Origin: Alphaproteobacteria bacterium
Lineage (GTDB): Bacteria; Pseudomonadota; Alphaproteobacteria; JAJTHO01; CANGXP01
NCBI GenBank assembly: GCA_947457935.1
Contig: CANGXP010000001.1
Span: forward strand, 4,065-68,064
Length of the DNA: 64,000 nt
Direction of reading: 5' to 3'
In this document: piece by piece, positions 1 to 64,000 of the stretch
Numbering within the stretch: the stretch's first letter is position 1
Layout of the letters: every line of letters begins with the position of its first letter
The notes under the pieces: model-generated
Database searches by the model: none
Told to the model about the DNA's origin: nothing
The model's input: the letters and a program-made list of their open reading frames with translations, nothing else
Translations under genes and position numbers: made by a program

Positions 1-1204
1 CTGATTTCGTGCGGCTAGCAATCTCTGCTTGTTCTTTCGCCTGTAGCAAATCTTGCTCTGCCTGTTTCCGCTCGGTAATATCGCGAACAAACGCGCAATT
101 AAATTCTTTCCCTTTATAGGGTAGGTAACTCTCTGTAATCTCAACAATAAACTCTTCGCCATTTTTGCCAAGATGCACTGCTTCTGTGGTCATGGAGCGA
201 TTTTTCTTGAGTTCATTCCAGTGTTGTTGCCACTGTTCTGGTGTATAATCTTTACGCAACTGATACGCCTTGAGGATTAACAGTTCCTCGCGTAAATAGC
301 CATGTCTTCTGCATGCCGCATCGTTGACGTACAAAATATTTCCGCCAAAATCCGTCCAGAACACACCATCGGACGCTCTATCCACGGAAAACTGCGTAAC
401 CCGTAACACTTCTTCATATTTTTTCCGCTCGGTAATATCTTGCAAAATACCCGAAATGGAAAGCACGCCAATGTCATGCTCAATAAAATCAACCTGTGTT
501 TGAATATGCACGAAACGCTCAACACCATTGGGCAAGCGCAAAGCGTGATCTAAAGCCCCTTGTTTGCGATCTTGTAAGGTTCGTTGAAAGAGTTCGCTGA
601 CAATCCGACGCTCTTCTTTATCAACTAAATCAATATACTCTTCATAACGAAGTTGCATTTGCCCTTCTGGCAAACCTAAAATCCGTGCGCCTTCTTCAGA
701 AAAATCAATCAATCCTGTTTGCACGTTCCACAACCAATGCCCTAGTCGTGCAATGCGTTGAGCAGAGGCTAATCGCGCTTCACTGCGACGCAACCCATCA
801 AACGCACGGCTTGCGCGTAAAATATAGCGCACGCGATGGCTTAGAACGAGCCAATTAATCGGCTTCGTGAGAAAGTCCGTCGCGCCCACATCATATGATT
901 TTGTAATAGAATCAATATCATCTAAGCCTGTGACAATGATAATCGGCACTTGGCTGCCACTGGGCAAGCGGCGAATCTCAGTACACGCTAAGAAACCGTC
1001 CATGACGGGCATCATCACATCAAGCAACACAATATCAACAGGTTGCTTTCTGAATATTTCAACCGCCTGCGCGCCGTCTTCTGCTTCAAAAATGTCAAAT
1101 CCCGCTTGCTCAAGCGATTTTAGCATTAAAATGCGCGACATCATGTCATCTTCCGCAATAAGCACGGATGGTTTACGGTTGGGGTTAAGCGTTGAGAGGG
1201 CCAT
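1..1204 (-). CDS. Partial hybrid sensor kinase: REC-PAS-PAS, running into a HisKA domain beyond the window edge
   Basis: Hand translation from ATG at 1204 (directly after the TAA of the upstream kinase): MALSTLNPNRKPSVLIAEDD...LLDVMMPVMDG (receiver), two PAS/PAC repeats ending QDITERK and RDITERK, then QAEIASRTKS (lead-in to an H-box). No stop codon in the window, so it is absent from the ORF track. Confidence 0.88.
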   Translation of the reverse strand, partial: MALSTLNPNRKPSVLIAEDDMMSRILMLKSLEQAGFDIFEAEDGAQAVEIFRKQPVDIVLLDVMMPVMDGFLACTEIRRLPSGSQVPIIIVTGLDDIDSITKSYDVGATDFLTKPINWLVLSHRVRYILRASRAFDGLRRSEARLASAQRIARLGHWLWNVQTGLIDFSEEGARILGLPEGQMQLRYEEYIDLVDKEERRIVSELFQRTLQDRKQGALDHALRLPNGVERFVHIQTQVDFIEHDIGVLSISGILQDITERKKYEEVLRVTQFSVDRASDGVFWTDFGGNILYVNDAACRRHGYLREELLILKAYQLRKDYTPEQWQQHWNELKKNRSMTTEAVHLGKNGEEFIVEITESYLPYKGKEFNCAFVRDITERKQAEQDLLQAKEQAEIASRTKS

Positions 1205-4027
1205 TTATGCAAGCCCCATCTTCATAATATATTCCAACTCGCTTCGAGCACTTGCATATTCTTTTTTAAGATATGAAACTTTCTCAACAATATCATGGCA
1301 ATCGGGCAAGCTTTCAATACCTTGTGCAAAGCGCGCAAGTTTCAACGCTCCAACATTTGCGCTGCTGGATTTGACTTTATGGGCGATTTTCTGCACCATG
1401 CTGCTATCGTGCTGTTCGAGGGCTTGTTGCATTTGCTCTAAAGATTTTGACGTATCTTGAATGTATAATGCCAGAAGACCATTAAGAAACTCTTGACCGC
1501 TTTCAGGTTGTAGCTCAAAAATTTGCTGCAATACTTTTGTGTTAATAATATCACTGTCAGTTTGTGCTGTTGCAGCAGATGTTTTTGTCATCACAGGCGC
1601 AACAACGGTGCGCTGTGCTGTCTCCCCCACTCTTTCTAAATTAAGCCATTTATTCATTACTGTAAGCAACTGTGTGCGCGTGAACGGCTTAACAATAAAA
1701 TCACTCATGCCACCCGCGATATATTCCTCACGAATACCTTCCACAATATTTGCGGTTGCTGCAATAATCGGCACAGGGGGCAGGTGTGCTTTTTTAAGTT
1801 GTTCATACTCCCTAATGGCTATTGTTGCTTCTAAACCATCCATTTCAGGCATTTGCCCATCCATCAATACCAAGTCATAGTTTTTTGACTTAAACGCGTG
1901 CACCGCTTTTTGTCCATCAGGGAACACATCTGCAATATAACCCGCAGCAACAACCATGCTCCGCGTCACTTCTGCATTCACGGGATTGTCTTCGGCAATC
2001 AACACCGTATAAGCCTTGCCGTCTGGCTTCATCGGCGTTTCTAACCCTTCAGGTGTTTTCTCTGTTGCACTATGCCGATGACTCAATAACTGTTGTCCCG
2101 TAAATTCATGGGTGCTAATTTCTTGCAGGGCTTCCAGCATATTTCTCGCACGAGTCGGCTTGCCAATAATAGGAATCCACGCTGTATTGATATACTCCTC
2201 CAACACACCGAACTCATTACTCGGCGCCGTCAGCACAACGGCCGTGTTATTAATAAGCGGATCACTCTGCAACGATTTTAAAAACTGCAAACAATCTTGG
2301 TCTTGCAGACGGCTTGCAAGGAACAACACGGTGTAGGGCTTACCAACCGCCTGCATCTGCCTGAGTTGCTCTAGTGCGGAATAGCCTTTATCCGCCACTG
2401 TTCCTTGCAAGCCCATATCTTGCAATTTTGCTTGCAGCGCATGACTGCTAATTTTTGCTCCATCCGCTATCAGGAAACGCCATTCTTTAAACGCTTCAGG
2501 GGCTGCCAAACTAGGCTGTTTTGAATAAAGTATCTGCCGAATTGTAAAACTAAAAGTTGACCCCACCCCCGTTTTACTGCGTACAGTGAGATTGCCCCCC
2601 ATTAATTCAACAAGTTGTTTTGAAATGGTAAGCCCTAACCCCGTGCCACCATAACGGCTGGAAGTTTGTGCATCCGCTTGGGAGAAGGCTTCAAAAATTT
2701 TCGTTTGCGCCTCCTCGCTAATGCCAATGCCTGTATCACTCACATCAAACTTGAGGGTTGCACTGCTATCATCCCGTGCAACAAGCGTGATAATCAACGC
2801 AACTTCCCCTTTAGCCGTAAATTTTACGGCGTTGCCTAAAAGATTTACCAATACTTGCCGCAACCTGAACGGATCCCCTGCCAACACGGGGGGAATGCGG
2901 GGGTCAATATACGCTCCAATTTCTACATTTTTGCCGAACGCTGTTTGTCCTAAAATTTCCGTGACATCTTCTGCCATATCCCGCAAAAAATATTCTTTTG
3001 TTTCAATGGTAAGCTTCTCCGCTTCCATTTTAGAAAAATCCAGCAAATCATTGATGATTTGCAATAACGTCATACCTGAACTACGCACAATGTTCGCAAG
3101 ACGTACTTGTTGCGGCGTTAGATTACTATTGAGCAATAAATCAACCATCCCCAACACCCCATTGATGGGCGTGCGAATTTCATGGCTCATCCGCGCTAAA
3201 AATTGGGTTTTTGCAAGATGGGCAGATTCAGTTTGCTTTTTAGATTCAGAAAGTTTTTCAATAAGTTTCTCTTGCGTTTGATTCGCTTCAGACAACTTTT
3301 CTGTTTGCAGACCAATTTGCATGAGCAAATTGTTAAATCCTTCCACCAAATCTCCCACTTCATCGGAGGCGTTTTTTTCCAACCGTAAATAATATTTTTG
3401 TGTCTCAGAGATATGTTTAATAGCCGATGATACACGCACCAAAGGATTAGAAATAAGTTTTCCAAAAAAAGACGCGACACTGTAAGAAAACAGACCTGTT
3501 ACGGCTAAAATTAATACACCCATACCAAGATAACGACGGATGTGCTCCTGCAAGTTATGCAGATCGGACGTAATGTATAAGAAACCTACTCGTTGCTCAT
3601 TGATTCTTATTTCTTTAAATAATTCAACAGAAGAAATGCCAAATATGCTGTCTTTTTGTGCATTGAGAATTTGTTCTGCGGAAAGCTGCTGTATACCGTC
3701 TCGCCGATATTGTGCAAAAACCTTCTGATTTTGGGTAATAATATAGGCTTCAACGATATTTTGATTGTTCCTAAAAATCCCCAGTGTTGACTGTGCTTTG
3801 GCAACATCTTCATTCTGCAACGCTTCTGTCAAATTTTGCACAATGAGTTGATAGCCCATATCTAACTCTGCGGTGACTGTGCTGCGAATATTCCGCATGT
3901 CTGCAATAACTAAAAAGCAAGCGGCGATCATCACCCCCACCAAACTTACCGCCATAATAATCAGGCGTAATTTACTGCGAATCGAGATGTCTTTAAAAAA
4001 ACGGATTGTTTTACGAAAAACTGCCAT
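1205..4027 (-). CDS. Membrane hybrid histidine kinase (TM-periplasmic CHASE8-like sensor-TM-HAMP-HisKA-HATPase-REC-REC-HPt)
   Basis: MSHEIRTP H-box, NLLGNAVKFT N-box, GGTGLGL G2 box, MDGQMPEMDG receiver, AHKVKSSSANVGA HPt, two hydrophobic helices flanking a sensor domain. Confidence 0.93.
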   Translation of the reverse strand: MAVFRKTIRFFKDISIRSKLRLIIMAVSLVGVMIAACFLVIADMRNIRSTVTAELDMGYQLIVQNLTEALQNEDVAKAQSTLGIFRNNQNIVEAYIITQNQKVFAQYRRDGIQQLSAEQILNAQKDSIFGISSVELFKEIRINEQRVGFLYITSDLHNLQEHIRRYLGMGVLILAVTGLFSYSVASFFGKLISNPLVRVSSAIKHISETQKYYLRLEKNASDEVGDLVEGFNNLLMQIGLQTEKLSEANQTQEKLIEKLSESKKQTESAHLAKTQFLARMSHEIRTPINGVLGMVDLLLNSNLTPQQVRLANIVRSSGMTLLQIINDLLDFSKMEAEKLTIETKEYFLRDMAEDVTEILGQTAFGKNVEIGAYIDPRIPPVLAGDPFRLRQVLVNLLGNAVKFTAKGEVALIITLVARDDSSATLKFDVSDTGIGISEEAQTKIFEAFSQADAQTSSRYGGTGLGLTISKQLVELMGGNLTVRSKTGVGSTFSFTIRQILYSKQPSLAAPEAFKEWRFLIADGAKISSHALQAKLQDMGLQGTVADKGYSALEQLRQMQAVGKPYTVLFLASRLQDQDCLQFLKSLQSDPLINNTAVVLTAPSNEFGVLEEYINTAWIPIIGKPTRARNMLEALQEISTHEFTGQQLLSHRHSATEKTPEGLETPMKPDGKAYTVLIAEDNPVNAEVTRSMVVAAGYIADVFPDGQKAVHAFKSKNYDLVLMDGQMPEMDGLEATIAIREYEQLKKAHLPPVPIIAATANIVEGIREEYIAGGMSDFIVKPFTRTQLLTVMNKWLNLERVGETAQRTVVAPVMTKTSAATAQTDSDIINTKVLQQIFELQPESGQEFLNGLLALYIQDTSKSLEQMQQALEQHDSSMVQKIAHKVKSSSANVGALKLARFAQGIESLPDCHDIVEKVSYLKKEYASARSELEYIMKMGLA

Positions 4028-4083
4028 TGCCCTATAAAATGTTGATTGCCAAAACTCCCATTCTATATCTACACAGGTGTTAG

Positions 4084-4098
4084 TTAATAGAGTGTTAA
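4084..4098. promoter_or_regulatory. CtrA-type binding site TTAA-N7-TTAA in the divergent kinase/cobS promoter region
   Basis: Sequence TTAA TAGAGTG TTAA, exact consensus spacing. Confidence 0.55.
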
Positions 4099-4108
4099 GG
4101 ATTATAGC

Positions 4109-5095
4109 GTGATCTTAGATAATAGCGTCAAAAATGTTGATTTCTCCCCTATTTCCGTGGATACACAAAAGATTTTTGGGATTACTGTGCCTTTTGCGGT
4201 GACTGGTTTTAGCGATAAGACCGACTATGTGCCCGACATTGACCCTGCATATGTGTTCGACAAAGAAGTAACAACCTTAATTTTAGCGGGCTTTGCCTTT
4301 AATCGGCGCGTGTTGTTGCAAGGATTTCATGGCACGGGCAAATCAACCCATTTAGAACAAGTCGCGGCTCGTCTCAACTGGCCGTGTGTGCGCGTGAATT
4401 TAGACAGCCATATCAGCCGCTTAGACTTAGTGGGGCGGGATGCGATTGCCCTGCAAGACGGCAAGCAAGTGACTGAATTCCGCGAAGGCATTTTGCCATG
4501 GGCGTTACAACGCCCTATTGCTCTTGTCTTTGATGAATATGATGCTGGTCGCCCTGATGTGATGTTTGTGATTCAACGGGTGCTGGAAGCCAACGGCAAG
4601 CTGACGCTGCTGGATCAAAATCGCTTGCTCGCGCCGCACCCTGCGTTTCGTCTGTTCGCCACCGCCAATACCATCGGCATGGGAGATACAACAGGTCTAT
4701 ATCATGGCACGCAGTTGATTAATCAGGGGCAAATGGACAGATGGAATCTTATCGGCACCTTGAAATTTATGCCCGCCGATCAAGAAATTGCTATGGTGAG
4801 TGGGCGATTACAGCAACAACAACTCAAACTAGACGCAACCGTGATAAAAAACATGGTGACGGTGGCAGGACTCATCCGCAAAGCATTTGCCACTCAAGAT
4901 ATTTCTTCGTTGCTTTCTCCGCGCAGTGTTGTCGCATGGGCAGAAAACACCTGCTTTTTAGGCGATGTTGCTTTGGCTTTCCGCGCAACCTTCCTTGCCA
5001 AATGCGATGACACCGAAAAACCGCTGATTGCAGAATATTATCAACGCTGTTTTGGGGTTGATTTGCCAGAAAGTGCGTATCGTGCAAACGCATGA
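4109..5095 (+). CDS. cobS: Cobaltochelatase subunit CobS (MoxR-type AAA+ ATPase)
   Basis: [62 protein letters not shown]; adjacent to cobT. Confidence 0.95.
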
Positions 5096-6767
5096 AAAAG
5101 CCCTTGAGAGTTGTGTGCGGGTATTGGCGAATAGCCCCAAAGCGGCGGTTATCTTTGCCCAAGGGGGGTATGCCGAAAACACCATTGTTGTTGAAACAAC
5201 CACTGAACACATTTTAGAACGCGGCTTTGCCGATGCTGCCGCCTTTTTTACGCGCTATCACGCGCCCCAAACACACGCGCAATTTCGCCCGACAACAGAA
5301 GCCGCCCGTCTGATTTTTGATCGCTTAGAGCAAACCCGCACGGAAATGCTGGGCGCACAACAATTTGAAGGCGCGGGGCAAAACATGGCGTTGGTGCAAG
5401 CGCATCGTTTGCAACAAGCGCAAAAAACAACAACTGAAAATCCGTCTCTTGCGATGGCGGAAAGCCTGTGCCACAGCCTGTTACTGGGGGATTCTACACC
5501 ACTGATACAAGCGTTACGAGAGACAGTGCAGAATCAGGCAGTTTTTGCAGAAAAGAGCATTGTGTTGCTTGAATCCGTCTTACCTACTGCCACGCCCCAA
5601 CCTGCCCCAAAACCTGCGGAAGAACAGGCAGATAATCCTGAAATCCTTACGCAAGATGCTGCTGCCGATGCGGCGAGTAGTAGCGAGGATGCGCCACCCA
5701 CGAACCAAAGTGATAAACCACAGCAGGGCACGCCCACTGCGGGGCAAGACTTAGCAGAAGCAGGGATGGCGGAAGAGAGCGCCGAAAATACCGAGGTTAC
5801 TTTTGATTTTAAAGAAGAGGACTCCCCTGCAACGCCCAAGCCCTACGCCGTTTTCACCACACAATTTGATGCAACGTGCGCGGCAAACACGCTTGCAACG
5901 GCGGAAGAACTCCTCGCCCTTCGTCATCAACTTGATGCTAAAATGAAGGAATACCAACAACTTATATCGATTCTAGCGCACCGATTGCAACGCCGCTTAT
6001 TGAGCTTACAGCAACGCAAATGGTCATTTGATTTAGAAGAGGGCATGATTGATGCAAGCCGCCTGCCGCGCCTGATTACCGATTATGCGCAAACTGCGAT
6101 TTTTAAACAGGAAGAAGAAAGCCCGTTTATTCACACCGTTGTAACGCTGCTGCTGGATAATTCAGGGTCGATGCGCGGTCGCCCCATCGCCATCACCGCG
6201 CTTGCTGCTGATATTCTGGCGCAAACACTGGAACGCTGCGGCGTAAAAGTCGAAATTTTAGGCTTCACAACAAAAAGTTGGAAAGGCGGCAAAATTTATG
6301 GCGAGTGGTTGAAAGCGGGAAAACCCCTTAATCCTGGGCGATTAAATGAATTATTACACATCATTTATAAAGCTGCCGATATGCCATGGCAGCGTTCTCG
6401 CCTAAACTTAGGCTTAATGCTGAAAGACGGGCTGCTTAAAGAAAATATTGATGGCGAGGCCGTGTTGTGGGCGTATCAACGCCTCAAAAAACGTAACGAG
6501 CCGCGAAAAATTCTGCTGGTGTTGTCTGATGGCGCCCCTGTGGATGATGCAACGCTTTCCAACAATGGGGGAGACTATTTGGAAAATCATTTGCGAACAA
6601 TCATTAAGCAGATTGAGCATGACCCCCGCATTGAGTTGTCTGCCATTGGCATCGGGCACGATGTAAGCCGCTATTATACAAACGCAATTACGTTGCAAAA
6701 CAGTGATACCTTAGGGGAAGTGATGACGGAGCAGTTGGAAAAGTTGTTTGTTACGGAGCGGTTTTAG
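5082..6767 (+). CDS. cobT: Cobaltochelatase subunit CobT (vWA domain)
   Basis: [18 protein letters not shown] motif, [24 protein letters not shown]; likely GTG start at 5082 overlapping the cobS end (ORF track starts at 5028). Confidence 0.93.
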
Positions 6768-6880
6768 GTGTTCGGTATTCGGTTTTAAGAATGCGCCAAA
6801 ATGTTGATTTTTCTTGTTTCCTCTGCCATTGTATCAGTGCCTATACTCTTTCCAAAACCTAAAACCGAACACCTAAAACC
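6760..6880. repeat. Inverted-repeat element with arms of four tandem 7-mers (GGTTTTA/GGTGTTC type)
   Basis: GGTTTTAGGTGTTCGG (6760-6775) is the exact reverse complement of CCGAACACCTAAAACC (6865-6880); the left arm contains the cobT stop codon. Confidence 0.8.
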
Positions 6881-6885
6881 TTCTT

Positions 6886-7761
6886 ATGACAACCCACGCT
6901 CACAACACCCTCAACAAACGCGCAGTGATTTTCTCCATCGGGGTATCGCTGTTTCTGGTGCTGATTAAGGCATTCGCTTGGTTTGAGACGGATTCACTGA
7001 GTTTATTGTCTTCTCTACTCGATTCAAGCCTTGATGTGGTTGTCTCTTCGCTCAATCTTCTTGCGGTGCTCTATGCGGCCAAGCCTGAGGATGATGATCA
7101 TCGTTTTGGACACAACTCCATTGAGGATATTACAGGACTCGTGCAAGCAACCTTTATTGCCGCATCGGGGATTTTTCTGATTTATGAGGCGGCGCACCGT
7201 TTTTTAGACCCACAGCCCCTTCTTGCCGCCACAACGGGGATTATCATTCTCAGTATCTCAATGCTGTGTACACTGTCGATTGTGCTGTATCAACGCTATG
7301 TGCGCCTGAAGACAAAATCAGTGGTGGTGGAAGCAGACTCCCTGCATTACATGAGTGATTTCCTTGTGAATGGCGCTGTGATTATTGCCATGATTATTGC
7401 CGCCAATCCCGCATGGTCGTTTGTTGACCCTGCCCTTGCTATTCTTGTTGCCCTGTATATTCTCTATTCTGCAAGTCAAATAGGGCTTAAATCCTACAAT
7501 AACTTGATGGACAGAGAAATGGCGGATGACGAGCGCAATCAGATTATTGCGCTGCTAGAGCAAAACACGGATATTTTGGACTATCATGCCCTAAAAACAA
7601 GGCGATCAGGCAGCAGAGCCTTTGTGCAAGTGCACCTTGATTTAGACAATACTTTAAGTTTTCAAGCTGCTCACGATATTTCAGAGAACGTGGAACACAG
7701 CATTCAAGCATTATTTCCGTTGGCGGATATTATTGTGCATATGGATCCGCGCAAAGTATGA
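6886..7761 (+). CDS. fieF: Cation diffusion facilitator (FieF-like) metal efflux transporter
   Basis: SLLDSSLD, DDDHRFGH, ADSLHYMSD, C-terminal HLDLD...AHDI...IIVHMDP; six TM helices. Confidence 0.88.
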   Translation: MTTHAHNTLNKRAVIFSIGVSLFLVLIKAFAWFETDSLSLLSSLLDSSLDVVVSSLNLLAVLYAAKPEDDDHRFGHNSIEDITGLVQATFIAASGIFLIYEAAHRFLDPQPLLAATTGIIILSISMLCTLSIVLYQRYVRLKTKSVVVEADSLHYMSDFLVNGAVIIAMIIAANPAWSFVDPALAILVALYILYSASQIGLKSYNNLMDREMADDERNQIIALLEQNTDILDYHALKTRRSGSRAFVQVHLDLDNTLSFQAAHDISENVEHSIQALFPLADIIVHMDPRKV

Positions 7762-7764
7762 TGC

Positions 7765-10700
7765 TTACGCCACATCCCTTGCCGCCTTCACCCCTGCCAA
7801 TCCTTTGACTTTTTGCCGTGTTGTCATGCTGAGCGCATAGCGTTGCGGGAGGGTAATGGTAACAAGATGCCCTGTTGCACTGGGGAGTTTCAGCAACACT
7901 TGCGCATTACCGCGTGGTTCTTGTTTAAGAATATCGTGCAACACCGCCAATGTTTTTTTCTCATTAATAGTGAGTTCCAAGCCTAAGCCCACGTCTGCGG
8001 CGACACCATCCAGCGGGCGAATCATCTGGGCAAGCAAGCGATAGCCCTCCCCCTCTTCCGTTGCATCCACCGAGACAAGCAGCGGCACGTTTTGTTCCAA
8101 TAACTCGCGGGATGCTGCCAGCACCTCGCTAAACATCATCACCTCAAACACACCACTGGTATCAGAAAACTGCACAAAGGCAAAACGGTTACCTTTGGCG
8201 GATTTTCGCTCTTTTTTCGCCGTCACAATTCCTGCCATGGTGAGGCGTTGCGCGCCTTTGCTACTCACGATTTCCGCCACATCCTTTGCCAACGTCACCT
8301 TCATTTTATCAAGGGCGAGTTGGTAGCTATCCATCGGGTGGGCAGAGAGATACAACCCCAACGCCGTAAACTCATTGCCTAATTTCTCGAGTGGCGACCA
8401 TTCAGGATGCTCAATAAATTTTGGCGCAACGGCAGGGGCTAGTGACGTTATACCGAACAGGCTTTCCTGCCCGCTGTCATCATCCGCCTTGCTGCTAACG
8501 CCACTCGCCACCGCTGTTTCAATGTTGGCAAACACCGCCGCGCGACTTTGATGCAAGCTATCAAACGCGCCCGCATAGCACATATTTTCTAAGAAACGTT
8601 TATTAAGCCCGCGCCCTGCAAGGCGTTTGGTGAAATCATAGAGTCCTGTATACGCCACATTTTTCTCCCGTTCTGTGACGAGCTCTAACACAGGGGCTTC
8701 ACCAATGCCTTTAATGGCGGTGAGGGCGTAACGGAGGGCTTTGCCGTCATTTTCCACCGCAAAATAGCGTTTTGAGGTGTTCACATCGGGCGGCAACACG
8801 CTTAAATTCATGCGCAGGGCTTCTTGGCGGAACAGCCCTAATTTATCGGTGTTACCTAATTCGTAGGTCATGGTAGCGGCGAGGAATTCTGCAGGGTAAT
8901 TCGCCTTCAACCACGCGGTTTGGTAGGCAATAAGGGCATACGCTGCCGCGTGTGACTTGTTGAAACCATAGCCCGCAAATTTCGCCACCTGATCAAAAAT
9001 GAAACTAGCGGTATTTTTCTCCACGCCCTTGGCGGTTGATCCCTCAACAAACAAGGCGCGTTGTGCGTCCATTTCTTCTTTGATTTTCTTCCCCATCGCA
9101 CGGCGCAATAAATCTGCCGCGCCTAAGCTATACCCTGCTAAGACTTGCGCAATTTGCATCACCTGTTCTTGGTAAATCATCACCCCAAAGGTTTCCTGCA
9201 AAATAGGTTGCAAGGTAGGATGCAGGTAATCAGGTTGTTCTAACTCATGCTTACAAGCAATATAGCGCGGAATATTATCCATAGGGCCGGGGCGATAGAG
9301 TGCCACCAACGCGATAATATCTGCAAAACGGTCAGGTTTCAGCTTGCGCAGCACATCGCGCATCCCCGCGCTCTCAAGTTGGAACACACCCATCGTCTCG
9401 CCACTACTTAACAGCGCGTAGGTTTTTTTGTCATCCATGGGAAGACTGAGGAGGTCAACGTCAACCCCACATCGCTCTTTAATCAGCGCGCACGCCTTTT
9501 GCATGACGGTAAGTGTTTTTAAGCCCAAAAAGTCAAACTTCACCAACCCTGCTGTTTCCGCATATTTCATGTTAAATTGCGTGGCGGGCATGGTTGAACG
9601 CACATCGCGATAGAGCGGCACGAGTTGTTCAAGCGGGCGATCCCCAATCACCACCCCTGCGGCGTGGGTCGAAGCATGACGATATAAGCCCTCTAACTGG
9701 AGACTTATATCTATCAGGGAAGATGTTTCTTCCTCCTGTTGAATAGCGCGGAGTTGCGGTTCAAAGTCTATGGCTTCCTGTAGCGTCATGGGGTTGGCAG
9801 GGTTATTCGGCACGAGTTTACAAATTCTATCCACCTGCCCATATGGGAGTTCTAACACCCGCCCTACATCACGCAACACAGCGCGTGCCTGCAACTTTCC
9901 AAAGGTGATAATTTGCGCAACTTTATCTGCGCCGTATTTTTGCTGAACGTAAGAAATCACCTCATCCCGCCTATCTTGGCAAAAATCGATATCAAAGTCA
10001 GGCATGGAAACCCGTTCGGGGTTTAAGAATCGCTCAAACAGCAAATTTAATTCCAAGGGATCAAGATCGGTAATGCTTAGCACCCATGCAACGACCGATC
10101 CCGCCCCCGATCCCCTTCCCGGTCCCACAGGAATACCCTGTTGTTTCGACCAGCCAATAAAATCCGCTACAATCAGGAAATAGCCCGCAAAGCCCATGCT
10201 GATAATGGTATTGAGTTCGTATTCTAGGCGTTGTTGATACGGCGCTACGTCTATTTCTCTATTGAGGGTTTTATAGTGCGCCAAGCGTTTTTCTAAGCCT
10301 TGGTAGGCTTGGGTTTTAAGGCTTTCTGCTTCATCTTCGCTAAAACGCGGCAAAATAGGCTTCCGCGCCTCTGGCATGAAGGCACAGCGTTGCGCGAGGT
10401 GTACCGTATTGTCGAGAGCTTCGGGAATATCGGCAAATAGCTTTTGTAATTCAGCGGGATGCTTAAAATAATGCTGTGGGTTAGACTGGCGGCGAGCGGG
10501 ATTAGAGACTGTGGTACTATCACCAATGCCGAGCAAAATATCATGCGCCCCGTGCAATTCTTTTTCTAAAAAGAACACGTCTTGGGCGGCAAGAAGCGGC
10601 AGGTTCAGCGTGTGCGCGGACTCCAATAACGCGCCTTCATTGGCGACCTCTGCGGCGGAATCTTGCCGCGCAATCTCGATATACAGCCGTTCGGGGAATA

Positions 10701-11187
10701 ATTCTTGGAGGGTTTTTATGTGAGTGAACGCTCGCTCATTTTGCCCTAGTGTAAGAATTCTGCCTGTTGTGGTTGTCAGACTGCCCGTTGCGGCAAGCAA
10801 CCCCTCTGTGTTGCTTCGCAGTTGCTCTAGGGTGATGTGCGGCGTCTCCGCTGGATCCCGCGTGATATACGACTGGCTTAACAGCTTGGAAAGATTTAAG
10901 TACCCCGTTTCATTTTGCACATAGACAAACAACTGCGGCAGATGCTCGCCCGCTTTAACAGGGATATCAGGTGTTTGAATATTCAGCGCACAACCGATAA
11001 TCGGCTGAATACCTGCTTTTGCGGCGTTTGAGGCAAATTCTAACGCGCCAAACAAATTATGATGATCGGTCACCGCCACCGCAGGCACGCCCATTTCTTG
11101 GCATTTGCCTAACAAATCATAGAGCCGCACCGTGCTTTCAGCGAGCGAATAGGCAGAGCGGACTTTGAGGGGGATGAAAGAAGGCAC
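7765..11187 (-). CDS. dnaE: DNA polymerase III alpha subunit
   Basis: PHP domain (VRSAYSL, TDHHNLFG), PGRGSGAGS, MPDFDIDF, KFDFLGLKTLT, GYGFNKSHAAAY; likely start GTG at 11187 (ORF track starts at TTG 11244). Confidence 0.97.
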   Translation of the reverse strand: MPSFIPLKVRSAYSLAESTVRLYDLLGKCQEMGVPAVAVTDHHNLFGALEFASNAAKAGIQPIIGCALNIQTPDIPVKAGEHLPQLFVYVQNETGYLNLSKLLSQSYITRDPAETPHITLEQLRSNTEGLLAATGSLTTTTGRILTLGQNERAFTHIKTLQELFPERLYIEIARQDSAAEVANEGALLESAHTLNLPLLAAQDVFFLEKELHGAHDILLGIGDSTTVSNPARRQSNPQHYFKHPAELQKLFADIPEALDNTVHLAQRCAFMPEARKPILPRFSEDEAESLKTQAYQGLEKRLAHYKTLNREIDVAPYQQRLEYELNTIISMGFAGYFLIVADFIGWSKQQGIPVGPGRGSGAGSVVAWVLSITDLDPLELNLLFERFLNPERVSMPDFDIDFCQDRRDEVISYVQQKYGADKVAQIITFGKLQARAVLRDVGRVLELPYGQVDRICKLVPNNPANPMTLQEAIDFEPQLRAIQQEEETSSLIDISLQLEGLYRHASTHAAGVVIGDRPLEQLVPLYRDVRSTMPATQFNMKYAETAGLVKFDFLGLKTLTVMQKACALIKERCGVDVDLLSLPMDDKKTYALLSSGETMGVFQLESAGMRDVLRKLKPDRFADIIALVALYRPGPMDNIPRYIACKHELEQPDYLHPTLQPILQETFGVMIYQEQVMQIAQVLAGYSLGAADLLRRAMGKKIKEEMDAQRALFVEGSTAKGVEKNTASFIFDQVAKFAGYGFNKSHAAAYALIAYQTAWLKANYPAEFLAATMTYELGNTDKLGLFRQEALRMNLSVLPPDVNTSKRYFAVENDGKALRYALTAIKGIGEAPVLELVTEREKNVAYTGLYDFTKRLAGRGLNKRFLENMCYAGAFDSLHQSRAAVFANIETAVASGVSSKADDDSGQESLFGITSLAPAVAPKFIEHPEWSPLEKLGNEFTALGLYLSAHPMDSYQLALDKMKVTLAKDVAEIVSSKGAQRLTMAGIVTAKKERKSAKGNRFAFVQFSDTSGVFEVMMFSEVLAASRELLEQNVPLLVSVDATEEGEGYRLLAQMIRPLDGVAADVGLGLELTINEKKTLAVLHDILKQEPRGNAQVLLKLPSATGHLVTITLPQRYALSMTTRQKVKGLAGVKAARDVA

Positions 11188-11300
11188 GAGGGAAGAGTCG
11201 CGAGGCACGAGGAACAAGAGCCTTATACGTAGCGGAACAAACAATAGCCTACAAGACTAAATTTTTCCCCTCGTGCCTCGTGCCTCCCTACTCGTGCCTC
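11181..11300. repeat. Inverted-repeat element built from AGGCACG/CGTGCCT heptamers between lolD and dnaE
   Basis: AGGCACGAG copies at 11182 and 11203; CTCGTGCCT copies at 11270, 11277 and 11291; the arms overlap the lolD stop and the dnaE start. Confidence 0.8.
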
Positions 11301-11968
11301 AAAACCCCTTTACTCAAACTGTACGTCCTGTCCATTTGTGCGGCTAATGCATGGTTATGCGTGGCGATGAGGGCGGCAACGCCGTGTTCACGCGCTTGAG
11401 AGAGTAATTCTGCAAAGACAATCGCCGATGTTTCGGGGTCGAGATTCCCTGTGGGTTCATCGGCAAGCAACAATTTGGGGCGATTGGCGAGCGCACGGGC
11501 AATCGCCACGCGCTGCTGTTCGCCGCCTGAGAGTTGGCTCGGGCGATGGTGTGCCCGATTCTCTAAATTAAACTGTGAGAGCAGTGAGAGTGAGCGCTCA
11601 CTCGCTATTTTTTTATCAACACCTGCAATGAGTTGCGGGAGCATGACGTTCTCTGCAGCGGTAAAATCGCGCAACAAATGGTGAAATTGATAGATAAAAC
11701 CGATATGCGTATTACGCACCTGTGCCTGCTGCGTGACAGAAAGTGCCGTGCAATCACGCTCCATAATGGTAATGTGTCCTTTGAGTGGCGCGTCCAGCAA
11801 TCCTGCGATGTGCAGTAGCGTGGACTTGCCAGTGCCTGATGCACCAATCAGCCCCACCACTTGCCCTGCTTCGAGTTGCAGCGTCACGTCTTCTAGCACG
11901 TTCAAGCGTTGCCCCGCTTGGGTATAGTGATGATGAATAGTATTCAGAGATAACACTGTATCAGACAT
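11288..11968 (-). CDS. lolD: Lipoprotein-releasing ABC transporter ATP-binding protein
   Basis: GASGTGKS Walker [37 protein letters not shown]; downstream of lolC/E. Confidence 0.93.
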
Positions 11969-13208
11969 ACCGTAATGCCTCCACAGGGTTGATTTTTGAG
12001 GCTTTGAGAGAAGGGTAGAGGGTTGCCAGCAAGGATAATACGAGGCTCATGCTCACCACCCACCCTACTTGCCCCCAATCAAGGGCAGTGGGCAGCTTTG
12101 TTAAAAAATACACATCGCTGGGGAATAATCGCTGTTGGAAAATTTTTTCCAAAAACCCGCGAATATTTTCAAGATTTTCTGTCACCAGCAAGCCCAAGAC
12201 AAAGCCACTCAACGTTCCCACCACGCCTATTCGCATGCCACACAACACAAAAATACGCAAGATACTGCGTGGCGGCAGCCCGAGGGTCTGCAAAATCGCG
12301 ATGTCCATGGTTTTGTTTTTCACCAGCATCACCAAACTGGAAATAATGTTAAATGCCGCAACCATGATAATCAGGCTGAGGATTATAAACATCACATTGC
12401 GTTCCACCTCAACCGCGCTGAAAAAGCTACTGTTGGCTTGTCGCCAATCGCGCAATAATACAGCGCGGTTCAGCGTGGCATTAAGGGTTTTTGTGGTGTC
12501 TGCAACCGCATCCACATCATCAAGTTGCAGAGATAAGCTATCCACATTTCCTTTGGGGAGGCGAAAAAACACTTCTGCCAACGGTTGCGGCATAAAAATA
12601 AACCGCGCATCATATTCATACATCCCCACCGAAAAAATGTTGATAATGCGATAGTCCTTAAGGCGCGGCAGTGTGCCGAATCCTGTTTGCGTAAAGTTAG
12701 GCGCAACCAGCGTGAGCGTATCCCCAATCCGCAAATTAAGGCTTTCCGCCATCTTATCGCCGATGATAATCCCATCAGCATCGCTAAACGGTTGCGTATT
12801 TTTGTCCTCTAAAGAAGCAAATACTTTCGGGTGGGCTTTGAGGCTCTCTAAGCTCACGCCGCGCACCATTACGCCTAAAGCCTTTTCTCCCCGCAGAATC
12901 ATCGCTTGCCGCTCAATTTGCGGAATTACGCTTATAACATGGGGAAGCTTCTGAAGTGTGGGCAATAGGTCATCGTAATCCGCCAGCGTGCCTTCCACGG
13001 AATATACACTCACATGCCCATTCAGGCCGAAGATTTGCTTCATCAACTCCGCACGAAAGCCATTCATCACCGACATAACAACAATCAACGTCGCAACGCC
13101 TAAAGCAATCCCCACAAGAGAAAACCCCGCGATAACAGACAAAAACCCGTCGTTATTACGGGGTTTTAAGAAGCGTTTGGCTATAAGGCGTTCGGTGGCA
13201 CTAATCAT
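11961..13208 (-). CDS. lolC: Lipoprotein-releasing ABC transporter permease LolC/E
   Basis: [52 protein letters not shown]. Confidence 0.93.
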   Translation of the reverse strand: MISATERLIAKRFLKPRNNDGFLSVIAGFSLVGIALGVATLIVVMSVMNGFRAELMKQIFGLNGHVSVYSVEGTLADYDDLLPTLQKLPHVISVIPQIERQAMILRGEKALGVMVRGVSLESLKAHPKVFASLEDKNTQPFSDADGIIIGDKMAESLNLRIGDTLTLVAPNFTQTGFGTLPRLKDYRIINIFSVGMYEYDARFIFMPQPLAEVFFRLPKGNVDSLSLQLDDVDAVADTTKTLNATLNRAVLLRDWRQANSSFFSAVEVERNVMFIILSLIIMVAAFNIISSLVMLVKNKTMDIAILQTLGLPPRSILRIFVLCGMRIGVVGTLSGFVLGLLVTENLENIRGFLEKIFQQRLFPSDVYFLTKLPTALDWGQVGWVVSMSLVLSLLATLYPSLKASKINPVEALRYV

Positions 13209-13240
13209 GGTGTATGAGTAGCGAACGAGAGGGGAATCGT

Positions 13241-13444
13241 CTAGTAGTAGTTTGGGTCAACAGGCGGGACAGCCGCTTTTTTCTTTGCTTCTTTGTACCG
13301 TAATTTTTGTAAAGATAGTTGCTCAATATCATGCGTCGATGCAAAAATAGGTGCCACAAAGGACACCTCTTCTAAACTTGCTTCATCAATAGCGGTTATT
13401 TTGAGCGCGTTACCAACTTGATATTTTTCAATAATCACGCCCAT
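13241..13444 (-). CDS. Small conserved alphaproteobacterial hypothetical protein (DUF6898-like)
   Basis: IIE..QVGNALKITAIDE.S..EVS pattern with a basic C-terminus; co-oriented between ldtR and lolC. Confidence 0.55.
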   Translation of the reverse strand: MGVIIEKYQVGNALKITAIDEASLEEVSFVAPIFASTHDIEQLSLQKLRYKEAKKKAAVPPVDPNYY

Positions 13445-13464
13445 ACAATCGCTATGCGGATACT

Positions 13465-13926
13465 TTATTCACCAAAATCGCTGTAGGTAATGATGTTACC
13501 CCAGAAACGCTCTAGCTTTTTCATTGCTTCACTGGTGGTGCGTAATTCTGCTTCTTTGATAGGGCTATCTTCCAAGGCTGCTGCATGACGCTCAAAGAAC
13601 TCGCTCATGTCCGTGCAAAGCTTCAAGCCTTTGGGAGACAATTTCACGCGAATGGAACGACGGTCATGCGTTGAACGGTGCTGTGTTAAATAGTCGTTCT
13701 CAACCATTTTACGCACGTTATAGGAGACGTTTGAACCGAGGTAATAACCACGGTTGGTTAATTCCCCAACGGTCAATTCATCTTCAGAAATGTTAAACAG
13801 AATCAAGCTTTGCACGTTGTTGATGTCTTGCACATTCAAGCGATCAAGCTCTGTTTTGATCACTTCCAAAAACTGGCGGTGGACACGCTCTAAGATACGG
13901 AATGATTCGAGATATGCTAATTTCAC
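13465..13926 (-). CDS. ldtR: MarR-family transcriptional regulator, LdtR-like
   Basis: ELTVGELTNRGYYLGSNVSYNVRKMVE signature and DRRSIRVKLS wing; divergent from hemB as in many alphaproteobacteria. Confidence 0.8.
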   Translation of the reverse strand: MKLAYLESFRILERVHRQFLEVIKTELDRLNVQDINNVQSLILFNISEDELTVGELTNRGYYLGSNVSYNVRKMVENDYLTQHRSTHDRRSIRVKLSPKGLKLCTDMSEFFERHAAALEDSPIKEAELRTTSEAMKKLERFWGNIITYSDFGE

Positions 13927-14140
13927 GGTAATTTTCCTTTTTAAAATGACACCTTACAGTGCGTTATATCAACAATGATACAATGAATTTCTTAAAAGTT
14001 ATTAAACTTATGCTGCTAGAGCACTATGCCTTTTAAGAAAAATCGCTGCTTGATGCCTTGTAAATTTTGTTGGTGCTTTATACGATGGGTATTTATATAT
14101 TTGCAACTATTAAAATGGATTTTTTAGTGTAAGACATGCC

Positions 14141-15205
14141 ATGATTTATCAGAATTTTCCCCAAAGCCGCCTCAGGCGTACCCGTCAAGCCCCGTGGATT
14201 CGCAATTTAACTCGCGAAAACGTGCTCACCCCCCATGATTTATTGCTCCCACTGTTTGTGCATGACAAACAAGACGATACACCCGTTGCAAACCTACCCT
14301 CTGTTGCGCGGCTATCTCTCACCAGCCTTGTTAAAACGGCACAAGAAGCGGCAAGCCTTGGCATTCCTGCTGTATTACTATTTCCCGTTATTGACCCTTA
14401 TTTGAAAAATGATCGGGGTTTTGAAGCGCTTAATGCTGATGGTTTAATTTGTAGAGCCATCAAAGCAATTAAAAATGCTGTGCCCGATATTGGTATCATT
14501 TGCGATGTTGCGTTAGATCCCTACACCACCCACGGGCATGACGGCGTGTTGAACGACAAGGGCGATGTGGATAATGATGCTACACTCGAACTCCTTGCAC
14601 AGCAAGCATGGGTATTAGCAGACGCAGGCGCAGATTGTGTTGCACCTAGTGATATGATGGATGGGCGGGTGGCAAAAATTCGCGCTATTTTAGAAGATAA
14701 TAATCACACCAATACCCTTATTATGAGCTATACAGCCAAATATGCCTCCGCTCTTTATGCCCCTTTTAGAGACGCTGTGGGCAGTAAAGGTGCACTCAAA
14801 GGCGATAAAAAAAACTATCAAATGGATGGGGGAAATGCATCAGAAGCAATCCGCGAGGCGATGCAAGATGTTCATGAAGGCGCAGATATGCTTATTGTAA
14901 AACCTGCACTCCCCTATCTCGACATCCTGCAAAATGTCAAAAAAGCAACAGGATTGCCGACGTTTGCCTATCAAGTGAGCGGTGAATACGCGATGTTGCA
15001 CGCAGCGGCGCGGGCAGGCGTATTGGATTATGACCAAGCGATCATGGAAACGCTGTTGAGTTGCAAGCGTGCAGGCGCGGATGGGATTATTACCTATGCG
15101 GCGTTGGACGTGGCAAAGCGACTGTATAGTCGTTCAAAAATAAAATTACCCGCTGGCGAAAACGACTGCAACCGAGCGAAAGTGTACACTTCCGTACACG
15201 AGTGA
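14141..15205 (+). CDS. hemB: Porphobilinogen synthase, with a 26-aa MITE-derived C-terminal extension
   Basis: RLRRTR, DVALDPYTTHGHDG, APSDMMDGRV, MSYTAKYASALYAPFRDA, VKPALPYLD, AYQVSGEY. Confidence 0.97.
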   Translation: MIYQNFPQSRLRRTRQAPWIRNLTRENVLTPHDLLLPLFVHDKQDDTPVANLPSVARLSLTSLVKTAQEAASLGIPAVLLFPVIDPYLKNDRGFEALNADGLICRAIKAIKNAVPDIGIICDVALDPYTTHGHDGVLNDKGDVDNDATLELLAQQAWVLADAGADCVAPSDMMDGRVAKIRAILEDNNHTNTLIMSYTAKYASALYAPFRDAVGSKGALKGDKKNYQMDGGNASEAIREAMQDVHEGADMLIVKPALPYLDILQNVKKATGLPTFAYQVSGEYAMLHAAARAGVLDYDQAIMETLLSCKRAGADGIITYAALDVAKRLYSRSKIKLPAGENDCNRAKVYTSVHE

Positions 15206-15255
15206 GGTTAAGGGAAGTTTGCAGGCGTGGGCAACTTTATTTTGAAATGACTATA
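15125..15255. mobile_element. ~130-bp palindromic MITE (RPE-like), copy 1, inserted at the TA of the ancestral hemB stop
   Basis: Terminal inverted repeats TATAGTC...GACTATA, long imperfect stem, core GTGTAC-N6-GTAC; ungapped similarity to 23657-23787. Confidence 0.8.
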
Positions 15256-15257
15256 GT

Positions 15258-17297
15258 TTATTCCGCCGCCGTGGCACTCACCTGCTTCATCGCGTCTTTG
15301 ATGCGTTTTTTCTGCTCATTTTGCTGATGCTCTTCAATCCGTTTTTGCCGCATAAATTCTGGCATTGTTGGCGCAGGCGGATATTTACCCACACCGCCCC
15401 GTGCAGGATCTGGCGCAACAAGATATTTCAATTTTTTATGTTTAAAAAATGCGGGTGTGTCGCACAAAATTGGCTTATTCATATGGCTTTGCATCAACAC
15501 ATAGTGCTTGCCAGGTTCAATAGACATAAAGTCTTCAGGGCGAATGAGCGGCTGCCCCTGCATAGAACGCTGCATGTTCACCGCAAAGGGGTTTGTTTGC
15601 TTTGATAAACCAATGGTACGGCTTTTTGATTTTGTCTCCAGCGTCCGTTGCCCCACCATCTCTGAAAACCGCTTGGCTGTCACCTCGTTGTTCAACGTGA
15701 GTACCACTTTTGCCGCTGTGGTGGAAATAACCGTCTCGGTTTCATCCTTGCCATACTTTGACTGAATTTGCCCTAAATCCTGCCCAATCATCAGATAACT
15801 CACCCGCTGCCCCCGTCCTACGGCTGGTCCATCAAGCAAGGCTTGGAGTTTTGGCATTTGCGGAAACTCATCGAGGACAAAAATCGCATCACAAGGGCCT
15901 ACCTTTTGCCCATCGCGTGTTGTTGCCCCCGGTTTGTGTGCAACCAGCCATGCTGACAATGCTTCTACCAGCAATCCTGTAATTTTACCCAAAGCGCGAG
16001 CATCTTCTTGATTTACGCAAAGATACAACGATAACGGCTTCATCTCCCCCGTTGTGGGGTCTGTAATCCCGCGCACGTCCATAAACGAGAAATCACTTTT
16101 CTCCGTACGCGCCCGAATCGCGCTATTTTTAAAGACAATAAGTCCGCCATCTAAGCTGGACAAAATAGAGCCACGCTCTTTATCAGGTGTTTGTGCTAAC
16201 TGCGTAAATTCGTTCACCGCTCGCCCTGAATAGCCATATTCTCGCGCTTCTTTCACGGCATCCATGAGAAAATCTTTCACCACGTCGGCTGTCATGGCCG
16301 CCATGGGATTACTTTTTTTCAACGCTTCCACTTTATCGGCCGCGCTTAACAACCCTTCCGTCATCCAATCAATAAGCATCGGGATAGAGGCTTCACACCC
16401 CACCCACTCCTCTGGAATGCCCTTGTAATTGCCACTTTCACATTTCGCGACAATGTAATGCATAAAGCCCGCCATCGCCGCACGACCTTTTTTCGTCCAG
16501 TGCGGATCCGCCTGTCCTGTTGGCTCTTCAATAATAACGTTGGTGAGACGATCAATATACAAATCGCGGTTAGGCCCCATAGGCGGCATACACAGTGGCG
16601 ATAGCGGATTCCAACGGGGATAAAAAATGCCTTTTTCAGGGTCATCTTGCGCCGCCCACTCCAGTTTTAAACACACGCTGTGCAAAGAGCGATAGCCACT
16701 TGTGAGGTCAAACAACTCAGGCTTCACATCATTTACGATAATCGAGGCTTTATCACAGGTGAGAATGGTGGGCACAACAATCGCCACCGTTTTCCCTGTT
16801 CCAGGTGGCGCAACGCACAGCACAGAAAGCGTCTCACTTAATTGTAATAGTTTATTCCGCCATTCACCCAATACAATAATATTCCCAAACAGCTTCATTT
16901 TAACGACATCATCGTTGCGAGACAACCGCGCCGAGCCAAACATTGTTTCCTGCAGACTGTATGGATTTTTAACAAGCATGACAAATAGTAGTGCTGCACC
17001 CCCGAAAAAAGCAGTGACTATTTCTACTGGCACCCCCCCCAAACGCCAATCAACGGGCATATTAGGATTGCTATTGGCAATCCAATATTCATGGAATGCA
17101 AAAAAATCGCTAGGATTAATTAGTTTAAGCCAATATTCCCCCACAGCGTTTACAATCGGCGCACTCACGCCGTAACGCACAAACGTGAAAATAGATGTAA
17201 GTAGCAGCAACAAAAGAAAAAAAGTGAGAACGCCAAACACTATAGATTTTACAATCCATATCTTGGCTAAGCCTGATTCTCCAAGATCACTTTTCAT
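15258..17297 (-). CDS. virD4: Type IV secretion coupling protein VirD4/TraG
   Basis: Two N-terminal TM segments, VAPPGTGKT Walker A, VNDVKPEL, FVLDEFPQMPKL Walker B, QDLGQI..KYG. Confidence 0.93.
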   Translation of the reverse strand: MKSDLGESGLAKIWIVKSIVFGVLTFFLLLLLLTSIFTFVRYGVSAPIVNAVGEYWLKLINPSDFFAFHEYWIANSNPNMPVDWRLGGVPVEIVTAFFGGAALLFVMLVKNPYSLQETMFGSARLSRNDDVVKMKLFGNIIVLGEWRNKLLQLSETLSVLCVAPPGTGKTVAIVVPTILTCDKASIIVNDVKPELFDLTSGYRSLHSVCLKLEWAAQDDPEKGIFYPRWNPLSPLCMPPMGPNRDLYIDRLTNVIIEEPTGQADPHWTKKGRAAMAGFMHYIVAKCESGNYKGIPEEWVGCEASIPMLIDWMTEGLLSAADKVEALKKSNPMAAMTADVVKDFLMDAVKEAREYGYSGRAVNEFTQLAQTPDKERGSILSSLDGGLIVFKNSAIRARTEKSDFSFMDVRGITDPTTGEMKPLSLYLCVNQEDARALGKITGLLVEALSAWLVAHKPGATTRDGQKVGPCDAIFVLDEFPQMPKLQALLDGPAVGRGQRVSYLMIGQDLGQIQSKYGKDETETVISTTAAKVVLTLNNEVTAKRFSEMVGQRTLETKSKSRTIGLSKQTNPFAVNMQRSMQGQPLIRPEDFMSIEPGKHYVLMQSHMNKPILCDTPAFFKHKKLKYLVAPDPARGGVGKYPPAPTMPEFMRQKRIEEHQQNEQKKRIKDAMKQVSATAAE

Positions 17298-17308
17298 AAC
17301 TCTCTTCC

Positions 17309-18376
17309 TTACACAGAAGCAGAAACAGGGTTGCTTGCCTGTGTCTTTGCTTCTGATCGTATTGTTTTTTCGATGATATTCGGCGCATCTACTGCACTAA
17401 TTACACGCTGTCCAGAGCTTCTATCAATCTGTACAATTCGCCCAAAAGAGCGAGAGAGGATCTCAATCACAGCATCCGCATCCAAATTCGGGTTTTCCTG
17501 TGTTAAATTTTGCCAAAATGCACGCAAAGCCATCTCAGGGCTTTCTGCGTGAATAGTTGCCATAAAGTTTGAATGCCCCGTTGTCATCAAACGGTAAATA
17601 CTTTTTGAGTTGGTGACAGAAATTTCCCCGCAAATGATAATATCAGGTGTCATTCGCACCACGGAATCGAGAACGTGCGAATACGTCATTTTATTTGTGC
17701 CTGCTGTTCTTGAGACAACAAGATGCACGCGGTTCGCGTGAGGCACAATCACCTCCCGTGTATCTTCCACGGTAATAATACGCCGATCCCTTGGAATAAA
17801 TTCCACCAAGGCGTTCAGGAATGTTGTTTTCCCCGTTGATGTTGCCCCTGAAATTAGAACTGCCTCGCCGTTACTAATTGCACCAATCAAATCCTCATAA
17901 ACGTAGTCACTATAACGATGTTTATCTAACCCGCGATGCGCATCAAGCTCTTCTCGCTTGACTTCTTTAGTAAGCCTAAAATCATCCAAGACGAATTTTT
18001 TATCCGCATTAAAACGACGAATACACAAAGCCATCCCATGCGTATCGCCCATCTCGTAGCGCACATTAGGGCCAATAACTGCTTGGAAACGATGCCCCCC
18101 TGGTAAGGTAGCGGATAAAATCGGCAGTTGATTCACATCAAAATCTTGGTCTGTCACGTTCGCTAACATCCGACAAAGCGAAAAAATCCCGCGAATACTT
18201 ACCTCTGGAGCTGTTTGTGTAACCCAACCTTTCCCTATGTACTTAATACAAATTTCTTCAGGGCGATTAATCGATATTTCTTCGACATCTTTGTTTTCGT
18301 AATACACCTTGAGGGGTTTGAGCGCATTAAGCAGCAACTCATTTGACATGGTTGTGGTTTTAAACACGTCGCTCAT
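17309..18376 (-). CDS. virB11: Type IV secretion ATPase VirB11
   Basis: EISINRP, PILSATLPGGHRFQAV, SGATSTGKTTFLNAL, ITVEDTRE, RMTPDIIICGE. Confidence 0.9.
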   Translation of the reverse strand: MSDVFKTTTMSNELLLNALKPLKVYYENKDVEEISINRPEEICIKYIGKGWVTQTAPEVSIRGIFSLCRMLANVTDQDFDVNQLPILSATLPGGHRFQAVIGPNVRYEMGDTHGMALCIRRFNADKKFVLDDFRLTKEVKREELDAHRGLDKHRYSDYVYEDLIGAISNGEAVLISGATSTGKTTFLNALVEFIPRDRRIITVEDTREVIVPHANRVHLVVSRTAGTNKMTYSHVLDSVVRMTPDIIICGEISVTNSKSIYRLMTTGHSNFMATIHAESPEMALRAFWQNLTQENPNLDADAVIEILSRSFGRIVQIDRSSGQRVISAVDAPNIIEKTIRSEAKTQASNPVSASV

Positions 18377-18380
18377 ACTA

Positions 18381-19973
18381 TTATTTCCCTACAGTAGGCG
18401 GCGGCCCATAGTTAAACTGCGAACTGCCTTGCACAGGTGCAAACGCTTGGTTCGTTGGTGCACCTGCCGCTTCATTTTTTGTTCCCAGTTGCGCCGCATT
18501 ACCCAAAACTTCTGCTAGTTTTTGTGTTCCTGTGCCTAAATCGCCGCGTTGCAGTGCAAAGACTAATTGTCTTGCTTTTTCTAACGTTTCATTTGTTGCT
18601 GCAGAAGACGTGAGCAAGGTTGGCGTTTTCATCACCAAGTCTTGCGTCGGTGTTAGCAAAAAGCGCGTGCCACTGGGGATAGTGAGAATGGGTGTGGTGT
18701 CCACATAATCATTCAACAAGCGTTTAGCCTGAGAGGCAAATTCTTGCGCCAAATCCCGTCCTGCTTTTTGACCCGGCGTAAGCGTTTCTGAGGTTGTTGT
18801 GCCAGAACTCCCGCCACTATTGACGCCGCTAAAAGTCGTCGTCGTAGAATCCTTATTCGACAAGGCATACTCTAAACCAATGCCGATAGACGCAACCAAT
18901 AAAGGCGCAACATATCGATTGAACAACCGATAGTCTATGTAACCCACCATTCCATTGCGTCCCATGGGGTCACTTGCAGGCGATTGCACGGTAATATTAA
19001 CACCATCGGGACGAATAATCCGTGTCCATACAGCATCTAAACGTGACCGTCCTGTACGGCCTAAGCTTTGCGATGTGCCAATTAATCGTGATCCTGCGGG
19101 GATAAGAATATTCCGACCAGACGCACTGTAGACGTGATTCTCCACAATAGCCGTCATGCGACCACCACCAATTTGGGTGTTAATGGTGCTTTCTAAAACT
19201 GCAGGAATATATCTATCTGAGGTAATCATGCGATCCCGATTAACAGGATACGATGAAACTATCGGATCATACCCATAGGAGGCGTAGTCCTCATCGCTCA
19301 TTTTCCAACCTGCATTAACCCGATCTCCCGTTTGCAGTACCTGTAACGTGCCTGTTTTTCGCTGTTCTTGCAAGCGTTGGGCATTAATATACTCAAACGA
19401 AGGCGTGTACGGGATCACCTGTTCTGGCACTTGCAATGGCGGCGGCGGTGCATCTACTAACGCTTCACCAACGCCTGAAATTTGGACAAGTAAAGGGCTA
19501 TTTTTTGCACTGTGCGTTACAATAATCGTTGTTTGGTATGCACGCGGTTCTTGCGGGCGAAATGTCACATCAATGCGACAACTAGTTTTGTTGGGCCCCA
19601 TAATAAGCCCATCAGCACATGCCCCCCCTAGAGTAAACACGCTTTGTTCACTTGCCAGCTGCACTTGTTGAATGGTAAGTGGCTCATCCCCTTCTACGTT
19701 TAAGATAACGGGCAGCGTAAGCTCTCCACCAACTTTAACTCCTGAAAAAGTAAGCGTACTAGTAAGCGTTGCCAATGATGAAGGCAACGTGGGTTTTACT
19801 TCTTGCTTGTTGACCACATCAAGCAAATCGCGCACGGGATCTGCTGATTTTGGCGGCGGGGGAGCCTCTTTCTCACCACAACTCGCTAAGAATAAGCACA
19901 AAACCAAACACAGCGCGACAACAGCCTTATTGCGCTTCGTATTTAATGGACGCGATGCTATCTCGTAAAACAT
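18381..19973 (-). CDS. virB10: VirB10/TrbI-family protein with an N-terminal lipoprotein signal and an Ig-like (ASH/choice-of-anchor-D-like) domain
   Basis: C-terminal TrbI domain (IPAVLESTINT, IPAGSRLIG, WTRIIRPDG, DPMGRNGMVGYID, PILTIPSGT); lipobox FLASC at Cys32; beta-sandwich TLTFSGVKVG...CRIDVTFRP...VQISGVG. Confidence 0.85.
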   Translation of the reverse strand: MFYEIASRPLNTKRNKAVVALCLVLCLFLASCGEKEAPPPPKSADPVRDLLDVVNKQEVKPTLPSSLATLTSTLTFSGVKVGGELTLPVILNVEGDEPLTIQQVQLASEQSVFTLGGACADGLIMGPNKTSCRIDVTFRPQEPRAYQTTIIVTHSAKNSPLLVQISGVGEALVDAPPPPLQVPEQVIPYTPSFEYINAQRLQEQRKTGTLQVLQTGDRVNAGWKMSDEDYASYGYDPIVSSYPVNRDRMITSDRYIPAVLESTINTQIGGGRMTAIVENHVYSASGRNILIPAGSRLIGTSQSLGRTGRSRLDAVWTRIIRPDGVNITVQSPASDPMGRNGMVGYIDYRLFNRYVAPLLVASIGIGLEYALSNKDSTTTTFSGVNSGGSSGTTTSETLTPGQKAGRDLAQEFASQAKRLLNDYVDTTPILTIPSGTRFLLTPTQDLVMKTPTLLTSSAATNETLEKARQLVFALQRGDLGTGTQKLAEVLGNAAQLGTKNEAAGAPTNQAFAPVQGSSQFNYGPPPTVGK

Positions 19974-20033
19974 TACCCTATTCCTATTCTTAGATTACAC
20001 TAAAACCGTTAAAAATTCCATATTTTTTCTAGT

Positions 20034-21281
20034 TTATAGTGTAGGCGTATTGAAACGAATTAATCGTGGTTTTAACAAAAGCATGTACGCGGCAGGATCC
20101 TCTGAATATGAAAGACCATATAACAATAATGGATTTTCAACCGTATGAGAGAAACTCAGAGAGACACTGTTTTTTGGTGTCATCCCCTTCGTATCGCACG
20201 ATGCTTTATTTGGATTTTGCATTGTCATGAAAAGATTTGTTGCCACGTCCACGTCCTGCGGCGTGCTCTGTGCTGTAACCGTTATAAGTCCCAAGGGGCC
20301 TGTGTCCGTAGGTGATTTACAATACGGCACCTTCGGCACATCACCCATAGAAAAGGTCAGCGGGGAAGCAGTCATCATCGTCACAATACCTGCGTCAATT
20401 TTGGTTACACTCATACCGTAGGGCGCGAAAACACTACGAAAATCCTCATTTGCTAACGCCCCTTGAAATACCCCCACACCAGAATTTGGGTCATGCGCTA
20501 TTTTTTCTAACCCCATCAAGCGCCAATCCAGCGGTTTGGTAGGCGGCATATCAAACCGCCACAATACAGCTTGATAGGCTACAACCATCTTTTCGGCTCG
20601 CAATTGTTGTAAATAGCTCTTTACGGTCGAGATACTGCCCCGCGTCAGCTGAAAAGACATCACCCGCGTAGACGCGTCAAACTCAATTTTTTTTGCACCC
20701 AAACTCTGTACTGTATTGATGATGCTTTCATAGGGGGCTTTAAGAATGTCAGGCGTTTTAGAGGATCTATTATTCCCTCCCATGTACCCCAAGGGCGGCA
20801 TAATGACGTTATACGTCTCAACACTTTCAATTTGTAAAACGCCTTGGTTCAAACGATATACAAATGCGCCTTCAGCACTAAGTTGCTCTAAGGCTGTTGC
20901 AAAATCACGCGGTAAGGACACTGCACTAAGTTTTTTATCCTGTACCGTATCAGAAATATACAATCTATACGGCACGTTCTGCATCAGCCGCAACAACACG
21001 TCTGAAAGATAGGCATCTTTTAGTGTTATGGGCGGGATAGTGGTATTGGGCAGCGGCTCTGAAACATATGCGGCCTGTAGCGCAAAAAAATTCTTTGTTG
21101 CAAGGCTGGCACGCTCTGCAATCGGCGGTATGAATTTTTTCTTATCAAAAAGCATGTCACGCGATTTTTCACTGCTTACCGCTGCTGTAACGGGTGCTTT
21201 TGTATCAACAGAAACGACCTTACAGCCCGTTATCGCAAGGATACAACAGAGTAATCCTATTTTGTGAAATCGCATCATCAT
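20034..21281 (-). CDS. Secretin-like outer-membrane lipoprotein (PilN/BfpB-like N-terminal domains, shortened C-terminus)
   Basis: Lipobox AITGC at Cys20; ITLKDAYLSDVL...FATALEQL...YRLNQGVLQI resembles a secretin N0/STN domain; VVAYQAVLWRF...LDW resembles the start of a secretin core; by-eye recognition only. Confidence 0.55.
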   Translation of the reverse strand: MMMRFHKIGLLCCILAITGCKVVSVDTKAPVTAAVSSEKSRDMLFDKKKFIPPIAERASLATKNFFALQAAYVSEPLPNTTIPPITLKDAYLSDVLLRLMQNVPYRLYISDTVQDKKLSAVSLPRDFATALEQLSAEGAFVYRLNQGVLQIESVETYNVIMPPLGYMGGNNRSSKTPDILKAPYESIINTVQSLGAKKIEFDASTRVMSFQLTRGSISTVKSYLQQLRAEKMVVAYQAVLWRFDMPPTKPLDWRLMGLEKIAHDPNSGVGVFQGALANEDFRSVFAPYGMSVTKIDAGIVTMMTASPLTFSMGDVPKVPYCKSPTDTGPLGLITVTAQSTPQDVDVATNLFMTMQNPNKASCDTKGMTPKNSVSLSFSHTVENPLLLYGLSYSEDPAAYMLLLKPRLIRFNTPTL

Positions 21282-21322
21282 GTGTTGCCATGCTTTTTAT
21301 AAAGGGCTTTGATTGCTAAGCT

Positions 21323-22630
21323 CTACCGCCCAATCAAAGGTTCTTGAACGGGCACAGGCGTTGTTGGCACCGATGCACCAGCGCTCGTACTTACAGGCGC
21401 TGAACGGATTTGTGACGGTAACGATGGTGCAATAGAGCCTTTTGGCTTGTCTTCAAACAAATATAAATCATCATCGTTTGTAATCTTATTCCCTGTCACA
21501 CCCACGGGTGTTGAAGAGTACACACACACCACACGCGAACCGTTACGCAGGGTAAAGTTGCCAATTGCTTCAGCAATAAAAATATTCCCTGTTGACCCTG
21601 CAGTGCGTGTATTCACCATGGTGTCAACCCCATCAACCACACGGCTAATAACAGGCCTCCGCACGGTATCTGCCTTATCGCCATAATCAAAATATGTCCA
21701 AATACCATCCGTAAACACACGCAACGGCGCAATTTCAATATCTTCAGGTGTTGGCGCAAAAATCTTCAAATCAAAACGGAGATTCTCAGGACTAAATGCA
21801 ATTTTGCGAATGTAGTCAGGCGGTGTCACAATATTACTCGGCGTTGCCGCAGCACCAGACATCCCCGCATCTGTTGAAGACGGATTGGGTTGCGCATTAC
21901 CACCAAGTGGGTTTTGCGCGGCACTGCCTGCAGCAACATACACTGTAAAGTCTGTAATTTGCGTTGAATTCCACCCCTCAGAACGTACATAAAAGTTATA
22001 AATATTTCCCGATGTCCCAATAATAGTCATATTGGTATCAGCCCCTGAGTGACTCGGGCGCACAACCAAGATATTTTGCTTTACGCGTGTGGCTTCAAAC
22101 ACCATCGTATCGCCGAGAATAATCCGCTCCACGTTTTCCCACGCTGGTAGCTCAATGGTTGTGGTCATAAATTCGCGGGTACGAATCGGCATAACAAAAT
22201 CAGGTCGCCACACAAAACGCATAATACCAGGTGCCGTCTGCCCTGTGGAAGCAATCGGACTATCCCATTTTTTTTGCAATGCCCCAACAGGCAACGTTGA
22301 GCTACGTGTCATGGTGGGGAATTGACCTGATGCTTGACTATTAATATCTTGCTCTGTTCTAGCCGCCAACGGACTAGGCCCCGAAGAAGGAGCAGAGAAT
22401 TGTTGCGCTGGATCATTGAAATTTGGCACAGGGGCGGCACCGAATCCTTGGCTTGCTCCCGTCGCAGGATTGCCTAATGGGGGACGAATTTGTGCAACAG
22501 CAGTGTGTGAGAGAATACTGCACACAAGAAATCCGCTCAAAGAAATAAGGGCGGATTGTTTTTTAAGAGAACAAATGTTTTTCATAAAGATATCGCTCTT
22601 TTTGTGATTAATATTTTTAGTTTTGGGCAA
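21323..22630 (-). CDS. virB9: Type IV secretion outer-membrane core protein VirB9/TrbG
   Basis: Signal peptide, IRTREFMTTTIEL, ILGD, TNMTIIGTSGNIYNFYV, PLRVFTDGIWTYFDY, TLRNGSRVVCV. Confidence 0.88.
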   Translation of the reverse strand: MPKTKNINHKKSDIFMKNICSLKKQSALISLSGFLVCSILSHTAVAQIRPPLGNPATGASQGFGAAPVPNFNDPAQQFSAPSSGPSPLAARTEQDINSQASGQFPTMTRSSTLPVGALQKKWDSPIASTGQTAPGIMRFVWRPDFVMPIRTREFMTTTIELPAWENVERIILGDTMVFEATRVKQNILVVRPSHSGADTNMTIIGTSGNIYNFYVRSEGWNSTQITDFTVYVAAGSAAQNPLGGNAQPNPSSTDAGMSGAAATPSNIVTPPDYIRKIAFSPENLRFDLKIFAPTPEDIEIAPLRVFTDGIWTYFDYGDKADTVRRPVISRVVDGVDTMVNTRTAGSTGNIFIAEAIGNFTLRNGSRVVCVYSSTPVGVTGNKITNDDDLYLFEDKPKGSIAPSLPSQIRSAPVSTSAGASVPTTPVPVQEPLIGR

Positions 22631-23369
22631 TGCTGTAGTCCAACACTGTAAAGCCTAAAGGGTTAAAATATTGTTCTGCCAGTGCAACATTTCGGGCGAC
22701 ATAATCAACACGTAGTTGCGCCCTCCATTTTCCTTTTAACAAAACATTCCCCAGCCTATCTGTGTCAGTCGTTACATATTCTACCTCAACGTAGTTTTGG
22801 CTTTTGCTCACCGTGCTTGTAATGTCTACACTACGGCTAATGCCTTTTTGCTGCAGCTCTTGATATGGCTGATTAATCGACATCAAAAACGTATTATACT
22901 CCGCTTCAGGCATACGATATTTCAGATACTCAACCCAGCGGCGTTGTTGATCTGTTTGATCCAAAATAATTTCTTCCCGAACCTTTACATATTCACCTGC
23001 CATTTTCTCTGTGAACAGTTGAATCCCTGCTTGCCCTTTAATAAAAGGCTGAATTTGTACTATTTGCTCGTTTTTATCGTTGAATGTCACTAGCATCGGC
23101 TCAATTTTTTTGAGCGGTACCAAGGCATATACCGTCAACACCAAAACAATATTCAGCAACATGCTCATGTAAAACGCGACCGCAAACACACGCGTTGTCC
23201 ACAAATATCGACGCCCCTCCAGCACAGGAATACGCACATCTTTGGGGTACGCGCCTAGCGTATCTTTATGATCGCCATTAGAAGCAGACTTTAACAAAGG
23301 ATCAATCCCCTCTTGCGGTGCAACGGGTCTGAAATATCCTTTAAGCTTTTGTCCTAGGTTCTCACTCAT
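22617..23369 (-). CDS. virB8: Type IV secretion inner-membrane protein VirB8
   Basis: Single TM followed by LVPLKKIEPMLV, EYVKVRE, and C-terminal NPLGFTVLDY. Confidence 0.88.
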   Translation of the reverse strand: MSENLGQKLKGYFRPVAPQEGIDPLLKSASNGDHKDTLGAYPKDVRIPVLEGRRYLWTTRVFAVAFYMSMLLNIVLVLTVYALVPLKKIEPMLVTFNDKNEQIVQIQPFIKGQAGIQLFTEKMAGEYVKVREEIILDQTDQQRRWVEYLKYRMPEAEYNTFLMSINQPYQELQQKGISRSVDITSTVSKSQNYVEVEYVTTDTDRLGNVLLKGKWRAQLRVDYVARNVALAEQYFNPLGFTVLDYSIAQN

Positions 23370-23370
23370 A

Positions 23371-23562
23371 TTATGATTGCTTCTGCCATCCGTTATAATT
23401 TTGCGGTACTTCTAAGCACGCACAAGGACTCCGTTTTAAATCATCATTGTCGCGTCCAATCCCCACAGGGTCGGGCAATGTTTCGCTGCCACGGACAAAA
23501 TCACATCCAGATACAAGCAACAACGCTGCTACGCCGCACCAGAGATATTTTTTGTTTTTCAT
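23371..23562 (-). CDS. virB7: Small lipoprotein, VirB7-like
   Basis: 63 aa, lipobox LVSGC at Cys20, KRSPCAC motif, position immediately upstream of virB8. Confidence 0.7.
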   Translation of the reverse strand: MKNKKYLWCGVAALLLVSGCDFVRGSETLPDPVGIGRDNDDLKRSPCACLEVPQNYNGWQKQS

Positions 23563-23599
23563 AAAGACTCCTGAGTTATTTCTATTGGTTTAACAGGTA

Positions 23600-23607
23600 A
23601 TGGTTAA
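23600..23607 (-). promoter_or_regulatory. TTAACCAT CtrA-type half site upstream of virB7
   Basis: Plus-strand ATGGTTAA, about 40 bp upstream of the virB7 start; short motif, could be chance. Confidence 0.3.
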
Positions 23608-23656
23608 AATAATCCTTATGTTGCTTCCGCATCACCAAAATTCTTGAACAACATGC

Positions 23657-23787
23657 CATAACTATTCCAAAACAAAATTAGCTTCTGGCAAAAACAACTG
23701 CAATCGAGCGAATATTTACATCTTGATAGATGAGTGAGGTTAAGGAAAGTTTGCAGTAGTGAGTAATTTTGTCTTGGAGTAACTATA
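23657..23787. mobile_element. ~130-bp palindromic MITE (RPE-like), copy 2, decayed, inside the T4SS locus
   Basis: Ungapped match to 15125-15255 (94/125 identical by hand count over 15131-15255); stem pairing retained with compensatory changes. Confidence 0.75.
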
Positions 23788-23842
23788 TCAGAAAACATCT
23801 TAATTTAATGGTATACAAAAATATAAATTTTTGCAAACCAAA

Positions 23843-23858
23843 AGTGATTTATATCACA
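23843..23858. promoter_or_regulatory. CRP/FNR-like palindrome AGTGA-N6-TCACA
   Basis: One mismatch to TGTGA-N6-TCACA; 13 bp (TTTATATCACAAT) are repeated at 30844-30856 upstream of the first pilin gene. Confidence 0.4.
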
Positions 23859-23868
23859 ATAAAAACAA

Positions 23869-24891
23869 CTAGTACTGCCTGTCAAAATGTTCTCTATTAA
23901 TTGTCTGCATACTTTTTACAGGGGCGCATACAGAATGCATGGCTTCCATGGTTTGCTTCAAAAAAACACGTTCTTGTTTTAGTGCATTGAGGTTCACAAG
24001 ATCTTGGCGCACACACCCAGGCAAAACAGTCGGCTTATCTTTGACAGATGTATCAGGCGCAATACATGGCTTCATAGAATTTTTGATAAGCTCGCTCATT
24101 ACCTTTTTAAGATGCTCTACATAAACAGGAATATTTGACAAATACGTTAGAGATGCCGCCGCACAATTTAAATTTTGCTGCTGTAGAACTGCTCTTACGC
24201 ACCAATCTTTCCGCGTTGTCTCCGCTGGCGAATATTGGCTTTTCGCGCTCCCCCTGCCCTGCTCATCGTAATAACCGTAAAGCAGCGCAGTCCCCAAGAC
24301 ATACTTCGTCGCACATTGTTTAAACTGCTCTGTTTTCTTATCTGTACCACAAATTGTATCCAGCGTGGTTGATTGCGAAACTTCTTCAATACTACGCAAA
24401 CAAGAAGAAGGACTGGTAAGGTCAATTAAATCTGTGTTTGGCCCTTGCGTGGCAAGTTCTCTTTTTTGTGCTTCATGCCCCAAATTGAGCACGGAATCAG
24501 GATTCTTTAAAACTTCCTGCAGTCCGTCAGGTGGCGGGGAAGGTAAAGTTTTAACAACACTTTCTCCCCATATTTTAGATTTTCTCTCTTCATCTTTACG
24601 TTTCTCCTCGTGCAATTTTTTTTGCTCTTCAGCCGTAATCTCTTTTGATTTATTGACAATATAACGACCTACATCAAAAATACAGATAGCACGCGTACCG
24701 CAAATATTAGGGCACTTCATAAACAACATAATCTTTTCCCCAGGAGGGAAATAGCAAGATGGAATAGCAGCTAATGCCCGGCAAACAACAGGACAAATGA
24801 AGAACTGACCGCTTTCTGCACGTTTTGGGGGCATCACGATAAACGCAAAGCATACAATAACGATACATAATCTTGTTAGGTTGTTAAGCAC
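23869..24891 (-). CDS. Secreted Cys-rich hypothetical protein in the T4SS operon (340 aa)
   Basis: N-terminal signal peptide, many Cys residues; C-terminal motifs shared with 24916-26526. Confidence 0.7.
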   Translation of the reverse strand: MLNNLTRLCIVIVCFAFIVMPPKRAESGQFFICPVVCRALAAIPSCYFPPGEKIMLFMKCPNICGTRAICIFDVGRYIVNKSKEITAEEQKKLHEEKRKDEERKSKIWGESVVKTLPSPPPDGLQEVLKNPDSVLNLGHEAQKRELATQGPNTDLIDLTSPSSCLRSIEEVSQSTTLDTICGTDKKTEQFKQCATKYVLGTALLYGYYDEQGRGSAKSQYSPAETTRKDWCVRAVLQQQNLNCAAASLTYLSNIPVYVEHLKKVMSELIKNSMKPCIAPDTSVKDKPTVLPGCVRQDLVNLNALKQERVFLKQTMEAMHSVCAPVKSMQTINREHFDRQY

Positions 24892-24915
24892 GTATTTGCC
24901 CTTTTATTGCCTTGC

Positions 24916-26526
24916 TTATCGACATTCTGTGGGGGTTCCGATTAACCCTTTAATGCCTTCACAGGCAGTGCAAAGAGCAGTCACCTCCCCCATTGCCAAA
25001 TCTGCCGTCAACCCATAAAACTCGATAGCGGCAAGTGACTGAATATCACCCCGAACGCTTCCAGAATTCGCCACGACCTCTGTTAAGGTAGGACATAACG
25101 ATTTAGGCAAGTTTTGCCCTGCAACAACACATTCTCCAGAATTGGACACCAATTGCTGCGCTTTAATGGCGCTATTATTGACATAATTCAGAGAAGTGGT
25201 CGCACATTTCAAAGCACAGTTACGGGCGGCATCTAAGCGATACCGCGTTACTGTTGCTTGGCATTCTGCCTTAGGCGCATTACTGCCTCTCCCCGTCAGT
25301 CCCTTCTCAATAGCAGCATACATCTTATCTGCTGTTGCTGCACCTGTGTCAGCACCTCCAGACAGCTTCTTGTCCTTAAAGACTTTTAGCTTGCCAGAAT
25401 TATTTTGATCACTACCACCCGCATTAGGATTACTAATATCAAATCCTGGATTAAGGTTTATACTCGCCTCTGCAGCCTTTAATGTAAACTGAGCTGGGTC
25501 AGAATTCTCTCCACCGTTAAATGGGCCCATTACAGAAATAATCGTGCCTGCAATCTGCTGCGCCGTTGTAATGGGGCTTCCACCTGATCCTATTTGTGTA
25601 AAAGCGTTTGTAAAAACTTGGATACTTGAAAAAACTACATTAATCAAACTTTGGGCCTGCGCCTGAAAATTTCCAAGATCTGTAGCAAACTGTTTTAGGC
25701 CAGCGTCCCCTGTAATTTCGCCAATAGCGCCTGTAAAAAGCTGAACTGTACTCAGTGCTTGCAATCCTGTGTCCAAAATTCCTTGAGACGAGTTAGCAGA
25801 AAAACCATTCGGAGTACTCCCCCCAAACCATTGAGGGTTCTCGCTACGGACAGACGCCTGAAACGACGTTTCACCATATCTGCCAAGCGAATGTGCCATG
25901 AATTTTGCAAGATCAACAGGCGGTGCAGTTGTGCCTAAAACGCTGTTGATCCGCTTTTGATTTTTACACTGCTCAAACATTGATTTGAGCTGCTGTGTCA
26001 TTGTCATTAACTGCTGAATATTTGTAACGGTATTTGACGGATCACTAACGAAAACGCCTAAAATGCCAAGGAATGGCCCTAATAGACTGAATATACCTGC
26101 TGCAATATTCAATAAGTCGGAAATAAATCCGGGTGTCATGCAAATCAGTTGGCTCAGATACGGATTATCCGCAAAAAATTTATCAAAATCGGGTAGATCC
26201 CATTTTCCTTCCGTGCCCGTTAATTTTGGGACAAGATCGGATGGAACAAAACTAATCCCCACTTGCCCTGGTGCGGGCGGCCCTATTTGAGGCGCTATGC
26301 TTAAATTTCCTGAAAACGTTGCAGATGTGGCTGCATTCGGAACAAAAACAGTCGGCTGCGAGGCAAAATTAATAACACTGCCAACTTTAGCATCAGGATT
26401 CAGTTGTCCGTTTGCATCAACAAGAGGCACAGCAGGCAGAGCCCCCTGCGCCGCCATCGCCACAGGGGCACCGTGCAAAAACAGTGATATAGCAACTAAT
26501 AATACGGCAATACAACGATGGAACAT
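24916..26526 (-). CDS. Secreted hypothetical protein in the T4SS operon (536 aa), possibly VirB5/TrbJ-like
   Basis: Signal peptide, hydrophobic hairpin, NIQQLMTMTQQLKSM coiled segment, Cys-rich C-terminus. Confidence 0.7.
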   Translation of the reverse strand: MFHRCIAVLLVAISLFLHGAPVAMAAQGALPAVPLVDANGQLNPDAKVGSVINFASQPTVFVPNAATSATFSGNLSIAPQIGPPAPGQVGISFVPSDLVPKLTGTEGKWDLPDFDKFFADNPYLSQLICMTPGFISDLLNIAAGIFSLLGPFLGILGVFVSDPSNTVTNIQQLMTMTQQLKSMFEQCKNQKRINSVLGTTAPPVDLAKFMAHSLGRYGETSFQASVRSENPQWFGGSTPNGFSANSSQGILDTGLQALSTVQLFTGAIGEITGDAGLKQFATDLGNFQAQAQSLINVVFSSIQVFTNAFTQIGSGGSPITTAQQIAGTIISVMGPFNGGENSDPAQFTLKAAEASINLNPGFDISNPNAGGSDQNNSGKLKVFKDKKLSGGADTGAATADKMYAAIEKGLTGRGSNAPKAECQATVTRYRLDAARNCALKCATTSLNYVNNSAIKAQQLVSNSGECVVAGQNLPKSLCPTLTEVVANSGSVRGDIQSLAAIEFYGLTADLAMGEVTALCTACEGIKGLIGTPTECR

Positions 26527-26579
26527 AACAAGACTCTCTTCTAATTATACTAATACTGTAACATAAATCACTTATTACA

Positions 26580-29027
26580 TCAAGTTGAATCTAAATAAAT
26601 ATTGAGCCAATCGGGGCCTGCATCGCGCATCAACTGCTCTGCAAGGCTTCGTGAAGCCTGATCTGAATAAAACACCCGAATTAAGGGACCCAGCGCATTC
26701 AAGTTATTGTCTAAAATAACGGACTCACCCGTTGCTCGTTTCATCAAAACAGAATAGCGCATCCCCCGCGCACTTGGTAACTTGCCTTTTATATACGCCC
26801 ACTCACGGTCTGTTAAACCCCAATCGGCATACTCGCGCTCTTGCGCTTGGGGGTTTTGAAAGAAGAACGTGGTTTGTGCTTGTCCGCGAATGGCTTCACC
26901 CAATCCTGCTTGCACAATCGCTTCAGGACGTTGAAAGGCGGAGATAATCGCCGAACTCTTTTTGCGATATTCTTGCAACATCTGCATAAAATAGTTGCGG
27001 AAAATCGGGTGCTTCACCACAGGTTCTGTTTCATCGATAAAGATGAGCGCAGGGGCTTGTAATTCACTAATCGCTGCCTGAATACGGTGCATCAGGTATA
27101 AAATAACTGCCCGCGCCAAATCGTCATGCTCATAAATCCGCGTAAAATCAAGAATAACAAGGCGAGTGGATGTTAAATCTAGTGTATCTTGCTGCGCATT
27201 AAAAATTTTGCCATACACAGCAGGATCAACCCATTTATTCAATCCCTTACGCAGCGGACGTGCCTTGCTGAAACATGCATCATAAATATTCGCGAGAGAC
27301 CGTTTTTCAAACGGCAGTCCCGGGTTTTCAAACGCTGCTTCAATTGCAAAACCAATTTCTTCAATCGAATCAGGGTCTTCGCATTCTGATAACGCTTGTA
27401 AGAAGGCACGCAAAAACGATCTATTTTGTACGTTGTCGGTACATTGGAAGGGATTCAACGCTGATTCCGTGCCCTCCATGTCCGATCCTTCAAAGGTAAT
27501 GTAACTGCCATTCACCGCATTACAAAAAATGTACGCGCCCCCATGTCTATCCACCATGTAACAGCGTAATTTTTCATGGCGCATTGCCATGGCGGTAAGG
27601 AAGTTGATGAGCGTGGTTTTTCCACTCCCCGTAGGGCCGATCGCCACCGCGTGTGCAACCGCCGCCTTTGCTTCACTAATATGAAACTGAAAGGCGTACG
27701 CCGTACCCGAAGACGTGCGGAACGTTGTAATAGGACCATCCCCCCAATCAGAATTGCGCAGTCCAATTGGCGGGCGTTCTAAGGTTAAGTGATTCGCTAT
27801 GTTGCGTGAAAAAAGTTTATAGGGTCTTGGCCAAATTTTATAGCCGGGGAACTGACAAAACCAACTTGCTTGCGCTGCTGCGCTTTCGTGCACAGGGGAA
27901 ATCCCAAAGCCTGTTGCAATTTGCTTGATCTCAGATTCCACCAAATCAAGCTCTTCTTGGGTTTTTCCGTACGCAAAAATCGTCAAGGAATACGCGCACA
28001 TTGCTTGCGCCGAATCACTATTTCCCTCAATCCGATCAATCGCATCTTCAAACTGGTTCACAGCACCGGGGCTAAAACGCTGCGCCATCGACAATCTGTA
28101 TTGTTGCGTCACGGTGAACGCTGCTTTCGTCTTGCTCCACGGCTCAATGGCGTGCATCACCACAATTTCGCCATGCACTGTGTTGATCGAGTTAATAAAC
28201 GCTTCGTAGGTAAAATCACCTAGCGAACGGATACCTATCACCGCACACAACAACTGTTTGTTACCGCTTCTAAAGGTCACAAGACCGTTATCCCCGCCAA
28301 ATTCCACCTGATCCGCGCATAACGCATCAGAAACCCCCGAACCAATCCCTCCTGGTTTGGGTTGTGATAGCGGACTAATCAGCCGTGCTAAAAATGCAAG
28401 GGGGCGCTTTTCCGGTTCAGGATCATGCTGTGACATTTCCTTACAACCATATTTATTCAAAATGGTTTTGGTAACCTCCACCGAACCCGCTAATTTTGAA
28501 AGCGGATTTCGCACCTTACCCGATATCGACAAAACAAGAATCTGGCGATTGTTATAGGACTGACTAAAACTATTATTCCACCGCCTTGCAATCTCGCGCA
28601 ACACAGGATTAGAATGAGTTGATTTTGCAACTAGATCCACACGTTCTCGTAATAGAAAAGAACGAATCGCCACTTCACTATCAGACAAGGTGTCAACCCA
28701 ATCCTTGCGCGCAAGAAACAAAACTTCTCTCTCGTGAGGATTGAGGAAGGTATCGTCTAATCCCGCAACTTCCAAGCATTGCGCCAGTGTGCCGTCCCTG
28801 CATGCCAAGGTCTTACCATCAGGCAAAACGCGATCAAACGGCAAAAAATCTGCTAAGCGTGTTTCTTCAGGGGCAGGCAATACCAGCTTTGAAACAGCGG
28901 GCATAATAAATCCCACAAAAGCCGCTGCACCGCCGATAATGCCAATAATCCCTGCTATAAGCGCAGTGAGGCTAAACGTTTCTGTGAACGCACTAATAAC
29001 ATCGGGAGTCGCATACTCAAGGGACAT
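26580..29027 (-). CDS. virB4: Type IV secretion ATPase VirB4
   Basis: 815 aa, AHAVAIGPTGSGKTTLINFL Walker A, LIFIDETE Walker B, ISAFQ; follows virB3. Confidence 0.93.
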   Translation of the reverse strand: MSLEYATPDVISAFTETFSLTALIAGIIGIIGGAAAFVGFIMPAVSKLVLPAPEETRLADFLPFDRVLPDGKTLACRDGTLAQCLEVAGLDDTFLNPHEREVLFLARKDWVDTLSDSEVAIRSFLLRERVDLVAKSTHSNPVLREIARRWNNSFSQSYNNRQILVLSISGKVRNPLSKLAGSVEVTKTILNKYGCKEMSQHDPEPEKRPLAFLARLISPLSQPKPGGIGSGVSDALCADQVEFGGDNGLVTFRSGNKQLLCAVIGIRSLGDFTYEAFINSINTVHGEIVVMHAIEPWSKTKAAFTVTQQYRLSMAQRFSPGAVNQFEDAIDRIEGNSDSAQAMCAYSLTIFAYGKTQEELDLVESEIKQIATGFGISPVHESAAAQASWFCQFPGYKIWPRPYKLFSRNIANHLTLERPPIGLRNSDWGDGPITTFRTSSGTAYAFQFHISEAKAAVAHAVAIGPTGSGKTTLINFLTAMAMRHEKLRCYMVDRHGGAYIFCNAVNGSYITFEGSDMEGTESALNPFQCTDNVQNRSFLRAFLQALSECEDPDSIEEIGFAIEAAFENPGLPFEKRSLANIYDACFSKARPLRKGLNKWVDPAVYGKIFNAQQDTLDLTSTRLVILDFTRIYEHDDLARAVILYLMHRIQAAISELQAPALIFIDETEPVVKHPIFRNYFMQMLQEYRKKSSAIISAFQRPEAIVQAGLGEAIRGQAQTTFFFQNPQAQEREYADWGLTDREWAYIKGKLPSARGMRYSVLMKRATGESVILDNNLNALGPLIRVFYSDQASRSLAEQLMRDAGPDWLNIYLDST

Positions 29028-29310
29028 ATTTTCTTATTTTTGGTGTTTTTATAAGGTTTTTCGTACTTTTTCGACTTACTGCCCATGCTTGTATTAATGT
29101 TGTCATATGCGGCTCTCGTGCACCTTGTGCCGCAATGAACAAATGTGACAAGAAAAAACTAGCAATAAAAATTAGAGGGCTAATTCCTGCCAAGCCCAAT
29201 CCATACACCATTAACATCGCATGCACACCCATATTTGCCATTGCAGGCATTTGAGGAGCCCAAAACATGGTGGAAGGCAGAGCAACAACGCGGAGAATTT
29301 TTTCTGGCAT
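29017..29310 (-). CDS. virB3: VirB3-like membrane protein
   Basis: 97 aa, ALPSTMFWAP, two hydrophobic segments, REPH motif; overlaps the virB4 start. Confidence 0.75.
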   Translation of the reverse strand: MPEKILRVVALPSTMFWAPQMPAMANMGVHAMLMVYGLGLAGISPLIFIASFFLSHLFIAAQGAREPHMTTLIQAWAVSRKSTKNLIKTPKIRKYVP

Positions 29311-29382
29311 AGCAGCATCCTATACAGATTTTGATAATAAAACATGAACGATTTTGGAAAATTTTGAGGAAAGTAAGAAAAA

Positions 29383-30039
29383 TTACTTTCCTGTCCCCAC
29401 AAAAGCCTCAACAAAACTTACGGCTACCGCAATAATTGCCATCCCTGCCGTGGTTGCGAATATCCAACTCCACCGAAACTTCCCGAAAATACCCAAAATC
29501 CCTACGGAAATGATTGATACCGCTGCCGCTGTATACAACAAACTTTTTGCATCTTCTGCAATATAGCTGTTGGTTCTTGTTAGCGTGTTTGAAACATCCT
29601 CAAACTTTCCAGTGCTTGTTGTATTGGCATTAATATACTCGATCCAATCTCGCGTGTACATTGCAATAGAGAGTAGAGCAAGTCCACCAATCAGCGCGAA
29701 CGCCCAACTCCACGGCATTTTACCTGTCATTGCCATGCCGCCCACACCCAACATTCCTAAAACAGCCAGACTTTTCAAAATGGGAATGGACTTTTCTAAA
29801 ACGTCGTTCCCCTGCGTTATCGCAACACCAAATACATTCGCTGCATCCGCAGGAGACTCAATCGTTAAGAAACTCAACATCATCGCAAAAAACAACAGCA
29901 TTCTATGACGCAGATGTCGATCTTGGCTATTTTGTATCACAACAGGATTCATCTTAGGTGCAAACGCGCCGCGCACAAAAAGCGTTGCGAGAAGCCCTGT
30001 AAAACAAAAATACACCCATTGTTCCATATCAAACCACAC
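29383..30039 (-). CDS. virB2: Tandem double VirB2/TrbC pilin-domain protein
   Basis: Two pilin-like hydrophobic hairpins: MTGKMPWSW and IFGKFRWSW. Confidence 0.7.
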   Translation of the reverse strand: MWFDMEQWVYFCFTGLLATLFVRGAFAPKMNPVVIQNSQDRHLRHRMLLFFAMMLSFLTIESPADAANVFGVAITQGNDVLEKSIPILKSLAVLGMLGVGGMAMTGKMPWSWAFALIGGLALLSIAMYTRDWIEYINANTTSTGKFEDVSNTLTRTNSYIAEDAKSLLYTAAAVSIISVGILGIFGKFRWSWIFATTAGMAIIAVAVSFVEAFVGTGK

Positions 30040-30043
30040 TGTC

Positions 30044-30385
30044 CTATTTCACAACAAACTGCATATAATAATATGTTCCCGATATTAGGGCTGTCGACCC
30101 GATAATACTGCCTACCCACGGCCAGCTCATCTTCCCAAACATGCCAAGTGCACCTACACCCAGCGTGGCTAATCCTGCCAATCCATATGCAATATTTTTC
30201 AAATAAACAGGTACGTTTTGAAAGCGTGGCGTAACGTAGTGAAGTGGCGTCTTCACTGCCTCGTTTTTATAATCCACGCTATAATTTGCAAAGCAATCAG
30301 TACTCAACACGCACACAAAAGCACAAAATAAAACAAAGAATAATAAGATGCGGAGTTTTTTTTGTTCAATTCTAAACATCATCAT
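30044..30385 (-). CDS. virB2: VirB2/TrbC pilin
   Basis: Signal peptide, then IAYGLAGLATLGVGALGMFGKMSWPW hairpin. Confidence 0.75.
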   Translation of the reverse strand: MMMFRIEQKKLRILLFFVLFCAFVCVLSTDCFANYSVDYKNEAVKTPLHYVTPRFQNVPVYLKNIAYGLAGLATLGVGALGMFGKMSWPWVGSIIGSTALISGTYYYMQFVVK

Positions 30386-30429
30386 AATTCCTAAATAACG
30401 CTAGTATGGCTTTGGGGTTACAGGTGAGA

Positions 30430-30834
30430 TTACGGTGGAGTCACAAAGGTATACGTTTGATTTTGATTTTCTGGTGTTTCAAACGCATCTTTTTTCCCTG
30501 TAATATACTCAACACCGTACTGTGCAGATGCCATCATCAATAATGCCCCCACAAGAATAAAAAACCTGTTCCACCGAAAACGCCCAAAAAACGCCATTGC
30601 GCCCGTTGCCGTTGCCCCTAGTCCTGCGAGTCCGAAAAGCATTTTTTGGCTATATTGCGTACCATTTTTGACGATTTTCTCTCCATTATCAAAAACATTC
30701 TTGAAGGGATCTTTTGTTATAGCCGCCGATGGCGGCGTAGGTGCAACGGGCGCAGCATTAGCAGATGCACCTATAGCACAGGCAACAATAACAACAAAAA
30801 AACAGAGCATGAACGCCTTTAGATTATTTTTCAT
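30430..30834 (-). CDS. virB2: VirB2/TrbC pilin
   Basis: Signal peptide, then LFGLAGLGATATGAMAFFGRFRWNRF hairpin. Confidence 0.75.
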   Translation of the reverse strand: MKNNLKAFMLCFFVVIVACAIGASANAAPVAPTPPSAAITKDPFKNVFDNGEKIVKNGTQYSQKMLFGLAGLGATATGAMAFFGRFRWNRFFILVGALLMMASAQYGVEYITGKKDAFETPENQNQTYTFVTPP

Positions 30835-30903
30835 AATATGTATTTTATATCACAATTATTTCGCAAAGTAAATACGCTAGAGAGAAAAAATATCATTTTA
30901 TTG

Positions 30904-30918
30904 TTAATTTTCTTTTAA
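30904..30918 (-). promoter_or_regulatory. Full CtrA-type site TTAA-N7-TTAAC upstream of the T4SS operon
   Basis: Minus strand reads TTAA AAGAAAA TTAAC, 70 bp upstream of the first pilin ATG. Confidence 0.6.
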
Positions 30919-32147
30919 ACAGGATCATTCTGTTGATGCCGCATTGCCTTTGCCGTGATTGCCAACAAACAAACAATACTAATCATCGGCGTTTTGGCGG
31001 CAATTGAGTTATTTGTAAACGCAATCACCACAAAAAGCGCTAACGCTATTTTTCCCTCAACAGCAAGCCCCTTAAGCAAATACCGATATAAAATGGAAAA
31101 ACCCAAAATATATACGCCAAACAGTATCGCGCCAAAACGTATAAACAACGCAACCCAGCCATTTTCAATGGTCCATGGCAATCCTGAAAAAGCGATGAGT
31201 GCGTTAACTTTTTCCGTGTTCGTGCCTAAAAAAATCTCTGCTGTTGAAATATACCTAAATATTTCAAATAATTGCAATCTCGAGGACGCACTATCATCCC
31301 ATGCGAGTCGTTCAACGAACGCCTGCCCCGCTGTTGTTCCCAACATCACATAAATCAACACGAAAGGCGCAAAAAACAATACGCCTGTTATCACGGTTAG
31401 TGTTTGTAAATTAAGGTGCTGCCGCTTTGCCGATGCAAAAAAATAGTATATGCCATACCCCAGCAATGCAATCGTCAGCAATATCAACGATGATCGCCCG
31501 CCAAAAGCGATCATTCCCATGTAAAGAACGCACACAATAGCAAGAACATGGAGGGGTTTTTGCACATAGCCCAACACAAAAAATATCGCAACCGCCGTCA
31601 GCGCTGCATTTGTTAAGGGATGCCCCATAAACGCCGTTGCACGTTTATCGTAAATAATATCAAGCCCTTGAATGGTATAGGGGAATAGTCGCGCCCCTGT
31701 GGCAACTTCCGCCATCCCCACCAGCGAATTCACCACAAAAACGCTCAGCAAGATTTTAAAAATCACCTGTTGCTGTGCGGGTGTTAAATGACTCACCAAC
31801 ACCACCACCACAACGGGCATAAATAAAGAATCAATAACAAACGATATTTCTCCTGCCCCTACCAACAATACGTTAAAAGCAAAGGTTACCAGCGTACACA
31901 GACCATAAATCAATACAGGGCGCGGGGCAACTTCCGCAAGATACGCCTTGTTTTGCGGTTGCCAGACAAAAAAGAACAAACACGCTAGTACGCCTAGGGA
32001 AAAATAGGTTGCGGGGTGGATCTTAAAAACCGCGCTGCCACCCGCCGTACCATATGGCCAGCCAATCATCGCCAGCGCAAACGGCGACACCATCACTATC
32101 GACAAGACAGCAACGGTAATCGCATAAAAAGAGAGTTTTTGCTCCAT
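30915..32147 (-). CDS. VpsF-family / O-antigen-ligase-like polytopic membrane protein
   Basis: KIHPATYF, RATAFMGHPLTNA, SASSRLQ, IENGWV; about 11 TM helices. Confidence 0.65.
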   Translation of the reverse strand: MEQKLSFYAITVAVLSIVMVSPFALAMIGWPYGTAGGSAVFKIHPATYFSLGVLACLFFFVWQPQNKAYLAEVAPRPVLIYGLCTLVTFAFNVLLVGAGEISFVIDSLFMPVVVVVLVSHLTPAQQQVIFKILLSVFVVNSLVGMAEVATGARLFPYTIQGLDIIYDKRATAFMGHPLTNAALTAVAIFFVLGYVQKPLHVLAIVCVLYMGMIAFGGRSSLILLTIALLGYGIYYFFASAKRQHLNLQTLTVITGVLFFAPFVLIYVMLGTTAGQAFVERLAWDDSASSRLQLFEIFRYISTAEIFLGTNTEKVNALIAFSGLPWTIENGWVALFIRFGAILFGVYILGFSILYRYLLKGLAVEGKIALALFVVIAFTNNSIAAKTPMISIVCLLAITAKAMRHQQNDPV

Positions 32148-32219
32148 AGTGCTTGTGTTTCTCGTAACCTTCAGACAAAAGAATATGCTTTATACTTCTA
32201 TTGTTCAAAACATACCACG

Positions 32220-33290
32220 ATGATTCTACAAAAATACCGATATTTTGGCGCACTCCGCTTGTTGTTGGCGGTATTGGTAATGGTGCAACACTTTGGCGTT
32301 AATCTTGCCGCGCCCAACACCGTTGCAACGCTCTATCCGCTGGCAATCGGCACGATTGCCGTTGTGGTGTTTTTTATGCTCTCAGGCTTTATTATCGCCG
32401 AAGCTGCTCATTATTTTTATACAAAACGCCCGTTTCCGTTTTTGCTGAATAGGGTGTTGAGAATCATCCCCCCGTTTTTGGTGGCAATCAGTATCTCTGT
32501 GGGTGTGCATTATTACTTTTTATATCAAGACTATAGCCTATTATCGCTTGAAGGGGAGACGCTCACCAACGCCATTTTTGCGCCCCACGAGTTATTGAAA
32601 AATTATACTTCGTTTTTGCCTGCCATGCGTATCATGGGTGCACTGCCTGCCTATTCTTTCCTACCGTATATTTGGGCTGTGCGCGTCGAGCTGTTGTTTT
32701 ATGCCGCTGTATTTGGCGCAGGCGTCATGGCAAAGTATATCAAACCTATTTCTCACAGTACCGCGATGGCATTGGCGGGGCTTGGCGGCTTAGCTGTCTT
32801 TGGATTGTTTGCACTCGGTAAAGCCCCTGCACTGTTTGGCTTTGCGCCCTATTTTGTGTTTGGTGCAGCGTTGTTTTACATTCTATCGGGGCATAAAAAA
32901 GCATGGGCTTTGTTGCTGCCTGCGGGTCTTGCGATGACGTGGCATTTTGGGCAACTCCCCATTCTTGATGCAAAATCACACGCTTTTGCCCCCAATATGC
33001 CTGCCCAATTCTTGATTTTTGGTGCACTCACCCTTGCTACCGTCATTCTTGCTACATTGAACAGCACCCGCTTTCAAAAGCTTGATCGTTTTTGGGGGGA
33101 ACTTTCCTATCCCCTCTATCTCAACCACTTTATTGTCGGCGTAGTATGGAAATCGCTCTATCCCGATCCGTCTGACAACCTGTTTTATGTTGCCTGTGGC
33201 ACCAGTTTTGTCTTCAGTATTGTGATGTATTACCTTGTTGAGCCGCCCTTGAAAAAACTACGCAACATCGTGCGCGGGCAAAAACTCTGA
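32220..33290 (+). CDS. Acyltransferase family 3 (OafA-like) membrane O-acyltransferase
   Basis: GALRLLLAVLVMVQH, VFFMLSGF, RVLRIIPP, WAVRVELLFY, GELSYPLYLNH, YYLVEPP; start moved to ATG 32220. Confidence 0.88.
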   Translation: MILQKYRYFGALRLLLAVLVMVQHFGVNLAAPNTVATLYPLAIGTIAVVVFFMLSGFIIAEAAHYFYTKRPFPFLLNRVLRIIPPFLVAISISVGVHYYFLYQDYSLLSLEGETLTNAIFAPHELLKNYTSFLPAMRIMGALPAYSFLPYIWAVRVELLFYAAVFGAGVMAKYIKPISHSTAMALAGLGGLAVFGLFALGKAPALFGFAPYFVFGAALFYILSGHKKAWALLLPAGLAMTWHFGQLPILDAKSHAFAPNMPAQFLIFGALTLATVILATLNSTRFQKLDRFWGELSYPLYLNHFIVGVVWKSLYPDPSDNLFYVACGTSFVFSIVMYYLVEPPLKKLRNIVRGQKL

Positions 33291-34372
33291 TGCGTACACA
33301 GATTGACGCATTAACAGGTATTCGGGGCTATGCAGCGTTATGGGTGGTGTTATTTCATCTGCAAGTGCTCGACATTGCCAAGCCGCTCCAATTTGGGGAA
33401 TTTATTCATCGCGGCTATTGGGCTGTTGATATTTTTTTCATGTTGAGCGGGTTTATCCTCGGATATGTCTATGAGGCGGAATTTCGCAACAAACCAACAT
33501 GGCGCACCTATAAAAACTATCTGTGGCTTCGCATAGGGCGGCTCTATCCCTTGCATCTCGTCACATTTTTAGGGTTTTTAGCGTTGGTGCTGGTGAAACA
33601 AGCAGCGGGGATGACCATCAGCACGCCAGAACAATTTGACCTTAAAGGCGCGATTGCGAGCCTCCTCTTGGTGCACAGCTGGGGCACGGTGGATAGGTTA
33701 GTGTGGAATGATGCCTCGTGGTCTATCAGCGCGGAGTTTTTTGCGTATCTCTTTCTGTTTCCGCTGTATTTTTGGCTGTTTCAAAGGGTTTCACTGTGGT
33801 TGATGGGGGGTTTAATTGTCTTGTTGTGGGCAGGAATGTATGCGATTGCCCTGCCGCTCCAAGGCTCGATAGATCTAACCTATAATTTCGGCGTGCTACG
33901 TATTATTCCTGAATTTTTAGCGGGATATTGGCTGTTTAAAATCCGCAATTATTGGCACCCTTCAAAAATATTAATCACTGTTTTTTTTATCACGGCTTGT
34001 AGTGGGATGTATGCGTTATCGCACGTCTCCCCCTTTTATGAATATCTGCTGTTACCGTTGATTTTCCTGCTTCTTGCCAGCCTTGCTTATGGGAATTCTC
34101 TCATCAACGCGTTGTTTGCCAACCGTTTCAGCGTGTACTTGGGCAAAATATCCTATTCGCTGTACATGACACATCTTCTGGTGCGGGTGGTGGCAGATCA
34201 AGCCTTGCGCTATGCGTTGCCCCATCAAGCGGACAGCCTTGCAATCCCTGTGTTGGGCGGGGTTATTGTGGTGATGTTGGTGGTGGCAAGCCTAGGCTAT
34301 CACCTCGTTGAAGAACCTGCCCGCCATTGGGTGCGCAAGAAGTTCGTAACTACTCCTTCGAAAGGAAGGTAA
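33290..34372 (+). CDS. Acyltransferase family 3 membrane O-acyltransferase
   Basis: LTGIRGYAALWVVLFH, VDIFFMLSGF, RIGRLYPLH, WSISAEFFAY, GKISYSLYMTH, YHLVEEPAR. Confidence 0.9.
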   Translation: MRTQIDALTGIRGYAALWVVLFHLQVLDIAKPLQFGEFIHRGYWAVDIFFMLSGFILGYVYEAEFRNKPTWRTYKNYLWLRIGRLYPLHLVTFLGFLALVLVKQAAGMTISTPEQFDLKGAIASLLLVHSWGTVDRLVWNDASWSISAEFFAYLFLFPLYFWLFQRVSLWLMGGLIVLLWAGMYAIALPLQGSIDLTYNFGVLRIIPEFLAGYWLFKIRNYWHPSKILITVFFITACSGMYALSHVSPFYEYLLLPLIFLLLASLAYGNSLINALFANRFSVYLGKISYSLYMTHLLVRVVADQALRYALPHQADSLAIPVLGGVIVVMLVVASLGYHLVEEPARHWVRKKFVTTPSKGR

Positions 34373-34841
34373 AAAGCGGCGTTGCGGTCGATTTTTCGAT
34401 CAGTTCCCAACTTGTCGTCTCAAAAGCAAACCCTACCAACGAAAAGGTGGGGAAACTAATCAAAAACTTCTCACGCTGAAACCGTTGTACTGCTTCGCTT
34501 AGAGCGGGATTATGCCCCACAACAAGCAGCGATTGCATCCCATCGTCCACTTTGGAAATTTCGGCTAAAACCGTTGTGAGCGGCGCGTTATAGAGCGATT
34601 TTTCAAAATTTATCGTCGCCTTCGCCAACAACCCTGCTTCCTGCATCAGGAAAACTGTCTGTTGGGTACGGGTTGCGGTGGAACACAACACGCTGTCAGG
34701 CTTGAAATCTGTGCTGCTCAAGGCAATTTTCAGCTTTTCAAGTTGCGTATAGGCAAATTCCACCAACGGGCGTTCTTTATCAGATTGCCCGATTTTCTGC
34801 GCTACTGCCTTGCCATGGCGGAGGAAATATAGTTTTTTCAC
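34350..34841 (-). CDS. sixA: SixA-like histidine phosphatase
   Basis: LRHGKA, CSTATRTQQT, LVVGHNP; GTG start overlapping the mfd stop. Confidence 0.8.
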   Translation of the reverse strand: MKKLYFLRHGKAVAQKIGQSDKERPLVEFAYTQLEKLKIALSSTDFKPDSVLCSTATRTQQTVFLMQEAGLLAKATINFEKSLYNAPLTTVLAEISKVDDGMQSLLVVGHNPALSEAVQRFQREKFLISFPTFSLVGFAFETTSWELIEKSTATPLFTFLSKE

Positions 34842-37800
34842 CCCATCACCTTTTCCAACGTCCATAAAATATCCTCCACGCCCTTTATTTTCTGCGCTGT
34901 TGTCGCAAAGCTGCGGAGGAAAAACACCCGCTGATCAGGGCGGAGTTTCACAACCCCATTTTGTGTGCCGATATATCTTAGCAACGCTTCAGGATTGCGT
35001 AAACTATTGTTATGAAAGCCAATCACCACGCCCTTCTCGCCTGCATCCACCTTATTCACGCCTAACGCCAAGCACTGCCGTTTGAGTGCCAAAATCTGCA
35101 AGAAATTTTCTACTTCCACGGGCAATGCGCCGAAACGGTCAATCAATTCGCTGGTAAAGTCCTCAATATCTTTCGCATCCACCAATTCTGCCGCACGGCG
35201 ATAGAGCCCAAGCCGCACATCCAAATCCGCCGCGTAGCGTTCAGGAATCAGCACGGGAATCCCGAGTTGAATAGTGGGCGACCAGTCCGTTGTTGGGTGG
35301 TGTGCGGTCGTCTCAACGTTGGTTTGCTGCGCTTTTGCGTCTGCCACCGCTTGTTCCAGCATTTGTTGGTATAACTCAACGCCCACCTCGCGGATGTGCC
35401 CTGATTGCTCATCCCCTAACAAATTGCCCGCGCCGCGAATATCCATATCGTGGCTGGCAAGGGTAAACCCTGCCCCTAAATGATCCAGCGTTTGCATGAC
35501 TTCCAAGCGTCTAAGCGCGTTTTTAGAGGTCACGACATCAGCAGGGGTGGTGAGATACGCATATCCTCTGGTTTTCGCCCGCCCAATGCGCCCGCGCAAC
35601 TGATAGAGCTGCGACAGCCCGAACAACGCCGCATTATGGATAATCATGGTGTTGGCGGTGGGAATATCAATCCCCGATTCGATAATCTGTGTTGAGAGCA
35701 AAATATCGTACTTTTTCTCAAAAAACGCCGTCATAATGTCTTCAAGTTCTGCTGCTGCCAACTGCCCGTGGGCTGTCACCACAGACGCTTCAGGCACGAT
35801 TTTTTTTAAGATCTCTGCCACATCCTGCAGATCCTTAATGCGGGGACACACATAGAACGTATGCCCGCCACGGAATTTCTCCCGCAAGATTGCTTCCCTG
35901 ATAATTACAGGGTCAAACGGCAACACAAACGTGCGAACAGCGAGCCTATCCACAGGCGGCGTCGCAATCAGGCTCAAATCCCTAACGCCTGTGAGCGCCA
36001 TTTGCAGCGTGCGCGGAATGGGCGTTGCGGAAAGTGCCAACGAATGCACCGTTTTTTGCAGCTCTTTCAGTTTTTCCTTTTGCCCCACGCCAAAGTGCTG
36101 CTCTTCATCAATAATCACCAACCCAAGATTTTTAAAACCAATGGATTTTGCAAGGAGCGCATGCGTGCCAATGACGACATCAACCGTGCCTTCTTGTAAT
36201 CCTTGCTTTGTAAGGCTTGCATCCTTCGGCGTGACCATGCGCGAGAGTTGCGCGACGCGGAGCGGAAAACCTGCAAAGCGTTTCGCGAAGTTGTTATAGT
36301 GTTGGCGGGCAAGCAGGGTTGTGGGCACAACGACCGCCACTTGCAGTCCCTGTTGCGCCACAAGGAAGGCGGCACGTAACGCGACTTCGGTTTTGCCAAA
36401 GCCCACATCCCCGCAAATCAACCTATCCATGGGCTTGCCCTTCAGCAGATCCTCTTCAATCTCGCCAATAGCGCGGAGTTGATCGTCTGTTTCAGGATAG
36501 GGAAAACGAGCGATGAATTCTTCATACAATCCCTCGCCTTTATGAATTTCAGGGGCTGTTTGTGTGAGGCGTGCGGCTGCTAAGGCAAGCAGTTGCCCTG
36601 CCATGGCGGTGATACGCTCTTTCACTTTCGCTTTTCGTGCCTGCCATGACACGCTGCCGAGCTTATCGAGTTGGGCTGAATTTTCCTCCGAACCATAGCG
36701 CGACAACACCTCAATGTTTTCCACAGGCACATAGAGCTTATCGCCGCCAAGGTAAATAAGCAGCACAAAATCATGGGCAACGCCATTGAGCGTGACGGTT
36801 TCTAAGCCCTGATATTGCCCCACGCCGTGTTCTACGTGGACAACATAATCGCCCGTTGCAAGGGCGCTTGCCTCCCGAATAAATGCATCGGCTTTGCGTT
36901 TTTTCGGCGCACGGGTGAGTCTATCGCCGAGAATGTCTTGCTCAGAAATGAGTGAATACTCACTCGCAATAAAACCCTTGTCAATACTGGCTTTTACCAC
37001 ACTGATGCTTTTCGGGGCTTGGGCGATGGCGGCTTGCCAATCGTCTGCTTCTAACACCATCGCCGCGCCATTGTCGCGCAACACATTGATAAAACGCGCT
37101 TTTGTGCCTTCACTGTAGGCGGCAATCACCACCTTCTTTTTGGCTTTTTGCTGCTCTTTGGCAAAGGTGAGCAGTTCGGCATAGACATTGCGGCTGGCAT
37201 CTTGTCGTGCTGCGGCAAAGCTGGGCACAGGAATAATGTTTGTGGGTGTGGTTGCCTCGGTCACAAAGGGCGAAAAGTGTAGCGTAGGATAGCGGTTTTT
37301 GGCAGTATTCCAGTCCTCTGGTGTGAGGAACTGTTTTTCAGGGGGCACGGGATAATACGGCGCGGTATCCTTAGTCTTTTGCTTTAACGCTGCCTGTCGT
37401 GCCTGATAATACTCGGTTATTTCCTCAAAACGGGCAGTGATGGCTTGGGGAATACCTGCATCCATCGTGAGCTGGGGCGTTTCCAAATAATCAAATAGCG
37501 TTGCCATTTCAGGATAAAATAGCGGCTGCCAATGCTCAATGCCCGTATAGTGCTTACCCGCCAACACCGCCGCATAAAGCGGATCATTATCCAGATGTGT
37601 GCCCGCTAACGCGCGATATCCTTGGCGGAAATGGTTGGTGGTTTCGGTATTGAGTAATACTTCTTTGGCGGGGTCTAGGTGCACCGCCGTTGCAGGGGTG
37701 GTTGTTAATTGCGTCAAGGCATCAAAATGGCGCATCGTTTCAATTGTATCGCCAAAATAATCAAGGCGCAGCGGCTCTGCAAGCGTGGGGATATACACAT

Positions 37801-38299
37801 CCACAATGCCGCCCCGCACCGCAAATTCGCCGCTTTCACGCACGGTGGTGGTGGACTGATAACCATGATGGGTGAGCCAGTCAGTCAGCGTGGCGATGGG
37901 GAGTGTTGCGCCACTTTGCAACGTCAACGCACTTTGGGCAAAAAACGCTGGTGGCAACACTTTTTGCAATACGGCATTAACGGTTGTTATCACAATCGCC
38001 TTGGTGAAGTGCTTTTTTTGCAAGGCATTGAGCGTGAGTAAACGCTCACTCACTATATCCGCTTGAGGCGATACGCGGTCATAGGGCAACGTATCCCACG
38101 CAGGAAACGACAGCACGGTTGCGTGCGGCGCGAAAAAGCTCAAGGATTCCTTAAGGCTTTGCGCCTGCGTATCACTCACCGCGATGTGCAGCAGCACGCC
38201 TGCTGTCTGTTGAGTATGAATTTGCGCGAGCAGATACCCGTCATAGCCTTCCGTGACGGGCGCGAGGGTTTGGGGGGGATTGGTAAAATACGAACTCAT
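34838..38299 (-). CDS. mfd: Transcription-repair coupling factor
   Basis: PAWDTLPYD, VRGGIVD, VHVEHGVGQY, MDRLICGDVGFGKTEVALRA, QLRGRIGR, DMDIRGAGNLLG. Confidence 0.98.
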   Translation of the reverse strand: MSSYFTNPPQTLAPVTEGYDGYLLAQIHTQQTAGVLLHIAVSDTQAQSLKESLSFFAPHATVLSFPAWDTLPYDRVSPQADIVSERLLTLNALQKKHFTKAIVITTVNAVLQKVLPPAFFAQSALTLQSGATLPIATLTDWLTHHGYQSTTTVRESGEFAVRGGIVDVYIPTLAEPLRLDYFGDTIETMRHFDALTQLTTTPATAVHLDPAKEVLLNTETTNHFRQGYRALAGTHLDNDPLYAAVLAGKHYTGIEHWQPLFYPEMATLFDYLETPQLTMDAGIPQAITARFEEITEYYQARQAALKQKTKDTAPYYPVPPEKQFLTPEDWNTAKNRYPTLHFSPFVTEATTPTNIIPVPSFAAARQDASRNVYAELLTFAKEQQKAKKKVVIAAYSEGTKARFINVLRDNGAAMVLEADDWQAAIAQAPKSISVVKASIDKGFIASEYSLISEQDILGDRLTRAPKKRKADAFIREASALATGDYVVHVEHGVGQYQGLETVTLNGVAHDFVLLIYLGGDKLYVPVENIEVLSRYGSEENSAQLDKLGSVSWQARKAKVKERITAMAGQLLALAAARLTQTAPEIHKGEGLYEEFIARFPYPETDDQLRAIGEIEEDLLKGKPMDRLICGDVGFGKTEVALRAAFLVAQQGLQVAVVVPTTLLARQHYNNFAKRFAGFPLRVAQLSRMVTPKDASLTKQGLQEGTVDVVIGTHALLAKSIGFKNLGLVIIDEEQHFGVGQKEKLKELQKTVHSLALSATPIPRTLQMALTGVRDLSLIATPPVDRLAVRTFVLPFDPVIIREAILREKFRGGHTFYVCPRIKDLQDVAEILKKIVPEASVVTAHGQLAAAELEDIMTAFFEKKYDILLSTQIIESGIDIPTANTMIIHNAALFGLSQLYQLRGRIGRAKTRGYAYLTTPADVVTSKNALRRLEVMQTLDHLGAGFTLASHDMDIRGAGNLLGDEQSGHIREVGVELYQQMLEQAVADAKAQQTNVETTAHHPTTDWSPTIQLGIPVLIPERYAADLDVRLGLYRRAAELVDAKDIEDFTSELIDRFGALPVEVENFLQILALKRQCLALGVNKVDAGEKGVVIGFHNNSLRNPEALLRYIGTQNGVVKLRPDQRVFFLRSFATTAQKIKGVEDILWTLEKVMG

Positions 38300-38550
38300 A
38301 AGGGACGATGCATCGCAATCTTCTGAAAAACTTGGGTATTAAACGCCTCAGGCGCAGGCTCTATGCCTGTCAACCAATTATAGAGATCGGTTTCTTCCAC
38401 CTCCAATAACGCCTCGTAATCGTTTATTTCTGAAGGTTCCAGCGTGTGCAGGAATTTTTCCGCGAAATTTCCGAGGATAATATCCAGTTCTTTGGTGCCA
38501 CGATGCCCACTTTGGTAGTATAAGCGTTTTAAGCGTTGGTCTTGCTCCAT
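38296..38550 (-). CDS. sdhE: Succinate dehydrogenase flavinylation factor SdhE (SDHAF2)
   Basis: RLYYQSGHRGTKELDIILG motif; start moved to ATG 38550. Confidence 0.9.
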   Translation of the reverse strand: MEQDQRLKRLYYQSGHRGTKELDIILGNFAEKFLHTLEPSEINDYEALLEVEETDLYNWLTGIEPAPEAFNTQVFQKIAMHRPL

Positions 38551-38710
38551 AAAGTCTTCCTTTTTAGGGTTCGTTATTAACGCTTTTATCGGGATGAGTG
38601 GCAAGGAAGGAGGGTTTGAGCAACCGTAAGCATACTTTTGGGCACAAACGGATTGCGAAAACACACCTGACGCTGCCAATCGCCCTAGAAAAGATGTTAA
38701 TAAAGAAACC

Positions 38711-40789
38711 ATGACTAGACCGCCCATCCTTTACCCCCTCTTCGCCGATGTTGCAAGTCTCCCCAGCATTGGCCCGCGCTATGCCGAACGACTGAGCCAC
38801 CTGTGCGGCGGGAATCGCGTATTGGATTTGATTTATCACCTGCCGTTAGAGGTGCAGGAACGTAAAATTCTCACCCAAGTGGGGCGCACTGCCTTGCCCT
38901 CGCTTGTGACAATCCCGTTGACGATTGCCGAACACCGCCCGCCAGACGGTAAACGCCGCCCCTATAAAGTGATAACCCAAGATGCAGCGGGGCGTATCAT
39001 CACCCTCACCTTTTTTCATGGCGAACAAAATTATCTGCTGCGGCAGTTGCCCATTGCCAGCAAACGGCTGATTAGCGGCAAGTTAGAGGTGATGGAAGGA
39101 CGCTTAGGCATCACCCATCCTGATTATATCGTGGCAGAAAATGAGGTTGCCCGCATTCCGCAAAAAGAGGCGATTTACCCGTTGACCCAAGGCATTAGCC
39201 AGAAAGTGCTGCTCAAAGCCTTACATAAAGCGTTGGAAACACTGCCCGTGTTGCCCGAATGGCTAGACAAATCCTTGCTGGCGGAGAAAAAATGGGCATC
39301 GTGGGGAGAGTCGTTAAAAACCGTCCATGCGCCCTGTGAGAACGACGATACCTCGCCGCATACGCCCGCTAAAGAACGTCTGGCGTTTGATGAGTTGCTC
39401 GCCCACCAACTCTCGTTAAAAATTGCACGGCAAAGCAAAGCACAGGCGAGCACGCCGCTGAATCCCCCGCGCACACTAATTGCCAAAGCCTTGCAACATC
39501 TGCACTTCGCGCTTACAGAAGCACAACTCAGCGCGTTAGAAGAAATTTTAAGCGATATGGCAGGCAACGCGCAAATGGTGCGCCTGCTGCAAGGCGATGT
39601 GGGGAGTGGTAAAACGATTGTCGCGTTTTTGGCGGCTCTCACCGCCATTGAGGCGGGGTTTCAAGCCGCGATCATGGTGCCCACTGAGATTCTCGCCCAG
39701 CAACACGCCGCTAGTTTTGCGCTTTTAAGCGAAGCGTTGCAAATTCCCGTTGCAACATTAACAGGGCGCGACAAGGGAAAATCCCGCGAGAAACTGCTTA
39801 GTTCCATTGCGTCAGGCTCTATTCCGCTTGTGATTGGCACCCACGCGCTGTTTCAAGAGGATGTAGCGTTTCACAAGTTGGGCTTGGTGGTGATTGACGA
39901 GCAACACCGTTTTGGCGTGCATCAGCGATTGACGTTGACGGCGAAGGGCAAAGCCCCGCATCTCCTCGTGATGACGGCAACGCCCATTCCGCGCACGCTG
40001 TTGCTCACGCAATATAACGATATGACCACCTCAAAAATATTGACGAAACCCGCAGGACGCAAGCCGATTCACACCACCACTGTTTCATTAGACAGGTTAG
40101 ACGAGATGGTAGAACGCTTGAAAGGCGCGTTAGCGGGCGGCGCGAAGGTGTATTGGGTGTGTCCGCTCGTGGAACAGTCAGAATTGCTGGATTTAGCAGC
40201 CGTCACCGAACGCTATGAGGATTTAACAAAAATTTTTGGGGCGCAAGTTGGCCTGTTGCATGGGCGCATGACGGGTGACGAAAAAGAGGCGGTTATCAAG
40301 GCGTTTACCGAGGGTACAGTAAATCTTTTGGTTGCAACCACCGTCATTGAGGTGGGGGTGAACGTACCGCAAGCAACAATTATCCTCATTGAACATGCGG
40401 AACGCTTTGGCCTCGCGCAACTGCACCAGCTGCGCGGGCGCGTGGGGCGGAGCGATGTACAAGGGCATTGCGTGCTTCTCTATGGTAAGCCACTCGGCAA
40501 AGTGTCCTACCGCCGTCTACAAATTATGAAAGAAACAAACGATGGATTTGTGCTCGCGGAAGAGGATTTAAAACTACGCGGTGCAGGCGATATGCTGGGC
40601 ACGAAACAAAGCGGCCTGCCGAGTTTTAAGGTCGCCGATGTGGTAGAACACGCCGATTTGCTCGCACTTGCCCACAATCAAGCCAAATTGATTCTCCACC
40701 GTGACCCAACCCTGCAAAACCCCGAGATACGGCTGTTGTTAGAGCTGTTTCAGCCGTCACAACACACCGCCTATTTGGCGGCGGGATAG
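38711..40789 (+). CDS. recG: ATP-dependent DNA helicase RecG
   Basis: RLLQGDVGSGKT, DEQHRFGV, MTATPIPRT, HQLRGRVGR, EEDLKLRGAG. Confidence 0.97.
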   Translation: MTRPPILYPLFADVASLPSIGPRYAERLSHLCGGNRVLDLIYHLPLEVQERKILTQVGRTALPSLVTIPLTIAEHRPPDGKRRPYKVITQDAAGRIITLTFFHGEQNYLLRQLPIASKRLISGKLEVMEGRLGITHPDYIVAENEVARIPQKEAIYPLTQGISQKVLLKALHKALETLPVLPEWLDKSLLAEKKWASWGESLKTVHAPCENDDTSPHTPAKERLAFDELLAHQLSLKIARQSKAQASTPLNPPRTLIAKALQHLHFALTEAQLSALEEILSDMAGNAQMVRLLQGDVGSGKTIVAFLAALTAIEAGFQAAIMVPTEILAQQHAASFALLSEALQIPVATLTGRDKGKSREKLLSSIASGSIPLVIGTHALFQEDVAFHKLGLVVIDEQHRFGVHQRLTLTAKGKAPHLLVMTATPIPRTLLLTQYNDMTTSKILTKPAGRKPIHTTTVSLDRLDEMVERLKGALAGGAKVYWVCPLVEQSELLDLAAVTERYEDLTKIFGAQVGLLHGRMTGDEKEAVIKAFTEGTVNLLVATTVIEVGVNVPQATIILIEHAERFGLAQLHQLRGRVGRSDVQGHCVLLYGKPLGKVSYRRLQIMKETNDGFVLAEEDLKLRGAGDMLGTKQSGLPSFKVADVVEHADLLALAHNQAKLILHRDPTLQNPEIRLLLELFQPSQHTAYLAAG

Positions 40790-40792
40790 TCT

Positions 40793-41743
40793 ATGTTAAT
40801 TTCTATCGCCCCGATGATGGATTGGACAGATAGACATTGTCGCTATCTCCACCGCCTGCTTTCTAAACACGCCGTGCTCTACACTGAAATGATCACCGCC
40901 AAAGCCCTGATTTTTGGCGCAAGTGAACGCTTGCTCATCTATAATCCGCAAGAACATCCTGTGGTTTTGCAGATCGGCGGCAGTGATTCTGCGGAAATGG
41001 CACGCGCCGTAAAAATTGCCGAACCGTATCAGTACGATGAATATAACATCAATGTGGGTTGCCCGAGTGACCGCGTGCTGGATGGCGCGTTTGGCGCGTG
41101 TCTCATGGCAAAACCCGCCGTTGTGGCTGCCTGTGTAGCGGCGATGAAGGCAGAGACCAACCGCCCTGTAACGGTTAAAACCCGCCTTGGCATTGATGAT
41201 CTTGATAATGACACGCACCTGCATCATTTTGTGGCAACGGTGGCAGCGGCAGGTTGCGCGCATTTCATCATTCATGCGCGAAAAGCGTGGCTAAATGGCT
41301 TGAGTCCTAAGGAAAATCGCGAGATCCCGCCGCTGCAATATGAGCGGGTGTATGCGCTAAAAGCAGCGTTTCCTAAATTGAAGATTACGCTGAATGGCGG
41401 CGTGACCGATTGGGCACAAACCAAACAACACCTTATGTTTTGCGATGGGGTAATGGTGGGACGCGCTGCCTATCAAAAGCCTGCGCTCCTCCGCGAAATA
41501 GACAACCTGTTTTTTGGGGACACAACGCCTCCCCGCCCGCTTTTTGAGAGTGTTTTGCAGTATAAACAGTACGTTGATACGCAATTAGTCTTAGGCGTGC
41601 CGCTGCACATCCTCACCCGCCCGCTGTTGGGACTCTATGAAAGCTGCACAGGAGCAAGGGCTTGGCGGCGGATTTTAACGGAAGAAGCACGCGGCAAAAC
41701 ATCCAGTGAGGTGTTGCTGAAGGCGTTAGAGGCGGTAGCATGA
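40793..41743 (+). CDS. dusA: tRNA dihydrouridine synthase DusA
   Basis: APMMDWTDRHCRY, NINVGCPSDRV, IHARKAWLNGLSPKENREIPPL. Confidence 0.95.
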   Translation: MLISIAPMMDWTDRHCRYLHRLLSKHAVLYTEMITAKALIFGASERLLIYNPQEHPVVLQIGGSDSAEMARAVKIAEPYQYDEYNINVGCPSDRVLDGAFGACLMAKPAVVAACVAAMKAETNRPVTVKTRLGIDDLDNDTHLHHFVATVAAAGCAHFIIHARKAWLNGLSPKENREIPPLQYERVYALKAAFPKLKITLNGGVTDWAQTKQHLMFCDGVMVGRAAYQKPALLREIDNLFFGDTTPPRPLFESVLQYKQYVDTQLVLGVPLHILTRPLLGLYESCTGARAWRRILTEEARGKTSSEVLLKALEAVA

Positions 41744-42414
41744 GTACGCTTATTTGGCGCGACAACACGCCCGTCTCCCCGCATTTTGACGATATTTACT
41801 TCAGTATTGAGGACGGCTTGGCAGAAAGTAGCTTTGTGTTTCTGGAAAATAATCAGCTCGAGCAGCGATTTAAAATCGTTACAGACCAATTTGTGATTGG
41901 TGAACTGGGCTTTGGCACGGGGCTTAATTTCCTCAATACGGTGCGCTTATGGCAACAATGTGCCCCTCACACCGCCACGTTGCACTATTATGCGGTAGAG
42001 AAATACCCGCTCTCCCCAGCAGATATTGAACGGACATTGCGGGTGTGGTCGCCGTTGCAGGATTTAACCGATATTTTTGTTGTCCAATATCCTAAAATAT
42101 TAATGAGTGAATACTCGCTCATTTTTAAAAACGTTTATGTATCAATTTTTTGCGAAGATATCATTACAGGGCTTAGGCGCATCGCCCACCCTGTTCATGC
42201 ATGGTATGGTGATGGTTTTGCGCCTGCAAAAAACCCTGCAATGTGGTCTAGCCAAGTATTTCAACAAATGGCAGAAAAAAGTGCACCCACCGCTACCTTT
42301 GCCACCTTTTCTGCAGCACGATTGGTGCGCGACAATGCCACAGCGGCAGGGTTTACAACAGAGAAAGTGAAGGGGTTTGGGCGAAAACGAACAATGCTGC
42401 GAGGGCATTTATGA
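41740..42414 (+). CDS. mnmD: tRNA mnm5s2U34 methyltransferase (stand-alone MnmC N-terminal half)
   Basis: FDDIYFS, ELGFGTGLNF, WYGDGFAPAKNPAMW, KGFGRKRTML. Confidence 0.9.
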   Translation: MSTLIWRDNTPVSPHFDDIYFSIEDGLAESSFVFLENNQLEQRFKIVTDQFVIGELGFGTGLNFLNTVRLWQQCAPHTATLHYYAVEKYPLSPADIERTLRVWSPLQDLTDIFVVQYPKILMSEYSLIFKNVYVSIFCEDIITGLRRIAHPVHAWYGDGFAPAKNPAMWSSQVFQQMAEKSAPTATFATFSAARLVRDNATAAGFTTEKVKGFGRKRTMLRGHL

Positions 42415-43427
42415 TTGCCGTTATCGGCGCAGGATTAGCAGGCTGTTTCACTGCACACGCCTTTGCAGCACAAGGGGTTGATGTCCATATTTTTGAGAGG
42501 GGCGGCGGGTTCGGTGCAGGTGCATCGGGCAATCTTGCAGGGGCTCTTCATCCCCAACTCACCGCCGCCCCTAGCAAACATGGGCAGTTTTATGCAGACA
42601 GTTTCAGAAAAATGGTGGCGTTGCTGGATGACTTGCAACGCCGCACTTCTTACCCATTTTGGCAGCAATGCGGCGCATTGTGGCTAGCCGAGACACCAGA
42701 GCAACAAACCCGCTACCAAAAAATCGCGGCGCAAGCCTACTGTGCGGATTTGGTCGCATGGGTGGATACCGCCACCGCAAGCACGATTGCAGGGGTTGAA
42801 GTTGCTCACCCTGCCTTATTTCTACCAACAGCAGGATGGGTGCGCCCTGCCCTCCTCTGCCAAGTATTATGCTCTGCGTTTCCTGAAAAAATTACAGTGC
42901 ACTTTGACACCGCCTTAACAACCTTGCAAAAACAAGGCAAATACTGGGTCTTAAATGGAAATTTCACAACACAACGTGTAGTTATCGCCAATGCGTCCGC
43001 AGCCCTACAACTCCCGCAAACAGCACACCTGCCGCTGCAAATTACGCGCGGGCAAGTGACCTACCTCCCTGCAACGCCTGAATCACAAGCCTTGCAGACA
43101 ATTTTGTGTGGCAACAGCTATGTTATCCCTGCGATTGACGGCAAACACGTTATTGGCGCAACATTTCAGCGGCATGATACAGACACAGCCAATCGCCTTA
43201 GCGATACGGCGCACAATCTGCACGCTGTTCAACAGCTGCTCCCGCAATGGAGGAATTGGCTTACATCCCTTGATGCGGAAAGTTTAGAAAGTCGTGCTGG
43301 CTTGCGTGCAAGCTTCCCTGACCATCTCCCTCGCTTTGAATGGCTTGAAGACGGCTTAGGGATTGCGCTGGGGTTAGGGTCGCGGGGGTTGGTGAGTGCA
43401 ATTGCCAATACACTCTTACAAAGATAA
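42411..43427 (+). CDS. mnmC: FAD-dependent cmnm5s2U34 oxidoreductase (stand-alone MnmC C-terminal half), apparently short at the C-terminus
   Basis: IGAGLAG, GASGNLAG, GWVRP, RGQVT, GATF, GLGSRGL. Confidence 0.82.
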   Translation: MIAVIGAGLAGCFTAHAFAAQGVDVHIFERGGGFGAGASGNLAGALHPQLTAAPSKHGQFYADSFRKMVALLDDLQRRTSYPFWQQCGALWLAETPEQQTRYQKIAAQAYCADLVAWVDTATASTIAGVEVAHPALFLPTAGWVRPALLCQVLCSAFPEKITVHFDTALTTLQKQGKYWVLNGNFTTQRVVIANASAALQLPQTAHLPLQITRGQVTYLPATPESQALQTILCGNSYVIPAIDGKHVIGATFQRHDTDTANRLSDTAHNLHAVQQLLPQWRNWLTSLDAESLESRAGLRASFPDHLPRFEWLEDGLGIALGLGSRGLVSAIANTLLQR

Positions 43428-43436
43428 ATAAATTTC

Positions 43437-43464
43437 TTGACGAATATATATATATATATATTAA
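43437..43464 (+). promoter_or_regulatory. TTGACG followed by an (AT)9 tract: putative promoter with a microsatellite spacer
   Basis: TTGACG AATATATATATATATATATTAA upstream of an ORF with AAGGAGG; same layout at 52175. Confidence 0.45.
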
Positions 43465-43505
43465 GACTCAATTATCCATTTTTCATAAGCCATAAGGAGG
43501 GCGTT

Positions 43506-43718
43506 ATGAATTCAGATACATTATGTAAGTTGTCGGATCGCTTGGAAAAAGCAATAGGTGCTTACGCACCTAGCACGAACACTAACTATCAAGAAAGCCA
43601 AGCCACAATCAGCTTGAAAAATCTTGAGATGTCGATTGTAATCGCAAAAACAATGTCAGAGTTTTTTAAGGCATCAGCCCAAGAACAAAGCGTCGTTGAG
43701 GGCGACAATCTACAATAA
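43506..43718 (+). CDS. Small orphan protein (70 aa)
   Basis: Strong RBS TAAGGAGG, ATG at 43506, downstream hairpins; no recognisable family. Confidence 0.6.
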   Translation: MNSDTLCKLSDRLEKAIGAYAPSTNTNYQESQATISLKNLEMSIVIAKTMSEFFKASAQEQSVVEGDNLQ

Positions 43719-43788
43719 CCGCTTTCAGCTAAGTACGCTCCTCACCAGATTACTCGGGATTTTCTGATGGGGAGAATTTAAAGTATAA

Positions 43789-43819
43789 ACTCCCAATTAT
43801 GCGAAGCATGATTGGGGGT
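43789..43819. terminator. Hairpin between the convergent orphan ORF and nrdB
   Basis: ACTCCCAATTATGC-GAA-GCATGATTGGGGGT stem-loop. Confidence 0.55.
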
Positions 43820-43869
43820 GCACTTTGAATTATGCCAATCCCCTCAAGCAATGTCATACTTCCACCCCC

Positions 43870-44829
43870 TCACGCAAACGCCTCTTCCCACGTTCCCACT
43901 GTCGCGGCTTTAGAATACTCTGTCGCGCGGTTTTCAAAGAAGTTAGCGTGCTCCACCCCGTTCATGATTTCATCAATCCACGGCAGCGGATTTTCTGCAA
44001 TATTATACAACGGTTGCAAACCAAGCTGTGCCAAGCGTCTGTCGGCAATATAGCGGATATACTGCTTCACCTCGGCTGAGGTTAGCCCTTCAATCGCGCC
44101 CATTTCAAAGGCAAGATCGATGAACGCATCCTCATGCTCAACGATGGTAGAGCACGCAGTATAGAGCTTTTGCTGGAACTCTTCCGTCCAGATTTCAGGG
44201 AATTCACTGATAAACGTGCGGAACAGTCGGATGATGGAGGCGCAATGCAACGATTCATCGCGCACCGACCACGAGACAATCTGCCCCATGCCCTTCATTT
44301 TGTTATAACGCGGGAAGTTGAGCAAAATCGCGAAACTCGCGAACAGTTGCAGCCCTTCCGTGAACGCGCCGAACACTGCCAAAGTCATCGCAATATCGTG
44401 ATTCGTATCCACGCCAAACTGCTGCATATAGTCGTATTTGTCCTTCATTTCCTTGTAACGGAAAAAGGCACTGTATTCAATTTCGGGCATCCCGACGGTA
44501 TCCAGCAAATAGGAATACGCCGCGATATGCACCGTCTCCATGTTGGAGAAGGCGGCGAGCATCATCTGCACTTCTGTTGGCTGAAACACGCGGGAATAGT
44601 GCTTCATATAGCAATTATTCACTTCCACATCCGCTTGGGTGAAAAAGCGGAAAATCTGCGTGAGCAGGTTGTGTTCTGCGGGGGTGATGACGCGTTGCCA
44701 GTCTTTCACATCATCCGCCAAGGGGACTTCCTCAGGCAGCCAGTGAATACGCTGTTGTTGCAGCCATGCATCATATGCCCAAGGGTAGCGAAAGGGTTTG
44801 TAAACGTGGGTGGGGGTGAGAAGGGACAT
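43870..44829 (-). CDS. nrdB: Class I ribonucleotide reductase beta subunit
   Basis: HWLPEEVPL, FFTQADVEV, METVHIAAYS, FTEGLQLFASF, WSVRDESLH, NFFENRATEY. Confidence 0.96.
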   Translation of the reverse strand: MSLLTPTHVYKPFRYPWAYDAWLQQQRIHWLPEEVPLADDVKDWQRVITPAEHNLLTQIFRFFTQADVEVNNCYMKHYSRVFQPTEVQMMLAAFSNMETVHIAAYSYLLDTVGMPEIEYSAFFRYKEMKDKYDYMQQFGVDTNHDIAMTLAVFGAFTEGLQLFASFAILLNFPRYNKMKGMGQIVSWSVRDESLHCASIIRLFRTFISEFPEIWTEEFQQKLYTACSTIVEHEDAFIDLAFEMGAIEGLTSAEVKQYIRYIADRRLAQLGLQPLYNIAENPLPWIDEIMNGVEHANFFENRATEYSKAATVGTWEEAFA

Positions 44830-44834
44830 AGTTT

Positions 44835-45035
44835 TTACACCTTTTTTAGAATAAGAGAGGTTTTGTTTGAGAAAAGCAACAGAATGCTGCGATCGTCCAG
44901 CACCTTGAAGCGAACTTTTGTACTAGCCACAATCCCTAACTCTCTGCGAAGAGCAGCAGGAATAGTGAGCCGACCACGCGCATCCAAGAGTGCTGTAGGA
45001 ATAGATTGTTTTTCAAGTGATGTGCCAGACACCAT
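44835..45035 (-). CDS. AbrB/MazE/SpoVT-family DNA-binding protein
   Basis: LDARGRLTIPAALRRELGI swapped-hairpin signature. Confidence 0.75.
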   Translation of the reverse strand: MVSGTSLEKQSIPTALLDARGRLTIPAALRRELGIVASTKVRFKVLDDRSILLLFSNKTSLILKKV

Positions 45036-45270
45036 TTTTCTTTATCTCCTCATACATCGCATCAGGGGCAAGGTCTGCCCCGTTCGGCCAAGTTACCGCA
45101 CCATGGTCAATATAGGCTTGGTTGAAAAAGGCAGGGTCGCGGAGGGGTTCGAAGACTTCTCCCCGCAAAGCACTCTCAGCAAGAATGACTTTTCCTGCCA
45201 GTCCATCGCGAAAGCGCACTTCAAAAGTATGGTTGTCGTGGGTGAAGAGTTGGGAAATATCGCAATACAT
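45013..45270 (-). CDS. DUF2442-family protein (putative antitoxin)
   Basis: VRFRDG, VFEPLRDPAFF, GAVTWPNGADLAPDAMY. Confidence 0.85.
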   Translation of the reverse strand: MYCDISQLFTHDNHTFEVRFRDGLAGKVILAESALRGEVFEPLRDPAFFNQAYIDHGAVTWPNGADLAPDAMYEEIKKNGVWHIT

Positions 45271-45275
45271 TAATT

Positions 45276-45536
45276 TTACTCCAATGGCGGGATTTTCACA
45301 GTTCGTCCCCCTTGATGCACTGCATTCCAGTTATCCCATAATTCCTTTTGATGCAGCGTTGCCCACTCTAACACTAGTTTTTGCGCGCGCTTTGAGAGGT
45401 CACCTTTTATCATTTCCAATTTTTCAATATCAAACATGCCCTTTTCCTCCCCATACATCGCATGGAAATGCGGCGGCGTATGGTCGTAAAAGTACATCTG
45501 AATGATGATACCGAAGAATATGGAGAGGGTGGGCAT
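45276..45536 (-). CDS. DUF4160-family protein (putative toxin partner of DUF2442)
   Basis: MPTLSIFFGIIIQMYFYDHTPPHFHAMYG...LVLEWATLHQKELWDNW. Confidence 0.88.
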   Translation of the reverse strand: MPTLSIFFGIIIQMYFYDHTPPHFHAMYGEEKGMFDIEKLEMIKGDLSKRAQKLVLEWATLHQKELWDNWNAVHQGGRTVKIPPLE

Positions 45537-45914
45537 CTATATCACTCCCCGTAAAAAACTAATTAAACCAGAAAAACTTTCAACCTCTTTTAGAAAGGAA
45601 TAAAGTTTCTTAACTGTTTCAATGCCTTTTAAGAATAGTTTTTTACCAAGGGGCTGCTTTTTAAGCTCCTCCATAAAGAAATTTTCGTCACTTACACCGT
45701 TAGCACCTATCTTTTCTAGAAATGCTAATAGATCTTTACGCATTTCTGGATCTTTCATCCAAGGATGTTCGGTTAATATAGTTTTATAATAATCAGTAGT
45801 ATAGTGTACAAACCCCTGCTCTATGTTTTTTGCAACAACACCATCAACATATACCTTTGCATCACCATGTATTGCCATACCCCTACGACAATTTTCAATA
45901 TACACATTCTTCAT
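45537..45914 (-). CDS. AT-rich orphan protein
   Basis: Open frame directly after the nrdA stop and abutting DUF4160; likely start ATG 45914 (track starts at 45944). Confidence 0.6.
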   Translation of the reverse strand: MKNVYIENCRRGMAIHGDAKVYVDGVVAKNIEQGFVHYTTDYYKTILTEHPWMKDPEMRKDLLAFLEKIGANGVSDENFFMEELKKQPLGKKLFLKGIETVKKLYSFLKEVESFSGLISFLRGVI

Positions 45915-45925
45915 TGTTATTTCAC

Positions 45926-47821
45926 TTACTGACACGCCAGACATTCCTCATACTCCACATTCTCCCGCACCCCGCTGCTGTTGTTCGCATTGGCGGCGGG
46001 CATTTTTAGCGGCAGATCTTGGGTGATTGGTAACAGGAAGTCAAGGCGATCGGCTTTTTCAGGGGAGCTGTTGACGGTTGCGGCAACGGATACCACATCC
46101 GCCCGCTGAATCGACTTAGAACGGCAGTAATACAGGCTTTTCACGCCTTTTTTCCATGCCTCAAAGTGAATTTGGTGGAGGTCACGCTTGTGCACATTGC
46201 CATGGAGGAAAATGTTAAGCGATTGCGCTTGGCAGACGTAGGGCGTTCTATCGGCGGCAAAGTCAATCAACCAGCGTTGATCCAGCTCAAACGCGGTCCT
46301 GAACACGGCTTTTTCGTGGTCATCAAGAAAATCAAGATGCTGCACCGAACCTTCATTGGTGGAAATGGACGACCAGACGCTTTGATTGTTGTGTCCTTTG
46401 GCTTCCAGCAACTTTTCAAGGTGCTTGTTGCGCACGGTAAACGATCCACTGAGCGTTTTGTGGGTAAAACTGTTTGCAACATACGGCTCAACGCCGGGGG
46501 ATGACCCGCCGCAAATAATGGAAATAGAGGCCGTCGGCGCAATAGCGAGTTTGTTAGAAAACCGCTCTAGAATGCCGAAGTCTGCCGCATCGGGGCACGC
46601 CCCACGCTCTTTCGCCAGCGCGACAGAGGCCTTATCCGCTTCCCCCTTGATATATTTAGACATCCGCAAGTTCCATGACTTAGCTAACGCTGATTCCAGC
46701 GGAATACCTTGCTCTTGGAAAAATGAATGCAAGCCCATCACGCCTAAGCCGACGCTCCGCTCGCGCATCGCAGAGTATTTAGCGCGGCTCATGGAATCAG
46801 GCGCGGTGTCGATAAAATCTTGTAGCACGTTATCAAGAAAACGCATCACGTCCTCAATAAACTGCGGGTGTCCTTCCCATTCGCGGTAGGTTTCTAAGTT
46901 GAGGGAGGACAAGCAGCAGACGGCGGTGCGGTTTTTGCCGTATTGATCAAGCCCTGTGGTGAGCGTAATCTCACTGCACAGGTTGGAGGTTTTGACAGAC
47001 AGCCCCGCCAGCTTGTGATGTTCAGGAATGGCGCGGTTGACGTGATCGATATACACAAGATACGGCTCGCCTGTTTCCACCCGTGCGGTGAGAAGGCGAA
47101 TCCACAACGCGCGCGCCGAGATTTTCTTGATAATTGCGCCATCTTTGGGGCTTAACAGTGCCCATTCTTCATCGTTTTCCACCGCCCGCATGAAGGCATC
47201 AGGCACGAGAACCCCGTGATGCAAGTTGGGGGCTTTGCGGTTGGGATCACCGCCTGTGGGACGACGCAACTCAATAAATTCTTCAATTTCAGGGTGACGG
47301 AGCGGTAAATACACCGCCGCACTGCCGCGCCGTAGAGAGCCTTGGGAAATCGCCAAGGTGAGCGCGTCTTGCACCCGAATAAACGGCACAACACCTGACG
47401 TTTTGCCATTGCCGCGCACTTGCTCGCCAATCGAGCGCAAGTTGCCCCAATAGCTACCAATGCCGCCGCCCCGTGCTGCTAACCACACGTTTTCATTCCA
47501 TAAATCAACGATGCCATTCAGGCTATCATCCGCTTCATTGAGGAAGCAGGAAATGGGCAAGCCCCTGTCTGTCCCGCCGTTCGACAACACAGGCGTTGCG
47601 GGCATAAACCACATATTGCTGATATAATCATAGAGCCGCTGGGCATGTGCCGAATTATCCGCATAATAGCTGGCAACCCGCGCAAAAAGCTCTTGATAGG
47701 TCTCATCAGGCAGCAAATACCTGTCTTTGAGCACGGCTTTGCCGAAATCAGTAAGTTTCGCATCGCGGGTATCATCAACGGTTACGGAAATACCGCTTTG
47801 GCGTTGCAGGACGTTGAGCAT
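45926..47821 (-). CDS. nrdA: Class I ribonucleotide reductase alpha subunit (short form, no evident ATP-cone)
   Basis: FMPATPVLSNGG, LPISCFL, TSNLCSEI, AVCCLSSLNL, AIAPTASISI, C-terminal ECLACQ. Confidence 0.96.
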   Translation of the reverse strand: MLNVLQRQSGISVTVDDTRDAKLTDFGKAVLKDRYLLPDETYQELFARVASYYADNSAHAQRLYDYISNMWFMPATPVLSNGGTDRGLPISCFLNEADDSLNGIVDLWNENVWLAARGGGIGSYWGNLRSIGEQVRGNGKTSGVVPFIRVQDALTLAISQGSLRRGSAAVYLPLRHPEIEEFIELRRPTGGDPNRKAPNLHHGVLVPDAFMRAVENDEEWALLSPKDGAIIKKISARALWIRLLTARVETGEPYLVYIDHVNRAIPEHHKLAGLSVKTSNLCSEITLTTGLDQYGKNRTAVCCLSSLNLETYREWEGHPQFIEDVMRFLDNVLQDFIDTAPDSMSRAKYSAMRERSVGLGVMGLHSFFQEQGIPLESALAKSWNLRMSKYIKGEADKASVALAKERGACPDAADFGILERFSNKLAIAPTASISIICGGSSPGVEPYVANSFTHKTLSGSFTVRNKHLEKLLEAKGHNNQSVWSSISTNEGSVQHLDFLDDHEKAVFRTAFELDQRWLIDFAADRTPYVCQAQSLNIFLHGNVHKRDLHQIHFEAWKKGVKSLYYCRSKSIQRADVVSVAATVNSSPEKADRLDFLLPITQDLPLKMPAANANNSSGVRENVEYEECLACQ

Positions 47822-47838
47822 GGGAGTCTCCTTACAGG

Positions 47839-47923
47839 CGCGAGGGATTAGGCACGAGGCACAAGGGGTTAAAAATTAGGATTTATAACTTTATCCCTCG
47901 TGCCTCGTGCCTAACCCCTCGCG
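47839..47923. repeat. AGGCACG-heptamer inverted-repeat hairpin in the nrdA 5' leader
   Basis: Arms 47839-47868 and 47894-47923 are near-perfect complements; same heptamer as 11181-11300. Confidence 0.8.
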
Positions 47924-47930
47924 TCTAACA

Positions 47931-47978
47931 ACACTACATCTTGTGTGTATGTTAAGAATGTATCCCTATATCTTGTGA
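47931..47978. promoter_or_regulatory. Tandem NrdR boxes upstream of nrdA
   Basis: ACACTACATCTTGTGT (47931-47946) and TCCCTATATCTTGTGA (47963-47978) match acaCwAtATaTwGtg, 32 bp apart as is typical. Confidence 0.8.
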
Positions 47979-48067
47979 TAGCAAGGGGAAAATTTTAAAA
48001 TTTTGTCGCTATTTTTTCTTGACACTGATTTTTCGATTTTTTGCATCGCACCATAATAAAATGACAT

Positions 48068-48105
48068 AAAAAAAGCCCCTATCCGCGAGAGATAGAGGCT
48101 TTTTT
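48068..48105 (-). terminator. Rho-independent terminator of glnA
   Basis: AGCCCCTATC / GATAGAGGCT stem flanked by A7 and T tracts. Confidence 0.8.
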
Positions 48106-48127
48106 GCAACAATTTTATAGCAGTATT

Positions 48128-49537
48128 TTACACGCTGTAGTACAACTCAAATTCAACAGGGTGCGGGGTTTGCTCTAGACGGTGCACCTCAGACCATTTC
48201 AATTCTAGGTAACCATTGATAAAGTCTTCGCTGAACACATCGCCTTTTCTTAAAAAGGCATTGTCTGCCGCTAGGGCTTCCAACGCTTCACGGAGCGATC
48301 CACACACGGTTGGAACATTTTTCAACTCTTCTGGAGGCAGATCATACAGGTTTTTGTCCATCGCTTCCCCCGGATGGATTTTATTCTGAATACCGTCCAA
48401 CCCCGCCATCAACATGGCTGCAAATGCCAAATACGGGTTTGCCGCAGGATCAGGGAAGCGAATTTCAACGCGCTTGCCTTTGGGGCTTGCCACATACGGA
48501 ATACGGCAAGACGCAGAGCGGTTACGCGAGGAATAGGCAAGCAACACTGGCGCTTCATAGCCCGGAACAAGGCGTTTATAGCTGTTGGTTGTGGGATTGG
48601 TGAACGCGTTAATCGCTTTTGCGTGCTTGATAATCCCGCCGATGTAATACAGCGCGGTTTCAGACAAATCAGCATAGCCATTGCCCGCAAACAACGGTTT
48701 ACCTGCTTTCCAAATAGACTGGTGCACGTGCATCCCTGAACCATTATCGCCATAAATGGGCTTCGGCATGAAGGTTGCAGTCTTTCCGTAAGAATGCGCC
48801 ACATTATGCACCACATACTTGTAAATCTGCATGGTGTCCGCCATTTGCACGAGCGTCCCAAACTTAATCCCTAACTCATGCTGAGCAGGGGCAACTTCGT
48901 GGTGGTGCTTTTCCACTTCCACGCCCATCTCTTCCATGACGGTGACCATTTCCGCACGGAGATCCCCACAAGAATCAACAGGCGCAACGGGGAAATAGCC
49001 GCCTTTTGGCCCTGGGCGATGCCCCATGTTTTTCTCAGGGTATTCACGCCCTGAATTGCTAGGGTTTTCGTCGGAATCCAAGGAGTAGAAGCTATTGGTA
49101 GGAGAAACTTGGAAACGCACATCATCAAACACGAAAAACTCGGCTTCGGGCCCGAAATAGGCGGTATCCCCTGCGCCAGATGATTTGATATACGCTTCTG
49201 CTCTTTTCGCAATGGTGCGCGGATCACGGCCATAACCCTGCCCTGTTGCAGGATCAAGAATATCACAGAACAAAATTAAAGAGGGCTGTGCAGAAAAGGG
49301 ATCCATACGCGCGGTAGTAGGATCGGGCAGCAAAATCATGTCAGATTCGTTGATCGCCTTCCAGCCAGAAATACTGGAGCCGTCAAACATAATTCCATCG
49401 GTAAACACATCATCATTGATAGTGCTAATGTGCTGGGCAGTGTGATGCCACTTGCCTTTGGGATCCGTAAAACGGAAATCAACAAATTTAACATCATGCT
49501 GTTTGAGCATTTCATAGACTTTTTTCACAGCGGACAT
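48128..49537 (-). CDS. glnA: Glutamine synthetase type I
   Basis: [50 protein letters not shown]. Confidence 0.98.
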
Positions 49538-49585
49538 GACAGGCTCTCTTTTTAAAATGGCTTAGGTTGACTATACATAGCTTCG

Positions 49586-49788
49586 GGAGACGCTTGCAAA
49601 ATTCGCAACGCCGCCAGCGAAAATAGATGTTTGTCGAGAATTCGAGGGGGAGTAAAAAAACAAGTTAATACCTTGTTTTCCCCGAGAATCCGAAGGCGAG
49701 AGCGCAGTGTACTTTTGGGTACATGAGCACCATATCGCAGAAAAACACCATTTGCAGCAAGGATTAGCAGAATTAGGCGAGTGTCTCC
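49586..49788. mobile_element. ~200-bp RPE-like palindromic element between glnB and glnA
   Basis: Ends GGAGACGCTTGC / GCGAGTGTCTCC pair; core GCAGTGTAC-TTTTGG-GTACATGAG matches the core of the 130-bp MITE and Rickettsia palindromic elements. Confidence 0.65.
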
Positions 49789-49975
49789 TTTGATAGGATA
49801 GGTTTTTTGGACTGGCAAGCATAATTAAATTTCAAAAAACCACACTTACCAGCAATTAGATAACTTTCTTCGCAGAATCGCCATCAGATACACACTGGAA
49901 ATTTTCGGCTACTATACTAGCCAAAAATCCCTAAGCACTATCACAGGGCAATCCTAGGAGCTTTTAGAAGCATTT

Positions 49976-50356
<381 letters not shown>

Positions 50357-50409
50357 TCAAAATAAATAAGCTGCTTGCGCTGTTTTTGTATGTTCTGTAA
50401 AGTTTCATC

Positions 50410-51594
50410 ATGGATACAGAAAATTTGCAACCAGAAACGCGGTTCGTGCATGAAGGGCGAGCACCACAAGACTATGCAGGCATGGTGAACCCCCCGCTGT
50501 TTCGTGCCTCAACGGTTCTGTTTCCGTCTGTTGCAGCGATGATGGAGGCGGAGAAAAACTGGCACGCCGTCCCTTATTATGGCAGGCATGGCACGCCGTC
50601 CACGTTCGCCTTTGAACAATCCATGGCGGATTTAGAGGGCGGGTATCGTGCGATTGCGGTGAGCAGTGGCACAGCAGCTCTTACCACCGCGATTGCGGCA
50701 TTCGTGAAAGCAGGCGACCATATTCTCACAACCGATGGCGCTTATGCCCCAACGCGCAAATTTTGTGAAAATTTTTTGCAGCGATTTGGTGTGGAGACAA
50801 CCTATTATCCGCCCACGCTTTCTGCCGAGGAACTTGCACCGCTTATTCGCCCGAACACAAAAGTATTGTTTTTGGAAAGTCCGAGTTCGCTGACAATGGA
50901 AATGCAAGATGTGCCTGCGCTCTGTGCCCTTGCCAAGCAGCATAAAATTACCACTATCTTGGATAATACATGGTCAACGCCGCTGCATTGCAAAGCATTT
51001 GCGCTAGGCGTTGATGTGTCTGTGCATTCTGCAACGAAGTATATTCTGGGGCATTCTGATGCCATGCTGGGCGTGATTACCACCACCGAAAACACCTATC
51101 TGCGCGTCAAACAAGCCGCTGCCTTGTTCGGACACCATGCTGCCCCCGAAGAAATTTATCTTGCCCAACGGGGCTTGCGTACGCTGCCCGTGCGCCTAAA
51201 ACAACAGGCAGAAACTGCATTTACCTTGATGACATGGATCTCCCAACGGGCAGAAGTGGCGCAAATTCTCTCACCCTCATGGCAGGAGGATGTGGGTTTT
51301 GCGCTCTGGCAACGCGATTGCACAGGGGGCGCGGGATTATTCTCCTTTGCGCTCCAGCCACAGTATACACAACAGCATTGCCACGCCTTTATTGATGCGC
51401 TCCAGCTTTTTGGGATTGGTTTTAGTTGGGGTGGCTATGAAAGCCTTGCACTGCCTGTAAATTTACAGGGAATTCGCGCCAATACTGCCTATCCCGATAA
51501 TCAACGGATTCGCCTGAGCATGGGCTTAGAAAATGCTATTGACCTACAACACGATTTAGAAAAAGGCTTTGCCGCACTCAATGCCCTATCCTGA
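50410..51594 (+). CDS. metC: Cystathionine beta-lyase
   Basis: VNPPLFRASTVLF, YGRHGTP, LESPSS, DNTW, SATKYILGHSD, GFSWGGYESL. Confidence 0.9.
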   Translation: MDTENLQPETRFVHEGRAPQDYAGMVNPPLFRASTVLFPSVAAMMEAEKNWHAVPYYGRHGTPSTFAFEQSMADLEGGYRAIAVSSGTAALTTAIAAFVKAGDHILTTDGAYAPTRKFCENFLQRFGVETTYYPPTLSAEELAPLIRPNTKVLFLESPSSLTMEMQDVPALCALAKQHKITTILDNTWSTPLHCKAFALGVDVSVHSATKYILGHSDAMLGVITTTENTYLRVKQAAALFGHHAAPEEIYLAQRGLRTLPVRLKQQAETAFTLMTWISQRAEVAQILSPSWQEDVGFALWQRDCTGGAGLFSFALQPQYTQQHCHAFIDALQLFGIGFSWGGYESLALPVNLQGIRANTAYPDNQRIRLSMGLENAIDLQHDLEKGFAALNALS

Positions 51595-51985
51595 CCCCGT
51601 TATCCGTGCTTTGTTAGAAAAAATCACCTTCACAAGGGATGGCTTGGTGTGCGCGATTGCGCAAGATGGGGAAACACATGAAATTCTGATGCAAGCATGG
51701 ATGAATGCGGACAGCATTCGTGAGACACTCACCACAGGGCGTGTGTGCTATTGGTCGCGCTCTCGCCAAAAACTGTGGCGCAAGGGGGAAACGTCGGGAC
51801 AACACCAAGAGTTGAGAGAAATGCGTCTTGATTGCGATGGCGATTGTCTCGTGTTGCTCGTGAAACAACACGGCGTTGCATGTCATACGGGGCGGAAAAA
51901 CTGCTTTTTTCATACCGTTAGTGAAACGGGATTGCGTGAAAATGCCCCCGTAATCATCCCGCCAACAACCCTATATGGTGATTGA
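51581..51985 (+). CDS. hisI: Phosphoribosyl-AMP cyclohydrolase
   Basis: YWSRSRQKLWRKGETSG, DCDGD, ACHTGRKNCFF. Confidence 0.94.
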   Translation: MPYPDPVIRALLEKITFTRDGLVCAIAQDGETHEILMQAWMNADSIRETLTTGRVCYWSRSRQKLWRKGETSGQHQELREMRLDCDGDCLVLLVKQHGVACHTGRKNCFFHTVSETGLRENAPVIIPPTTLYGD

Positions 51986-52025
51986 ATAAAAATATTTTCT
52001 CTTTTTTCGCGAAAAACATCACGCA

Positions 52026-52041
52026 TGTGATTTTAATCACA
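52026..52041. promoter_or_regulatory. Perfect CRP-family palindrome TGTGA-N6-TCACA
   Basis: TGTGA TTTTAA TCACA in the hisI-rluC intergenic region. Confidence 0.45.
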
Positions 52042-52174
52042 GACACAGAATGGTTAATTTAGTATCAACTACTCATCGTACTCTCCTTAAGCACTCGACC
52101 GAATCTTTTATGAGTGAGGAATTTTCCTCGTTGATAAAAGGTTCGGTCTTTTTTTGTGCATAAAAATAAAATGC

Positions 52175-52197
52175 TTGACAATATATATATATATTAA
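52175..52197 (+). promoter_or_regulatory. TTGACA followed by an (AT)7 tract: putative promoter with a microsatellite spacer
   Basis: TTGACA ATATATATATATAT TAA upstream of an ORF with AAAGGAGG; parallels 43437. Confidence 0.45.
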
Positions 52198-52270
52198 ACA
52201 CGAATGGCACACATTTTCTTGAGCCCCGAGATCAAGAATACTATCATCCAAACATCTAAAGGAGGATGTT

Positions 52271-52402
52271 ATGAACGATGTTATGAACAAAAAAAACAAA
52301 GATTCGTGCCCCTGCGGGCGGCGGACCTATGACCCGGGCTTACGCCCCCACTGCGATAAATGCCCTCTCATTCCCAAGAATGGGAAGGGGGATAAAACCT
52401 AA
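52271..52402 (+). CDS. Small Cys-rich protein (43 aa), putative metal-binding; not in the ORF track
   Basis: MNDVMNKKNKDSCPCGRRTYDPGLRPHCDKCPLIPKNGKGDKT; RBS AAAGGAGG 5 nt upstream, terminator directly after. Confidence 0.6.
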   Translation: MNDVMNKKNKDSCPCGRRTYDPGLRPHCDKCPLIPKNGKGDKT

Positions 52403-52410
52403 CTCTCCCT

Positions 52411-52447
52411 AAAACTCTCCGCCAACTCGGCTCTGGCGGGGAGTTTT
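52411..52447. terminator. Bidirectional Rho-independent terminator
   Basis: AAAACTCTCCGCCA-loop-TGGCGGGGAGTTTT between convergent genes. Confidence 0.8.
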
Positions 52448-52454
52448 ACGTTCT

Positions 52455-53408
52455 TCAATCTCCTTCGCTCAACGCCAATCCCAAAAATTTCCACGTTGCC
52501 ACCATATGCGGTGGCAGGGGCGCAATAAACGTCATTTTTTTGTTTGTTTTGGGATGGACGATCGACATCTGGCGGCAATGCAGATGGAGCTGATCGGCAA
52601 TATCGTCTCCTTGGATAAAATCTTTCCGCTCGCTATATTTATCATCGCCTTGAATAGGCGTGCCCAATGCCGCGCAATGCACCCGCAACTGGTGGGTACG
52701 CCCTTCTTGTGGTCGTAACTCAAGCCATGCGGCTTGTTTAAAGACTTTGCTAATAATCCGATAGTCGGTGCGGGCTTTTTTGCCCTCTTCATCTAGTTGC
52801 ATCACCTCGCCAAACGCACTATTTTTTTTGATAATAGCGGCATCAACGCGCCCCTGCTGCAATTGCGGCACGCCCACCACTAATGCCCAATACACTTTCT
52901 CCATCGTGCGCTGCTTGAAGGCGAGGGCTAAGGCGGCGGCAGCTTCTCGATGCAGCGCTATCAGCAGCACCCCACTCGTTTCTTTATCTAAGCGATGCAC
53001 CAGCTTTGGTTGTATCGGCACAGGCTGATCTTTCGCCCATGCTTTAAGCATGTCATCAAGGTTTTCGTAAATCCCACTCCCCCCCTGCACTGCAAGCCCG
53101 CTGGGCTTATTGAGTACCATCATGTCTGCATCTCGATACAAAATGGATCGTTCTAAGTTTTTTTGTTGCTGTTTGCTAAGGGTATATTCATTGCTTGATT
53201 CAATATCGTTAATCTGCGGTGGCAAGCGCAACTCCACCCCTCCTTCCAGCTTATCACTGGATTTTGCGCGTTTCCCGCCGACGCGAATTTGCCCTGTACG
53301 CAAGAGTTTCTGCACCTGTGCGAAGTTCAAATGCGGAAATTGTTTTAACAAATACCGATCAAGGCGTTGCCCCGATTCTGTTGCGGGGACTGTATGAAAA
53401 AATGCCAT
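52455..53408 (-). CDS. rluC: RluA-family pseudouridine synthase with an S4 domain (RluC-like)
   Basis: QRLDRYL, NKPSGLAVQGG, HRLDKETSG, GRTHQLRVH. Confidence 0.88.
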   Translation of the reverse strand: MAFFHTVPATESGQRLDRYLLKQFPHLNFAQVQKLLRTGQIRVGGKRAKSSDKLEGGVELRLPPQINDIESSNEYTLSKQQQKNLERSILYRDADMMVLNKPSGLAVQGGSGIYENLDDMLKAWAKDQPVPIQPKLVHRLDKETSGVLLIALHREAAAALALAFKQRTMEKVYWALVVGVPQLQQGRVDAAIIKKNSAFGEVMQLDEEGKKARTDYRIISKVFKQAAWLELRPQEGRTHQLRVHCAALGTPIQGDDKYSERKDFIQGDDIADQLHLHCRQMSIVHPKTNKKMTFIAPLPPHMVATWKFLGLALSEGD

Positions 53409-53411
53409 GCT

Positions 53412-53786
53412 TTACCTGAAATACGCGACACAAAACGCCGCCAACCCTATAAAAACCGTACTGAAAATATAGATCATTGCCCAAAACGGCTGCCCTTTTT
53501 CAAGCAATTGTCCTGCCTCTAACGCAAAACTAGAAAAAGTTGTAAAACCACCCAACACCCCTGTTATCATAAAAGCCTTAACGCTAAGTTGATACGACTC
53601 TGACACCAACACAGGAATTTTGCGGGCAACAAGCCCAATACACAGGCATCCTAACACATTGACTGCCATAATAGCGAGGGGAAACGGGTATGATGTCGCG
53701 GGCTTCATCAGCAGTGTCATGGCATAGCGCAAAACAGATCCTAGTGCGCCGCCCAATGCAACCCACAAAATTATAGCCCCACTCAC
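53412..53786 (-). CDS. crcB: Fluoride channel CrcB/FluC
   Basis: GGALGSVLRY, NVLGC, GVLGGFTTFSSF; likely GTG start at 53786. Confidence 0.92.
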   Translation of the reverse strand: MSGAIILWVALGGALGSVLRYAMTLLMKPATSYPFPLAIMAVNVLGCLCIGLVARKIPVLVSESYQLSVKAFMITGVLGGFTTFSSFALEAGQLLEKGQPFWAMIYIFSTVFIGLAAFCVAYFR

Positions 53787-53787
53787 A

Positions 53788-55188
53788 CTAGTTAATCCGA
53801 ATCTGCATCGTCTGCGCCCCACGCTGCACCGCAATTGCCCATCGCGTTATATTCCTCTGTAAAAGTTTCTGTAGTTGCTTAACGGACGTAACCGTCTCCC
53901 CATTAATGGAAAGTACCCTATCTGCCGCCCGCAAGCCAAATCGCGCCGCAAACGAGCCATCCACTACGCCTGTGACTATCACACCACGACTTTCTTCACT
54001 CAGATTAAATTCTTCCGCGACAGCAGGGTTGATATTCATCACCCGCAGACCTGTAAGCGGCTGATCTCCTGATAATACCGTCTCATCGCGTGCGGGAATC
54101 TCGGCGAGTTTTTCCAAAGTAACGCGAATATTTTTTTCTGAACGATTGCGCCACAAACGGATGTCCACAACGTCCCCCGCAGAGAGCGTCGCAAGGCGGA
54201 ATTTCAGTGTGTCTACATCCTGTAATTCATGCCCATTAAGGCTTAACAGCACATCACCTTCGCGAATATCGGCACGGTCTGCAGGGCTTTTGGCGGTGAC
54301 TTTATTCACCAACACACCGCCTGCTTTGTCAAGCCCCAGTGATTGCGCCAACTCAAACGTAACCGTTTGCCCTGTTGCCCCCAACCACCCGCGATTGGCG
54401 ATGCCGCCTTTTTTCGCTGTCTGCAACACGGCTTGCGCCATGGTTGCGGGAATCGCAAATCCGATACCATTCGATCCGCCTGTTCTGCTGAAAATGGCGG
54501 TGGGAATGCCTATCAACTTGCCGTGCATATCCACCAAGGCACCGCCCGAATTTCCAGGGTTAATGGCGGCATCTGTTTGAATGAAAAATTGATAATCACT
54601 AATGCCCACCGTGGTGCGGGCTAACCCTGAAATAATACCACTTGTCACTGTTTGCCCCACCCCAAAAGGATTGCCGATGGCAAGCACAATATCGCCCACT
54701 TGCACGGTGTCTGAATTGCCAAAAGCAAGGAAGGGGAGACGTTGCCCTGCCGTCTCAATTTTTAAAACCGCTAAATCCCGCTTTTCATCACGGTAGAGCA
54801 CTGATGCTGCAAACTCACGGCTATCCGCTGTTACAACCTTGATGTCTGTTGCCCCCGCCACAACGTGATTATTTGTCATTACCAAACCGTCGCTATCGAC
54901 AATCACACCTGACCCCAACGAGTTTTCAACTCGTTCTCGATACGGCAACATGCTGCTGCCAAAGAAATTTTGCACGAACGGATCATTAAACAAGGTTGCT
55001 TGCTGCCGCACCACACGACGGGTGTAGATATTCACCACCGCAGGGGTAACTTGTTTGACAATCGGCGCATAAGAATACTGCACCTGCTGTTGTGTTACAG
55101 GCACAACGCGCGTCTCTTCAGCAAAAGAAAACCCCGCTAGTAACAGCGGGGTTATCAAAAAAACAAGGAGAGAGAGAACGTATTTCAT
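53788..55188 (-). CDS. degQ: Do/DegQ-family periplasmic serine protease with two PDZ domains
   Basis: SLGSGVI, TNNHVV, IQTDAAINPGNSGGAL; signal peptide from ATG 55188. Confidence 0.92.
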   Translation of the reverse strand: MKYVLSLLVFLITPLLLAGFSFAEETRVVPVTQQQVQYSYAPIVKQVTPAVVNIYTRRVVRQQATLFNDPFVQNFFGSSMLPYRERVENSLGSGVIVDSDGLVMTNNHVVAGATDIKVVTADSREFAASVLYRDEKRDLAVLKIETAGQRLPFLAFGNSDTVQVGDIVLAIGNPFGVGQTVTSGIISGLARTTVGISDYQFFIQTDAAINPGNSGGALVDMHGKLIGIPTAIFSRTGGSNGIGFAIPATMAQAVLQTAKKGGIANRGWLGATGQTVTFELAQSLGLDKAGGVLVNKVTAKSPADRADIREGDVLLSLNGHELQDVDTLKFRLATLSAGDVVDIRLWRNRSEKNIRVTLEKLAEIPARDETVLSGDQPLTGLRVMNINPAVAEEFNLSEESRGVIVTGVVDGSFAARFGLRAADRVLSINGETVTSVKQLQKLLQRNITRWAIAVQRGAQTMQIRIN

Positions 55189-55195
55189 AGTCAAG

Positions 55196-55618
55196 CTACG
55201 CGGCAAGTGCCTGTTCTTCTGTGTTGTGCACGGGACCAGAATCTTTGCCTTTTGCCGTGATATCTCTGTCAACCAATTCAATCATGGCAACGGCCGCAGC
55301 ATCACCCTTACGGAAACCTGCTTTAAGAATGCGTGTATATCCACCAGGGCGTTGCGCATAACGCGGCGCAAGAACGTCCAGCAATTTAGCTGCTGCGGCT
55401 TCATCACCCAGCATCGCAATAAGATAACGACGCGTGTGCAACGTATTATCGCGTGCCTTAGTAATCAACTTTTCGATATACGGACGCAACTCTTTTGCCT
55501 TTGGCAATGTTGTTTTGATTTGCTCGTGTTTTACCAACGCAACAGTGAGATTAGCAAACAACGCCTTACGATGTGTGCTGGTACGGCTCAGTTTACGGCC
55601 TGACATATTGTGACGCAT
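55196..55618 (-). CDS. rplQ: 50S ribosomal protein L17
   Basis: [30 protein letters not shown]. Confidence 0.98.
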
Positions 55619-55629
55619 AGTATTTATCC

Positions 55630-56646
55630 CTAGTAGGATTCCTCTAATTTCTTTGACAATTCTTCAATGTTTTCTGGCGGCCATTCTGGCACATCCATAC
55701 CTAAATGCAGCCCCATATTGGTCAACACTTCTTTGATTTCATTCAAAGATTTACGCCCAAAGTTAGGGGTGCGGAGCATCTCATTCTCTGATTTCAGCAC
55801 AAGATCGCCAATGTAAACGATGTTATCGTTTTTGAGGCAATTTGCAGAACGAACCGAAAGCTCTAACTCTTCAACTTTACGAAGCAAATTGCGGTTGAAT
55901 GGCAATTCTGCCTTTTCTTCCTTTGCGTATTCAACTTTTGGATCATCGAAGTTCACAAAAAGCTGCATTTGATCTTGCAAAATACGCGCTGCAATGGCAA
56001 CGGCGTCTTCAGGACGCACCGCGCCGTTGCTTTCAATCGTCAAAGACAACTTATCATAATCGGTAACCTGTCCAACACGCGTATTTTCAACTTTGTAAGC
56101 AACACGACGAATAGGACTGAACAGTGCATCAACAGGTATAAGACCAATCGGCGCATCCTCAGGACGATTTTGCGACGCAGGTACATAGCCTTTGCCTACC
56201 CCAACTGTAAACTCTGCTTCTAAGTGCGCGCCCTTATCAAGCGTGCAAATGATGAGGTCAGGATTCTTGATTTCTACATCGTGAGCTGCTTCAATCATAC
56301 CCGCCGTCACAACACAAGGCCCTTTTACAGATAGTGTCAAGCGTTTGGGGTTTTGGCTGTGTGCGAACAACGCAACTTGCTTAATGTTCAGAATGATATT
56401 GGTTACGTCTTCCCGCACCCCTTCAATAGAGGAGAACTCGTGCAATACGTTCTTAAACTTTACAGACGTAATCGCAGCACCTTGAAGAGACGACAACAAC
56501 ACGCGGCGAAGCGCGTTCCCTAATGTTAAACCAAAACCACGCTCAAGCGGTTCTGCAACAACAACAGCAATGTTTTCGTTGTTAGCATCTTGCTCAATAC
56601 GAAGACTTTGTGGCTTAATAAGAACTTGCCAATTTTCTTGCAGCAT
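55630..56646 (-). CDS. rpoA: RNA polymerase alpha subunit
   Basis: [42 protein letters not shown]. Confidence 0.99.
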
Positions 56647-56677
56647 AGTGTCAACCTTATGGTTAGAATTTTATAAA

Positions 56678-57079
56678 TTACACGCGACGACGCTTAGGAG
56701 GGCGGCATCCGTTGTGTGGGGTGGGTGTTACATCACGAATAGACGTAATAACCAACCCTATGGCTTGCAATGCTCTTAAAGCAGATTCACGCCCTGAACC
56801 AGGACCTTTAACTTCTACCTCAACGGTTTTCATGCCATGCTCCATCGCAGCACGCCCTGCATTTTCTGCCGCAATCTGCGCTGCATAGGGAGTGGATTTA
56901 CGAGATCCTTTGAACCCTTGCGCTCCAGATGACGACCACGCAACAGCGTTACCTTGCTGGTCACTGATGGTGATGATTGTGTTGTTGAAAGAAGAATTAA
57001 CATGAACAACGCCAAAAACGACATTCTTCTTTTCGCGTTTTTTAACGCGCGTTGCAGCGGATGCTTGAGTCTTAGCCAT
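56678..57079 (-). CDS. rpsK: 30S ribosomal protein S11
   Basis: [27 protein letters not shown]. Confidence 0.99.
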
Positions 57080-57098
57080 AATCTAGTGCCCTACTTCG

Positions 57099-57482
57099 TT
57101 ATTTCTTAGCGTTTGTTTGCTTCTTGCCAGCAATTGCGACCGCCTTACCTTTACGCGTACGCGCATTGGTGTGCGTGCGCTGACCACGAACGGGCAGACG
57201 TTTTCTGTGCCGCAAACCACGGTAGCATCCCAAGTCATTGAGACGCTTAATGTTCATAGACACTTCGCGGCGCAAGTCACCTTCAACAGTGATGTTTTTG
57301 TCGATGTACTCACGAATGCGCAACACTTCTTCTTCTGAAAGCTGATTGATGCGTCGAGCATCTTCAATTTTCAACGCCTTACAAATAGTTGCCGATGTTT
57401 CACGACCAATGCCATGAATATAGGTGAGCGCAATAAGCACTCGCTTGCCTGTCGGGATGTTTACGCCTGCAATACGCGCCAC
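57099..57482 (-). CDS. rpsM: 30S ribosomal protein S13
   Basis: [27 protein letters not shown]. Confidence 0.99.
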
Positions 57483-57707
57483 GATGAATTCTCCTTACAA
57501 TACCTAACTAATAATGCCGACAGCAACACGCGCGGCAAAACCAGAACGCGCATATTATCGTCTTAAAATTTGTTGTCAACTACTTATAGCGCTACTCATT
57601 TCGATTGATACGGCGTCATGCTTCGACTCATGTAGATTAGCTACACATCATCTTGCATTCCTAGTCTCAATCAAAAGCAGTAACGCTATACATTAACAAC
57701 TTAGTAA

Positions 57708-57837
57708 TATAGTCTTTTCTCTTTAAAACCGTCCGTGCCTGCAAACTTTCTTTAGCGTTGCTATTGTACAAAAGGGTACACGTCGCGCCGCTGCAGTCGT
57801 TTTCGGCTACGGGTGTTTTTGAATTGAAACAACTATT
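57708..57837. mobile_element. ~130-bp palindromic MITE (RPE-like), copy 3, overlapping the adk 3' end
   Basis: Reverse complement shares CGAAAACGACTGCA, GTGTAC-N6-GTACA, AAGTTTGCAGGC and the GACTATA end with 15125-15255. Confidence 0.75.
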
Positions 57838-58460
57838 GTTTCAGTCACCGTATCAATCGCTTGAAGCCCATCCACTGTAACCAAAATTCCTTGCTCTTTA
57901 TAATAGGGCAGCACAGGCTCTGTTTGCTTTGCATATGCTTGCAAACGTGCCTTAACCGTCTCCGCATTATCATCCGCACGACGAACAAAAATTGTATGTC
58001 CACAATTATCGCACACATCCGCAACCGCTGGCTTTTTGAAATCGTCGTGATAGCCATGACCGCACTGTGCACAACTATAACGTCCCGCCACACGCGCAAC
58101 AACAGCTTGCTCATCAACCCGAATTTCTAAAACTTTATCCAGCTTTATCCCCTGCTCTTTTAGCATCACATCTAAAGCAATCGCTTGCTCTCGTGTGCGT
58201 GGGAATCCATCAAGAATAAAGCCCTTTTGACAATCAGCTTGCGCAATACGCTCTTTGATCATCGCAACCATAATCGCATCAGAGACTAACGCGCCAGACT
58301 GCATCACCGCCGCTATCTCTGCACATAACGGCGTACTTCCCTTGCTCGCCATCCGCAGCATATCCCCTGTAGAGAGTTGCTGAATGCCGAATATGTCTTG
58401 AAGGCGTGCTGCTTGCGTACCTTTGCCTGCCCCAGGAGGGCCGAATAATATTAGCCTCAC
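57807..58460 (-). CDS. adk: Adenylate kinase (zinc-lid type)
   Basis: GPPGAGKGTQA, STGDMLR, LDGFPRT, lid CAQC...CDNC. Confidence 0.97.
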   Translation of the reverse strand: MRLILFGPPGAGKGTQAARLQDIFGIQQLSTGDMLRMASKGSTPLCAEIAAVMQSGALVSDAIMVAMIKERIAQADCQKGFILDGFPRTREQAIALDVMLKEQGIKLDKVLEIRVDEQAVVARVAGRYSCAQCGHGYHDDFKKPAVADVCDNCGHTIFVRRADDNAETVKARLQAYAKQTEPVLPYYKEQGILVTVDGLQAIDTVTETIVVSIQKHP

Positions 58461-59803
58461 GCTTTCCGTCCTCTGAGTTTTGATTTCTTAAGCAGTCCTT
58501 CGTACTGATTAGCCACCAAGTGCGAATGAATTTGTGCAACAGTATCCATTGTAACGGAGACAACAATCAAGAGACTTGTCCCCCCAAAATAAAACGGCAA
58601 ACTATATTGCGCGATAAGAAATTCAGGCAACAAACAAATAGCAACTAAATACAAAGCGCCAGCAGCCGTGAGACGTGTCAAAATAGCGTCAAAATATGTT
58701 GCGGTATTTTTACCCGGACGAATTCCCGGGATAAAAGCCCCACTTTTACGCAAGTTTTCCGCTGTTTCAACGGGGTTAAACACAATGGCAGTGTAAAAGT
58801 ACGCGAAAAACACGATGAGAGCGGCATAAATAGCCAAGTACAGCGGTTGACCATGCCCTAACATGGCAGTCAACTGTGTCAACCACTGCGGGGCATTCGC
58901 GCCGCCTTGAAAACCTAAAATTGTCACTGGCAACACCAACAACGAACTGGCAAAAATAGGTGGAATAACTCCTGCTGTGTTGAGTTTCAGCGGCAAGTGC
59001 GTGCTCTCCCCGCCATAGACCTTATTGCCGACCTGACGACGTGGATGATGCACCATAACTTTACGTTGCGCGCGTTCAAAAAACACTATCAGCATCACAA
59101 CGGCTATTGATAACAAGAATATTGCGAGTATCAGCCACTCTTGTATCGCGCCTGCTTGTCCTAAACTCAATAAACTGGCGATGCCTGTAGGTAATCCCGC
59201 AACTATCCCTGCAAAAATAAGCATCGATGTCCCATTGCCAATACCGCGCTCTGTGATTTGCTCACCCAGCCACATTAAAAATACAGTCCCACCAACAAGC
59301 GTTACAACGGTTGTGACACGAAAAAACATGCCTGCATCCTGCACGGCGGCTGCCGTTCCTGCACGCATTCCTTCTAAACCCACGGCAATGGCGTACGCCT
59401 GAAGAGCCGCAAGAATAACTGTCAGGTACCGTGTGTATTGGTTAAGAGTTTTGCGTCCTGATTCGCCTTCTTTTTTCATGGCTTCCCATGAAGGAATGGC
59501 GGCAGTCATCAACTGAATGATAATCGATGCCGAAATGTACGGCATGATGTTGAGCGCAAATACGGACATACGGCTTAACGCACCGCCCGCAAAAGTATCA
59601 AAAATACCGAGAATACCGCCTTGATGTTGCTTAAACATCTGCTCTAGCACGCTCGCATCAATCCCTGGGCAAGGAATGTATGTGCCAAAGCGATATACGA
59701 TCAACGCAAGCACTGTAAACAGAATGCGCTTTTTCAGCTCCGTTGCTTTCGCAAACGACCCAAAATTGATACTTGCAGCAAGTTGCTCGGCGGCTGATGC
59801 CAT
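58457..59803 (-). CDS. secY: Preprotein translocase subunit SecY
   Basis: ALNIMPYISASII, GIGNGTS, AGVIPPIFASS, IPGIRPG, FGGTSLLIVV; start ATG 59803. Confidence 0.98.
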   Translation of the reverse strand: MASAAEQLAASINFGSFAKATELKKRILFTVLALIVYRFGTYIPCPGIDASVLEQMFKQHQGGILGIFDTFAGGALSRMSVFALNIMPYISASIIIQLMTAAIPSWEAMKKEGESGRKTLNQYTRYLTVILAALQAYAIAVGLEGMRAGTAAAVQDAGMFFRVTTVVTLVGGTVFLMWLGEQITERGIGNGTSMLIFAGIVAGLPTGIASLLSLGQAGAIQEWLILAIFLLSIAVVMLIVFFERAQRKVMVHHPRRQVGNKVYGGESTHLPLKLNTAGVIPPIFASSLLVLPVTILGFQGGANAPQWLTQLTAMLGHGQPLYLAIYAALIVFFAYFYTAIVFNPVETAENLRKSGAFIPGIRPGKNTATYFDAILTRLTAAGALYLVAICLLPEFLIAQYSLPFYFGGTSLLIVVSVTMDTVAQIHSHLVANQYEGLLKKSKLRGRKA

Positions 59804-59820
59804 GTTTCGTCCTAACAATC

Positions 59821-60315
59821 TTAAGAAGCGGGCGCTACAGCCTTTTTCATTGCTTTATACGGCTCAAGGGTAATCGTAGCGCCTAGTTTTTCCAAAGCAG
59901 CTTGCGCTGTTTTAGACGCACCAACGGCGACGATTGACACTTTCTGCGTAAGCGTGCCAATCCCCAAAATCTTAAGCCCATCCAGTTCTTGTTTAATAAC
60001 ACCTGCAACAAGTAGGCTATCAATAGTGATAGGCTGCGCTGCATCAATTTTCTTAGCTTCAATCAAATCTTCAATATCTTGCAAATTAAGCACCACAAAG
60101 TTCTTGCGGAAATGGTTCACGAAACCACGTTTTGGCAAACGTCTGTAAAGAGGCATCTGCCCCCCTTCAAAACCGCCGATAGCTACACCCGAACGCGCAG
60201 TCTGCCCTTTACCGCCACGACCGCCTGTTTTGCCTTTGCCACAGCCTATGCCACGTCCAATACGTTTGTATTTGTAACGTGCACCGTCATTATCGCGGAT
60301 TTTATTGAGTTCCAT
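59821..60315 (-). CDS. rplO: 50S ribosomal protein L15
   Basis: GRGIGCGKGKTGGRGGKGQ, FEGGQMPLYRRLPKRGF. Confidence 0.98.
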   Translation of the reverse strand: MELNKIRDNDGARYKYKRIGRGIGCGKGKTGGRGGKGQTARSGVAIGGFEGGQMPLYRRLPKRGFVNHFRKNFVVLNLQDIEDLIEAKKIDAAQPITIDSLLVAGVIKQELDGLKILGIGTLTQKVSIVAVGASKTAQAALEKLGATITLEPYKAMKKAVAPAS

Positions 60316-60333
60316 AACCTAATTCCTTGAATC

Positions 60334-60540
60334 TTACGCGCTTACTTTTACCAAGTGCGCCACTTTGGCAATAAGCCCCCGCACTGAAGGGGTATCTTCT
60401 ACCGTGCGTGTCTTTCCAATCTTTGTCAAACCCAAGCCACGAAGACTCTGGCGCTGGTTTTCCAATGCTCCAATGGTGCTGCGAATCTGCGTTACCACCA
60501 GTGTTTTTTTAGCTTGCTTACTCTGCACCATTACCATCAT
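60334..60540 (-). CDS. rpmD: 50S ribosomal protein L30
   Basis: [24 protein letters not shown]. Confidence 0.95.
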
Positions 60541-61051
60541 CCTCTTTTACTTCTTTATCACGACGTGTCGTAATATCGGAAATTTTCTTAGACCGCTTTG
60601 CAGCAATGAAACGAGGAGAATGCGAATCTTTCAACGCCTCTATTGTCGCCTTAATCATGTTATAGGGATTACTTGATCCTAAAGACTTCGCAACCACATC
60701 TTGAATACCAAGAGTTTCAAACACGGCGCGCATTGGCCCCCCTGCAATAATCCCTGTACCCGCAGGAGCAGAACGCAAAATAACTTTACCCGCACCAAAA
60801 CGCCCGTTCACATCATGATGCAACGTCCGACCATCGCGCAAAGGCACACTAATCATGCTGCCTTTTGCTGATTCGGTTGCTTTACGCACCGCTTCTGGCA
60901 CTTCTTTCGCTTTGCCTGAGCCATAGCCAATCTTGCCACGTCCATCACCCACAACAACTAATGCCGCGAACCCGAAACGACGTCCGCCTTTTACCACTTT
61001 TGCAACGCGGTTAATGGCGACGAGTTTTTCTGTTAATTCTGTATTGCTCAT
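60518..61051 (-). CDS. rpsE: 30S ribosomal protein S5
   Basis: [25 protein letters not shown]. Confidence 0.98.
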
Positions 61052-61059
61052 AATAATCC

Positions 61060-61425
61060 TTAAAACTCCAAGCCGCCTTCGCGTGCACCTTCAGCCAAAG
61101 CTTTGATGCGTCCGTGATAGATATACTGTCCTCTATCGAAGTACACTTTTCCCAAAGCAGCTTTTTTTGCTTTTTCTGCCAATACCACACCCACTTTGCG
61201 TGCAATATCAACAGTCAAGCCTGTTTTACCTGCTCTATCAAACCCTTTTTCTAAAGAGGATGCCGCAACCAAGGTCTTGCTTGCACTATCATCAATGATT
61301 TGCGCATAGATGTTGTTATTACTGCGGTGAACAGACAAACGCAAGGATGTTGTCGCCGTTTGCTTAAGCTTGAAGCGAACACGCTTCGCGCGACGCGCTG
61401 CTTTAATGTTGTGTGCCGTTGCCAT
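61060..61425 (-). CDS. rplR: 50S ribosomal protein L18
   Basis: [36 protein letters not shown]. Confidence 0.98.
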
Positions 61426-61433
61426 ATCAGTTC

Positions 61434-61973
61434 CTACTTTTTCTTACCTTCTTTACGCAAAATCTTCTCGTTCACATACTTAATGCCTTTGCCTTTGTAC
61501 GGCTCAGGCGGACGGAAACCACGGATTTTTGCTGCAACTTGACCAACTGCCTGTTTGTCAGAGCCTGTTACTGCCAGTAAAGTTTGCTTGTCTACCGCAA
61601 TTTTAATACCTGCGGGAATGGGGAATACAACCTCATGGCTATATCCCAATTGCAATACAAGATTGTTTCCTTGTAAGGCAGCACGATACCCCACACCAAT
61701 AATTTCCATATTGATGGTAAAGCCGTTAGAAATGCCTAACACCATGCCATTCAAAATGCTGCGATTAGTGCCCCACAAGGCACGCGCTTGCGTCGTGTCA
61801 TTTTTCGGTGCAAGCACAATTTTCTTGTCTTCCAACGCAACATCAACCAACGGCGAAACCGCATGGGTCGCGTTGCCTAACTTGCCCTTTAGACTAATAA
61901 CGTTGCCTTCTAGGGATGCTTCTACACCCTGTGGCAGGACAACGGGATTTTTACCAACACGAGACATGACCAA
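61434..61973 (-). CDS. rplF: 50S ribosomal protein L6
   Basis: [20 protein letters not shown]. Confidence 0.98.
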
Positions 61974-61979
61974 ACTTCC

Positions 61980-62378
61980 TTAAAATACTTCGCACAACAC
62001 TTCACCGCCCACGTTCTGAAGGCGGGCTTCTGCATCAGACAGTACCCCCTTAGATGTAGACAGGATAGAAATGCCGAGACCATTGTGAACACGTCCCAAA
62101 GTCTCCATTGCAACATACACACGACGCCCCGGTTTTGAAACCCGTGTCAAACGGCTGATAACAGGCTGACCTTCATGGTACTTTAATTCTACCACGAGCT
62201 CTTCAACACCTTTACGCACCAGCGCTTTGCTATACCCACGCACATAACCCTCGCGTTGCAGTACATCAAGCACGCTTTGTTTTGCACCAGACGCAGGCAC
62301 TTTCACCACGGCGTGCCCTGCTGATTGGGCATTACGCACACGGGTTAATAAGTCTGCAATATTATCACTCATTGACAT
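61980..62378 (-). CDS. rpsH: 30S ribosomal protein S8
   Basis: DNIADLLTRVRNA, SKPGRRVY, STSKGVL, VGGEVL. Confidence 0.98.
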   Translation of the reverse strand: MSMSDNIADLLTRVRNAQSAGHAVVKVPASGAKQSVLDVLQREGYVRGYSKALVRKGVEELVVELKYHEGQPVISRLTRVSKPGRRVYVAMETLGRVHNGLGISILSTSKGVLSDAEARLQNVGGEVLCEVF

Positions 62379-62391
62379 AATACTATTCTTT

Positions 62392-62697
62392 CTACCAGCT
62401 TGCTTTCACAAGACCAGGGATAAGCCCCTGTGAGCCAAGCTGACGCAAGGCAATCCGTGACATTCTAAATTTACGATAATACGCGCGCGGACGCCCTGTA
62501 ATAGAACAACGATTGCGAATGCGTGTTTCTGCAGAGTTGCGCGGCATTTCAGAGATTTTTTGCAACGACGCCATTCTGTCTTCCAGGGACAGATCTTTTT
62601 TCATTAACGTTGCTTTCAATGCCGCACGCTTTGCAGCATACCGCACCGTTAACTCTTGCCGTTTTTTGTTACGCTCAACAGAACACTTCTTCGCCAT
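62392..62697 (-). CDS. rpsN: 30S ribosomal protein S14 (long, zinc-free type)
   Basis: [27 protein letters not shown]. Confidence 0.98.
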
Positions 62698-62708
62698 TGT
62701 CAGAATTC

Positions 62709-63260
62709 CTAGTTATAGAAAGGGAAACGGAAATGCTTCAGCAAAGATTTTGCTTCAGCATCAGTCTTTGCAGAGGTAACAACAATAATGTCCATCCCCC
62801 ACACTTGATCAATTTTATCGTAGCTAATTTCTGGGAAAATCAGGTGCTCTTTCAAGCCCATTGCGTAATTACCGCGCCCATCAAAAGACTTACCCGACAC
62901 ACCGCGAAAATCGCGCACTCGTGGCAAAGCAATGTTTACTAATCTGTCCACAAACTCATACATACGCTGTCCGCGCAAGGTTACTTTGCAACCGATGGGC
63001 ATATTTTCACGAATTTTAAAGCCCGCGATAGAGTTCTTGGTACGTGTAATCACAGGCTGTTGCCCTGCAATCAGCTTCAAGTCTTCTGCTGCGGCCTTGA
63101 CTTTCTTAGAATCTTGCACCGCTTCACCCACACCCATGTTGATAACAACCTTAGTAAGGCGTGGCACAGCCATCACATTTTTATAGCCAAACTCTTGGGT
63201 GAGTTTATGCCGAATATCTTTTTCGTATTGTTCTGCTAACCGACTCATGTCGCGCCTCAT
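62709..63260 (-). CDS. rplE: 50S ribosomal protein L5
   Basis: [30 protein letters not shown]. Confidence 0.98.
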
Positions 63261-63586
63261 TTACTCTGTTCGATAACCGCGCCAGACTTCTTAGCGACGC
63301 GTGTCTTGGTACCATTTTCAATCTTGTAGCCCACGCGGGTTGGCTTACCGCTTGTGGGGTCTAGCAATGCAACATTAGAAACGTGAATAGTGCTTTCTTT
63401 TGTTACAATGCCGCCTTCGTTACCCATGCTTGGCTTGGTGTGACGCTTTACGATATTCACACCTTCAACAATAATCCGCGCTTCACTCGGAATGACTTTG
63501 AGAATTTTGCCTGTACGACCTTTGTCTTTGCCCGTTAGGACTTGTACAATGTCATTCTTTTTAACTTTAAATTTTGGAGCAGTCAT
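63257..63586 (-). CDS. rplX: 50S ribosomal protein L24
   Basis: [27 protein letters not shown]. Confidence 0.98.
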
Positions 63587-63954
63587 TAGAGCACCTCTGG
63601 CGCAAGAGAGATAATTTTCATGTATTTCTTCGCCCGCAACTCGCGTGTTACAGGTCCAAAAATACGCGTTCCGATTGGCTCGCCTTGCTTGTTAATAATA
63701 ACAGCCGCATTGCGATCAAATTTAATAACACTGCCATCTGTGCGGCGGATGCTATTCACCGTGCGCACCACAACAGCGCGATGCACATCGCCTTTTTTTA
63801 CTTTGCCGCGTGGAATCGCTTCTTTAATAGAAACAACAATAATTTCCCCAACGGCTGCAGTGCGTTTCTTAGAACCCCCGATGACTTTGATACACTGAAC
63901 CACTTTGGCTCCCGAGTTATCTGCCACATCAAGACGTGTTTGCATCTGTATCAT
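63586..63954 (-). CDS. rplN: 50S ribosomal protein L14
   Basis: [36 protein letters not shown]. Confidence 0.99.
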
Positions 63955-64000
63955 AACGTTAACCTTAAATTTTCTACCTACGCCGCCGCTGTTTGCGCTT

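Follow-up and report, generated by a model that had tools for sequence, protein, structure and literature searches.

The virB5/virB6 slot and its two genes

Which proteins fill the virB5/virB6 slot in the T4SS operon of this uncultured freshwater alphaproteobacterium? The locus lies in a window of 64,000 nucleotides, the whole stretch of DNA analysed, and the secretion system to which it belongs is chromosomally fixed in a small genome. On the minus strand, which encodes all features of this locus described here, the genes run from virB4 (26580..29027; PF03135) through P0002 (24916..26526; 536 aa) and P0001 (23869..24891; 340 aa, GTG start) to a virB7-like gene for a 63-aa lipoprotein with the lipobox LLVSGC (23371..23562) and to virB8 (22617..23369; PF04335, E 2.7e-24). 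The first-pass annotation had placed two secreted, Cys-rich paralogues here. Both open reading frames exist at the coordinates it gave, and they fill the slot between virB4 on one side and virB7/virB8 on the other. From its translation and colinear profile matches, P0002, in slot 1 after virB4, appears to be a divergent, enlarged VirB5-like protein, and the homologues of P0001 point to a Cys-rich VirB5-like paralogue in slot 2. The virB5-type position adjoining virB4 recurs in relatives, as does the small virB7-like lipoprotein gene preceding virB8. No remnant of a third slot gene was found in the 306-bp spacer after P0001. The system has VirD4 and three pilin genes with four pilin domains, and the genome encodes DsbA and DsbB. 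This genome, which is 99.6% complete, yielded no further VirB5 candidate, and tblastn with one MobA/MobL protein as sole query gave no relaxase match.

Architecture of P0002 and P0001

Both proteins carry the signal peptides attributed to them: each has a hydrophobic leader at its N-terminus whose –3 and –1 residues are small, ending in AMA before A in P0002 and in AES before G in P0001. The leaders are kept in all homologues and, judged from sequence, correspond to the Sec leader expected of a VirB5. In P0002 the predicted Sec-type signal peptide covers residues 1–25 (MFHRCIAVLLVAISLFLHGAPVAMA, followed by A; 26452..26526), as seen from hydropathy, and is near-invariant in all eight family members. 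A variable Pro/Gly-rich linker with many alignment indels follows (residues 26–105; 26212..26451), within which a decayed VPLVD motif is found at residues 33–37. The hydrophobic hairpin reported by the first-pass annotation is real: a helix-turn-helix at residues 127–163 (26038..26148), evident from hydropathy and strong conservation, is the sole hydrophobic span beyond the leader. Of all parts of P0002, the one holding this hairpin is under the strongest constraint (dN 0.09, compared to 1.0 in the preceding linker), and hhalign pairs the hairpin with the leader of VirB5-like proteins, at the canonical place of the VirB5 signal peptide. It overlaps a VirB5 α1-like segment, delimited by hhalign to VirB5-like profiles (residues 157–226, VFVSDPSNTVTNIQQLMTMTQQLKSMFEQCKNQ...; 25849..26058). 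The α1 region is Q/L-rich and heptad-like, and among PDB entries the same VirB5 profiles also match HR1 coiled coils of coronaviruses.

Residues 227–414 of P0002 (25285..25848), marked by the alignment as a lineage-specific insert, consist of amphipathic helices rich in Gly and then a variable acidic/Gly region, and are homologous to L013_405 and to relatives' first-slot proteins. The dN/dS values of ~0.77 for the linker and 0.17–0.55 for this insert come from sequence pairs in which dS is saturated. The protein ends in a Cys-rich C-terminal module (residues 415–536; 24919..25284), which aligns with VirB5-like C-terminal helices and is common to P0001. It holds eight of the ten invariant Cys of P0002, together with CATTSLNYVNN (residues 441–451), SVRGDIQSLAAI (490–501) and R492-G-D494.

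P0001 begins, after its leader, with a putative Cys knot of six invariant Cys (residues 28–75; 24667..24810). The knot ends in C-I-F-D, equivalent to the P-V-x-D of VirB5, and the pattern C..P..C...[VIF]D recurs in relatives' second-slot proteins. Its C-terminal module (residues 225–340; 23872..24219) contains CAAASLTYLSN (243–253) and CVRQDLVNLNAL (293–304), the latter including C293-V-R-Q-D297. In total, 14 Cys are invariant across eight homologues, and hydropathy reveals no hydrophobic hairpin in the mature protein.

A common C-terminal module

All of the motifs quoted by the first-pass annotation as common to the two C-termini are present in P0002 and P0001. The likeness is weak yet above chance, and a lack of significance, the outcome named beforehand as speaking against the proposal, is not seen. 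BLASTP aligns the C-termini at E 0.024 and hhalign aligns the two families at E 0.0033, with a score of 31.2 compared to 16.3 ± 2.8 in column shuffles, none of 200 of which reach it. After addition of one extra orthologue per family the hhalign E-value is 1.5e-4 (probability 52%). An HMM of the P0002 C-terminal domain, run against 10,875 genome ORFs, retrieves only itself and P0001 (E 0.01). The likeness is confined to ~90 residues, and these alignments indicate that P0002 and P0001 are related through a common C-terminal module. A recent duplication was considered as the origin of the pair and rejected, as each protein sits in its own conserved slot family. These slot families recur in T4SS loci across a broad alphaproteobacterial clade, which includes Microvirga plasmids, Telmatospirillum and Holosporales-like MAGs, and in many of these loci virB4 is followed by two or three VirB5-like genes.

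Database searches and profile links to VirB5

Word-indexed searches return eight to nine close homologues per protein, every one labelled "hypothetical", and the P0002 family comprises only eight homologues, all syntenic. Pfam and NCBIfam scans of P0002 and P0001 give no matches, enzymatic or toxin domains included, nor are there any at E ≤ 10 for the whole families, except that one of eight family members reaches PF07996 at E 0.83. This VirB5 model matches neither P0001 nor P0002, and nothing genome-wide at E ≤ 1. Across PF07996, NCBIfam and the PDB, no match reaches E ≤ 0.1. Sequence and profile searches of the PDB give non-significant matches only, the sole one for the P0002 family being TraC at E 6.3. 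An HMM of the P0002 family finds only its own three clusters among 1.84 billion representative proteins, jackhmmer from single proteins (Z = 10,000) does not reach beyond sister-genus orthologues, and the P0002 family is confined to one genus in database searches. A tblastn search of plasmids with the Telmatospirillum-type VirB5 gives no matches. AlphaFold2 models from shallow alignments are all-helical and, with pLDDT values of 34.6 and 41.3, too poor for fold reading. Since Pfam, NCBIfam and the PDB gave no matches, we bridged the gap with 39 related T4SS loci, which served as stepping stones.

The reference VirB5-like set drawn from these related loci falls below the Pfam gathering score, with PF07996 as the top or consistent Pfam match in 10 of the 11 members tested (best E 1.4e-4). 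The set aligns with TraC/Lichenicola VirB5 at E 3.7e-6, and TraC(IncN) of pKM101 corresponds to PDB entry 1r8i at E 1e-124. Residues 151–225 of P0002 match 17 VirB5-like proteins in hhalign at E 2e-4 (probability 46%), the α1 segment matches a wider VirB5-like set at E 1.4e-5 (probability 80%), and residues 160–197 match an alignment of TraC(IncN) and Lichenicola VirB5 at E 8.2e-4. The first-pass annotation had called the NIQQLMTMTQQLKSM segment TrbJ/VirB5-like, and it indeed aligns with VirB5 helix α1 in three separate profile comparisons. The α1 match scores 39.5, compared to 13.1 ± 2.6 in shuffles and 25.3 in the reversed control. Residues 423–503 match positions 198–258 of the VirB5-like profile, the C-terminal helices, at E 9.3e-4; the Cys loop is inserted in this alignment, and the score is 30.2 compared to 11.0 ± 2.0 in shuffles and 10.9 for the reversed control. 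The two matches are independent and colinear with VirB5, which gives P0002 both lines of homology, at modest hhalign probabilities of 24–80%. Orthologues extend the series: a 519-aa protein from the sister genus (E 1.4e-8) has IPVFD immediately after the leader, and the 535–595-aa first-slot proteins of relatives (E 1.5e-5) start with a leader and PVPVID.

For P0001, the full-length protein matches relatives' second-slot proteins in hhalign at E 7e-6 (probability 84%; score 46.8 compared to 12.3 ± 2.1 in shuffles), and these in turn align with the VirB5 profile (E 1e-6 to 1e-9). The direct match to the VirB5 N-terminus, in the C-I-F-D register, is weak (E 0.003–0.02), and the P0001 C-terminus is tied to the VirB5 helices solely through its likeness to P0002. 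The assignment of P0001 therefore follows by transitivity, as the slot-2 proteins are themselves VirB5-like. The P0001 family gives no significant match to the 319-aa protein of OY970150, though motifs are common by eye. The Microvirga VirB5 family alone gives E 0.075 against the P0002 family and E 0.47 against the P0001 family; the VirB5 signal emerged only with broader profiles.

These profile comparisons suggest that P0002 and P0001 probably belong, as highly diverged members, to the lineage of VirB5, the minor pilus or stalk-tip protein. P0002 is most likely the VirB5 equivalent of the system and P0001 a separately conserved, slot-2 VirB5-like family. The two could instead be lineage-specific periplasmic or outer-membrane T4SS accessories, such as scaffold, chaperone-like or surface-layer proteins, which do not descend from VirB5 and owe their likeness to helical, Q-rich composition. 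The absence of curated-family and PDB matches, the restriction of the P0002 family to one genus, the matches of VirB5 profiles to unrelated coiled coils and a reversed control that is not negligible would all fit such accessories. We nevertheless consider them unlikely: composition would have to produce two independent matches, N- then C-terminal in VirB5 order, as well as an identical register with three different VirB5 profiles, in genes at the position of virB5 whose orthologues in relatives begin with the canonical leader and PVxD N-terminus of VirB5.

Evolutionary rates and the nature of the slot

Between congeners, VirB3 and VirB4 are 97–98% identical, the pilins 69–72%, P0001 58–65% and P0002 52–60%. 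No part of the secretion machine evolves faster than P0002 and P0001, a pattern that fits the expectation for exposed pilus parts. Because the contrast in rate with VirB4 is so extreme, they are likely to be the specificity determinants of the system. Very fast evolution, together with Sec leaders, many disulfide-capable Cys and a hydrophobic hairpin, would also be seen if the proteins were Sec-exported T4SS substrates, secreted in two steps like pertussis toxin via Ptl, or operon-encoded secreted effector- or toxin-like proteins. However, conjugative plasmid systems in free-living Telmatospirillum and Microvirga, the latter encoding a MobA/MobL relaxase, have conserved equivalents in this slot, which favors a structural machine part. 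Given also the VirB5 profile links and the lack of any enzymatic or toxin domain, we regard a substrate as quite improbable.

The first-pass annotation held that neither protein looks like VirB6, and had named a divergent VirB6 as an outcome contrary to its proposal. This part of the proposal stands: where VirB6/TrbL proteins are recognized by at least five hydrophobic helices and PF04610, P0002 and P0001 have at most one hairpin each and no PF04610 match. At least three TrbL/VirB6-like genes are found on two other contigs, in two clusters of five large membrane-protein genes. Among their products, a 429-aa protein passes the PF04610 cut-off with the full model covered, and partial TrbL matches occur beside it and on the second contig. 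Judging by these matches the system is not without VirB6, and its TrbL/VirB6-like genes lie elsewhere in the genome. A degenerate VirB6, that is, an inner-membrane stalk base, is suggested by gene order alone, the second gene being at the virB6 place of the Agrobacterium archetype, and can be dismissed as highly improbable given the single hairpin in P0002, the lack of one in mature P0001 and the PF04610 and TrbL matches on other contigs.

Proposed role at the pilus tip

The first-pass annotation had proposed disulfide-stabilized pilus-tip proteins, possibly an adhesin plus a pore-forming translocator. A VirB5-type pilus-tip or stalk-tip role is the best reading, because the proteins have a common C-terminal module, lie in the virB5/virB6 position and are not VirB6, and because the α1 segment aligns with VirB5; the tip, adhesin and membrane-insertion functions themselves are inferred. 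Disulfides have indirect backing in the even numbers of invariant Cys (10 and 14) and in the genome's DsbA and DsbB. P0002 and P0001 would be exported by Sec and then oxidized by DsbA/DsbB, with the VirB5-like C-terminal helices of P0002 holding an inserted, disulfide-bonded Cys loop and tail. VirB6, whose genes lie outside this locus, would be the base for their assembly, and the VirB2 pilus would carry them outward to meet the target cell. In P0002 the hydrophobic hairpin is a candidate membrane-inserting element, and the variable regions are candidate recognition surfaces.

Comparison with known systems

Like VirB5, TraC (pKM101) and TrwJ (R388), members of PF07996, P0002 is encoded after virB4, has a Sec leader and contains aligned α1 and C-terminal helices. 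An N-terminal [PV]-V-x-D followed by a long Q/L-rich helix (aligned at E 2e-4 to 8e-4) is a further likeness, as is the all-helical prediction in the low-confidence AlphaFold2 models. VirB5 is, however, about 220–300 aa long, whereas P0002 and P0001, at 536 and 340 aa, are both much larger, P0002 two to three times so. P0002 further differs from VirB5 in its N-terminal extension, the hairpin at the canonical place of the leader and its ten invariant Cys, and a large Gly-rich insert apparently replaces the globular appendage that the TraC fold carries on its three-helix bundle.

The RGD motif of Helicobacter CagL binds integrin, and P0002 likewise has an invariant R-G-D in its C-terminal helix. 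However, VirB5-like proteins from free-living Microvirga and Telmatospirillum also keep R-G-D or R-x-D, and in P0001 the motif reads R-Q-D. Because of this conservation in free-living bacteria, the R-G-D of P0002 is most likely structural rather than an integrin-binding adaptation. The paper that names CagL a VirB5 homologue describes VirB5 itself as forming a pentamer that sits on VirB6 and as having an N-terminal region "reminiscent of pore-forming proteins" (PMC9259494).

The F-plasmid protein TraH has been proposed as the VirB5 equivalent of the F-pilus and localized to its tip; it is enlarged and undetectable by sequence or fold searches (bioRxiv 10.64898/2026.07.31.741991). By its description it is, like P0002 and P0001 as read here, an enlarged, secreted VirB5 equivalent hidden from ordinary searches, but in an MPF_F system, while the system here is VirB/MPF_T-like. 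In the Trw system of Bartonella, amplified trwL (VirB2) and trwJ (VirB5) genes encode variant surface-exposed pilus parts that mediate host-specific adhesion (PMC2883598, PMC3406051). The present system similarly has several pilin genes and more than one VirB5-like gene, and these evolve faster than the rest of the operon. In contrast to Trw, its two VirB5-like genes represent ancient, structurally distinct slot families rather than tandem copies of recent origin, there is no co-amplification of virB6 and virB7 with them, and VirD4 is present.

The rvh (Rickettsiales vir homolog) T4SS, described as lacking virB5 (PMC2653234), is also chromosomal and vertically inherited, with multiple large VirB6-like paralogues apart from the other vir genes. 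In sister families within the order of the present organism, virB4 is likewise split from virB8. Unlike rvh as described, the system here has VirB5 candidates; the nearest VirB4 relatives found are in Holosporales-labelled MAGs, Telmatospirillum and Microvirga plasmids. A tentative extension, which we consider doubtful, is that "VirB5-less" chromosomal T4SSs of host-associated alphaproteobacteria have kept VirB5 in a form no longer recognizable, as large, Cys-rich tip proteins with several paralogues. The P0002 hairpin, at the ancestral signal-peptide place possibly through a partial 5' duplication, would then serve as a membrane-inserting element with which the pilus tip breaches the membrane of a eukaryotic or bacterial target. 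If this were true, hidden VirB5 equivalents would be expected in the rvh systems of Rickettsiales.

VirB5 is the pilus part that meets the target cell, and the one most often reported "missing" from atypical systems, among them rvh, Ptl and, until recently, F. The stepping-stone loci link two orphan proteins to VirB5, which provides an annotation for hypothetical proteins, and the same approach offers a route to hidden VirB5 equivalents elsewhere. In this uncultured, small-genome freshwater lineage, P0002 and P0001 are candidates for the parts of the secretion machine that recognize the host and contact its membrane.

Two cysteine-rich genes in a single T4SS operon

The type IV secretion system (T4SS) genes form a single long operon on the minus strand of the window. 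In operon order, it lists a polytopic VpsF-like protein (30915-32147), three genes for VirB2-type pilins (30430-30834, 30044-30385 and 29383-30039), virB3 (29017-29310) and virB4 (26580-29027). One of the pilins, a 218-aa protein with two TrbC matches encoded within 29383-30834, has two pilin domains. After virB4 come the genes for the secreted proteins P0002 (536 aa, 24916-26526) and P0001 (340 aa, 23869-24891), a 306-bp spacer (23563-23868) and a virB7-like gene for a 63-aa lipoprotein (23371-23562), followed by virB8, virB9, a 415-aa lipoprotein gene, virB10, virB11 and virD4. The 415-aa lipoprotein (20034-21281) has no family match; its position between virB9 and virB10 is kept in relatives, where it has 475-668 aa. 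Directly past the P0001 stop lies a CRP/FNR-like palindrome, TGTGATATAAATCAC (23840-23868, minus strand), of the form TGTGA-N6-TCAC(t), kept as TGTGACTAATATCAC in the congener locus L003. The middle of the spacer is not conserved in the congener. Conservation is seen again in a second block, TTTTAACCATTACCTGTTAA, some 40-60 nt ahead of the virB7-like start. Palindrome and block may be control sites of a virB7-virD4 sub-operon.

Both open reading frames and every motif quoted in the first-pass annotation were found as described there. The signal peptides it assigned to both proteins correspond to hydrophobic leaders with small residues at -3/-1, as judged from sequence, and its hydrophobic hairpin in P0002 to one further hydrophobic span at residues 127-163; mature P0001 has no such span. 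Invariant cysteines are even in number in both alignments (10 in P0002, 14 in P0001), and the genome encodes two copies of DsbA as well as DsbB. Among 5.8 billion clustered proteins, no more than 8-9 homologues were found for either protein; all are 'hypothetical', and all keep the same gene order adjoining mfd. When 1.84 billion representatives were scanned exhaustively with an HMM of the P0002 family, nothing beyond its own three clusters came up, and both families are confined to one genus within a GTDB order of 14 genomes.

P0002 and P0001 were also proposed to be paralogues on the basis of shared C-terminal motifs. This similarity is real, and is limited to a module of ~90 residues (P0002 439-528, P0001 241-331). 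The pairwise alignment gives a BLASTP E of 0.024, and comparison of the two family profiles gives E 0.0033 (score 31.2), a score attained in 0 of 200 column shuffles (16.3 ± 2.8). Adding sister-genus orthologues to both profiles improves E to 1.5e-4 (probability 52%). Of the genome's 10,875 stop-to-stop ORFs, the P0002 C-terminal HMM finds only P0002 itself and its neighbour P0001 (E 0.01).

Evolutionary rates

Compared with two congeners, this genome shows 97-98% identity in VirB3 and VirB4, 90-92% in VirB10 and VirB11, 88% in VirB8, 83% in VirB9, 69-72% in the pilins and 64% in the 415-aa lipoprotein, itself among the fast-evolving parts. P0001 (58-65%) and P0002 (52-60%) evolve faster than anything else in the operon, with dN 15-25 times that of virB4. 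Their overall dN/dS is below 1, and because dS is saturated this ratio is no guide to positive selection. Within P0002, constraint is much the strongest in the hairpin and helix alpha1 (dN 0.09, dN/dS about 0.03), and the linker (26-105) and acidic region (341-414) are close to neutral.

Related loci form a series

The closest plasmid VirB4 is that of Microvirga pMVF16-3 (37.5% identity; all others about 23-26%). On this plasmid, three 'hypothetical' genes separate virB4 from virB7/virB8; the first of the three (273 aa) and its four homologues all match PF07996 (VirB5), with a best E of 1.4e-4. Across 39 loci gathered by a scan with a VirB4 alignment (VirB4 identity 97% down to 34%), the genes after virB4 form a series. 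Telmatospirillum and other Rhodospirillales have a VirB5-like protein of 270-293 aa (leader plus GYPVID), a 524-628-aa protein and a second VirB5-like protein of 232-237 aa. MAGs labelled Holosporales, Holosporaceae or Alphaproteobacteria have a first protein of 517-595 aa, still starting with a leader and PVPVID or IPTID, a Cys-rich second of 279-397 aa and a third of ~510-525 aa. In the sister genus (VirB4 79% identical) the three have 519, 461 and 471 aa.

Two or three consecutive VirB5-like genes, all annotated 'hypothetical', follow virB4 in pMVF16-3 (L027, 16384-19251) and in the Telmatospirillum loci L047-L052, L062, L063 and L065, that is, in plasmid and chromosomal T4SSs of free-living alphaproteobacteria. 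No virB6 is recognisable at that place in these loci; in Microvirga, a 228-aa three-TM protein is all that this position offers. The related loci L029, L034-L039, L043, L045, L046 and L060 have a third slot gene (471-525 aa, 6-17 Cys), located between virB7 and the counterpart of P0001. The P0002/P0001 genus lacks this gene, with no remnant detectable in the spacer 23563-23868. In OY970150.1 (L013/L033; L013 10410-12258), a 225-aa ORF with leader and VPVSD overlaps by 47 nt, in a different frame, a 405-aa ORF that lacks a leader and yet is homologous to P0002 258-524; these could be parts of a single gene, separated by a frameshift or an assembly error.

Probable relationship to VirB5

The P0002 family matches the sister-genus 519-aa protein (E 1.4e-8, residues 109-514), the first-slot group of 535-595 aa (E 1.5e-5), 17 VirB5-like first-slot proteins (E 2e-4, probability 44-46%; P0002 151-225 opposite leader, PVxD and alpha1) and all VirB5-like proteins of the loci together (E 1.4e-5, probability 80%). 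The TrbJ/VirB5-like segment claimed for P0002 holds up, as alpha1 aligns in the same register with VirB5 profiles, including an alignment of TraC and Lichenicola VirB5 (E 8.2e-4, P0002 160-197 on TraC 28-65). The TraC used comes from an IncN plasmid; its sequence is that of PDB 1r8i (E 1e-124). In a second, independent match (E 9.3e-4), P0002 423-503 falls on the helices at the C-terminus of the VirB5-like profile, with svRGDiQsLaAIe opposite dlRGDlaanaAIm and the loop GECVVAGQNLPKSLCPTLTEVV as an insertion in P0002. Shuffles average 13.1 ± 2.6 (maximum 23.6) and the reversed profile scores 25.3, compared with 39.5 for the actual N-terminal match; for the C-terminal match the corresponding values are 11.0 ± 2.0 (maximum 18.3), 10.9 and 30.2. 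The VirB5-like reference set itself matches TraC/Lichenicola VirB5 (E 3.7e-6), and PF07996 is the top Pfam match in most members, always under the gathering score. P0001 with its sister-genus orthologue matches distant second-slot proteins over its full length (1-321; E 7e-6, probability 84%; score 46.8, shuffles 12.3 ± 2.1), which in turn match the VirB5-like profile (E 1e-6 to 1e-9). Its direct match to VirB5 is weak (E 0.003-0.02), in the expected register with C-I-F-D opposite P-V-x-D.

All these VirB5 links are sub-threshold for curated models. We consider it probable, from these profile comparisons, that the pair descends from VirB5. That the two are accessory proteins unrelated to VirB5 would agree with the lack of matches in Pfam, NCBIfam and PDB and with the coiled-coil-like composition of alpha1, which draws spurious matches; set against weak but repeated VirB5 homology, this explanation is unlikely. 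It is more improbable still that they are Sec-dependent substrates. That either protein is VirB6 is close to excluded: neither looks like VirB6, as the first-pass annotation had stated, each carrying at most one hydrophobic span past the leader, and TrbL/VirB6-like genes lie on two further contigs of this 1.83-Mb, 99.6%-complete genome, so the slot proteins need not act as VirB6. One cluster (C53:1041-6127) encodes a 429-aa protein matching the whole PF04610 model above cut-off, beside a 1266-aa protein in which a partial TrbL match is, unusually, fused to a Peptidase_M23 domain. The other (C37:8081-13454) encodes membrane proteins of 654 aa (partial TrbL match), 647 aa and 484 aa.

Canonical VirB5 has its PVxD motif after the signal peptide. 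The aligned motif of P0002, VFVSD (158-162), instead follows the internal hairpin, which hhalign places opposite the leader of VirB5-like proteins; VPLVD (33-37), past the real leader, is poorly conserved. The sister-genus orthologue has a clear IPVFD after its leader and a second VPVRD...NTQQLIELQK past a hydrophobic stretch. A partial 5'-end duplication, with the second leader copy retained as the hairpin, could explain this layout, a proposal we hold loosely. The R-G-D of P0002 is kept in VirB5-like proteins of free-living relatives and is R-Q-D in P0001; we therefore read it as structural.

Implications for the secretion system

The relatives are lake MAGs whose titles read Alphaproteobacteria, Holosporales or Holosporaceae. 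A single virB8 is present in each of the order's 14 genomes. Except in the P0002/P0001 genus and one further family, housekeeping genes flank virB4 and virB8, which means that the T4SS is scattered in those genomes. Scattered genes and multiple large VirB6 paralogues are reminiscent of the Rickettsiales rvh system, from which virB5 alone is described as missing (PMC2653234). A non-exhaustive tblastn search of the genome gave no MobA/MobL relaxase, which fits effector translocation rather than conjugation.

The analysis shows the gene position, export signals read from sequence, the conservation pattern, weak but repeated VirB5 homology, the VirB6 candidates and the Dsb enzymes; the mechanism is a proposal drawn from published work. 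VirB5 pentamers sit on the VirB6 stalk base and are carried to the pilus tip; the N-terminal part of VirB5 resembles pore-forming proteins and may touch the recipient membrane (PMC9259494). TrwJ paralogues are host-specific adhesins (PMC3406051). The VirB5 homology favours the earlier pilus-tip reading, and the tip, adaptor and membrane-contact roles are modelled on the published VirB5 and TrwJ work. P0002 would form the tip complex, with its hairpin as candidate membrane-contact element, and P0001 would serve as another subunit of the tip or as an adaptor. Target specificity would then be set by the variable regions together with the several pilins.
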